Positions 1 to 64,000 of a stretch of DNA of 64,000 bases are shown here, in pieces (position 1 is the first letter of the stretch; every line of letters starts with the position of its first letter). The position numbers and the translations under genes were made by a program. The DNA is from Oculina patagonica (lineage: Eukaryota): assembly GCF_052425735.1 (NCBI RefSeq), contig NC_135769.1:20584001-20648000 (forward strand). The letters run 5' to 3'. The notes below the pieces were generated by a model. That model was not told where the DNA came from, searched no databases, and saw only the letters and a program-made list of their open reading frames with translations.

Positions 1-13173: not shown

Positions 13174-14313
13174 ATGGCGGCTGCGAATACGTCAAAGAAA
13201 GCAAGAAAGCAACTTTCCCAACCAGTCGGTCCGCAAAGATCCGAGACTTCACGCGGGACGACGTACAACATTTGGTATAACAAGAATGCAGGGGAAAGAG
13301 GTCACTCCAAAGAAAAGGCTCAAGCAACCACGCGATGCAATATCGCAAAAGATAGTGGAATAACCAAAGGCAGTTCAAGAGATTGGGATGGAACATTCAT
13401 CTGCTTGAAATTTGCCAGGGGTTGTTGCCCGTTTGGATACGACTGTTCCTGGATCCATACTTTACCTTCGGATGAGTTCGAGTCAAATTTAGAGACAACA
13501 AAAGACTGCTTTGGTCGAGAAAGGCATGAACATGTCAGAGATGATCAGAGTGGTGTGGGGTCGTTTTCAGCTGATGAGCAGACAGCTAGAACACTTTATG
13601 TTGGCGGGATATCCGTAACTCCAGACCTCCAATCCGTTGTTCATAAGCACTTCAGAGAGTGGGGAGTGATTGATAATGTAAGGGTGTTGCATGCGAAAGG
13701 CGTGGCTTTTGTACGTTACAAAAACCGTTCCAATGCAGAATTTGCCAAAGAAGCCATGCAGAACCAAGCTCTTGACAACAGTGAGACTCTGAATATAAGG
13801 TGGGCTACAGATGATCCCAACCCATGGGTTCAGAAACGAAAAGTTGAGAGTAGCAAAGAAAGGCTTACTGCCGCAGTATTACAGGACTATGACGGGCCGC
13901 TGAGAATTCCCCAAGGTACTGTGTTGGATGGTGATCTTCCTCCACAGAAGCGCCAGTACAAGGGCCGTGAGTTACACGATCCTGGGGAGGCAGTGGGCTA
14001 TTATCCAAACACCGATTATCAGTATTCAGAGGCTAATGCTAGTACCAGTATTAAATCTGACTCACATGTGGCTCAGTCACATCCTAATCAAGTGACAGGT
14101 TTTAGCACAGCAAGTGACTCACAGCCAAAAACTCTGTCTGATCTCATTAAATGGTCAAAAGAGCAGGCATCTCTCAGTAGAACAACTGATCTGTCACATG
14201 TTAAACATGTAGGGAAGGAGCTAACAGAGGAAAAGAGGAAGGAATCTGGAAGCTTTTCACTAGTTTCTGCATATGATTCTTCTTCAGATGATGAGAGTGA
14301 AGACAACAGCTGA
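13174..14313 (+). CDS. CWC2: Pre-mRNA splicing factor Cwc2-like (Torus/CCCH zinc finger + RRM), intronless
   Basis: 379 aa ORF. TYNIWYNK, CLKFARGCCPFGYDCSWIH, DCFGRERH, GVGSF, RTLYVGGI, NAEFAKEAMQNQ and IRWATDDPNP are colinear with yeast Cwc2 motifs. Confidence 0.88.
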   Translation: MAAANTSKKARKQLSQPVGPQRSETSRGTTYNIWYNKNAGERGHSKEKAQATTRCNIAKDSGITKGSSRDWDGTFICLKFARGCCPFGYDCSWIHTLPSDEFESNLETTKDCFGRERHEHVRDDQSGVGSFSADEQTARTLYVGGISVTPDLQSVVHKHFREWGVIDNVRVLHAKGVAFVRYKNRSNAEFAKEAMQNQALDNSETLNIRWATDDPNPWVQKRKVESSKERLTAAVLQDYDGPLRIPQGTVLDGDLPPQKRQYKGRELHDPGEAVGYYPNTDYQYSEANASTSIKSDSHVAQSHPNQVTGFSTASDSQPKTLSDLIKWSKEQASLSRTTDLSHVKHVGKELTEEKRKESGSFSLVSAYDSSSDDESEDNS

Positions 14314-15519
14314 CATTTTACTTTTAATCATTCAGTGGCATTGTTTGCCAGTAAAATGACTGAGTTTTGAAGTTGCTTTCTGCTTCTGTTTCAAAACGAC
14401 TCCCTATGCAAAATATTTGAAAACAAGTTTTTCTTGTTTTCTATTTGAAAGCAAGTTTTTCTAGTTTTCAAAACAATGAAAAGTTTTGCACCAGGACTTG
14501 TTTTACATGAAAAACTAGCCTGAGTGGCCAGTATTCAAATGGGAGAGAGGAGGAGAGTTTGAGCTTGAAGCACGAGGCAGAGAGCACAAAGTACAAACTT
14601 GTGCTTCCTGCACAAACTTCCCTTCTCCCTCCTCTACGAACGGCGGCCACGCAGGCTATTTTCAAACCTGTAGACTGAGGTAAAAGGCAACTCAAAAATG
14701 ACAATTTAGTCGTGTCATTATTGTACCCATATAGATATGGTTGTAAATAAAAGTGAATAAAATAAACCACCAAAATTACTAGCAATCGTTGGCAATCACT
14801 GATATAAAATACTTTTCCTTCAAAGACCTTATTGCACACTGTTAGCTAACTGAAACAGACAAGGACATGTAACAGTCATGGGGCAATGGTTCCCCCAGCG
14901 GTGCTTGGAGGTTAGAGGGAAGGGAGGCACAGTTGCGCTCCTTGTGTTGAATTGATAGATAGCACCTGCATAGGGCCAAACAGAAAATGGGATTACCAAT
15001 AATCATCCACAGTCTTTCCAGTAACTGCAATATAAAATGATTCCTCCTGTTTTTTTCCCCCCCCCAATCTGAAGGTGTCATGGATCTGAACGCACCACCT
15101 CTCCCCATCCAGGTAGTGTAAACAGTTCTTTGAGGGAATGACTGTATTAAAATTGTGCACATAACTTTCAAACATTTTTCTTTTTGGAAAATTTGTTATG
15201 GGCAAGTTTCAACTTATTTGAGCACCGCAGTGCATGTGAGCAAAAGCTGGGTATAGCATCCAGTGACTTCCATGTTAGTGTTCACGTCAAAAGATCTACT
15301 GTTTGCACAACCAAATCAGCTTTTATTTTATTTTATATTTTTTCCACTCTATTTCTGAGTACCGCTTACTCACCCCACACCCTACCCCCGGTGGGCAGTG
15401 TTCCTCCCGCGCGCCATCCTGTAGACCATGATCCTTTGTGTTCCGAGCTCCAAAATGGCGGACTAGATCAACAAAGCAGAAACGTGAAACTCAACGAAAA
15501 TACGGCTAAAAGCATAAAT

Positions 15520-18500
15520 ATGAAGCGTCCTTCAGATGAATCAGAACCTCTAGTATCAAAGAAAACACGTCGAGATAGTTCAGAAACAAAGAAAGCCTTC
15601 ACTGTCTCGCCGATCGATGCTTTTCGTGGAAGGCTTCCTTTCTATCGACAACCAGTCGAAGTCGGCTGCTTCTCTCTTGACAAGAACAGAGGTTTTCACG
15701 ATGACAAGCGACAGCTGAGATATTTTAGTCCCCCGCACAACATAGATTTCGACCTTCGTGCCGGGTATAAAGAGTTTGTTAAGAGAAACGAGGATGAAAA
15801 AGAAGGCTTGGAACACTTGTTGCAGTGGACAAACCGTCACAAGGAAAAATTTGAAATCATTCAAGTTCAAAGTCCCACAGAGAAAAGTTATACAAGCGAG
15901 AAACCTCCACTTTCGAGGTAAAAGCAGATTAATAATGGTACACTATTCAGCTCAGCTATCAGCAGATCTAGGGAAGGGACCCTGGCCAAAAAGTTTACCT
16001 TGTCATTCCCCGGCTAAACTTATTTGCATCTCATTAAATTTGAATGGTTCCTTTTGTTCTATATCTCTTAGTTCCTTGCCCCCTGGTGGGGGATAGGGCC
16101 GGACATCAATGCTCGCCATCTGTCCCTTTCTTGGCCACAGCTGCTGCTGCAGCCCAATATGTTAGTCCCAGCTCAGCGCGTTCCTTCTCCACCTGAGCAG
16201 TCTTTCCGGTGCATGCTCCGTTCTAAAAAGCGTTCAGAGATATGTAAATAAGTGGCCCGGTATCCCTTATCCGAAACGTGCTCTTAATACACATATCGGT
16301 GGCTTCCCCTGGGTTTGACCCAGGGCCACAGAAGGGGATTGTAAAAATGGTATCTATGCATGTATCTATATGAGGCCTTCCAAGGGGTAAAAGTGACAAG
16401 CGACATGACCCTGAATTCTGGTGACACAGGAACAATTTAACAGCAACAAGCGACATCATAATGGCACTGAAATGTAACAGCGATACAGGGCAAAAGCAAC
16501 ACAATAGCGGGAAAAACGACAGCGACATTTACAGCAGTTAGCTCGGCAGTTATCCACAATAGGGGCGCTCATTAGAATAGGGGTGCTTATAAGAATGGGG
16601 TTGCTTATTAGAATTAGGATTATCCGCTTATTGGATAAGGGGCACTTATTGGAATAGGGAGGCTTATTGACAAAAGACACATTCGAAGGGGGGCGCTAAA
16701 TCGAATCATTATGGTAAAAATGACTGAAAAGTGGGGTAAAATCCAAGGGAAATGGAAGTTAGTTGGAATAAGCGGGGTGTTCAAGTTATGCGAGTTCAAG
16801 TTACCGGTGTTCTACTGTAGTTTTATTTATGTTAAATCAACCAAAGGTAACAAACTTTGACAACTTAATCCTCAGCTTACACACAGACTTCATAACATGG
16901 AGAGGGCACTTAACAAAGATAATGTGCACGCCGTATGAAACGAGAGAATCCTGGCAAATGGCAGCAACCCTCTATAATGGAACCATCTATATCAGTGAAG
17001 TAGAAACAGAAGGAAACAAAGAGAGACGCAAAAATATGGATGACAGACAAAAAGAGATGTGCTACTGGGGTTACAACTTTGAAAGCTACGTCACATCACC
17101 AGTAGACAAGAGTAGTCAAACCAAGAATGGGGCAGCAAAAGAAGAAAGACGTCCATGTAATGACAGCGAGGCATATATCACTGTTATCAGAACCAGGCTT
17201 GGTGGACACTCTTTGGTCTTTGGAGCTGAAGTGGACTGCTGTGCAAAGGTGTGTGTTGTGGTATTTAAAGAAGTTGGCATTAAAGAAGTAAAGGTAGAAG
17301 GTTAAGTCTGCATCGAGCCAAGTGGCCCATACTGCTGGAGCTTATCCTAGGTTCTGTAAGCAACTAGGAGTATTGCTACTCCCCCTGGATGGGATGCTAG
17401 TCCATCGCAGGGTTACGTACCCAGCACTAGTTTGCCATTTATACACCTGGGTGGAGAGAGGAACTGTGTGTCAGAGTAAAGTTTCTTGCCCAAGAACACA
17501 ACACAATGACCTTGACCAGGGCTCGAAACCGGACCACTCGATCTGGAGTTCAGTGCGCTAACCATTAGGTCCCCGTGCCTTCCTGGCATCTCCCATACCA
17601 TTAAAAAAATGTTTACCCCTGGAGAGTGTTTCTTTCGCACTTCATTTGAGGGGGAGGTAGGATTAAGTTGAGCTAAGTAGACACAAGTTTGTTAACTTGG
17701 TACATGTTGCTGTAACTTACAACAGGGATGGAAATACGAGCAATAACACTTTTCCACTTGTGATACAACACTGTTGCATTGCAGGCTGCAAGAAAATGTT
17801 TATGTAAATAATGTTTTCAAAAAGTGCTTAATGGTTCTTGAGAAACAAACGCTCTAGACCCCTTCATCAATCTCAAATGATGGATTTGAGACTGACAAAG
17901 GGGTTTTCCCAAAACGTCTCTCTGTTTCTCAAGATCTATTAAGCACTTTTTGAAAACATTATTTACATGAATTAAAAGCCAAAAGTGCTACACTGCAACA
18001 CTTTATTTATCTTTTAAATGTGCAAGAAAATGTTGCCTGTATTACTTTGCCCTTATAAAAAATAGATGTTGGCGATGGTTCCTCTATAAACATGGTGGAT
18101 GGAAAATCTTTACACGGCTTACTTTCACTACTTCACTTTAGAGTTACTCTTCTAAAGAACCATTTTCCTTATCAGAAATGGTCCTTAGCTACTGTTTGCA
18201 GAAATGGGGTCTTGCTAAAACATCGAAGCTGTAGATGGGGGCCTAGTAGACTTGCCTACAAGTCAAGCTCACATGATCAAAGTTAAAAGCACAAGAGCTC
18301 CAGGGTCTACGGCTTAACTGGAAACAAGAAGTGAATGACTTTGAGAAAGCCTAGGGGCCTTGTGAGAAAAATGGAAGAGCTTTAATTAATTAACTAGTAA
18401 TACGTGACTCGCAGGGCCTCGCGAAGCTCTGGGTTGGGGAGGGGGGGGGGTGTTATAAATAAGGAGTGGATTATTTGAAGTTGAACATTAATTGAATTGT

Positions 18501-19701
18501 ACATATTCAATTTTCCACAGTAGGCAGAAAGATATATTTGTTAGAAATTTTATTTCAACGGGCATGGCCGCGACACCCTCGTTCCCAGGGTCTACTCCGC
18601 TTTAAAGATGGTGGCTTTTTCTGGTTCGTAAAGAGGTATAAAGCGTTAGGAAGCGCAGGCTATTTTCAAAATCATCGACAAATTATTGGATAGTCGCATT
18701 TTGGACATTAATTTGATGGCATAAAAAAAAAGAAGAACGAACGGCAGGAGGATTCGAAGCCTCCGCCCACGTGCCCCTGATGGCGATGAAAGGTTTATTA
18801 GCGTTGAGGGAGTATTATGTGAAAATCAATGTTATTTAAATCCGAAAAGAAAAACGATAAAAATGAAAGGCTCAGGATTCGAACCCACAAAAAAAAAGAA
18901 AAAAAAAGAAAAAAAAAAAACCCTAGCCGGATTCGAACCCCCGACCTCAGGTCCGAAGATCTGATTTCAAGTTCGACGCCTTACCATTAGGCCACCAGCG
19001 TGCGGCGGCCGTGTGACGTCATTTCCGCCACACACCAAGCTCACAAATATATATAGAAATATATATGACCGTAAACTCCACACGTGATTTCATCCCGCCT
19101 GATCCCTTTGAGGGACAAAATTATACACCCCGCTACGCTCGGCCTTCGGCCTCGCTTCGCGAGGAATTAATTTTTTTATTAAGGCCCTTTCCAGACATAG
19201 AAATTACAAACCACAGGACTACCCTGCATGTCTAACATCTTTGTCTTAATGTTCCAGGATGACCAAAAAGCCCCAGCAAACTACATAGAGTTAAAGACCT
19301 CCATTAAGCCCCATCATCACCATCATCACCACAACTTCAAACGCTACAAGCTGATCAAGTGGTGGGCCCAGTCGTATCTTGCAGGCGTACCAAAAATCAT
19401 ATGCGGCTTCAGAGATCATGATGGTCAGGTCAAAGAACTGCAAACATTCAACACTCTATCCATACCAAGGATTGTTCGAGACGAGGAGGGGCTGTGGGAC
19501 TCCTCTGTTTGTCTGAATCTACTAGACAGGTTTCTTGGTTGGGTGAAGTCAGTGGTTGTCAAGGAAGGGCCAGATGTTGTTTACATGTTTTCTTGGAAAG
19601 AACCCTTTGAGGAAATAACTGTTTCTGAGTTGTCTGATGGATCTCACCGTGTCCTACCAGATTGGTATTTGGAGAGCTTTGGGAGTGATGCGCCTCCTTA
19701 A
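15520..19701 (+). CDS. DXO: Decapping and exoribonuclease DXO/Dom3Z/Rai1 family (exons 15520-15917, 16876-17248, 19258-19701)
   Basis: Motifs QPVEVGCFS, DFITWRGHLTK, YWGYNFE, GAEVDC, YIELKTS, KWWAQSYLAGV. GT-AG junctions keep the frame (phases 2 and 0). Confidence 0.92.
17299..17582 (-). mobile_element. tRNA-derived SINE (further copies ~20618-20930, ~35595-35843, ~39760-39995)
   Basis: Minus-strand head with A/B-box-like (ggtggcc)taatggttag..ggttcgagccc. Shared core cccaggtgtataaatgg and gactagcatcccatccagggggagtag. Confidence 0.75.
18393..19170. mobile_element. Helentron/HINE-like non-autonomous element carrying tRNA-like sequence (DXO intron 2)
   Basis: Begins ACTAG in an AT-rich site. 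11-bp subterminal inverted repeat CCTCGCGAAGC (18417-18427) / GCTTCGCGAGG (19154-19164). GGCC-TTC-GGCC hairpin near the end. No TSD. Confidence 0.5.
18921..18999 (-). pseudogene. tRNA-like sequence (A box, B box, TGA anticodon-like loop, T-run terminator); not a foldable tRNA
   Basis: Minus strand GCTGGTGGCCTAATGGTAAGGCG..CTTGAAA..GGTTCGAATCC followed by a T run. Acceptor and anticodon stems are mismatched. Confidence 0.55.
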
Positions 19702-20217
19702 CAATAATAATTAGGAGGACTTTTCTTAGTCTGATTGCACATTATTTTACTATGTTGTCTGTTAAAAACAGATGAAACTCAGAAGCTGATTGGATTATGG
19801 TGAGAGCTACGTGCAGGGTAGGGCTGCATGGAAAACAAACAAGTAAAAGCACAAAAAAAAAAAATAGCTGAAAGGCCCCACAATCTGAAAGCCCTGCTGA
19901 AAGCCTGGAATAGACTACAAGAAGTGTTAAAAACACTTTTATTTTTTAAAAAAGTTGTCTAACACATGATCGATGGCTAGTTCCCAGAGTACATTTTTAA
20001 CAAAAGGCCTTGAGTACAAAACAAAACCAAAAAAGCTAGGAAAAATGGTTGTTAAGCATACTTTATCTTTACTGTAGACTTAGAATGTTACTGATATTAT
20101 GATAATTTATTTCAACTTAAACCATAAAAACATTTGATGTTTTTAATATTATACAATAAATCTACAGTACTTAACCAAACATTGCCTAGGTTGTCACATT
20201 GCCATAAAGTTAAAAAC

Positions 20218-22759
20218 TTATTCTGAGTTCATATATATTCTCATGTTTCTTTCCCAATTCTTTTCTTTCTTTTCTTTAGCTAGCCTTTCCTGTCTGCTGA
20301 TTTTCTTACAAGCTTCTTTCTTCTTTCCCTCTTTGGTGATCAATTTTTTCTTCTTCACAGCACTGGGGTCATTTGGACCAAAGTGCGTAACTCTTGCTTG
20401 TTGACTTCCCTTGCTACCAAGCCCCAATCGATCTCTCTTAAGGACTGTTTTGACTGGGTACTTTCTACCCACACCATCTGGACCTAAACCTATAATGAAA
20501 GAAATGAACACAATGTAATAATTTGTTATCATTTGATTATACTGACCCTTACAAGAACTCAGACTGTGAATAAGGGTCCGAGTAACTATCTGCCCATGCT
20601 GGCAAAAAAGGGGGAAGCTTTGAGCCATGCGGCCCATACTGCTGGAGCTTATCCCGGTTTCGGTAGCTAGGAATATTTCTACTCCCCCCTTAATGGGATG
20701 CTAGTCCATTGCAGGGAACCCCCCCCCCCACCCCCCAGAATGCGATGCTAGTTCCCCCAGCATTATGTCGCTGGTACCCATTTATACACCTGGGTAGAGA
20801 GAGGCACTATGAGAGTAAAGTGTCTTGCGCAAGAACACAACACAGTGACCCCGGCCAGGTGTCGAACCCGGACCGCTTGATCCAGACTCCAGAGTCCGGC
20901 CACTAACCATTAAGCCACCGCGCCTCCCACATGCTGGCAAACAGAAGAATAATATTTGTGTTTGTTTTTGGTCCTGAAAGGGGTTGGGGGTTAAATCCTA
21001 TTTGCAAGCCTAAATTAAATTTTGCTCAAATCCCATTTCCCACCTATTTTTTGCCCAGATCACAGTCCCAGGGGGGGACTCGGGGTTCCAAGTGACGGGG
21101 ATGATCGAAGGATTTTTTTGGGTTTTAAATTCTCGATTCCGGGAATTTTTTGGGTAGGAAAATTTGGCAAGTATTTTTTTGATTTGAGTAGGGATGTTTT
21201 TGGGTATTCAAAACAATCTGAAGATTTGTTGTAGTGCCTTGCCTGTGTAGTTCTGTGAATAAAGTACAAACAATCGTGTTTTGCTGATGATTTTTGAGGG
21301 GTCAATTTTTGATCTAGGGATTTTTTTGGGTTATGTTGGAAACCCTAGGGATTTTTTTGGGTCTTGATTTTTGCCCCCATTCGATCATCCCCGTCACTTA
21401 AAATCCCAAATACTCCCCCTGGGATCACAGACCCATTCCCATTTTTTATTCATGATTTCCCAGTACCAGTGACCCAAACCCCATATTTTCAGTGCAAAAA
21501 AATCAGTTCCTATTTTATCCCTACAGTCCCCTGTTTAATCACTGGAACTCTTTCCTCCGCATGACTCCTTTAGTGGGGAAAGGTGAAAAACACGAAAAAT
21601 GAAAAATAGGGGGAGCGCGGGGGGGACGACGGGAAGGGTGAAGCGGCGGATGCCCCTGCTCTCTCCTTTCCTATTCCCTTCCCAGTGTCCCCCGTGCGCT
21701 TTCGTTTCGATTTTCTCCAGGCTCTGCATGCTAACTTTTCACCTCTCTCGATTTCCCAGCCCGTAAGAAACACAAAAGAGGCCTTTGCGGAGGAGAGAGT
21801 CACTGGAACAATCAGATCAGCCAAATGTTCTCTTAGGTTGAGAATGTGACACCTCCCTACCATTGGCAAAAACAATGATTGACCTCCCACTACAAACCTT
21901 GATCTTCATTCCAACCAGACTTCAGCATCATTTGATAACCAACATTGCCTTCGGGTATATAGTAAAATGTTCTTTGAGGCTTCCGCTGAATGTTAAACAA
22001 GTGCACGGTTGAACCTTCATGCCTCCTCTTATCATCTGTAAACTCTTGCTCACAAATCGAGCACCAAAATTTTGTCTTTTCAGAAGAACATGCTTCTTTG
22101 AGGATTTTGTCGTGTTTGGATTTAGTTCGACCACTATAGGATGCCAGAAGTTCTACAATATCAAAGTGGCCAGCAAGTTTAGCGAGGTCCAATGCTGTTC
22201 TCCCTTGCAAATCCTTGTAACATCTCCACATAGCTCCCTTTTCCAAGAAATATTTAACAATATGAATCTGGCCACCATGGGAGGCACACATCAAGGCTGT
22301 CCAGGAAAACTGGTCACACACATTGATATCTACACTATTATCTGACAGGAGTTCTTGGATTTGTCGTAAGTTTCCTTCCTGAGCATGTTTCAAAAACTCG
22401 TTTACTAATCTACGATTTAAAGAAGCAGGTATACGCAGTTTTCTAGATCTTGATCGAAGACAGGATTTTTTCGTTTCTACATCGTCCATATTTGTTGATG
22501 ATGACTTATCAGAATCATTCAGCTTATCACTTCTCCCCTTTCTTGATCTATCTCGTTCTTTAGTATGCGTCTTTGAAGTGACAATACCTTGCACAACAGA
22601 ACTATCTGAAGACAAAACAGCTTCATAAAATGTTTTGGCTTCTTCGCCGGACATACTTCCCTGCTCGCATTTTGCAGTTTTTCCCTTTGAGAAGAATATG
22701 GGATCCTTGCCTTCTTTCGGCGAAACAAACCTCTGTAAAACATACGGCGAAAGCTTCAT
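20218..22759 (-). CDS. GPANK1: G-patch domain and ankyrin repeat-containing protein 1 (exons 21898-22759, 20218-20489)
   Basis: Ankyrin repeats (DINVCDQFSWTALMCAS, GRTALDLA), C2H2-like FWCSIC..H...H, and a G-patch NVGYQMMLKSGWNEDQ|GLGPDGVGRKYPVKTVLKRDRLGLG split by a phase-1 intron. Confidence 0.92.
21548..21799. mobile_element. MITE (CTCT.TCCTCCGCA...TGCGGAGGAGAGAG) with 9-bp TSD
   Basis: TCACTGGAA duplicated at 21539-21547 and 21800-21808. Related copy at 31026-31160 (TSD GTCAGATAT/GTCAGATAC). Confidence 0.8.
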
Positions 22760-23249
22760 TTATCTAACTATTTGGCCCCAGTTACGCTTCGTGGATGACA
22801 ATCTCCGGTTTGCCTAAATAAATATTAATACGGCTATTATTTCGATACTTTGAACGCAAATTGAACGTAAACGGCACTTTTCGTCCGCCATCTTCGGTGA
22901 CGTCAATTACGTCATAAAATTGGTTCCCAAGCTGTTCAAGCCAAACATAACCTTCTGCGAATGCTGGCTTCATTCCGATTTTAGTTCTTCGCTCAAGAAT
23001 AGACAAGTATGAGAAACTTTTCAACGACAAAAGGATAAAAAAGAGTGAAAAACGCAAACTTTAAACGGCCTGGGAAAGAAAGATGTGGCGAAATCTGTCA
23101 GAATCATTTGATATTCCAGCAGATTGAATCCGACATTTTTAGATTGATTTTGCTACGTCAGTACACATTTGCGTTCGGCCTAATGAGATATAATTTTTTG
23201 GAACACAGCGATTACAGCGGTGTACTGGAGTAGATAGCAGGCATTCATC

Positions 23250-26043
23250 ATGGATAAATTTGTCATTGTTGGGGGATTTTTATGTTTTGCGGCCGATGTA
23301 TTTGCCATAGCGTCGTTGGCGACTCCCGAATGGGTTGTGATGGAGTTCGCTGGTAAGTTTGAGGTGTAATTATTGGTTTTAAATTGTTTATGGGCGGATT
23401 AAGCTTGGGGTAATTGGGTAAATTGTAAGATTTTGACAAGTATTTGCGTTTTTCTTGCGTGATTACTTTCAAAATTTTACAAGCAGTCATTTTACTAAGA
23501 GGATCCTGAAGGGGTAAAATGGGAACTAGAATTTGGGCAAATTTCACTGGGAAAATGAATTTTGGCCACTGGGACTGGGAATCACAAACAAAAAACAACC
23601 GAACTGGGACTGGGATTTGAAAATTAGGGAAAACAGGCTGGAAAATGGAATTTGGGTAACATTTGGGCTGGGAAATGGGATTAATCCCCTCCACCCCCAT
23701 AAAAAAAATAAAGAATGCAGACAAAAGGGGTGGTCCAGCTGGTCGGAAGCCGGGGACGCAACGCAAGACAGGGCTAGTTGGCGAGAGACAGTTACAGCCT
23801 TATGCGCCTCATGGCGCAAAGAGAACTAACTAACTACTCTGTAACTAACCCCCATCAAGACCCTCTATTAGTCAGCTCAGGGGTATTGAAAGCTCACCTG
23901 ATTCTAAGATGTCCAAGGTCAATCTCTTCCCTTTTGAGGGAGAGAGGAGAAGCGATGGGGAAACGAACAACCTTGGACTTCCGAGATTTAGGCTAATTGT
24001 AAGCTCAGTTTGAAAGAATAAATCTTTGTTCGCTGCGTGGCACTCGTAAGCTCACATGAGATACCGGGGTTATGGGGGGGGAGGTACCACATGATGGCAA
24101 ATCTTGCCTCAAAGACTTGACTGAGCTTGCAGTTTTCAGCAAGGATAGTTACTAGTTGCACCAATTCAACCACATAAAATGTGTGCAAAATATCCTCCCA
24201 AAAGTGCCCAAATTTGGCCAAAATATTTGTGTGAAAACATGTTTTTAAAGCACTTTCAATTGTAATTGGAAGATTTGTTGAATATGGGAGAATGGGAAAT
24301 TCAGTCTGTATCTGGGAGACTTTCAAATAATCTGAAAGAATTGGAGTAGTGTCCTTGCACTATTTGCACACAGATTTGCCATTTTAACATATTTGAGTAG
24401 CACCGCAAGTGTACCATTTTGTTGAAATGGGAATAAACATAGCTAAATCTGTAGTCAGCCTTTCTTTGTGAGTTCTTAATTTTTTCCCCACAAAAAAACA
24501 TTGTGCAGCATTTTCCCCAGCATCTGCAACCACTTATTCAGATGTCTGAATTTAGAAGTTTTCTTCTAAAATTTGGTCCATGTGTCTTGTCGTTACTAGG
24601 TTCTGTTCGACTTGGTCTTACCGTCATGTGTCAGAAGTCAGAGGGGCAGCCTGAGGTGTGTGTCACCCCTGACTTACCCCTAGAATGGCTGGCTACCCTG
24701 ATGTTTATGATTCTAGGTGTGGTAGCGTTAACACTCACATGCTTTTTACTACTGGTGTCACCATGGAAACCATCCATTGTTGATGCAGCAAAGTGGATTG
24801 TCTTTTTTGGAAGTAAGTAATGACCTGTGTCAAGCGTTATAGCCCTGAGTGTTATAGTCAACAAGGCAGGTATATTGCAATAGCTGAGTTTTGAATGGTT
24901 AACAGGCCATGATAATACAAGCAGAAACCCATAAGGGTTGAAACGTGTAACTCCCTATGATTCGCATTGTACAAGGCGTTTGCACATTCGTTTACACTAA
25001 GTACCATATTTGGAAAATCACAAGAAACATTTAACAAATCAAAATTACTATATTTGGATTGAATTCACAGCGGCGCTAGCTCGCGTTCGATGGCGTAGTC
25101 TTGTTTTTGAACATTGAAGCTTGGTTGAATACAGTTAAATTTGGTTAAATTCTCCTATTTCATCATCTTGAAGTAGTCTGGAGAACTTCGCTTCGATACT
25201 TTAGTTTCTGTAAGAAATTTAAGGCGTTTAGGTCGAAATTCAAGCAACTTACCGCAAAACCAAAAATTATGTTGCGTGTGTCATTACGTGTATAAAGCAT
25301 TCGCGTACAAATTCTTTGTGTTTCCAAATATGGTACTTAGCAAAATGAATATTCAAACGCTGTGCATGCGCGTTTTACGTTTCAACCCTTATGGGTTTCT
25401 GATACAAGCTTATATACCATGGGCCACAAATATGATAAGTGTTCTATCAGGGTAGAAACAGTGGAAGAACCCATCAGATCTGCAGCTTTCCAGAACTTTG
25501 AACATGTCTGAGTGTCTGGACTCTACCAAGATTTATAGAAAACAATCTTAATGGGAGCTACGTCTCTGATGCATCTTGAAAACATGGGCCATTTTTTTCA
25601 AGTTTGCCAGTGTAAAAAACATGAGCTTAACTATACTTAAAACTACAAAGTTACTAGCCCACTGTCTAATGATTCAGGCTAATCTGAGAAGCCATTCTCT
25701 ACTTTGATCAGTATTATGGGTGTAGTGAAATAATAATGGGTTAGTAGATTTACAAAGTAACCTTTCTGGTGGTTTTTCATCAACCAGCTTTGCCCCATAA
25801 TCATTACTGGTAATCTTTTAATTTAGTAGCAATCTTGTTTTTCTTTTTTCAGTGATTATGTTCTGCCATGCTGCCCTTACATTCCCAATGGGATTTCAAA
25901 TGCCAGAAATTGGTGGAAAACCATACAAGCTTCCACAAGGCACTCATGTTGGCCCTTCATTCTTTCTTTACATATTTTGTATAGTTTTCACAATTGCTTC
26001 TGAACTTTTTATATTCAAAGTTTGTCCACTTTTGCTCAGGTGA
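23250..26043 (+). CDS. MOSMO: Modulator of smoothened (C16orf52 homolog), tetraspan protein (exons 23250-23352, 24600-24812, 25853-26043)
   Basis: MDKFVIVGGFLCFAADVFAIASLATPEW..G|SVRLGL..LPLEWLATL..WIVFFG|MIMFC..FPMGF..EIGGKPYKLP..KVC. Both introns are phase-1 GT-AG. Confidence 0.9.
23720..23840 (+). mobile_element. 3' end of RTE-like LINE (5'-truncated)
   Basis: Peptide WSEAGDATQDRASWRETVTALCASWRKEN* followed by a (CTAA)n tail. A similar fragment lies on the minus strand near 16096-16190. Confidence 0.55.
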
Positions 26044-27138
26044 TCAAGAACAAAATAGCAACATTTGTGTGACTGTTCCAGATCTAACATTCCCTGCTTG
26101 CTATGCAAAGCTAACTCTGTGCGATATGGGAGAGCTGCGGCTTTTTAAGTTTCTGAGGCATCCTAAGAAAAGGCCTTAAACATAAACTGTTGCTAAAGCA
26201 ACTACATCTGTACCTCTGAGGGGTGGATCTGGCATGAAGGGATTCCCCCCCCCCCCAAGTGATTTTCTGAAACAAGAAATGATTGAGCATCTAGGTGTAT
26301 AATCCATTGTGTGTTTTGTGTGATTTTTTTAAGTATTTATTCCAAGCTATACAATAATGTAGTTAGTGGATTGTAAATAAGGTACAAATAATTATTTGTG
26401 AGCTGTGAGCTCAGGATAATTCAGTGCAGTAATAAATAGTACACAAATCTTGAAATTGTCAAAAAAATGTTCAAAAAGCCTCCATTCTACGTGGCTAGAA
26501 GCCCTTTGATTTGCTATTACGGGTATTGTAATTTTTGTTTTGGCAAAATGAATTTTTTATTTTAGCCTCAATAGATCCATTTTGTATGAGTCATTTTAGA
26601 TGGGCTAGCATGAATGAGCCAAATTTTTGTATTGCCTCATTTAAGAGCAAATACAAGAACAGTGAAAAGATATGCCTGATCACAGGCTAAGGTCAAGGTT
26701 AGGTTAGGTGCCCCAAGGGGGAGGGGGTGCTCAGGATTTCAAGTGACGGGGATGATTAAAGGATTTTTTGGTTTGAAATTTGCGATTCCTGGATTTTTTG
26801 GGGTAGGAAAATTGATTAAAATGAATACCAGATGAAGGAAAGATATTCAGAAGGTATAATCAAATTATAAGCAAACACAAGCATTCAATTATGTTTTTCT
26901 TTGTGTTATATCATGCACCTTTTCCGGAAAATTTGGCATGGGATTTTTGGTCCAGGGATTTTTTTGGTTTTTGTTGGAAGCCCTAGAGATTTTTTTTGGG
27001 TCTTGATTTTTGTCCCCATTCGATCATCCCCGTCACTCGAAATCAAAAGTACCCCCCACCCACCCCTGCGTTAGGTGCTGCACATAAAGGGATATATCAC
27101 AGTGAAACTCTTCATCAGCCATGTTGCTGCAACATGCC

Positions 27139-28183
27139 TAGCCTGCGTTGCATACGAACAAAACCCTGGTTATATCCGTCTGCGAATTAGAGTGCAAAAG
27201 CTTGTTCCGCCCCCCGCGTGTTACCAGGGATTTCTATAATAACCTTTGACTGGCTCTTGAATAGGGCCGTTCTTTCATGCGCCGTGATTGGTCGAATGGA
27301 TCTCGTAACACCATAATTTCGCTTTTGATGAATAACACAGATACAAAATAAACTTGACAGCGATCATGGCAGATCGGTAAGAATTAGCGTTTGAAGCGGT
27401 AAAAAAGCAGCTGGTTCGCACAAACCTGATAAAAAAAGAAAACAACAATAACGACAAGAAGTAAACACAACTGACAAGCGAAAAGGTCGTGGAAGAAATG
27501 TTAAATAATCTACATTTGTCTTGTGTTAAAAGAATGTCACACAACGCACATCCGTCATCCGTGATGAAAAGCCACACACCTTGCAACACAATAAACAGCC
27601 GAGCCCGGCATTACAAATGCAGAATGCAAGTACAGTCAACATCTTCACGGAAAATTTAGGACCAGAGCGAATATTTCGAGAGCACTACAAATATCTTACA
27701 AACATGAATGTTCCAAGACATACCGCAATATTAATTACATATGACAAATTTAAAACAGAGGTGTCAAAATATACAAACAGAAAGCCGTGACCTCTACACA
27801 TTTGTATTAATTAATAAAGCAACAGTCTCTCAACTTAAAACGCCTCCAAATAATACAGCTGACAACAAGTGCCCTTTCTAAACGAGTTAAAAGCGAAATA
27901 AATCGGATGACCAATTCCATCGAACGGCAAATGTACAAATTATATGACAAAAACGTTTTACTGTAACTGACCTAACTGGTATCTGGTATTCATCGAACGC
28001 GTAACTATGGTTTCACAACATCCACTTCACCAATTGCGGCGCACGAGAGAACGGCCCTATTCAAAAGCCAATCAGAGGTTATTATAGAAATCCCTGGTAA
28101 CACGCAGGGGGCGGGAACAAGCTTTTGTGCTCTAATTCGCAGACGGATATAACCGGGGTTTTGTTCGTCTGCAACGCAGGCTA
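27139..28183. mobile_element. 1045-bp non-autonomous DNA transposon, ~155-bp TIRs, 9-bp TSD
   Basis: TAGCCTGCGTTGCA...TGCAACGCAGGCTA. CAACATGCC duplicated at 27130-27138 and 28184-28192. Confidence 0.88.
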
Positions 28184-28995
28184 CAACATGCCCCACCCCC
28201 TGCGTTTTCTTGTGTCTGTGCATTTTAACTTTGTGTTTTTGTACTCTGTGACATCACATTGTGTCTGACAGCAACACCATGATTGTAGACAGAGTATAGT
28301 ATAGTACAAAAAACTTGATTACAAGAGAAATCTTAATGCTGAGTTAACACTGTTAAACTAAAGAGCTGCAAGGAAAGTTACATGTTGTAAAGGAAGAAAA
28401 ATGTACAAAACCCACACTGAGTGTATTTTTAACAGTTATTTTATTGTATATAGCACTGAAAAGAAAACTATCACAATGTGCACTTGAATGTTAAATAATT
28501 ACACAGCTGGTACTGTCTTGTAGTATAAATCAATTAAAATAATTATTAGTATATTTTCTTTAGTTATCCATGCGTAGATCTATGTGATCCTGTGGATCAA
28601 CAACACCTTTATAGGCTGAAAAAAACTTCTTATGTTCAAGTGTAGTTTCTAGCTAGGTAGCTAATTTTTGAATACAGTGAGTTATAAGTTTAATTTCTCT
28701 TTCCTCAAACTAGAAGTTGAGGTATAAAAGGAGCCATTCTTCAATGTCCAATTCTCAACAGCTAGTTCACAAACAACCTGTACATTTTTGGTGCCAACCA
28801 CTGATAAAAATTATGTTTTTAATTTTTGCTGAGAATATTCTGTTAAAATATTAGCAAATTAATAGCATTATATTATATTAAAGTATTTTCAGTTTGCAGA
28901 AATATGCTTGACTCCACAAGGTGTCATAACTGTAAAAGTCAATTTTTATGTGATAAGGTACCATCACATGGATAATGCATGGGAGGTACCATCCC

Positions 28996-29071
28996 TAGCC
29001 TGCGAATACAGCAGCCTCTCCGAACGCAGCAAGCAGGTCAGAGCGCAGACAGCGGCTGTATTCCCAGGCTA
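28996..29071. mobile_element. 76-bp TAGCC...GGCTA MITE with 9-bp TSD
   Basis: TACCATCCC duplicated at 28987-28995 and 29072-29080. Confidence 0.8.
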
Positions 29072-29491
29072 TACCATCCCATTTGTAGCAGAACTTTTTG
29101 TTTAACTATTGTCAGCTATTATTGATTTTCCAGACTAAACAAATTTGAAGACTAATATTATCTAATAATCAATGATAAATTTATATTAATGCCATGTTAA
29201 TTACGCCACCTGTCATTTTTATCAAAAATATGGCTCCCTAGCCCAAACCAAAACAGGCAATGTGTTGTTCCAGAAAATATCCATACCTCCCCCAGGGAAG
29301 GTTTTTTGGTTGACCCCCACCCCTCCAGAAAAAATTATTCCAGTTAAGCTTCATACTAATTCCTTTCAAAAATTTGGCTTTTGAGACCATCCATTGGATT
29401 TCCAATGACCTTCTGTAGGTATGGTTATTTTCTAGAACCGCACAAGCTCCATAATTTCATATTATTGTACGTCAAGCCAAAATGCTCAAAC

Positions 29492-29964
29492 CACAGGGGA
29501 CCCAAACGCTGTATTAGTTATTCATAATCTTAAAATAAAAATGTTCTTATTTACCTGCGTTCCTGTGTCTTTTTTCACCTGTTTGGGGGCGATTTGAATC
29601 AGAGTGAAGGCGGTTTATGTTGTGAGTCTCAAACGGTAATCAGTCTGTCGCAATGTCAATACGACGCGCCTCAAGTTTCAGTTATCATTAACTCATTAAA
29701 TTGAAACATGAAACTCCCCGCAAGGAGAGTTAATAGTCAATGGTGTTAGTAACTTGAGTTAATAATAACTGAAACTTGAGGCGCGTCGTATTGACATTGT
29801 GACAGACTGATTACCGTTTGAGACTCGCAACGTAAACCGCCCTCGCTCTGATTCAAATCGCCCCCAAACAGGTGAAAAAAGACACAGGAACGCAGGTAAA
29901 TAAGAACATTTTTATTTTAAGATTATGAATTATTATAACTAATACAGCGTTTGGGTCCCCTGTG
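29492..29964. mobile_element. Long palindromic (foldback) MITE, P-element-like termini
   Basis: ~205-bp near-perfect arms, CACAGGGG...CCCCTGTG. 7-bp TSD CTCAAAC at 29485-29491 and 29965-29971. Confidence 0.8.
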
Positions 29965-30242
29965 CTCAAACTATATAATTAAATCATTCACTGAACAGCA
30001 GCATGTACAGTTGTACATGTAAATTTCAAATACCATATGACAAAGGTAAAAGTGGAACTAAATATTTATTTTGAATTACACAGTGTTAAATTTTTGGTTT
30101 GTAATAAATATTCGTGTTTGCATGTTGCAGCAGCTGAATTTCTACATTGTTCTACATGGCAGTAAATAAAAATAAAAGAAATTTGACATTTACAGTGTTT
30201 TTAATTGACACTTCTTTACTGTGGGAACCAGACAAAAATCAA

Positions 30243-30772
30243 CTCATTGACTCCTGAACCGGCCTAAACCGGCCGTATAGGATCCGGGCATTTGTCCCGC
30301 TTGTGACATCATCACCTTTTACCCAGAAAGGCAACATTGTGCTCAAATTGTGTAGCAGAACAAGAGCTTTCCAACGATACCTAAACCAGCGTGATTAGAT
30401 TGATGGAGCTTGAAATATGCACCAAAACGCTTCAAAATTTTAGTGAAAAAACTCAGAGGAAAATTTCCCGTTTCCACCCTTTGCTTGTCCATGGCAAGTA
30501 GTTCTTGCCTCGTTTGCGCTTTCGCGGAAATTCTTCTACTAGTAAGAAGCCTGGTAGAAGGCCAAACACTGCAGCAAAAGAAAGGAAGAAGATTTGTGCA
30601 CATGTACAAGCGAAAAAGTTGTTTAACATGATTCTGGTGAAAGACAAGGATGCATTTTGCATTTAAAGGGCCGTTTTGAGTGATTTGGAGCTATTTTAAC
30701 TTATATTAGACCTTAAAAAGTCAAAAACATCTAAAAAATGCATTTTTTGGAAAATCTCCAGGAGTCAATGGG
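30243..30772. mobile_element. piggyBac-like MITE
   Basis: ctcattgactcctg ... caggagtcaatggg followed by TTAA. The left flank is TCAA (degenerate). Confidence 0.5.
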
Positions 30773-31474
30773 TTAATTGATATTTAAACATTTTTGATTC
30801 ACTTAGTTCACTAGTCTCAGTATTAATACTGTTTTTGTTTTGTTTGTTTTTCACTGGTATCTAGACTGCTTATGTTTTTCTCTCAAAATTAAGTTAGGGA
30901 GTGCGAGGCTCGGCAAGGGTTTAAGATGCGCGAGGAAGGATTGGGAGGAGACAAGAGTGCGCTGACAATCGGATCACGTTATCGAGGAAAAACAGACTGT
31001 CTTTTCTTGTCAAAATGTCAGATATCTCTCTCCTCCGCAGAGGCTCCTTTAGTGGGGGAAGGCGTTTCGATTCTCTCCATGCTCCGCGCACTTACTTTTC
31101 ACCTCTCCCCATTTCCCAGCCCGTACGGAACACGAAACGAGGCCTATGCGGAGGAGAGAGGTCAGATACAGTAGCGGCCTCCAGCCCCCACTTCCAAGAA
31201 AAAAGAAACATATCACTGAGATCACATTGCTCTGAAATTTTCTTCTAGCCATCAATTGTATGAGATCAGTGGTGTTATATTCCAATTTTCCCTGACTCAT
31301 AATAAAATTCCCTGATTTTTCCCTGACGTTGAAGAATTTTATTCTTCCCTGAAAATTTCCTGACCTGTGGCAACCCTGTGTTAAGGCCCAAAAAGGGTTG
31401 TCTCGCAATATCAAGCAACAAAAACACAGACAAGCAGTTTATATACATTTTATTTTAGTTCTTGGAGTAACATT

Positions 31475-33748
31475 CTACTTCAACTCCTTGACTGCCAGAC
31501 CTGTGAATCAAATGAAACAAAAGAGTTTGATTTCAGTTCATTAGACAAGAAACAATAACAGAATAAAACTGTATAAAAGAAAAACTACATGTAGATCTTG
31601 GTTGGTTGTATTCAGCTCCAAGTTGAGCAATCTCAACATTGCTGATTTTGCTCAAAGCAAGGATACAGTCGAAGCTCTCTTAACGGACACTCTCGTAAGC
31701 GGACAGCTCTACTTACGGTCGCCTTTTTAGAAACCCCGTTTTTACTTCCATACAAACCTTGTATTTTTACATTCTCGTAAGCGGACATTCCCGTAAGCGG
31801 CCGCAGACACTTTCACAGATTACGAATATTAGACTTTTTCTTTGTTTTTACGCTCCCGTAAGCGGACACCCGAAAGAAAATCCTATAAAAAACTTTTGTA
31901 TCTTGTTTTTATCAATCAACTTCACATTGCAGTTCGTAACAATGATTTTACAGTAATAACAGTACCATATTTTAGTGTTTGTTTTGGCTTCATCCACGTC
32001 CGCCCGGGTCCGCCCGGGTCCGCCCGGTTATTGTTAGCTGGGCAAGCTCCCGTAAGGGGCCATCTATCCCCTACACCTCTAGTGGCCGCTTACGAGAACC
32101 ATTCTCGTAAGCGGCCAGCTCCGGTAACGGACACTTTTTTCACGTCCTGAGGGTGTCCGCTTACGAGAACTTCAACTGTACTACCCAGTGAAACATCTCC
32201 AAACTTGGTGAAGAAATAGGTTGAGAAAATAGAGTTACCTGGAGGCAGAGACTGCTTCAGTTTGTCAGCCTTTTCTTTGTCCTGGATGACAAGGGTGTAG
32301 AGATAACGGCTGCATCGCACCTTGAACTTAACGGTATCCTTGATCTTCTTTATCTTTACAGCTACAACAGATAACATTTGATTCAAAGATGTTTTAGTTA
32401 AACATTTGTAAATAAAAACTAGCGATAAAAGTAGCGGACAACGATTCGCTGTCTTCATGACGGCATTTTCAAGTACAGTGTCAAGTGCAATGACTATTCA
32501 TGAATATGATTTTATAACAGAGCCTGAAGAATGTAGTGAAGTATTTTGAATGTAATTAGCGGTGCAAAAGTTTTCACATAGAACAATGCATTCCTTACTT
32601 TTCTGTACTGCTAATTACATTCAAAATACTTCACTACATTTTTCATGCTCTATTATAAAATCATATTCATTAATAGCCATCGCACTTGACATTGACACTG
32701 AACTTGAAAATGCTGTCACGAAGAAAGCGAAACGTTGTTCGCTACTTTTATCACTTGTTTTCATTTTAAAACAGAACAAAACATTGTCTGATCAATAACC
32801 ATGAATAGCAACAGGCAGGAAACCATTATTTACAAAATATGATACATTGATGTGTAAATGCAAATTTATTAGCCTGTTCCAGGCGTTACATTAGTTGAAG
32901 CAGTACAAAAACAGGATTAGGGTGCGAGGGAGTCCTCACACCCCTTCCCTTATTTTTCGCTTGCCATTTTTTGTGCTGCTCCACAGCTAACTGAATGTCT
33001 GAAACAGGCTACAAATTTACAAGTAAAATGAGACCTAGTACAAATGTGGTGTGTGACAAATGCAAACTGCTAACTTCCCCTCCGGTTAGCCTGAATAACG
33101 CTCCGGTTAGCCCATTTATGGCTAGCTCTCAATAATGGTAATGGTAACACAACATATACTTTAAAAAATTCTGCACATTTGCTGGTCTGCAGTTGTCGCA
33201 CACCGGTTTAAATGTTGCACAGTCAAATTTGCTTAAAAAAGATCTCAAACTTGCATACATAACCAGTCTAAAATTTGTTTCTAAGCTGACACAGAACAGT
33301 AAAAGACCTTAACCATACAAAATTTTGAGCTGGATTTTACTAGAAAATTTCATAGCTGCAGCCTTTATTTGGCATGGAATATAGGTATACAAGGCTTGTG
33401 TAGAGACCACAACCATCTGACCCATACAAATTTTAAAAGCAGCAACTCTGGTTTTCTTTTCATAAATATAACATATTAACCTAAAGTTTCTCAAGACTTT
33501 CTGGTGATTTCTCTGCTTAATAAAGCAACAAGACCGTCACTTACATTTGGCATCCTTCCTTCGTGCGGTAAGGAGAAAATCTTTGATTTCGTGAATCTGC
33601 TTAGGCTGCAAGACATGTGCATAAGGATTGAGTTTAACAATTTTAGATCTTAGATAACTAATAAAACAAGCTCGACAAGTCGAATTTGCTAAGCTAAATT
33701 TGAAGCAATAAGGGTAAAAACAACTCTTAAACGAGGAAAACTTACCAT
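31475..33748 (-). CDS. RPL38: 60S ribosomal protein L38 (coding exons 33746-33748, 33545-33605, 32239-32361, 31475-31500; non-coding first exon ~33946-33979)
   Basis: M|[20 protein letters not shown]|[41 protein letters not shown]|GLAVKELK*. All junctions GT-AG and in frame. Pyrimidine-rich (TOP-like) CCTTTT start near 33978. Confidence 0.95.
31663..32180. mobile_element. TA-CAGT...ACTG-TA Tc1/pogo-like MITE with CGTAAGCGG repeats
   Basis: Termini tacagtcgaag..cttcaactgta and many internal cgtaagcgg copies. Similar-type elements at ~36907-37464 and ~40485-40662. Confidence 0.65.
32400..32770. repeat. Imperfect long inverted repeat in RPL38 intron
   Basis: ~170-bp arms (~32400-32570 and ~32597-32770) around a short loop. 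Confidence 0.8.
32870..33011. mobile_element. TAGCC...GGCTA MITE with 9-bp TSD
   Basis: Flanks CAAATTTAT / CAAATTTAC. Related copy at 45947-46096 (GGGAAAATG / GGGAAAACG). Confidence 0.7.
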
Positions 33749-33959
33749 TATGAAATGAACGTGATGGAAAGACACCTATAGCATGACAGAAAGACTTCGT
33801 TACTTTTTTTATTAACGACAACCAACATCATTTTCAAACAGAAATTATTGAAAAGATAACATATCTTTAATATGCAGCAGTTTATTAAAGAAAATTTAAA
33901 AGGATGGCTAAGATATACGAGGATTTTCTTGCTTAGTTCAAACTACCTTCGAGACAAGT

Positions 33960-34045
33960 CAAGATGGAGTCCAAAAGGACGATCATTGGGCATGCGCCTG
34001 CTTTTCAATTGCGCAGCGGCTTACCCCATGAATCAAAATGGCGGA
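33960..34045. promoter_or_regulatory. Very short bidirectional promoter RPL38/POP7
   Basis: The inferred RPL38 5' end (~33979, minus) is ~60 bp from the POP7 ATG (34038). YY1-like AAAATGGCGG overlaps the POP7 ATG; ATTGG (CCAAT) at ~33986. Confidence 0.6.
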
Positions 34046-37000
34046 TAGAAGTGGCAGTAAGTCCTCTAACATTTTATCAGATTTCTTTTACCCCAAACGC
34101 GTAACTACTTGTTTTGTCTAAAATTATGTAGATGCAGGTAAAAAGAGACCTCCTCAGAAAGGACAGAAACGTCGAAATGACATTTACGTGAATAGGAAGA
34201 CCGACTTTGCAGCCCAACTTGAACGATGTCAGAAGTTACTAGATTCAAGGTTTGTGCATGCATGATGCATTTAATTAATACTTATACAAACCCACCTTAG
34301 CTTTCATATATAATTAAGCTATAAGCTCAGTTGTTTCGCGTGTAGATAAAATTAATGTTTAATTAATTATCAGGAACAATTTTTTTCATGAATTCTGACA
34401 CTGTGTTATGTGACTGCCACAAAAATGCTCAGAAAAAAATATTTTTGTACCATAGAATTTTTTTTTTACAGTTTGCTTGTATCATTGAATAAAAAATATT
34501 TCTTTTTATATTCACCGAGCTTAACATTTGCCATAACAGTTTATAACAGTTGGTAATAATTAACATATCAACAAAACTAACCAAGTCTAATTCTGTGTGT
34601 GGGAAGTTGGTCACACGAACTTAGTCAAATAACCTGCATTGTTTTAGTACAGTTTGATTTGCATAATCATTGTTTAAAGGTCAAATTATTTTAACCTGAA
34701 ATTAATTTTAAACTACATGATTATGCGACATGGACCATGACCTTCCAGATCAAGTTGAATGTTAATTCTAATCATTGACCTGTGGGAGACTCGTGGTGAG
34801 CATGGCCGTAAACAAGGTTGTTATGTGTTGGAAAGTTGGTCTCCCTGGAGGTATAAATGTGGTCCAAAAAAAAAACTAAGGCAATAGCTGCTATTACTTA
34901 TTACTATTATTATGCTTATTACTATTATTTGTCAAAAATAATATGACTGGAAAAGGTTTTATCAGCATATTTACTGGCTAAACTGAACTGTAGTCAATTC
35001 TATTTAAACAAAGCTTGTTGTATCATTATTTATGATTCAGTGAACAAGAGGTAAGGATTCATGGCTTGGGTGCTGCCATTAATCGTGCAATCAATCTGGC
35101 ACTGCAGCTTGAACAACGAGGACAAGGAACTGTTGAGGTAACATAAGTGAATCATTAATTTCCTCTCTCAAAAAATTGTTTGTCATCTTAGAACAAAGGT
35201 ACTTGTAAAGTCTGCATCCAAGGGTACAGGCCCGCCCCCAGGGGGGGTAACTCGAAGTATACATGACAGGGGGGGTCCAGCGTATTTTTTTAGGTTGAAA
35301 ATCTACACACTTGGTATTTTTTGGGGTCAAGGGATCTGTCACATATTTTTTAGGGGTGTTAAAAAAATACGCATATTTTTTGGGTCTTATCTCCGAGTGA
35401 ACGTTTTTTGGGGTTTTCATTGCGATCAGAGGATCAGAAAAATATTCATTCGAACTGATGCCAGGTATTTTTTTGGGTCTAAAATTTCATGCTTGTGTAT
35501 TTTTTTTGAGTTTGCAATACGAAGCTCCCTCGGACCCCCCACCCCCCTTCCCCCCCCTGTCATGTATACTTCGCGTTCCCACCCTGGGGGCCCGCCAGGC
35601 TGGAGCTAAACCCAGTTTCCATAGAATGAAGCGACTAGGAGTATCTTACTCCCCCTGGATGGGATGCTAGTCCATTGCAGGGTTAACCTGAGCATTAAAT
35701 TCGTTGGTACCCATTTATGCACCTTGGTGAAGAGAGGCACTATAGTGGTTTAAAATGTCCTGCCCAAGAACACAACAGGGATTGAACCCAGACTGCTTGA
35801 CCCTGAATCCAGTGCACTAACTATTAGGCCACTTTGCCTCCCACCCTCTTGGAACTAAAAAAAGCAAAGAAGAAGCTTTCCAAATGCCTAAAAGATGGTT
35901 CATTCAGTGCCCCAATATTGCTAAGATAAAACAGCCCAACCACCAGTGATAGCAGTTTTGATATCCTTTGTTTTAATGTGATAAATTGCCCGGGGGAGGA
36001 CTCCATATGAAATGGACGGGGATGCTTGTCGGAATGAAAGAACCCCAAAAGAGACCAATCTGGGTGTGACTCAAGCTTTTCTGACCCCAAGAACCAAACT
36101 AAGAAATAATACTTGTAATTTTCTGTGTAACCCAACGAGACCAAGGAAAAATTGGCGTTGCCGGAACAGCCAAGGAGACCAAAAACCAAAATACCCCAAG
36201 GAGACGACGAGCATCCCCGTCACTTTCATATGGGGTCACCCCCCGGGATAAATTGTTAGTGAATTTGAGAAATAGGGTTGGGATGTAATTGATCACAAAC
36301 ACTTCGCTCCCCTAAAAATTATTCACTTACCTTATTGTTACTTAATTTCGCAGGACTTAATTTTTCGCGATTTTCGCAATTTTTAAAAAATCGCGAAATT
36401 AAAGACCCGCGAAAATTAATTTTAAACGATTTCTATAATTGTATTTTTTATGCTAATTATGTATTTTTTGGCCAAATTGCGAAAATTAAGTCTCGCGAAA
36501 TATTCCCGTTCCATTTTCGCCAAATTAAGTTCCTGCGAAAAATAGTAACAATAAGGTAGTTTGTAGAATGCTTACAAGTATTAATATTATGGAATTTTCT
36601 AACAGTAAATTTTCTTGCAGTTATCAACAACTACTTCCAGTGTTAAACTAGTGGACGACTTTGAGCCTGAGGATGATGTAAGTGTGGCAAAGCACCAAAC
36701 TGTTTCAAAAAAGTACAATACATTACAATAGGTGGATTTCTTGGCTTTTATGTCAACAAGTCATTAATAATCATATCTCCTCCTTTCTGGTGACTTTCTT
36801 GCTACAAAACGTTAATGTTAGTTTTGAAAATTGGCTGGTACATCAAGACTATATCTGCTAGTGAATAGTATTTGTTATTCTCATCACCAATCTGCATCAC
36901 AGTGTTACTGTGGAACCCCGATATAAGCGATCTTCGATATAACTGTTATTCTCGATACTGAAAAACGATGAATATTTCTATGTAAAACGCCGGACAAATT

Positions 37001-38092
37001 GTGTTACAGCTTAAAATATAAAATGGTTAAACAGAACTACCGATATAACGATCAAATTTCGATCATTACGATCTTCCCGATATAATGATGAGAATTTAGC
37101 GGACCGCAATTCGTAAAATCTTCCCCGATATAACGATATTATCGGGCCCCCTACACAGTCACAATTTAAGCAAAACATTGGGAAGGGCGCTCTTTAAATC
37201 AATAAAGTAACAGTAATCGAGTACTCTCTAAAGTTTCTGACAACAGCTTTGTACGTTGATGTACGGAAATGATACTGTGTTCTAAGCCTCTTTATTCATT
37301 AAAAAAGTATATGTTAGGTTTACCTCGATATAACGATATTTTCGGTTATTTCACGGGTGCCATATCGTTATATTGAGAGTTTCGATATATCGACTACCTC
37401 GATATAACGATATAATTTTACTGCTCCCAACTTGGCATATCGTTATATCCGAGGTTCCACTGTACTATGAACACCTGTCAAGAGCCAAATTAGATATCGA
37501 TTGGCTTGTTGAAATTTTCTTCACTTCGTACTGAATAAACAAGTATATTTATGTTTCAATTAGTTCACAAGTTCATGGAGTGCATTAACCAGTCAAAATA
37601 TCACTGTTACCTGTAAGGCATTTCATATTTTACAGTAGTGTAGCAGCTCTTGTAAGCTTGTTATTCTACTGGCCAGTATTCTAGTCTAGAAGCAGTTGCT
37701 CTTGATTTTGGGGCTAGGGGCATTGTTTCTGTTGTTTGTTCTGGAGTGGTGTTAAAGAGTAGGAAGCCATTCATGCGACACCTTTCAAGCGCTGCTACCT
37801 GACCCACATTTTAGCTGCATCCTTTATCACGATAGGCTATATGATATTAACTTCTCCATCCCCCTCCTCATCTATTATATTGCAGAAAACCGTGTTTAGA
37901 AACACTCCTCCCAGTCTAGTATTCACAACCCCAGGCAATCAGTGTGAACCTAACACTATTCTGATGTTGTTTTTTTTTTAGGACCATGAAGGTTATTCTA
38001 AAGTGCGAACAAACTCTGCAGTGCACATAAGAGTTTACAAGAAACCATTGTCACAAGTTAATTCAGAAGAAACATCCAAAAAAGCTACATGA
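34038..38092 (+). CDS. POP7: Ribonuclease P/MRP subunit p20 (exons 34038-34056, 34132-34249, 35041-35137, 36621-36677, 37982-38092)
   Basis: KRRNDIYVNRKTDFAAQLERCQKLLDS|SEQEVRIHGLGAAINRAINLALQL..|..TSSVKLVDDFEP|..RTNSAVHIRVY (Alba-fold Rpp20). Splice phases are consistent. Confidence 0.92.
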
Positions 38093-38771
38093 ACTCCAGG
38101 AGTCATTGTTTTTCAAACACGGGTACAGCTAGTGTTTCAATTTACACCAGCAATGACTTCTATTTTAAAGATCTACGGGAACCTGGATTTACAGAACAGG
38201 CTTAACTTAGTTCCAGTTGTTTTGTGATCCCAAAAACCAGTCTACCAAAATGGCTGGAAATCACGCCTAGCTTGGCAGTAAGAAGAAGATTTAGTACATT
38301 AATTCCCAAAGTCCACACATGGGAGAAGAAAAAATAAATTATATTGCTTCGGAGCATAACTAAATATGGTTAATTCAGCATGAAAACAAGGTTCAGGACA
38401 ACTTCATAGCATATCAGCAGTGGAATCTGGTGACTGGCAACAGAGTGAAACAACAGTACACAGCAGTCAATTGGTCGTACTTTTATTGTGGCAGTGCAAT
38501 CAAGTCACTACTCAGAGTTGTGGTGATCCCAAAGAACTGATGTGATTTCATCCTCACTCTTGTGTTGAGCAATTAAATCTGAAGACTGTAATAGTGACAA
38601 GCTTCTCTACGGGCACTTCAGCCTTCTGCACTGGACACTCTGAAAACCCTTGGTAACTCTCAACTAATGAAGCAAAATCATGCATCAGTCATTGGTAACA
38701 CCAGCTCCAGTTACATGCCCATTTGAGAATTTACATTGATCACTCTGACATAAAGTGTGTATCAGCTTTGC

Positions 38772-41700
38772 TTAGTTGTCCATTTGCGACTCATGTTCTC
38801 CTGGGCTCATTAAGCTTGTTATCTCCAGCATTTGTATGGTGTGTAAATCAGAGATATTGGAGCCTCCAATATTGCCATGATCAAAGTCTTCTAAAGGAAT
38901 TTGCACACCTTTGAGTCCCCATTTGTTGAGTAGATCCTCAATGGAGCGACTAGAACTACAAAGAAAGATTTGCATGAAGAACTATTTGAAAGAGAAAGTG
39001 ACAATAAAATAATGATGAAAATAAATCTGCAAGATGTCCTACTGATGCAAAAAAGCAGTTTGATTTTTTTTTTTTTAAATAATATGAAGTGGGAATAATT
39101 TCCTGGTGTCACTAATTTTTTTGATTTTGTCTTACTTCAAAATGGTCAAGGTGGTGGTATTTAGATAAGAACAATGCTGAATGGCATTGTGAAAAGAGCG
39201 AAAAATTACAAAATCTTTATTGTATTGCATTTCACTGCACCATACTTTATTGTGTTCTATTGTGAATCAGACCTGATGGTAGCGTGTATAGCATCATCAG
39301 CATAATTTAATAGAAAGGTTAAGTGCCATCGCACCTAAAACTATCCCTATTTTAGTTTGTATTACAGTAAAGGCAATGTACATTCCAATCCTAAAGATCA
39401 GGGGACCCACAATCCCGGACGAAACCTGTTGAGACAACTTCTCTTTTCAATGTTTTATCGCAGTGATTACAGCCATTGCAATATGAGAAATGAAAACAGT
39501 CCTCACCCCTCCCCCCCATTCAATGTTGACATTCGCTTTTGCTAACATTTGCTAAAGTATGTCTGCTGAGAAACGTTTTTGTAAAAAAACAACATTGAAT
39601 AGGGGAGAGGGGGAATTAAATACACTCTGAATTGGTGTAGGGTGTAATTAAATTTACTTTCGTGTTTCAGTTAAATTGTCTCAAGAGATTCGTCCGGGAT
39701 TGCAGATGACTCCTTGATATCAGCAAAACTCTGATTGCTAAAGCAGAAAGTGCCTAGGAGTATTGCTACTCCCCCTAAATGGGATACCAGTCCATCAAAG
39801 GTTAACCCCCAGCATTTTTTCATGTTCTCTAATGATTCTCTAATGCTTCACCAGTACACCTGGGTAGAGAGTCACTGCATGTCAAGGAAAGTGTCATGCC
39901 TAACAACACAACACCCTGCCGGCCAGTGCTACAACCTGCACAACTTACTCAATCCAGAGTTTTATGTGCTAATGATTAGCCCATCCCACCTCCCATTTGT
40001 TTGTATTGTTCTACTTTTAATATATACATGCCAAGTACCTTCTCTCCTGATAAGTTGTCCAAAATTTTGCCAGGGGATTTTTCTTCATGAGAAAGGAGAT
40101 GGTGGCAAGAATGTCATCAAAATCTGTATTACAGACAATTGAGGAATTGATCATACTATTAAGCTGGGCATGGAATTTAACAGGAGTGCAATAATAAAAA
40201 AATGAATTATTCAACTTTTGCTTGCAACATTATGTGAGCTACCTCCACAAATAGTTCAGTTAACAAATAATACTTCACTAAAAAAGTTGTTTCCTTGTCT
40301 CTGCCAAAAATTATTGTTACAATATACAGCAAGAAAGTCCTATAAAAAGGCTTTGCCTGGTAGCTATAGCACGGCAAGTAAAAAAGAATCTACATGTAAA
40401 CATTTAATGAATGTTTGCCATAGGTACTAGTGAAAAAAAATTGAAACATGCTATCACTGTAACTAATTTGTCATGAAGTCCCAGTACATTCAACTCTCGT
40501 TATAGCGGACACGCTCGGGGCATCGTTTAGTGTCCGTTATAGCGAGAGTTCGTAATAGCGGGAGTCATTTCCAGTCAAACCTCTTTCGCCGGGGATCTGG
40601 ATTTTGTCCGTAATAGCGAGTGTCCGCAATAGCGGGATGTCGGCAAGGCGAGAGTTGACTGTATTAGCCCTTGGCCTATACATATTCTCAATGGGTTTTT
40701 AAAAGGGCTAAAACGTGGAAGGCTGCAGGGGTGGGAAGGGTGGAGGTTTATATAGATCTTGGTGGTTGGTAATCACAAATTTTACATTTTAATAATTTTC
40801 AGTCACCAAATTGCGAGCAGAAACAAGTTTTAGGTAATTGTGTTTATTTACATAATTTTAAGAAGTTTAGAACTCTATGCAAATTCTTTTTTTGCACTCT
40901 TATGGCACTCTTAAGGCTTATGGAATCTTCTAACTACCGGTACATACCATTTCTGTACACGTACATACTCATGGTCAAGTTACCTTTGGAATCATAAAAG
41001 CAGTCTGAACCAAGAATTATGTCAGCTTTATCAAGTTTGAAAAGATTTGGTGTGAACTGTCCCCAAGTGATGCCCACAACTTTTACTGAGTCTTGACCAT
41101 TTGCATGACAGCTTCTTCGACAATTTTCCAAGCACTCTGGGTATTCTTCCTTGTCTGTAAGAGTGACATGTGCACCACACAGGGAAGCAACCAATCCCGG
41201 AAGTGCTGTTCCTGCCCCGATCTGAATCAGATCAGAACAGAGAGGTAATTTTTCAAAGTAACATTTGACATCACCAGGTATATAAATGTCTGCAATTTTG
41301 ACTACAAATGATAGTAAAGCACAGATGACAATCTGAAGAAATTCAAATCTAGGAGTCGGAAAAATCATCAATTTTTTACAAAGGTACCCTTTCTAGACCC
41401 CAACCAGTGAAGGGGGACAGGGGGTCTGAACCTCCCACCTCCTGTGCCTTAATTTACTCCTGCTTCCCGTATTATTTTACTCCCGCCTCCCACCCCTTTC
41501 GCGGCCATTTCTCTCCTCTTTGTCCCCAAACTATTGTGAGATATAATGTAATGTTGCAAAATTTTACTTGTTTTCTCCTGGTTCCTGCCACCTTAAAAAT
41601 CCCGCTTCTTGCTCTCTTCTCCTGCTTCCTGCCCCTTTCCTTGGACTCCCACCCCCTGTCTCCCTTTACCAACCAAAATGGCCAACAAAAAAGCTCTGCC

Positions 41701-43076
41701 AATTCTGTCAAAAGTCAATAAGCACCCCAATTCCCCATCCCCTTCTCCTCCCCCTCCAAAAAACGTTGGTGAAAGTTAACATGAGAAAAATTAACATTAA
41801 TAATTCGGTGTGATGTATTGTGTCTGTTGGTATTAGTACTGTTAGAAATCACTCCTGCACCATAAAATTGAAGGCTCGGACTCTGAATAACAATGAGTTA
41901 TTCTCAAATATTACAATGTCAGATTAAGAGACTCTAAACGCAAAGAGCGAATTTCTAGCAGAAAGCGAGCAAAGGACTACATCAAAATTCCATGAAAATA
42001 CTAACAGTACAACAAGAACAAAAAACAATTCCGGGAAATCACACTAAAATTTCCCAATGCATGCATTGGCCGTTCATTAAAGTTCATGTGCTCACATGCT
42101 CATGTGCAAAGTCTCCGAGGGAGGGAAGGGTAAGTTGCAAGTACCACAAATGATGTAACCAGTGGCAGATCTATGTTTTTAGGGAAAAAGGGGGGTTGTG
42201 GCAGTTGGGACCTCCTTTTTCTGAAGAATTATATATAAATCCCACAGGGACAGAAATGTTCTGCCCAATTCTCCCTCTGTTAGCACTGGAGCAAAAGATG
42301 GCCCACATACACAACAGCTCCCCCAGTTTTGAGCACCTCTGAATAAGCCACTGGTAACCTTAACCAACACCACAAATTTCATGAGTTCTTGACTCAGTTA
42401 AGGATAACTTTTTGTTCTGACTACACCCTTAAAGAATGACTACAGTACTGAGCCATCTCAGGAGAAAGCCTGAGTAAAGAGAAAAATGTTATGCACCTGA
42501 CACTGTTAAGCCCCAGGGTGGGGGGGGGGCGAGCAACCCACAGGAAGTTGACAGCGTGAAGCTCTCCAGGGTAGGGATTTAAAATGGTCTGCTGGGTTAG
42601 AAATTTAAGAAGAGATATGTGAAATTTGACATTCACTAGGTGCCCAGGGGTGGGGGATTCGACCCTGGCTTACAAAAAATGTCAAAATTCCCTGGGTCTG
42701 CCCCCCCCCCCCCCCACCCTGGGGCTTAACACTGACAGGTGCATTTAATATCATTGGCACAAACCTCAATAATCTGCTTTCCTTTCACTTGTTCTCTGTT
42801 ATACCAAACAAACTGAGCAAGAACAGGAGCTGCTGGCCATGTGAACATTCCATACTGAGGGTCAACAATCTGAAACACAACAAACAGAGCTAAGTTTAAT
42901 CTCCTCAAGGATGTCCATCCCAGGGGGGACAGGGTACTCCCCAAAATACCGACACTGGGCACTCAGTAGAAAGGTAAAGATTTAAATAATACTTTGATTT
43001 ATACCTCTGGTATTCGTACTTCTATTCTGGCGTTTCTGCACTCGTCTTCAAAGAAAAAGACTCTCACAACTTGCAT
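38772..43076 (-). CDS. METTL23: Methyltransferase-like protein 23 (exons 43005-43076, 42765-42869, 40984-41221, 40039-40123, 38772-38955)
   Basis: QYGMFTWPAAPVLAQF, IIE|IGAGTALPG (motif I), DIILGSDCFYD, TTYQER|S. All junctions GT-AG and in frame. Confidence 0.92.
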
Positions 43077-46000
43077 AAAGGATGATTAATTAGAGAGATT
43101 ACGTACCGTCAACTACAGAAACACTGTGTGAAGTCGAAATCAACCAGGCGTTCTTCCATAGGGCGCATTGGAGACTGAGTAGCCAGTTACCAGACCTCTC
43201 TCCTGTGCAGAGTCCAATATGGATTATACCTCAATATGGCGTACAGTGAACGGTGTTGTCTTTCGTATTGTGGTGTTTGCATGTAAGCTTTGTGTTTGTC
43301 TTTAGACAGTTTTGTTCAGTTTAGCAGTCTTGATAGTAAGTGTTTCGTTAAACGTCGTTGTTTATATTTTAATGTGTTATAAGTTAAGTTGGTTTATTTG
43401 CGCTTATTTGTTGTCTTGTTCATGCTTCGTGTTAGCGTATTTCTAGCTGCTTTGTGTAACTTTTATTGTCAGTATTTCGTATTTTCTAGCGTCATGTCCC
43501 TTACTATCTCATTAGTTTATCTGACGCAGATATTGCGGATGATTTTGCTTGTTTTTAAACTGACAACGGCCTCTAATTGTGGGAGTTCTTTACTCATATG
43601 ACACCAACACATGGTGAATGATTTGAACAATGTTTCCCGAAGAGAATCTGCCGTTGTTGCATTTATAGATATATTGGTTTATGATGAAATGCAGATCTGA
43701 AACCAATATTTAAATGAACGTAACTTAAATGTTCTGTTAGTTTGTGCTAGTGTCCGATCTGGGGTGTGCCATTAAGGGATTGGCACAGTCATACGGGAAC
43801 CTTCGGACCTGGGGGGCGAAGACCTTATTGCCCGAAAAAAACACGACATAAGGTGAAAGCTGAATAAAAGGGCATGTAAAAAAAAAGGACAACAAAACTT
43901 GCATTGAAATAGTTGTGTACAAATCTTGCTTGTACAAATCTGGTTTGAATCAAAAGCATTAGCTTCATCTTGTATGTAACAGCTTTGTTTTAAGGTCTTA
44001 CACTGGATCCACCACGCGCAAACTCCCCGGGGGGGGCACTCAAAAAAGTTTTATACGGGGAGGCTCCGCCCCAAGCTCTTACCCCTTACCCTTTTATACA
44101 CCACTTTCACAGAAATTGTACCCCTTTCGTATACCTTTTACTGAAACAAGGTACCCCTTTCATATACCTAAAAGACTTGGCATAGACTTAGAACAGGACG
44201 TTTTCTTGTCATTTTCATGTTGCGCTTTATAAATTAAAATAATACAGCCATTAAGTGCGTCTGTTTGAAATATTTAAATTCAAGGCCCTTAAAAAAACCT
44301 AAATGACGGATTTACATACCCTTTCATATACCTAAACTTGTAAAATCCCTACCCTTTTATATACCTGAAGCCTGAAAAAGGTACCCCTTTCGGGCGGAGC
44401 CTCCCCGTATAGGCCACTATATGAAGTACCCCCCCCCGGGGCAAACTCTCATTCAAGCTGTGGAAATGCCCAACTTCTGGTCGCCCTCGCCAATTTCCTA
44501 CTCACTTCAAAATAATTGCAACTGAATAAAACTGAAATGTCACGCAGAATTTGCGAGAAAAATCCAACATGATTATAGTAATTCGCAAGAGGAAACCACC
44601 AAGAGAGGATAATGAAACCACTAACTACTAGTGGTAACCACAGGTTAGAAAGTGCGGGCCTTGACGCACTTAGACAAGGTACTGGTTGGCAGTGCCGATA
44701 ATTACAAATAAACGACATAACAAGGAGGACTGAAATGATCAAATGGACAATAGACAATTATTCTGAGTAACGCGTCACGCAAAGATTTTTCGCACACGGT
44801 GCAGTGTGAATTTAGATGTGATTTTTCTCAGGCGCAAAAACTCGCTATGTTGTCAGTGTTATAACGAATTTCTCGACAATAACCGTTGTTGGAATCATTC
44901 GCTTTACCGTGGTTTATCTGTGATACAATCACAGCAAATGTTCTCAAAAGCAACACATTACGCCTTCAATGTCACAGAAGGTTTATCTTGTGTGACAAGC
45001 TGTTTTTAAAATATCGCTCTTGGAGAACAGATTTTTCTCTTCCGGTGTTACGACAAACTGTCGTGATTAACACATTTTCGCATTCCGATCGTGCTTAGTG
45101 GAAAAACTAACTATGAGGAAACGAAAGCAGATAAATGAGAAATTTAGACTTTTAAAGCACAAAGTTCAGTATAATTCCAATACCTTTTCTGTTGATATGA
45201 TTCGTTTTGAACGTAATGTTGAGATTTTTCGGCTTATTTTTTATTTGTTCTATTTGTTGCCCGAATGCGAATTCCATTTCCAAGCATTTTGCCCGAAAAG
45301 TTTCGGTGCTGGGGCAGCTGCAGCACCTACATTTTCAGTTTCAACTAAGCGATGAAAACAGTCACAATTAATTTTATCGTTCTCTTTGCTTTCTTCAATG
45401 TGTGCTATTGAAAGCAAATTTGCCCACCTCAGAAAGTTTAATTCCATCTGTGAAGTCCAAACCAACCAATTACATCATGACTGACCTCATCAGTATGCAG
45501 TCGAACCGTCACGTTTCACATAACAAGTGGCTACATCGTGAGACAAAAGATACAACTGTATTTCGCTATACTTGTAGTTTTACATAGCCTATGGATATGA
45601 AGATCTCATTGTAATTTATTTCTAGCTATCAAGCAGCAGTGCCGTAGAGCTCGGACAGCAGTTTTATAAGTTTTGCTTTTCGCAGTTTTCCCACCCACCC
45701 ATATGGCCACTTCCAGGGCAGTTATGATTTTGTATATGTAACTTTATAGTGATTTCAATTTGTAATATGGGTCTTTAGTTATCTTATTTGACAATGATTT
45801 AATACAATTTAATGTTTGGTTATGTTGGATTATAATAAACTGCCTGATCCCAACAGTAGCTCAAGAGTCTGTTTCTATGTTAAGATTTAGGATGAACAAC
45901 AATAACCTATTTACAATATAACTGTTCTAGTCCAAACGGGAAAATGTAGCCTGCTCCAGGCTCTCGGTAGTTATGGGAGAGCGAATAACGCGCGCGGGTG

Positions 46001-46926
46001 AGCGAGGAAAAAATGAGGCAGGACGAAGGCGTTTTTTCCTCCCTCGCCCGCGTTTTTCGCTTTCCCTTTCAACTACCGAGAGCCTGGAACAGGCTAGGGA
46101 AAACGGTTCTCTTTACCTTCTTCAAAGTTAATTTGTGACCATTACAGGTTATCCGTTTCTTGCATTTACAAATTACAGTCATGAATCGCACTTTTAGCCA
46201 TTACGAGAAATCATCCGTTTAACCGACCAATACCTCTAGTGGAGACTCGATTTTAGTTGACTGTTTTTACGGAACACTCCTTAAGGTTTGATTCGGTGTT
46301 GCTTGAATAACCCTGGAGTGTTCAAAAGCATCAGGACATGCTTTAGTGCTTGGCGATAATAAACAAATAAATAGCCTTGACTGTGCCCTGTTCTGTTATA
46401 AAGCACTCAAGGAAGTGACATGAGCACTCAAGAGAACACTCGCCTGCGGCTCGTGTTTCACCTCACACTTCTTTTGTGCTGTCGTCACTTCCTTGCGTGC
46501 TTAATAACAAAACAAAGCACGGTCAAGGCTTTTTTATTTGTTAAGTTTTGCTTACAACTGTTAGACTACATATAGTCGGTCTTTTTTTCTTTTCTTGGTC
46601 AGAACCGACAGATGCGCTGGGTTTTTTTATCGGGAACGCGAACGCAAAGAGACGGCATGAACGAGAAGGGGCTTGGGGCTAGACAAGAAAAAAACCGACT
46701 ACAGCCTCTTGGAATTTTTGAGGATATCCGTCAGTCCTCTGTCAGATGCAAAGGTGCAAAAGCCATAGACTCGGTAACAAACTTGAAGTGTTGGAAGCCA
46801 TAGGACCATTTGTCTGTCACGCAACGCTGCTCGATGATTCCAATAACACCTGCGAAGGAGCCCAGGGGAAATTATACCTCGAATGGGGAAAAAGCCTGTG
46901 ATTGTTTAGTTTTGGTCACGGTTGCG

Positions 46927-48438
46927 TCATTTTACAATATCTGATACTTGAGCAAGTCCGCTCAGTTCACTTCTCTCCATTTTCCGTAGTGCATCAAAGG
47001 TGCCAAACTCAACTACCCTCCCCTCCCTGAAAACCAGAACCTCGGCACAGTCTTTGATGGTGTTCAAACGATGAGCTATAGTGATAACTGTGGAGTCCCT
47101 CAGTTTCTCGCGCACCGTGTTCCAGATTGTTTGTTCTGTGTCTGGATCCACGTGTGCAGTGGGCTCATCCAAGATGATGATCTTGGTTTGCTGTAACAGC
47201 ACACGTGCCAAGCAGATTAACTGCCGTTCACCAACGCTAATATTTGTTCCGTGTTCCAACAACTCATAGTCCAGTTGTCCTTCCAAATTTTCCACTAGCT
47301 GTTTAAGCCGCACTTCATCTAAAGCCCACCACAAATCTACATCCTGAAACTGCTCCAAAAGATCAAGATTCTTCCTCAGTGATCCACTAAAAAGGACAGG
47401 ACTTTGGCCAAGAACGGATACGCATCTTCTTGCCTCTTGGAGATTGATATTCTTTATGCCAACATGATCGATAATTACATCCCCACAAGCGTCAGGCATG
47501 CGTAAAAGTGCTGCCACAAAAGATGATTTTCCGGCACCCGTGCGTCCTGCAATACCGATCTTTGCTCCTTCCTTGATCTCGATATTTATATTTTTGAGTA
47601 CTTGAGGACCCCCGGGGTAGAAGTTCAATGATACATCTTGGAATGTGATATTTCCTTCGCGTGGCCAGTGTTCCGGGGGAAGCTGTTTCACTTTGTATCC
47701 AGGCTCAGAGTCAATCTTGGTGTACGTCATAACTCGTTCAACTGACATCATTAAGTTCTCAACGTCCGATGACGTCCTGACAGCGTATTGAATGACGTCG
47801 CCAAGTTCGATGACGTAAGCCAATGCAAGGCCGGCAAAAGCTGGTTAAACAAATTATTAAACGTGAATTCGATAAATGTTGGGTAAAATAATAAAATTGA
47901 CCGATAAAACAGAATCTGAGTTAAAGATCACCGTAATTTGACTATCTACTAAGTAGTCCCCTCCCCCCACAGGTATCAAGCTTTTACGTCTCCCCCTCTC
48001 CCACTAAAAATTACGCTCTGCTATCCCTGACGATACTAATATATGTCTTTCTTAATTAAGCGATAGAGAAGATACAAAATACCAGATTTCTAAGTTTACA
48101 AAATTACTGCATCCTCGACCCCATACAGCGAATAAGCTGAAGTGGAAAATGTTTTCACAGATAAATGAAACAAAATAAAAAAAACCTTGGTTGCTTCTTT
48201 CTTAACCCTTTCACTCCTAAACGCGCATTTTAGGCTCTATTTGGAGGCGCGATCATTGAACCACATGTGACTGACGTCATTAATTAGCACGTCAGTGGAT
48301 TTTTGTGATTGCCCCCGCAGGGTTTTGGCCCAGAGGCCAAAACCCGAGGAGGCACCCTAGGAGTCCCCGCGTGTATACATACAAGGACAAAGAATATTTG
48401 TTGAAAAAGTAAGAAATGTGTTTGTAATGGGCGAAGCG

Positions 48439-48473
<35 letters not shown>

Positions 48474-51400
48474 GACGGGTAATATTTTAGCAAGCGCGCA
48501 CGGTGGTGTCGGGAACTTGCAACCACGAGGTCGCGTTTCGTCACCTTCGAGCTTCGCCATCTTCTAGCAGCATTTCGTTTTCCGGTTTTGGCTTACGCGT
48601 GTTCACAGATATGTTCGAGCAGTTTCTCTGCTTTGGTTGTGTTAAGTGATATTTGAAGCAGTTGTTTATAGTAATATCATAGTAATACGTCGAAAGATTT
48701 CGAGCAATTAGTTTCGTGTTCTTGGCTACGTGTACGTGTGTTCCAAGAGCTGGTTCGAGTGCTTTCGGATGTTTGCTGTATCGTATACATCTTTCAACGA
48801 GTAATAAACAAAAGCATGAACTTTGTCATGTAATACAAGGTAATTCGTTTCGCTAACAAACTGTCAGATTATTTGATCCAAAGAGTGGGTTGAATAAGGT
48901 TAAAAATTGTTTTCTCGAATCTTTGAATGTGCCATATTTTGTTACTCGTGGAATTTTTGGGCTTTTTGGCCTGGAAATTATTGTAAGTTATTTTGAATGT
49001 TATAAGCCCGGGAATATAAAGCTTGCGTGTTGTCACCACGAATAATGTGTTATGTGTTATTTCCGCTAGGAGTTAGTTCCGCGCGCTAGGTGATATATTC
49101 GACTTGAACTTGTGAATATTATTTTGAATGTTATAAGCCCGAGAATATAAAGCTTGCGTGTTGTCACCACGAATAATGTACATGTGTTATGTGTTATTTC
49201 CGCTAGGAGTTAGTTCCGCGCGCTAGGTGATATATTCGACTTGAACTTGTGAATATTTTTAGGACGCAATGGAGTGTCACACAACAAGAAATTCTGCAGC
49301 AAACAATGTCGGTCGTGACGTACATTGCACAGTAAAAAAAGAAGTCTAATTGTGTAGTCCATCGGCATCAATAATTAAAAAAGACAAAAAGACTCCACTA
49401 AACTTAGAATGATGTAAAACAGATTATAAAAAGGCGGGGGCAGCTTTATAGTGAGAACTATTACTAGTAAGTAACTGATAGAGCTAGGACTGACCATTCT
49501 ACACTCTATACAGTACATAAAGGACGAAGGATAACCCGAATAAGTACATTGTGTCCAACCATTTAGACCACAAATGAAGATCTTGATAAATAAGTTTACT
49601 CAGGAGAATAGATAGAGTTCTCTGCTGGATTTTAGAATATTTCACCCATGTTGTCCGTGATAATACAACAGTATTCGACTGTGACCACAACTGGAATCTT
49701 CTTCTATACAAAGAGGCTTATTATATCAAACGCCTAGCACCTTCCCTAAACAATGGACTAAAATCCAGCAGAGAACTCTATCTATTCTCCTGAGTAAACT
49801 TATTGTTTCCGTCTCCTCACTCATAGCTGTATTTAAGATCTAGCTTGTATGTTAATTTTATTAGTCTGATGATGGTATAGTTTATACCGAAATATTACAA
49901 TCTATTTATCAAGATCTTCATTTGTGGTCTGAATTGTTGGACACAATGAACTTATTCGGGTTATCCTTCGTCCTTTATGTACTGAAACTGTCATCAGGTA
50001 CTGGGTTTTACACTCTACAGGACTGTTCATTTTGTATATCGGTTGCTTTCTAACGGAGCTAATCAGAAAAATCGGTGCTTAAACGGGCCAATGCACCTTT
50101 AATTGATCAAGGTCCCCTTTTCAGGATTTTCCAGTGATTACGTCAAAACCTTTTTCGGCCAGAAGAAACGATGCGAAGAGTAGAAAGTAACGAGAATAAG
50201 AAAGCCAAAAAACGGAAGGGAAAGGAGCAAGAAAAAAAATCGGAACGGTTCGGCAAAAAAGTCCACATTTTGGCTTATGTGCATGCACCAAAGTGAAATA
50301 TTGTACATTTTTTCATAAAATCGTTATCAAAATGTTGCTGCAGTGTGAAAAAGTGCTTTTCTAGCGAATTTTAGGGAAATTCAGGATCATAGCACCAAAA
50401 ATCCAGTTTAACGGTTAAAAAGAAATAAAAACCGTTTTTTTGGTGGTGGGGGGGGGGGGGGGGGGGGATTCAGGAGTGAAAGGGTTAACACGTTAACCAA
50501 TAAAGTCACCCCGTCTGTAAAAATAAATTAATCACTTTATTTAAGTGTCAGTTTATTTAAGTGTAAGTATCAACAAAGCTTCTTCTTTACTCGAAAAGGG
50601 TAGCAAACATAAAAGTAAAATTTTCATATTGAAGGACTCTTACCAGCATCTTGGGACACCACAACTGCTGCTAAAGCCACTGAGCCAATAAACAAAGAAC
50701 AAAGAAAATTCAAGCGAACGCCCAGCCACCGTATACAAGCTACCACCATAACACACGCCTGGCTATGAGTATCTTGATATCTGGAGTGAGACATTTGTAG
50801 TTATTCAGTATAAAAATACTTTTTACGCTGGCCTGCGAATACACTTGTTAGCCGCCTTCCATCGCGCACGAAACGACTCTAAATTTGTGATGTGACCTGT
50901 CCACGCTCTCTCAGATTGTGGGGAAACCGCGGGAAGTCTAGGCTCGATCTTCCACGATCTCCCCCGCTCTTTCAAGTCCGGTTCCATTCTCGTCCCCATA
51001 GCCCTTTCGTTTCTCTTAGCCGGCTGGGCCTTGGCACGAGGAAACAAAGAGCTCTGGGGACAAAGGATTTCCAGTCCTAGATTCTAGGACTTCCGGTCTT
51101 CATGTATGCAGTCATGCCGTTTCAAAAGAATGTATGAGAGAGTCGTTACGTTTTCGACTTCCGTTTAGGAATTCTTTGTTCCAAACAGCCAATCAAAAAA
51201 ATTCGAATTAATTCAAAAAATCCTATGTCCCCAGAGCCCTCCGTTTTCTCGTGCCAAGCCGGCTAAGAGAAACGAAAGGGCTATGGGGACGAGAATGGTC
51301 CGGTTCGGGAAACGAGTGCGGGCTCATTCTCCCAAACAGCGGCTGTAAATCTGGCAAATTAATCAAAGAGTAACAAAGCCCTCTTTTTTTCCGTCACTCG

Positions 51401-52976
51401 CCAGCTTTTTTGCAATTTCCACACAAAATGAGAGAGCCTGAACAAGGCCGTTAATCATACCAAGCCACGCCATCGTGCCAGCATGCCAAGGAAAAACTTA
51501 GAATAGTTTGTCGTACACGTAACACCATGTACACATGAGCATATAAAACTAGTCTTCTCAAAACTTGTCCTGCAGGAGAGAGAGAGTAAGAGAGAAAGAG
51601 TACCAGTACGACATAACAATATACATATTTATACCATGCCATAGAAAATACAGCCAATCAGAATACAGGAAAGCCGTTGTATATTCGACGGTATTCAACC
51701 CAACCTTCCCATCGTGCGCTGCGATCTTATTCTCGATGAAATTTAGTGAGCGTATTTTCTATGGCATGGTATAAAATAGTTACACAACACTTTCTCGTGG
51801 TATACTATGGAATATCCCACTTGTCACTTGTATTTTCTTCGTATACACACTCGCCTAAAGCCTCGTATGTATACCGAGAAAATACAAGTGACTCGTGGGA
51901 TATTCCATAGTATACCACTCGAAAGCGTTGCATAACTAGTATATACCTGTAAAATTGTTCCACAAAATCTTTCTGTCTCCCTCTTGTCCTTATGGTGTCC
52001 AGGCCATTCAGTGTCTCCGAAATGTGAGAGAAGACTGGGCTACGGCAAATCGACTCTAACCTTTTCAACTCTCTGGACGCCTTCAAGTAATACCTTGCAA
52101 TGTACACAACCAATACAACCAGCGGCACAATAACAACCAGGAGCCAGGGATTTGCCACAATCGGCAGAAGACACGATCTAATCGCCATTGAGCCCATCTG
52201 GATTGACATCAGAAACTTTTTGGGTAACAGCTCGTCCATGCAGCCTACATCTTTAGAGAATCGATTAAGAATTCTTCCCATGGGATTTGAGTCGAAGAAG
52301 AGAACTGGTGCTTGTAAAATAGCCACGACCATTTTGTCATGCAGACGCTCAGAACACCTCAAAGAAACCAAAAGGAATCCATATGCTCGCATGATGGCAA
52401 ATATGAAGGACCCACCGACAAGGCAACCATAGATAGTCAAGTTCGTTGGGTCTCTTTGATGTTTCTGCTGTTCCTTTGTCAGAAACGAGAGCCACACGTC
52501 GGGAGCAACTATCATTGCTGGGAAAACAGAAGAAGAATGTATAAGTAAGGATAATCTCCTTGGGGTATTTCCTATTGTAGACTGGGTGGGTAGGCTTGTC
52601 TAAAAGGGGTACCTTCTTCAGGCTGGAGGTATATAAAAGGGTAGAGATTTCACCAGTCGAAGTACAGAGAAGGATAGGGATAACTGTCATTTGAAAAAGC
52701 GCCAGAAAAGAAAGAACAGACGCATCTAATGATTGATTCATCTCAGTATTGTAAGGGGTTTATACTCAAATGGAAACGTCAGTTAGAAAGAGATGCAGTA
52801 ATTCTATTGTAGGTATGTGAAAGGAGTACCATTTTCTAGTGTAGGTAGACGAAAGGGTCACTTTTTTGTCCAAAATGGTATATTTAACAATTATTCCACA
52901 AGCGCGCGTTGTCCATGAGATAGTAAAGAACTTAAAAAGCAAACGAGGCGCGTGGCGCCGAGTTGGCTATCATGAA

Positions 52977-53008
<32 letters not shown>

Positions 53009-56000
53009 ATTTATTAAAAAACGCCTTAAGAATTAAAATATTTAAGCTTTGTTGACGAGCATCGGCAACCATTTTTGTGGTCAATGGTATATGAGCTCAT
53101 ATAAAATTGTCTGTCAACCAATCAAAACTCAGGAATTGCAATATACCATTGCTAGTTTTTAATAAAAGAGGGAAAAAGTTTAAACCAGGGGACGGAGCCT
53201 ACCGTATAAAAATCTGTTGGGTGATCCCCCCCCCCCCAGGGGGAGTAAACCATACATACATTATCTAATGACGTAACACTTAATTGAGCTGGAGTACAGT
53301 TTACCTTGGGCGATGACACACAGGAATACTATGGCCAGTATCACTGTGGAATGTACCCCGCTTCTGAAGTAGTTCCAGTATAGCTTGGATGACACGACTC
53401 CAATTACGCGATCTTCTTCCTGTGTTTGAAGACTCCTGGCTTCATTGCCTTCAAGAGCATCAGAAAATTGACTTTTCTCTTCTTTTGCTAAAATCAAGTC
53501 ATGTACTTCGTTTCCCCTCACAGCGGTCTTGTAAAGTGGATCTTCCTTTGTGCATAAAATGTCTTTCTCTTGCAGCTCGATAAAACGTCCTTTTCCAAGC
53601 ACGCGACCTTTGTTAAGTACAATCACTTCATAGGCCTCCTTCATGTACTGTTCTTCATGACAAATCAATACTCGAGTTTTATCGCCCAGCAAACCTTTGA
53701 TGCATTGTCTAAAGATGTGCTGACCAACCTTAAAATCCACAGCACTCAGAGGGTCGTCCAACAAGTAAAGGTCTGCATCAGCGTAAACTGCGCGTGCTAA
53801 GCTTACTCTTGCCCGCTGGCCTCCACTCAGAACTGCACCGCATTCACCAACAACCGCCTGGTCAGAGTCGGGGAATTGTTGGATGTCTTTCGTGAGTGCA
53901 CACGATTTTATAACATTGTTGTACTTATCTCCGTCATATGACTGACCAAACAAAATGTTTTCTCTTATTGTCCCTGAGAAGACCCAAGCTATCTGGGGAA
54001 CATAAACAAGAGTCCCTTGGCAGATGATTGTTCCGCTCATGTCTGAGACCTCGCCAGCGATTGCTGAGAGAAGAGTAGATTTTCCACTGCCTACTGGACC
54101 AGTAATGACCGTCAAACTTCCTGCAGTTGAAGTGAATCCTATATCTTGCAGAACTGTTTTCTTGTTTTCTGGTTTGTACGTCAAGTTTGACACGCAAATA
54201 GCTGGTCTGCCGTTTTGTTCTACAATGTTGGAAATGTGCGGACTTTCGTCTTTATCGTTAATCAGACAACTTTGTAACTTTGCCGAGTTTCCTACAAAGT
54301 CACTTCTGCGCTCTGAAGACTGATTACAGGGAACTGATTGCAGATTGTCTAAGAGAAGAAAATCTTCTATCCTGTTGAGGGACACGTAAGCCTCGTATAT
54401 CGCTAACAAGCCATAGGCTAGACGATGGCATACGCTCATTCGTACTATATTGATGAAAGCGAGCAGCATGAAGACATTAACAGCTGTGACAGGCTGGTCA
54501 GTTAGTACAAGGGTGATAACAGCTACCAGGGTCGCCATAGGAGCTGATGCGTATTCCAAGCCAGCAACAGTTGACAGAATAATATTCTTCTTATGGATGA
54601 TGCCGATTTCATGTCTGAAAACAAAGCAGACTTTTTGAGTTATAATCAGTAAATAACCTCGTTCCCAGGGCTTTTCCCTTGAAATCCAAGGGAAAAGCCC
54701 TGAGAACGAGGTTGATCAGTAAACTATTTTGTCTGAAGATAAATTGTTATGCACTTTGCAACCGTGCCGTTTTTCGCAATAAGTGCAGCACAAAACTAGT
54801 TGCGCTAAGTTTGTCTTGTTTCTGTTGACTTGTTCCTGTCGTGGTTTTGTTAATTCAACAATTATTTCACGAACGTGCGTTGGATATGAGATGGTAGATA
54901 GCCAACCAGGAACAAGGCGCGCGTCCAACAAGCGCGAGTGGAATAACTGTTTTATTAAAAACGTTCGCATCTTGATGAAGCGGGGAGGTTATTAGTGATT
55001 GGAGTTATAAAGTAGGCAGGGAGGAGGAAGGATGGGGCGGGGGCGGGGGGGGGGAGACTAGCTGAATTCTTTCAAGGTGCCATTAGTCATGCAGCAACAA
55101 GATTACATTCTGTTTACCTTCGTGTAGTTTTTATCCTATCTCGGTACTCATCTTCCCACGCATGCGTTTTGATAGCGCGGATTCCAGAAACGGCCTCGTT
55201 CATGAAAGAGATGCGTTGGTCAGACACGTCGGCAGTGCGCAGGCGTAGCTCTGCACCAGTAGAGGACAACAGGATTAAATATGGTATAAGGAATAACAGG
55301 AAAAGGACTCCCATAATTGCCTGCCAGCCGATCAGGTACACGACTAAACTCGTGCCTACAGTGAAATCAAAAATCGTAGGGACCATGTGGGAGATCCACA
55401 TGGGAGCTTCCTCCATTCGCTGCACATCATTAGACACGAGGTCAATCACGTGACCAGTGGAAAATTCTATTAATGCTTGCTTGCTGAGAAGAGAAGTCTG
55501 GATAAAGGTAAAAAAGGCTGCTGTCAAGAAACATTCTTCATAGACGGAGCACATAAGCTAACTTATTAAGGTCGGGACACACTAGGCGACAATTAAGTCG
55601 CAGCGGCAGGTCTCTGCGACAAGTCGCTCCGTTTGTACTGCTTCAAAACAAGGCGCTTGTTCGGTGCACACGCAGCGAATTGGGAAGAGTGAGAATGTGA
55701 ATTAACTATTTTCCAATTCAATATGGCGAAAATACATGACGCTCTCTCATTGGTTAATTTATATTTTGTCGCAGCGACTTGTCGCAGAAGTATGCACACG
55801 CTGAGCAACGCTGCTTTCGCTCATTTTGTCGCTGCGATCAGTCGCACGAATTCAAACTGGTTTAAATTCGTGCGACTGATCGCAGCGACAAAGATTGTCG
55901 CAAAAATGCACCATGTCACATGAGGCAACATGTTGCAGCAACCTGTCCCCGCGACATCAGTGCTGCAGAGACTTGTCGGCTAGTGTGTCCCGACCTTTAA

Positions 56001-56946
56001 TGTACCACTCACACCTAAAATTATTTCACATTTAGCCAAGCTTGATGGTGTTCGTACTATGCTACGCACTCGAGTTACACAACAGTCAAAAATATAAGAT
56101 TGTATGGGGAGAAGAACTAAGTTATTTAACCTGAAAATACCAGTGAATTGACCAAAAAATGACTTACCTCGCTTCAGTAGTTTTTCCTTTGTTTTCAGTG
56201 AGGTTCGAAGGTAGTTTTCAGTTCTACTGCTTTGCCCTACCAACCCCCCACCCCCCCCCCCCAAAAAAAAAAACCGACTGAAGCGAGGTAAGTTATTTTT
56301 TATTCAAAACTCATCGCTCGAATTGTAAGGATTAAACACTCAGTGTTATTCTCCCAACAATCCTTATATTTATCCATTACTGTTTGAGGTGCATATAGGC
56401 TACGTAACTTACCTTAATGTAGACGAGTCCCTTTAACGCGCTGCGAAGTTTAATGCCCAACATATCATTCGTAAAAAAATAATGATGCAAGGCGATGCTC
56501 TTGATTAAATGATTAGCAGCCATAGCTAATGCACAATCGTAAAGAAGAACATTTTTCTGTGGCTCCTCTGATGATATCAATGCGGAAACAAGAAATCCAA
56601 GGAACAACGCTTGCAAAATGCGACCAACTGATTCTAAAAGTCCCGTCGCGACGATGATTAAAACTTCTTTAACAGAGACCATTTTAATCACACTTTTCCA
56701 AAGTTTTGATCTTTTGTTGTTGCGTTTACTGCTAGCTTTCTCGTCGTTCCATTTAACTTGCAGCTTTTCGGTCACTGAACGAGTTTCGTTTTCTTTCGAG
56801 AGCGGTAAAAAATCACCCTGCTCTAAAGCTCGTTCACTTCCTATATTAACGACTTCGTTCATCCATAGAAAGAGAAGGCGGGATAAAATGCTAAAGTTTT
56901 CTTCATCGTCTTTGGCGGAGATCTTTTTGTATCCACTTCTTTTCAT
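46927..56946 (-). CDS. ABCC4: ABCC4/MRP4-like ABC transporter, 1281 aa (exons 56413-56946, 55118-55497, 53305-54614, 51947-52517, 50644-50780, 46927-47840)
   Basis: TMD1-NBD1-TMD2-NBD2 with no TMD0. NBD1: [29 protein letters not shown]2: [23 protein letters not shown]. Exons sum to 3846 nt in frame. Exact orthology among ABCC4-like paralogues is uncertain. Confidence 0.88.
48206..50484. mobile_element. piggyBac-like non-autonomous element (2.3 kb) in last ABCC4 intron
   Basis: TTAA-CCCTTTCACTCCT ... AGGAGTGAAAGGG-TTAA. Internal ~130-bp tandem duplication (~48988-49255) and a nested PLE fragment. Confidence 0.8.
49511..49985 (+). mobile_element. Penelope-like 3' end with inverted partial copy and hammerhead motif
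   Basis: Peptide [36 protein letters not shown] (GIY-YIG C-terminus). 49511-49635 is the reverse complement of 49758-49801 plus 49905-49985. CTGATGA-T-GGTATA-GTT-TATACC-GAAA at 49866-49892. Confidence 0.7.
50985..51297. mobile_element. MITE (CATTCTCGTCCCC...GGGGACGAGAATG) with 9-bp TSD
   Basis: GTCCGGTTC duplicated at 50976-50984 and 51298-51306. Confidence 0.85.
54654..54714. mobile_element. 61-bp palindromic MITE with 9-bp TSD
   Basis: AACCTCGTTC..GAACGAGGTT. ATCAGTAAA duplicated at 54645-54653 and 54715-54723. Confidence 0.8.
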
Positions 56947-57957
56947 GACGCAGATCTAATAAAGGCAAACAATCACTTATTTTAGTTGGCAAATGCAACA
57001 GACAGGGACCAAAAACCAGAATTTGATCTTTAGCATTTTGTTTCGAGTTCCCCTTATTTTATACGTTGCATAATTTTAAAGTACATAGTGAATCGCGTTT
57101 AGAACAAGAGAATACAAACTTACTGGCTTTGAGGAAATTAAATCTTTACAGCGACTGAATGACGGACGAATTTGATACGGCCTCAGGTGATTTTTCGAAG
57201 ATAATAAAACCCATCAAATATTCAAATTAGTTTTACCCTTCTTCCCTGCTACTCTGAAAAACTCAAAGACAACTGGAAATTGGGATTGTAACTAAGGAAA
57301 TACCGAGATGTTTGCCGAGTTCCTAAGTACAGGCAAATAAGCGCTCGATAGCCATAAAATTTATCGTTATACACGAATGTTTTTGCCTATGAATACGTTT
57401 GCTCGAACCCTGGTAATGTGGGAGAATCTTCAATCCGTCTTCTCTGAACATCTAGCTATCTCGAAGGCTGTTAACTGCATCTTGCAAAATTTTAACCGAC
57501 TGATCATGTAAGATCAGAAAACCACCGTTTCGCTTAATCGAAAATCCTCGCACAAGAAAGGAAAAGCTGTCGGCCATACATTTACTACGGCATTTTACAA
57601 GTAAATGAACTCTCGTGGTAATTAACATTATAAAGCACAAAACTGTCCTAGCATGTCGGTGGAACTAGCATCTCTGCTTTAGGATATTTTTGTGTATATA
57701 CCGCATACTAATTAACAATTATTATACATTGGTGTCACCAGCTTGATTTTGATTGGCTATAAGCACGCAGCTAATTCTTGCTTGCTGTTTCTCTTACGTC
57801 ATACTTACAGACATTAGATTTTACATATGTAGAAGTGACGTCATACCTACAGACAATAGTTTTATGCATGCAGAAGTGACGAAAGGTTGTAAGCTTATAA
57901 AAGTATATTTTGTGCGCGCTCTTGTCTTTACAAGTGCAGCTCAGGAATGTGCATAAT

Positions 57958-58110
57958 AAAACAATTATTGGATTCGGTTTTCGCATGATAGCGATAATTA
58001 TCAAGGCCTCAGTTTCTGTTATCCGCCTCAGCCTTCGGCTTCGGCAGATAATAGAAACTTTGGCCTTGATAATTATCGCTATCATGCTCAACCTCATCCA
58101 ATAATTGTTA
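57958..58110. repeat. Palindromic repeat with GCCTTCGGC central hairpin
   Basis: aacaattattggat...gataattatcaaggcc...ggccttgataattatc...atccaataattgtt. Confidence 0.7.
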
Positions 58111-58420
58111 ATTAGACGGCATGCTCAAGGTTTCTATCGGCTGATAGTTGGTGAGGGGCAAAACTCCGACCCAGCTATCAAAGTCGATACAACGCAAGGG
58201 CGGTCTAAATGATCAGAAATCAATCATATCAATCATAGATTGATTTCTGATCACGCCGGGAAAAATTGTATATTGAAAAAGAAAAGAAAAGAAAACCGAT
58301 GACTGAGAGAATATTCTCGTCACGCGCGCACGATTTCACACTGACGTTCCCTCTAATTCTACGTAAAAGGGTCAATGTAATTGTAAAAAACAAATCGACC
58401 ACATTTCCCATGGTGTACTT

Positions 58421-58584
58421 ATACCTAATCGTACCTTTTTGGTACGCTTCGGCTGCGTATCAGGCGAGTTTGGTCTCGCCATGGTTCGTATTTTGGCGAG
58501 ACGCAGTCGAGCCAAAGTACCAATGGCGAGACCAAACGAGCCTGATATGCAGCCGAAGCGTACCAAAAAGGTACGATTAGGTAT
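58421..58584. repeat. Near-perfect ~165-bp palindrome
   Basis: atacctaatcgtacctttttggtacgcttcggctgc ... gcagccgaagcgtaccaaaaaggtacgattaggtat. Confidence 0.85.
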
Positions 58585-58796
58585 TTACCGTACCCAAATT
58601 CAGCCAAAAATCCGGCTATATTTATCGCTTTGTTGAAGCCATGCTTGCAAGGTACGTACTGCAAATTGCGTTGATCATGATTTGGTCTTGAACACTTTTA
58701 CCAAGTTCCTCTTCTGCCTTTTTTTTCCACTCGTTTGTTTAGAGTTTCATTCTCTAAATTTTCAAAATTAAAATTAAGCGAAAAATTTGGAAATTC

Positions 58797-59223
58797 AGTA
58801 GTGTACCCCCAGCAGAATTACTACCATTTTTGAGCAGCCATCTACTAAAAGTGAGCAGCTAGAATAAATTAATTTTGGATGACGTCATAATGGGGTGTGT
58901 GGCTTATGTCTAAAATGCGCGGGAATCTTTAGTGAGGTGAAATAAATTAAAATAAAATGCGCGCGGGAATTTATGCAGCATTATTTATGCCTTGACGTCA
59001 CGACACGATAAGTCTACTTGATTGATAGATTGACAGAGTAGGGAACATAGTCTACTTGAGAGCACTTGTTCCACTGCGGATCGAAGTGAGAGAATTTTAT
59101 AAGAAGCTCCGTTTTTAAATTACTTAAGATATCTTTCCTTTAGCTTACTAGAGGTTTTTGAAGCTCAAATAGATTGAATAAATATTCACGATCGAGCAGA
59201 CAGAGGCTTAACCATGCATTGTT
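58797..59223 (+). repeat. Left terminal inverted repeat (~427 bp, outer boundary inferred)
   Basis: The inner 120 bp match the window end in reverse complement. The outer boundary is placed at the AGTAGT terminus typical of Polintons. Confidence 0.7.
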
Positions 59224-59301
59224 CTCATACAAAGCCGGCGAACGCGCTTGAGTGACCACGGATATAAACATTAGGATTTTAGCGGAACCGAATCGCCTAT
59301 T

Positions 59302-60044
59302 AGAGATGTTTCACATAACTCCACTAGGTACGCAAATTAACCACTGTTGTTGGAAACACCTACTAAATATGCAAATGACAAATTAAACAATGAAAGACCG
59401 TTTGTTGTCATCTTCTCAACCGCTCAGACAATGTAATTATGAATGAAAATTCAAACAATCTTCATGACTATGACACCGATTATATTTTGTATTTTGCACA
59501 GTCTTTCCTGTCTGATGAACGGCTTCGGGATTAAGCCTAGAATTTCACTTTTACCTTTCTTGAGTATACCGTGCTACCAGTTTTTACTTTTACGTTTAGA
59601 AGAATTATAGACAATTATATATCATTAAACAGTACGACATGTCGCTGGGCCAAAAATGTACAAAGTTTACTTTTCTGTCTGATGAACGGCTTCGGGATTA
59701 AGCCTAGAATTTCACTTTTACCTTTCTTGAGTATACCGTGCTACCAGTTTTTACTTTTACGTTTAGAAGAATTATAGAAAATTATATTAAACAGTACGAC
59801 ATGTCGCTGGGCCAAAAATGTACAAAGTTTTACAACGACGGGCTGAAACAATTGGGGATGGCCCGGTATGTCTTCTTCGTTAGAATGAACATTTAGTCCC
59901 ATAGAAATAATTTTCTATTTTTCCTGCCATGCAACATGGCCGCCATGCAAAATTTCACACCAGAATCAAATTTGCATCATTAGAAGGTGTTTCCCACTAC
60001 GGTGGATAATTAGCGTATGTAGTGGAGTTATGCGAAACATCTCT
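59302..60044. mobile_element. MITE nested in the Polinton, with internal ~168-bp tandem duplication
   Basis: ~75-bp imperfect TIRs agagatgtttcacataactccacta.. / ..tagtggagttatgcgaaacatctct, ATT on both flanks. ~59507-59667 is duplicated at ~59675-59828. Confidence 0.65.
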
Positions 60045-60283
60045 ATTATGTACAGAACGAGTCGCGTGAAGAAATATTAAAACTAATTGGTTGCACACAC
60101 GGATTGTAAGTAAAAAACCCTTTTATTTCAATAGTTCAATTTAACGAATTACAATGATTCTCAGTGATTTTAAAAGTAAACACTGCGTTTTGAGCGGCGC
60201 GAAACTTAGACACTGAACACACAAATTGTAGCAAAACTTTATTTACTTCGGTCGTTCGACACAGCGTATCACAATGATGAAAT

Positions 60284-61624
60284 TTAATAATCGTCTTCAT
60301 GTCCCTTGGAATATTTGTAAGGTGAGGTTCTGTGTAAACGCCGTGATTGTCTAGAAGGCCTCTTCGGTTTATCATCCAAATAATTTACTAAGCGAATTTG
60401 CGGGCGTTTACGCTTTTTAGGTGGGGACATTTCCACTGTGGGAGGAGGGGTCAAGATCGATGGAGGAGGGGAGGGAGGTAAGGGAGTGGAGGTTGCCATG
60501 GAAGTAATCACTTGTGGGTCTGGTGCTTGAACTGGAGTGGCTGGTACTGTCGCCAGTTCTGGACTCGGAGTTGGTACTGTTGGTAAATTCTCTGTGGTAG
60601 ATATTTGTTTCTTGTCTTGGGGTTCGGCCCACATTGTTGCCTCAGGTATAGAGTTAAGCTGGTGTTTGTACGTCAGAAACCTGTTTTGTAGCTGCATATA
60701 CTGCCTAGCTTTTTCGTCTTCTCCAAGGTCATTACGGGATAGAAGGCCATCCATTTTATTCTGCAAGCGTTGTATCTCCGTAACTACTGGGGCAGCCACC
60801 AGGTTTTGCTGCTTGAGATATTTCAGGAGTTCTTTAGAAACGCTGCCTTCTACTTCCCCGTTATCGAATCGTTCTTCACCAGGCAATACATTTGTTCGCA
60901 ATCTGCAACTGTCTTGAGTGGTTGGCTTAAGGTCAATAAACAGATAACCAAACGGTCTCCGCACCGCTTCTTCGTATTGTTTTATAAACCAAGCAGTTTC
61001 TCCAGGATACATTTGTTTCGCTAGGGTTAAAATCTGTAGCTTGTCGCGGGGATTCTTGAAAAGTAGCAAGTAATGACTGTTTAAGCTGATGCTTCTGTTA
61101 CCTTTGCCTTGATGGAACAGGTTTTGCACAATGTATACGACACTCAAGTTTCGATGATGGGAACCCTTTGTGAACAGGTTCACGATCCGATTATCACTCC
61201 CAGCTTCAATCATTTGGTCATCAATGACAATCAAGTTTCGTATATTAACATCAAAGAAGGAATCTTGTTCAAGAGTTGAGGGTATACCCTTGATGAATTC
61301 AATTCCGGGTATCGTCAACAATAACTCGCGATAGGCAGGTTGCCATTGAGAATAACACCAAACAATTCTCTCTGGAGGTGGGTGGATTGTCTTGTGAGCC
61401 TGTTGCAACAAAGATTTGACCCACACCGTCTTTCCCGAACCTGTCATTCCCGCCACCATACAGGTAAACGGATGCCCCAAGTGAAACCGCTGACACTTTT
61501 TTGGAGAAACCGACAAAGCTTGAAACGGAGGGAAACCGGAAGTGCTATGTTTACTGCTCATGTGTCTTTGCATGCTATCTTTTCTAGAAAAATTCTTTTG
61601 ACAAATAGGACAGGGCCAACTCAT
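60284..61624 (-). CDS. A32/FtsK-HerA-type viral DNA-packaging ATPase (Maverick type) with N-terminal C2H2 zinc finger and C-terminal extension
   Basis: C2H2 CPICQKNFSRKDSMQRHMSSKH; Walker A GMTGSGKT; Walker B LIVIDD; FTKGSHHRNLSVVYIVQNLF; SLNSHYLLLFKNPRD; PFGYLFIDL. Intronless and intact, with minus-strand AATAAA at ~60238-60243. Confidence 0.85.
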   Translation of the reverse strand: MSWPCPICQKNFSRKDSMQRHMSSKHSTSGFPPFQALSVSPKKCQRFHLGHPFTCMVAGMTGSGKTVWVKSLLQQAHKTIHPPPERIVWCYSQWQPAYRELLLTIPGIEFIKGIPSTLEQDSFFDVNIRNLIVIDDQMIEAGSDNRIVNLFTKGSHHRNLSVVYIVQNLFHQGKGNRSISLNSHYLLLFKNPRDKLQILTLAKQMYPGETAWFIKQYEEAVRRPFGYLFIDLKPTTQDSCRLRTNVLPGEERFDNGEVEGSVSKELLKYLKQQNLVAAPVVTEIQRLQNKMDGLLSRNDLGEDEKARQYMQLQNRFLTYKHQLNSIPEATMWAEPQDKKQISTTENLPTVPTPSPELATVPATPVQAPDPQVITSMATSTPLPPSPPPSILTPPPTVEMSPPKKRKRPQIRLVNYLDDKPKRPSRQSRRLHRTSPYKYSKGHEDDY

Positions 61625-61841
61625 GTCAACTGAACGAAAGGTTTACACAAACTGACAAAATGTGTGATGTTTCACAATTATATATTACATATAAACCATT
61701 NNNNNNNNNNNNNNNNNNNNNNNNNNNNNNNNNNNNNNNNNNNNNNNNNNNNNNNNNNNNNNNNNNNNNNNNNNNNNNNNNNNNNNNNNNNNNNNNNNNN
61801 NNNNNNNNNNNNNNNNNNNNNNNNNNNNNNNNNNNNNNNNN

Positions 61842-62535
61842 TTGTTTAACTCCACCACCGCCACCACCACAATCTATTGTTTAACTCCACCACCGCCACC
61901 ACCACAATCTATTCTTTAACTCCACCACCGCCACCACCACAATCTATTGTTTAACTCCACCACCACCACAATTCTATTGTTTAACTCCACCACCGCCACA
62001 ATTCTATTGTTTAACTCCACCACCACCACAATTCTATTGTTTAACTCCACCACCACCACAATCTATTGTTTAACTCCACCACCACCACAATTCTATTGTT
62101 TAACTCCACCACCGCCACAATTCTATTGTTTAACTCCACCACCACCACAATTCTATTGTTTAACTCCACCACCACCACCACCACCACAATCTATTGTTTA
62201 ACTCCACCACCACCACAATTCTATTGTTTAACTCCACCACCGCCACAATTCTATTGATTAACTCCACCACCACCACAATTCTATTGTTTAACTCCACCAC
62301 CACAATCTATTGTTTAACTCCACCACCACCACAATCTATTGTTTAACTCCACCACCACCACAATTCTATTGTTTAACTCCACCACCGCCACAATTCTATT
62401 GTTTAACTCCACCACCACCACAATTCTATTGTTTAACTCCACCACCACCACCACCACCACCACAATTCTATTGGTTAACTCCACCACCACCACAATTCTA
62501 TTGTTTAACTCAACCACCACCGCCACCACCACCAA
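61842..62535. repeat. Minisatellite (TTGTTTAACTC(CAC)nACAATTCTA, ~27-40 bp unit, ~20 copies), adjacent to assembly gap 61701-61841
   Basis: Directly visible. Unit length varies with the number of CAC triplets. Confidence 0.95.
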
Positions 62536-62570
62536 TAAAAGGATATATCGTACTAACATTAGTTCATTCT

Positions 62571-62903
62571 ATGATTATGTCTCGTGTAGTTAAGAACAAT
62601 CGAGGTTTCCTTCGACTCTTAGCCGACTGTCCTTCTTATCAGCGTCAGTTTCTTCTAAAGACGGCCACGCCACAACAGATACACGCATTAGTGCAACTTA
62701 TTTATAACGTTCTCACGGAAAACATACCGATCCCTGAAGAAGATAGGCGTAAATTGATGCCATATAAGGATGCTCTAGTCAACCTCGCTGAACCCAATGT
62801 TCCCTTCAAGACAAAGAAGCAAATTCTTGTACAAGAGGGTGGAGGCTTTATTCAAGAATTGCTGACCCCTGTTATAAGTAGTTTGGGGCTTCTTATGTTA
62901 TAA
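62571..62903 (+). CDS. Small Maverick/adintovirus-type protein (110 aa) ending QEGGGF + hydrophobic tail
   Basis: Pattern R..LL..A....I..L.....N.L..N.P......KL...K..L..LA......KK..L.Q.GGGF...LL.P.I..LG recalls the small conserved ORF found next to the ATPase in Mavericks (family recognition from memory). Confidence 0.7.
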   Translation: MIMSRVVKNNRGFLRLLADCPSYQRQFLLKTATPQQIHALVQLIYNVLTENIPIPEEDRRKLMPYKDALVNLAEPNVPFKTKKQILVQEGGGFIQELLTPVISSLGLLML

Positions 62904-62965
62904 AAGCAAAGCCGCATCCTAAAAAATGATCATTTGTATCTTGCTTTTAACAAGTGCTTATCGAT

Positions 62966-63793
62966 ATGAAGAGAAAGGTAGAATGGGATGATGAAGAGGA
63001 GGAAAGTGGAAAAGAAGACAATATATCCTCTGATGACGAGAGTGACAGCGAAGAACCCCGGATACAAGATGTCTTAAACAATCTCTCCAAAGCCGTTTCA
63101 AGAAAATATGCTTCTGAACTGCTGCATAGTATGGCCACCTCCAAAGATATCTTGTTTTGGACTCCCCGCGGACAATTACTCCGAAATCAACGTATAATAC
63201 CAGTAACAAACATCTCAGAGCTGGTTGAGTATGTTCTACTTCCATATAACGATGATGTAGCCAAACCCTGTGCACTCAATACCTTCCTGGAGGGACTGGC
63301 AGAGCTTGGGGTTAATAAGCGTTTGATAAAGAATAAGAAAATTCTAAGCGATATATTACAAAAAGAACAAGCCTATCGCGATAAAGAGGAAGAGGTTGAC
63401 GACGGTAACTCGACTGACAGTAACGAAGAGGAGGAAACACCTTCTGAGGAGGGTATTGAAGATGAAGAATCTCAAGAGAGCGACAGCGACAGCGATGAAG
63501 AAACTGAGAATAGCGATTCTGATAGTTCAGCTTTAATTCACGCAAAAGCTCATAATCCATGTCAACACTGCGAAGGTCCGAAGGTATATGATACTGCGGT
63601 CATGAAATGTTTTTGGGAAGATAACTGTAAAATTTGTCCTATATGCGAGCACGAGATTCCACTAGACCGAAAGTACGGAAAACACAGTTTGCGTCGATGT
63701 TATGATTGTGGAGCAATCATACACAAGAACGAAGAGACTTCTAAAATTACTTACTATCCCCCTAGAAATGACGAGGACGAAGACGATTCTTAA
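62966..63793 (+). CDS. Maverick-type accessory protein with acidic tracts and Cys-rich C-terminus
   Basis: Core ILFWTPRGQL....IIPVTNISELV...P.ALNTFLEGLAELGV...LIKN resembles a conserved Maverick accessory domain. Long D/E/S tracts, several CxxC pairs, AATAAA at ~63824. Confidence 0.65.
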   Translation: MKRKVEWDDEEEESGKEDNISSDDESDSEEPRIQDVLNNLSKAVSRKYASELLHSMATSKDILFWTPRGQLLRNQRIIPVTNISELVEYVLLPYNDDVAKPCALNTFLEGLAELGVNKRLIKNKKILSDILQKEQAYRDKEEEVDDGNSTDSNEEEETPSEEGIEDEESQESDSDSDEETENSDSDSSALIHAKAHNPCQHCEGPKVYDTAVMKCFWEDNCKICPICEHEIPLDRKYGKHSLRRCYDCGAIIHKNEETSKITYYPPRNDEDEDDS

Positions 63794-63874
63794 ATTCATC
63801 ATTGTAATGTGTTGAGCGATTAAAATAAAGTTTTGCTTGATTTACAATTTGTGTGTTTAGTGTCTAAGTGTCTA

Positions 63875-64000
63875 AACAATGCATGGTTAAGCCTCTGTCT
63901 GCTTGATCGTGAATATTAAACTATTCGATAGCTATTTGAGCTTCAAAAACCTCTAGTAAGCTAAAGGAAATATATCTTAAGTAATTTAAAAACGGAGCTT
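63875..64000 (-). repeat. Right terminal inverted repeat (partial, truncated by window)
   Basis: Reverse complement of 59104-59223. Confidence 0.85.

Follow-up and report, generated by a model that had tools for sequence, protein, structure and literature searches.

Capsid-less mini-Polintons with a selected three-gene cassette in the coral Oculina patagonica: a likely satellite lineage of full-size Polintons

What kind of element keeps a predicted packaging ATPase and carries no gene for replication, integration or a capsid? The question is raised by a locus in a 64,000-nucleotide stretch of the Oculina patagonica genome (the window; NC_135769.1, positions 20,584,001 to 20,648,000), which an earlier note had described as a miniature Polinton/Maverick bounded by terminal inverted repeats (TIRs). 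We compared it with autonomous animal Polintons/Mavericks and Beta-type adintoviruses (PMC8502044, PMC8097293) and with coral polintoviruses (PMC11131425). The locus probably belongs to an old, multi-copy lineage of capsid-less mini coral Polintons with a selected three-gene cassette, a satellite of full-size Polintons with its own predicted packaging module.

Results

The left end of the element, AGTAGT at 58797, lies immediately 3′ of AAATTC, as had been noted. The right end had been predicted near 64307, with ACTACT and then AAATTC upon extension and a total of about 5.5 kb. Genome sequence beyond the window bore this out: the right arm runs on to ...ACTACT followed by AAATTC, the right end falls at window-equivalent 64308, the total length is 5,512 bp, and the 6-bp target duplication is perfect on both sides. 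Over 434 bp, the two arms share 97% identity. The features of this copy are as follows.

58791–58796, no strand: left AAATTC of the 6-bp target-site duplication (its right counterpart follows 64308, just beyond the window)
58797–59046, plus strand: outer left TIR; bases 28/31–250 match the TIRs of two 15.2-kb Polintons (L022/23 and L024/25) at 91–93% identity
59047–60298, plus strand: inner left TIR, specific to the mini-element, reaching the ORF1 stop and broken by the 59303–60043 insertion
59303–60043, no strand: 741-bp MITE-like sequence inserted secondarily, with inverted ends of 79 nt and duplicated TATTA
60238–60243, minus strand: AATAAA 3′ of ORF1
60284–61624, minus strand: ORF1, 446 aa; C2H2 zinc finger, predicted A32/IVa2-type packaging ATPase, helical segment and Pro-rich tail
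61842–62534, plus strand: central tandem array (visible portion), ~30-bp unit, in the divergent spacer
62571–62903, plus strand: ORF2, 110 aa; GasderminX-family protein (by predicted fold and sequence)
62966–63793, plus strand: ORF3, 275 aa; acidic N-terminus, homologue of the C-terminal half of a 258-aa helper protein, acidic linker and cysteine-rich domain
63779–63872, minus strand: inner right TIR remnant, 76% identical to 60201–60298; contains AATAAA at 63824–63829 (plus strand)
63875–64000, minus strand: right TIR, extending beyond the window to 64308

The first 27–30 nt of the left TIR differ from the tips of the two 15.2-kb Polintons, which, with the other full-size elements sharing ends with the mini-elements, we refer to as helpers. 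The 741-bp insertion contains an internal duplication (162/167 bp) and is missing from sister copies; in two sequencing runs, a joint skips 746 nt at this place in the left arm. In the right arm, a deletion of ~230 bp directly follows the 63779–63872 remnant. The repeats noted earlier (59104–59223 and 63875–64000) are real visible parts of a family TIR that is longer than had been thought, at ~760–830 bp in subfamily A and 1.0–1.5 kb in subfamily B, and that extends to the 3′ ends of ORF1 and ORF3; its full extent is masked in this copy because of the left-arm insertion and the right-arm deletion. Evidence for expression is weak, consisting of contigs from four sequencing runs, three of which are RNA only by guess, with non-coding TIR and flank covered as well. 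Loose ends in three runs correspond to the pre-insertion junction.

The N stretch at 61701–61841 does not hide several kilobases of core genes, a possibility that the earlier note had raised: the genome stretch gives an identical total length, and sister copies have the same layout with a spacer of 0.2–1.5 kb at this place. The unit of the adjacent array combines CCA triplets with an ACAAT-N3-ATTGT palindrome. An array is found at the same place in distant relatives, whereas helpers have none. Read as a coding extension of ORF2, it is in frame with an upstream ATG in 2 of the 11 copies scored, and database homologues show mixed frames.

As had been claimed, three open, intronless frames are arranged divergently around the array, ORF1 on the minus strand and ORF2 and ORF3 on the plus strand. 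Of the polyadenylation signals reported with them, those after ORF1 and ORF3 were present and none was found between ORF2 and ORF3. ORF1 comprises a zinc finger (residues 4–26; zf-C2H2, E 1.3e-5), an ATPase domain (~48–252; Pox_A32, E 1.6e-4, below the cut-off), a helical segment (262–352) homologous to the N-terminus of a 258-aa helper ORF (E 6e-10), and a Pro-rich tail with a basic cluster. The ATPase is 52% identical to that of the helper and retains its motifs (Walker A 17/18; Walker B, Arg-finger-like and QN motifs 18/18). A low-confidence structure model of ORF1 (pLDDT 43) gave no meaningful structural match, and zinc fingers were the only matches of its sequence to the PDB.

The model of ORF2 (pLDDT 88) matched the GasderminX protein of a Terrapene adintovirus in Foldseek (TM 0.88, E 2e-6). 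ORF2 is 40% identical to a helper ORF and far less basic than the relatives that full-size elements carry (median net charge +4, n = 13, versus +18, n = 75); the tripeptide QEG is fixed in 13/13 mini-element sequences, whereas 47/75 distant relatives have Q[KR]G. It had no PDB match at E 0.001, its ESM Atlas matches were unnamed clusters only, and its distant relatives carry no informative names. A domain of ORF3, whose conservation was judged over 45 homologues, matches the C-terminal half of the helper 258-aa ORF (E 8e-12, 25%) and had no usable match in the ESM Atlas. The cysteine-rich domain is likely zinc-binding, judging from its sequence; in this copy its motif is three residues shorter than in sister copies. 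By homology, then, the cassette is the helper's block of zinc finger, ATPase, GasderminX and 258-aa protein, reshuffled, with the 258-aa homology split between ORF1 (N-terminal part) and ORF3 (C-terminal half). The earlier note had overlooked that ORF2 and ORF3 are also genes of the Polinton module.

The same cassette occurs at a minimum of 38 places in this coral genome, the search of which scored 147 of 407 ATPase candidates. The absence of polymerase, integrase, protease and capsid genes, alongside a predicted packaging ATPase, held in all 34 cassette loci fetched (protein-primed DNA polymerase B, 0/34; RVE integrase, 0/34; major capsid protein and protease, 0/34), and the closest capsid match to any of the 38 places lies 215 kb away. 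AGTAG ends and distinct 6-bp duplications bound 17 of 28 examined copies, with sizes of 3,952–6,079 bp.

All three genes are under purifying selection. Between subfamilies A and B, which have diverged to dS ~0.5 and share the same rearranged layout, dN/dS is 0.09 for the ATPase, 0.22 for ORF2 and 0.06 for the ORF3 core, far below the neutral value of 1. In the ATPase of the L011/L041 pair, 50 synonymous stand against 18 non-synonymous changes (p 3e-23). Shared variants of the ATPase have dN/dS values of 0.07 and 0.05 versus 0.41 and 0.43 for private ones (p 4e-3 and 5e-5), a contrast that was not significant for ORF2 and ORF3. All three frames are open in only 8 of 28 copies, the other 20 being broken, and private dN/dS (~0.4–0.67) reflects decay of copies after insertion; selection therefore acts on the mobile lineage and not on fixed host loci. 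The element is neither a one-off copy nor a product of simple decay, in keeping with the earlier view: ends, target duplication, copy number and selection all fit.

Near-identical cassettes carry unrelated outer ends, which fall into six types (T1–T6), a swapping between copies that had escaped the earlier note. The cassettes of L039 and L041, for instance, are 99.3% identical while their outer 170 nt are unalignable, and the AU test rejects a single clade for end types T4 (p 2e-4), T5 (8e-54) and T1 (0.026). The ends of full-size Polintons match T1 (91–94%) and, in parts, T5 and T6 (81–97%); at their extreme tips, however, T1b (this copy) and T6 do not match the helpers. Among the loci fetched, T2, T3 and T4 had no full-size partner. 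The 20 stretches fetched for T2 and T3 yielded just two leads: in L176, an 86-nt match to T2 adjoins a decayed polymerase, and an inner 145-nt part of T3 recurs in a polymerase-like element of 11.7 kb. For T4 we considered the ends of a distant full-size family and rejected them: the polymerase-bearing element concerned (L188/L192) is bounded by a TIR and duplication of its own and stops 1.1 kb inside the T4 end.

Since its ends are common to 15-kb Polintons, the mini-element appears to depend on a helper, as had been proposed. It is not a deletion product of these Polintons, because its ATPase is only 52% identical to theirs. Across the interior, protein identity to the end-sharing partner is 25–52%, the order is rearranged and the genes form their own clade, which leaves the earlier suggestion of a defective-interfering element, read as a fresh deletion, unsupported. 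For comparison, in L059/60, an 8-kb palindrome recently derived from a helper, the same gene block has been kept twice. Many TIR-bounded mini-elements lacking the ATPase also bear fresh target duplications (L018, L021, L028, L071–074, L077–079, L081 and L090); the ATPase is therefore unnecessary for movement. Zinc-finger genes are common to all small families seen. Full-size Polintons sharing ends encode their own ATPase. More generally, an ATPase match lies within 13 kb of 54 of the 66 capsid-gene places; of the remaining 12, 9 belong to one family, in which the only member checked carries a divergent ATPase of its own.

The lineage is found in several organisms, in Porites as well as Oculina; homologue rows with a share under 0.2 or of 0.00 were left out, X20 excepted. 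In metagenome contigs, core genes accompany 0/62 loci with the zinc-finger-fused ATPase, 29 of which are below 3.5 kb and too short to exclude neighbouring genes, versus 9/18 loci with a plain ATPase. Seventeen fused-type metagenome loci have the divergent layout, which recurs in contigs at 45–72% protein identity, and four have AGTAG ends with a 6-bp duplication at 4.1–5.2 kb. The single locus found in viral contigs is a full-size element with a plain ATPase. Fused-type ATPases form one clade (12 rows, support 100/100) with no full-size member. Separate origins for the S1 and S2 ATPase families were unsupported (p-AU 0.27). In the literature searched, we found no description of such a mini-element.

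Discussion

Judged by its gene content, the element lacks essential functions that co-resident full-size elements could supply, and its own genes are under selection as an independent lineage. In the mechanism that we propose, a helper active in the same cell would provide polymerase and integrase acting on the borrowed outer 200–350 bp of the TIR; new ends may be acquired, through recombination or template switching, from linear genomes replicating alongside, and then copied into both arms. The ATPase-fused zinc finger would bind the mini-element's own DNA, with the central array as candidate site, and bias packaging toward it. GasderminX and the split accessory domains could be the satellite's own versions of the corresponding virion or packaging proteins of the helper, and the predicted packaging module would carry the mini-element into helper capsids. 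We tentatively extend this, by analogy, to the idea that corals may carry true satellite viruses of polintoviruses: capsid-less genomes of 4–6 kb that redirect helper capsids through their own zinc-finger-guided predicted packaging ATPase and change helper by terminal-repeat capture, with S2 (at least one further ATPase-bearing family in the same genome) doing likewise, as an animal counterpart of phage satellites.

Alternatively, the element could be a coding non-autonomous transposon with no virion stage, copied and integrated in the cell by helper enzymes, whose three proteins help it to replicate, be transcribed or integrate. This seems unlikely to us but fits every selection result equally well; mini-elements without the ATPase also move, and zinc-finger genes are the common denominator of the small families. 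Yet what has been retained is a packaging-type ATPase with intact motifs together with its operon neighbours, and this ATPase class is tied to genome packaging in related viruses. Presence in several organisms would also be easier to explain with an infectious phase, vertical inheritance being an alternative. The fall in ORF2 charge, the fixed QEG and the copy-back style palindromes in the same pool (L059/60, L071–074) would suit an interfering element. On this view it persists because it dampens full-size Polintons, to the benefit of host and mini-element, with the altered ATPase and the less basic GasderminX acting as decoys in helper assembly. We rate this lower still: a pure decoy need not keep the strongly conserved catalytic motifs, and the copies decay after insertion. 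Interference is compatible with the satellite reading.

That the mini-element is one segment of a multipartite (split) polintovirus, giving its ATPase to a partner segment without one, had been suggested earlier and is largely refuted, leaving it very improbable. Ends are indeed common to larger elements, helpers without most of the polymerase exist (L051/52), and no capsid genes were detected in the 11.7-kb polymerase-like element (L183/L196); but nearly all capsid places have an ATPase nearby or belong to the family in which the one member checked has its own, the end-sharing helpers encode theirs, and ends are unstable across copies. Least credible of all is ordinary decay, in which internal deletion products of a full-size Polinton inherit the selection signal of their parent. 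Non-autonomous derivatives are common among TIR transposons, a minority of the ATPase candidates was scored, and one assembly might lack the parent. Against this stand the rearranged layout common to both subfamilies and to the distant contigs, the lack of core genes in all 62 and all 34 loci, and the selection on variants shared within subfamilies.

With autonomous Polintons, the mini-element shares the (AGT)2 ends (motif as in PMC8097293), long TIRs, a 6-bp duplication, intronless ORFs and an FtsK/A32-type ATPase adjoining GasderminX; it differs in its size of 4–6 kb, in lacking polymerase, integrase, protease, hexon and penton, and in its zinc-finger-fused ATPase, split neighbour gene, divergent layout around a tandem array and exchanged outer ends. 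Like non-autonomous TIR or MITE-like elements, it would use helper enzymes on shared ends and has many copies with distinct target duplications. Its interior, however, does not derive from the end-sharing element, is under purifying selection and forms one lineage across hosts. Non-autonomous Polinton families exist in Repbase. The phage satellites PICIs, PLEs and P4 are small, integrated and helper-dependent, redirect packaging and carry a packaging-related gene of their own. The mini-element resembles them in all but the redirection, and would work like them if the mechanism proposed here holds; unlike them it is eukaryotic and Polinton-derived, has captured helper ends and has no integrase or replicase, and we claim no homology. 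Virophages and Polinton-like viruses, parasites of giant viruses, likewise exploit another virus and share the A32-type ATPase class, but they encode a capsid of their own; the mini-element lacks one, and its helper is probably a Polinton.

It has long been asked whether animal Polintons form infectious particles, and the arguments made so far draw on selection in full-size elements (PMC8097293, PMC11131425). Selection for a packaging-type ATPase in a lineage without capsid genes makes most sense if there are helper particles that repay exploitation. The published coral survey demanded both capsid genes and a length of 10–50 kb, and therefore could not count mini-elements, which offer a short, abundant marker to seek in coral viromes. 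They also narrow the minimal gene set likely to travel with the ATPase to a zinc finger, GasderminX and the 258-aa protein, all of them functionally uncharacterised, and point to terminal-repeat exchange as a way of changing helper.

Structure of the window copy

The mini-element starts with AGTAGT at 58797, directly after AAATTC, and the right end that an earlier note on this DNA had predicted, ACTACT followed by AAATTC, was found in the genome, giving an element length of 5,512 bp. The terminal inverted repeat (TIR) arms of this copy are 97% identical over 434 bp. The three open frames described in that note are present, and a tandem array separates ORF1 from ORF2 and ORF3, with ORF1 pointing away from both:

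60284-61624, minus strand, ORF1, 446 aa
61842-62534, visible part of the central array of tandem repeats
62571-62903, plus strand, ORF2, 110 aa
62966-63793, plus strand, ORF3, 275 aa

When checked against the genome, the N stretch of this copy concealed nothing large, and the empty-site junction is visible as loose ends in three runs. Secondary lesions mark this copy: the left arm has gained 741 bp by insertion, the right arm has lost ~230 bp by deletion, and ORF3 is short of three residues. The stretch is also present in coral metagenomes, which, together with the homologue names given below, points to a stony coral as host. The insertion site is a high-copy repeat with a flank depth in the hundreds, and several short inverted-repeat elements lie to its left between 55568 and 58584 (58421-58584, 57983-58087, 56148-56307, and 55568-55997). 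Elsewhere in the window, 3325-8250 holds diverged tandem arrays with units of 203 bp and 78-82 bp.

Full-size elements and the origin of the three genes

The mini-element shares this genome with full-size elements that measure 14.5-15.5 kb and are flanked by duplications of their own. Their integrase was confirmed by Pfam; the capsid, the protease, and this family's polymerase are putative assignments by position and similarity to other full-size elements. Their gene block of zinc finger, ATPase, 110-aa ORF, and 258-aa ORF equals the gene content of the mini-element, in which the order is reshuffled. ORF1 joins a C2H2 finger, an ATPase (52% to that of the full-size helper), and helices from the N-terminus of the 258-aa protein; ORF2 corresponds to the 110-aa protein (40% identity); and in ORF3 the 258-aa protein's C-terminal domain (25%) is combined with a cysteine-rich domain. 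PZ and Adintoc2 are candidate identities for the 258-aa protein. Alignment of 18 homologues showed intact ATPase motifs in 17-18 of them.

ORF2 has a confidently predicted fold, and the model matches GasderminX of Terrapene adintovirus, the sole structural match with E <0.001; a search of the PDB with ORF2 found no gasdermin match. Starrett et al. (PMC8502044) class GasderminX among the virion accessory genes and describe its C-terminus as pX-like. ORF2 of the mini-element is much less basic than the versions in distant relatives. One 15.5-kb element of full-size type (L051/L052) has integrase, capsid, protease, and ATPase genes and only the last few codons of a polymerase.

Copies in this genome and beyond

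ORF queries against the genome DNA returned 46 matches in one search (40 of 49 candidates scored) and 44 in another (40 of 43); these counts are lower bounds, and the merged matches fall in at least 38 places. The copies comprise subfamily A (94-97% to the window copy), subfamily B (83-86%), and older remnants. Among 28 closely examined copies, 17 measure 3,952-6,079 bp and have AGTAG ends flanked by a 6-bp duplication with no more than one mismatch; an open frame was seen in 11 copies for ORF1, 17 for ORF2, 15 for ORF3, and 8 for all three together. Several B copies inserted recently, since their arms are 99.6-99.8% identical over >1 kb. No polymerase, integrase, protease, or capsid match was obtained in any of 34 fetched loci with the three-gene cassette, and no cassette lies closer than 215 kb to any of 66 capsid places. 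In the genome-wide capsid count (G000), at least 66 places hold a Polinton capsid gene, in at least five families, one with ~30 near-identical copies.

ORF1 has 699 relatives, many of the best 120 being full-length at 56-95%, and its closest named homologues among the matches listed are from Oculina patagonica; ORF3 has 469, with Porites among the names given. Of 93 confirmed metagenome loci, 80 were kept. None of 62 fused-type loci has a core gene (29 of the 62 are <3.5 kb), as against 9 of 18 plain-ATPase loci. The divergent layout recurs in 17 loci, two of them with the ORF3 tail only, and four loci (4.1-5.2 kb) have AGTAG ends and a 6-bp duplication. In a 31-row ATPase tree, from which three rows were excluded for short cover, 12 fused-type ATPases form a single clade (100/100) without a full-size member. 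The central array keeps its position in fused-type relatives and is not present in helpers. Its ACAAT-N3-ATTGT palindrome, which resembles a paired HMG-box (SOX) site, is kept in distant relatives (L097, L103-105, L108, L119, L128, L138, L145); in the ORF2 frame the array reads as Pro-rich repeats.

Selection on the cassette

Between subfamilies A and B, pairwise dN/dS was 0.09 in the ATPase (dS 0.56), 0.22 in ORF2, and 0.06 in the core of ORF3, computed on 22-24 of the 28 copies (cover >85%) in mutually dependent pairs; three single pairs gave p from 1e-5 to 1e-37. These dN/dS values exceed the ~0.001 reported for fish Mavericks by other methods (PMC8097293). Within subfamilies, ATPase variants shared among copies had dN/dS of 0.07 and 0.05, whereas private variants had 0.41 and 0.43 (p 4e-3 and 5e-5), a contrast indicative of a mobile lineage under selection whose inserted copies decay. 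The same contrast was not significant for ORF2 and ORF3.

Exchange of outer ends

The TIRs are modular, with a subfamily-specific inner part and an outer 170-360 bp of six types (T1-T6). Loci L039 and L041 have cassettes that are 99.3% identical, whereas their outer ends are unalignable. An ORF1 tree of 25 copies rejected a single clade for T4, T5, and T1, with nine end labels based on partial end matches and a signal that recombination within the cassette would mimic. T1 ends are 91-94% identical to two 15.2-kb elements, and T5 and T6 ends match two other full-size elements in parts (81-97%). No full-size partner was found for T2, T3, or T4 among the fetched loci; a candidate for T4 failed. 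The same ends also serve other mini families, whose ATPase is different or missing. At L192/L193/L188, a T4-type end lies 1.1 kb outside a full-size Polinton of 18.8 kb from a distant family, which may have inserted into a T4 mini-element.

Mode of propagation

The mini-element is real, multi-copy, selected, and widespread, and it stands outside the autonomous Polintons. That it is not the product of simple decay, as the earlier note held, is borne out by a multi-copy family without core genes, by purifying dN/dS, and by the same cassette in fused-type relatives elsewhere. The note's other suggestion, one segment of a split virus, fails since the helpers possess their own ATPase. The lineage lacks capsid, polymerase, and integrase, yet inserts with Polinton-type duplications, and therefore must use helper enzymes. 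Its way of life resembles that of a helper-dependent satellite. The outer TIR would be the part recognised by the helper, probably renewed by recombination and then copied onto both arms, and the cassette may act as a packaging module favouring the mini-element's own DNA. Against this mechanism, ATPase-less mini-elements move too, and half of the end types are without a partner.

Non-autonomous Polintons are included in Repbase. A literature search, with most subscription papers outside its reach, found no description of a coding Polinton satellite that keeps the ATPase. A published coral polintovirus screen demanded both capsids and 10-50 kb (PMC11131425), and polymerase-less Polintons with cargo, of a type different from the mini-element, have been reported (10.1101/2025.02.07.637071).

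Other mini and derivative elements

A second ATPase-bearing mini family, S2 (L020, L075, L076, L086, L088, also L080), encodes a different zinc-finger-ATPase fusion of 462 aa (~35% to ORF1), a divergent 174-aa gene, and often a 160-aa cysteine-rich gene; it has its own central array with an 11- or 22-bp unit and ends from the T1, T2, and T4 pools. Elements of ~11 kb with 2.36-kb TIRs (L183/L196, L184, L185) carry a zinc-finger gene along with a 965-aa polymerase-like ORF, with capsid, integrase, and ATPase matches absent in the stretches read. Near-palindromic elements of 5.3-6.1 kb (L071-L074, L083) have T5-type ends and fresh 6-bp duplications and are without an ATPase; L071-L074 hold a zinc-finger gene and the 174-aa gene in each arm and a partial or whole leucine-rich-repeat-like ORF with a hydrophobic N-terminus. 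A palindromic element of 7,980 bp (L059:6840 to L060:6819), derived from a full-size one and with a 6-bp duplication, carries two copies each of the zinc finger, the ATPase, GasderminX, and the greater part of the 258-aa ORF, and little besides.
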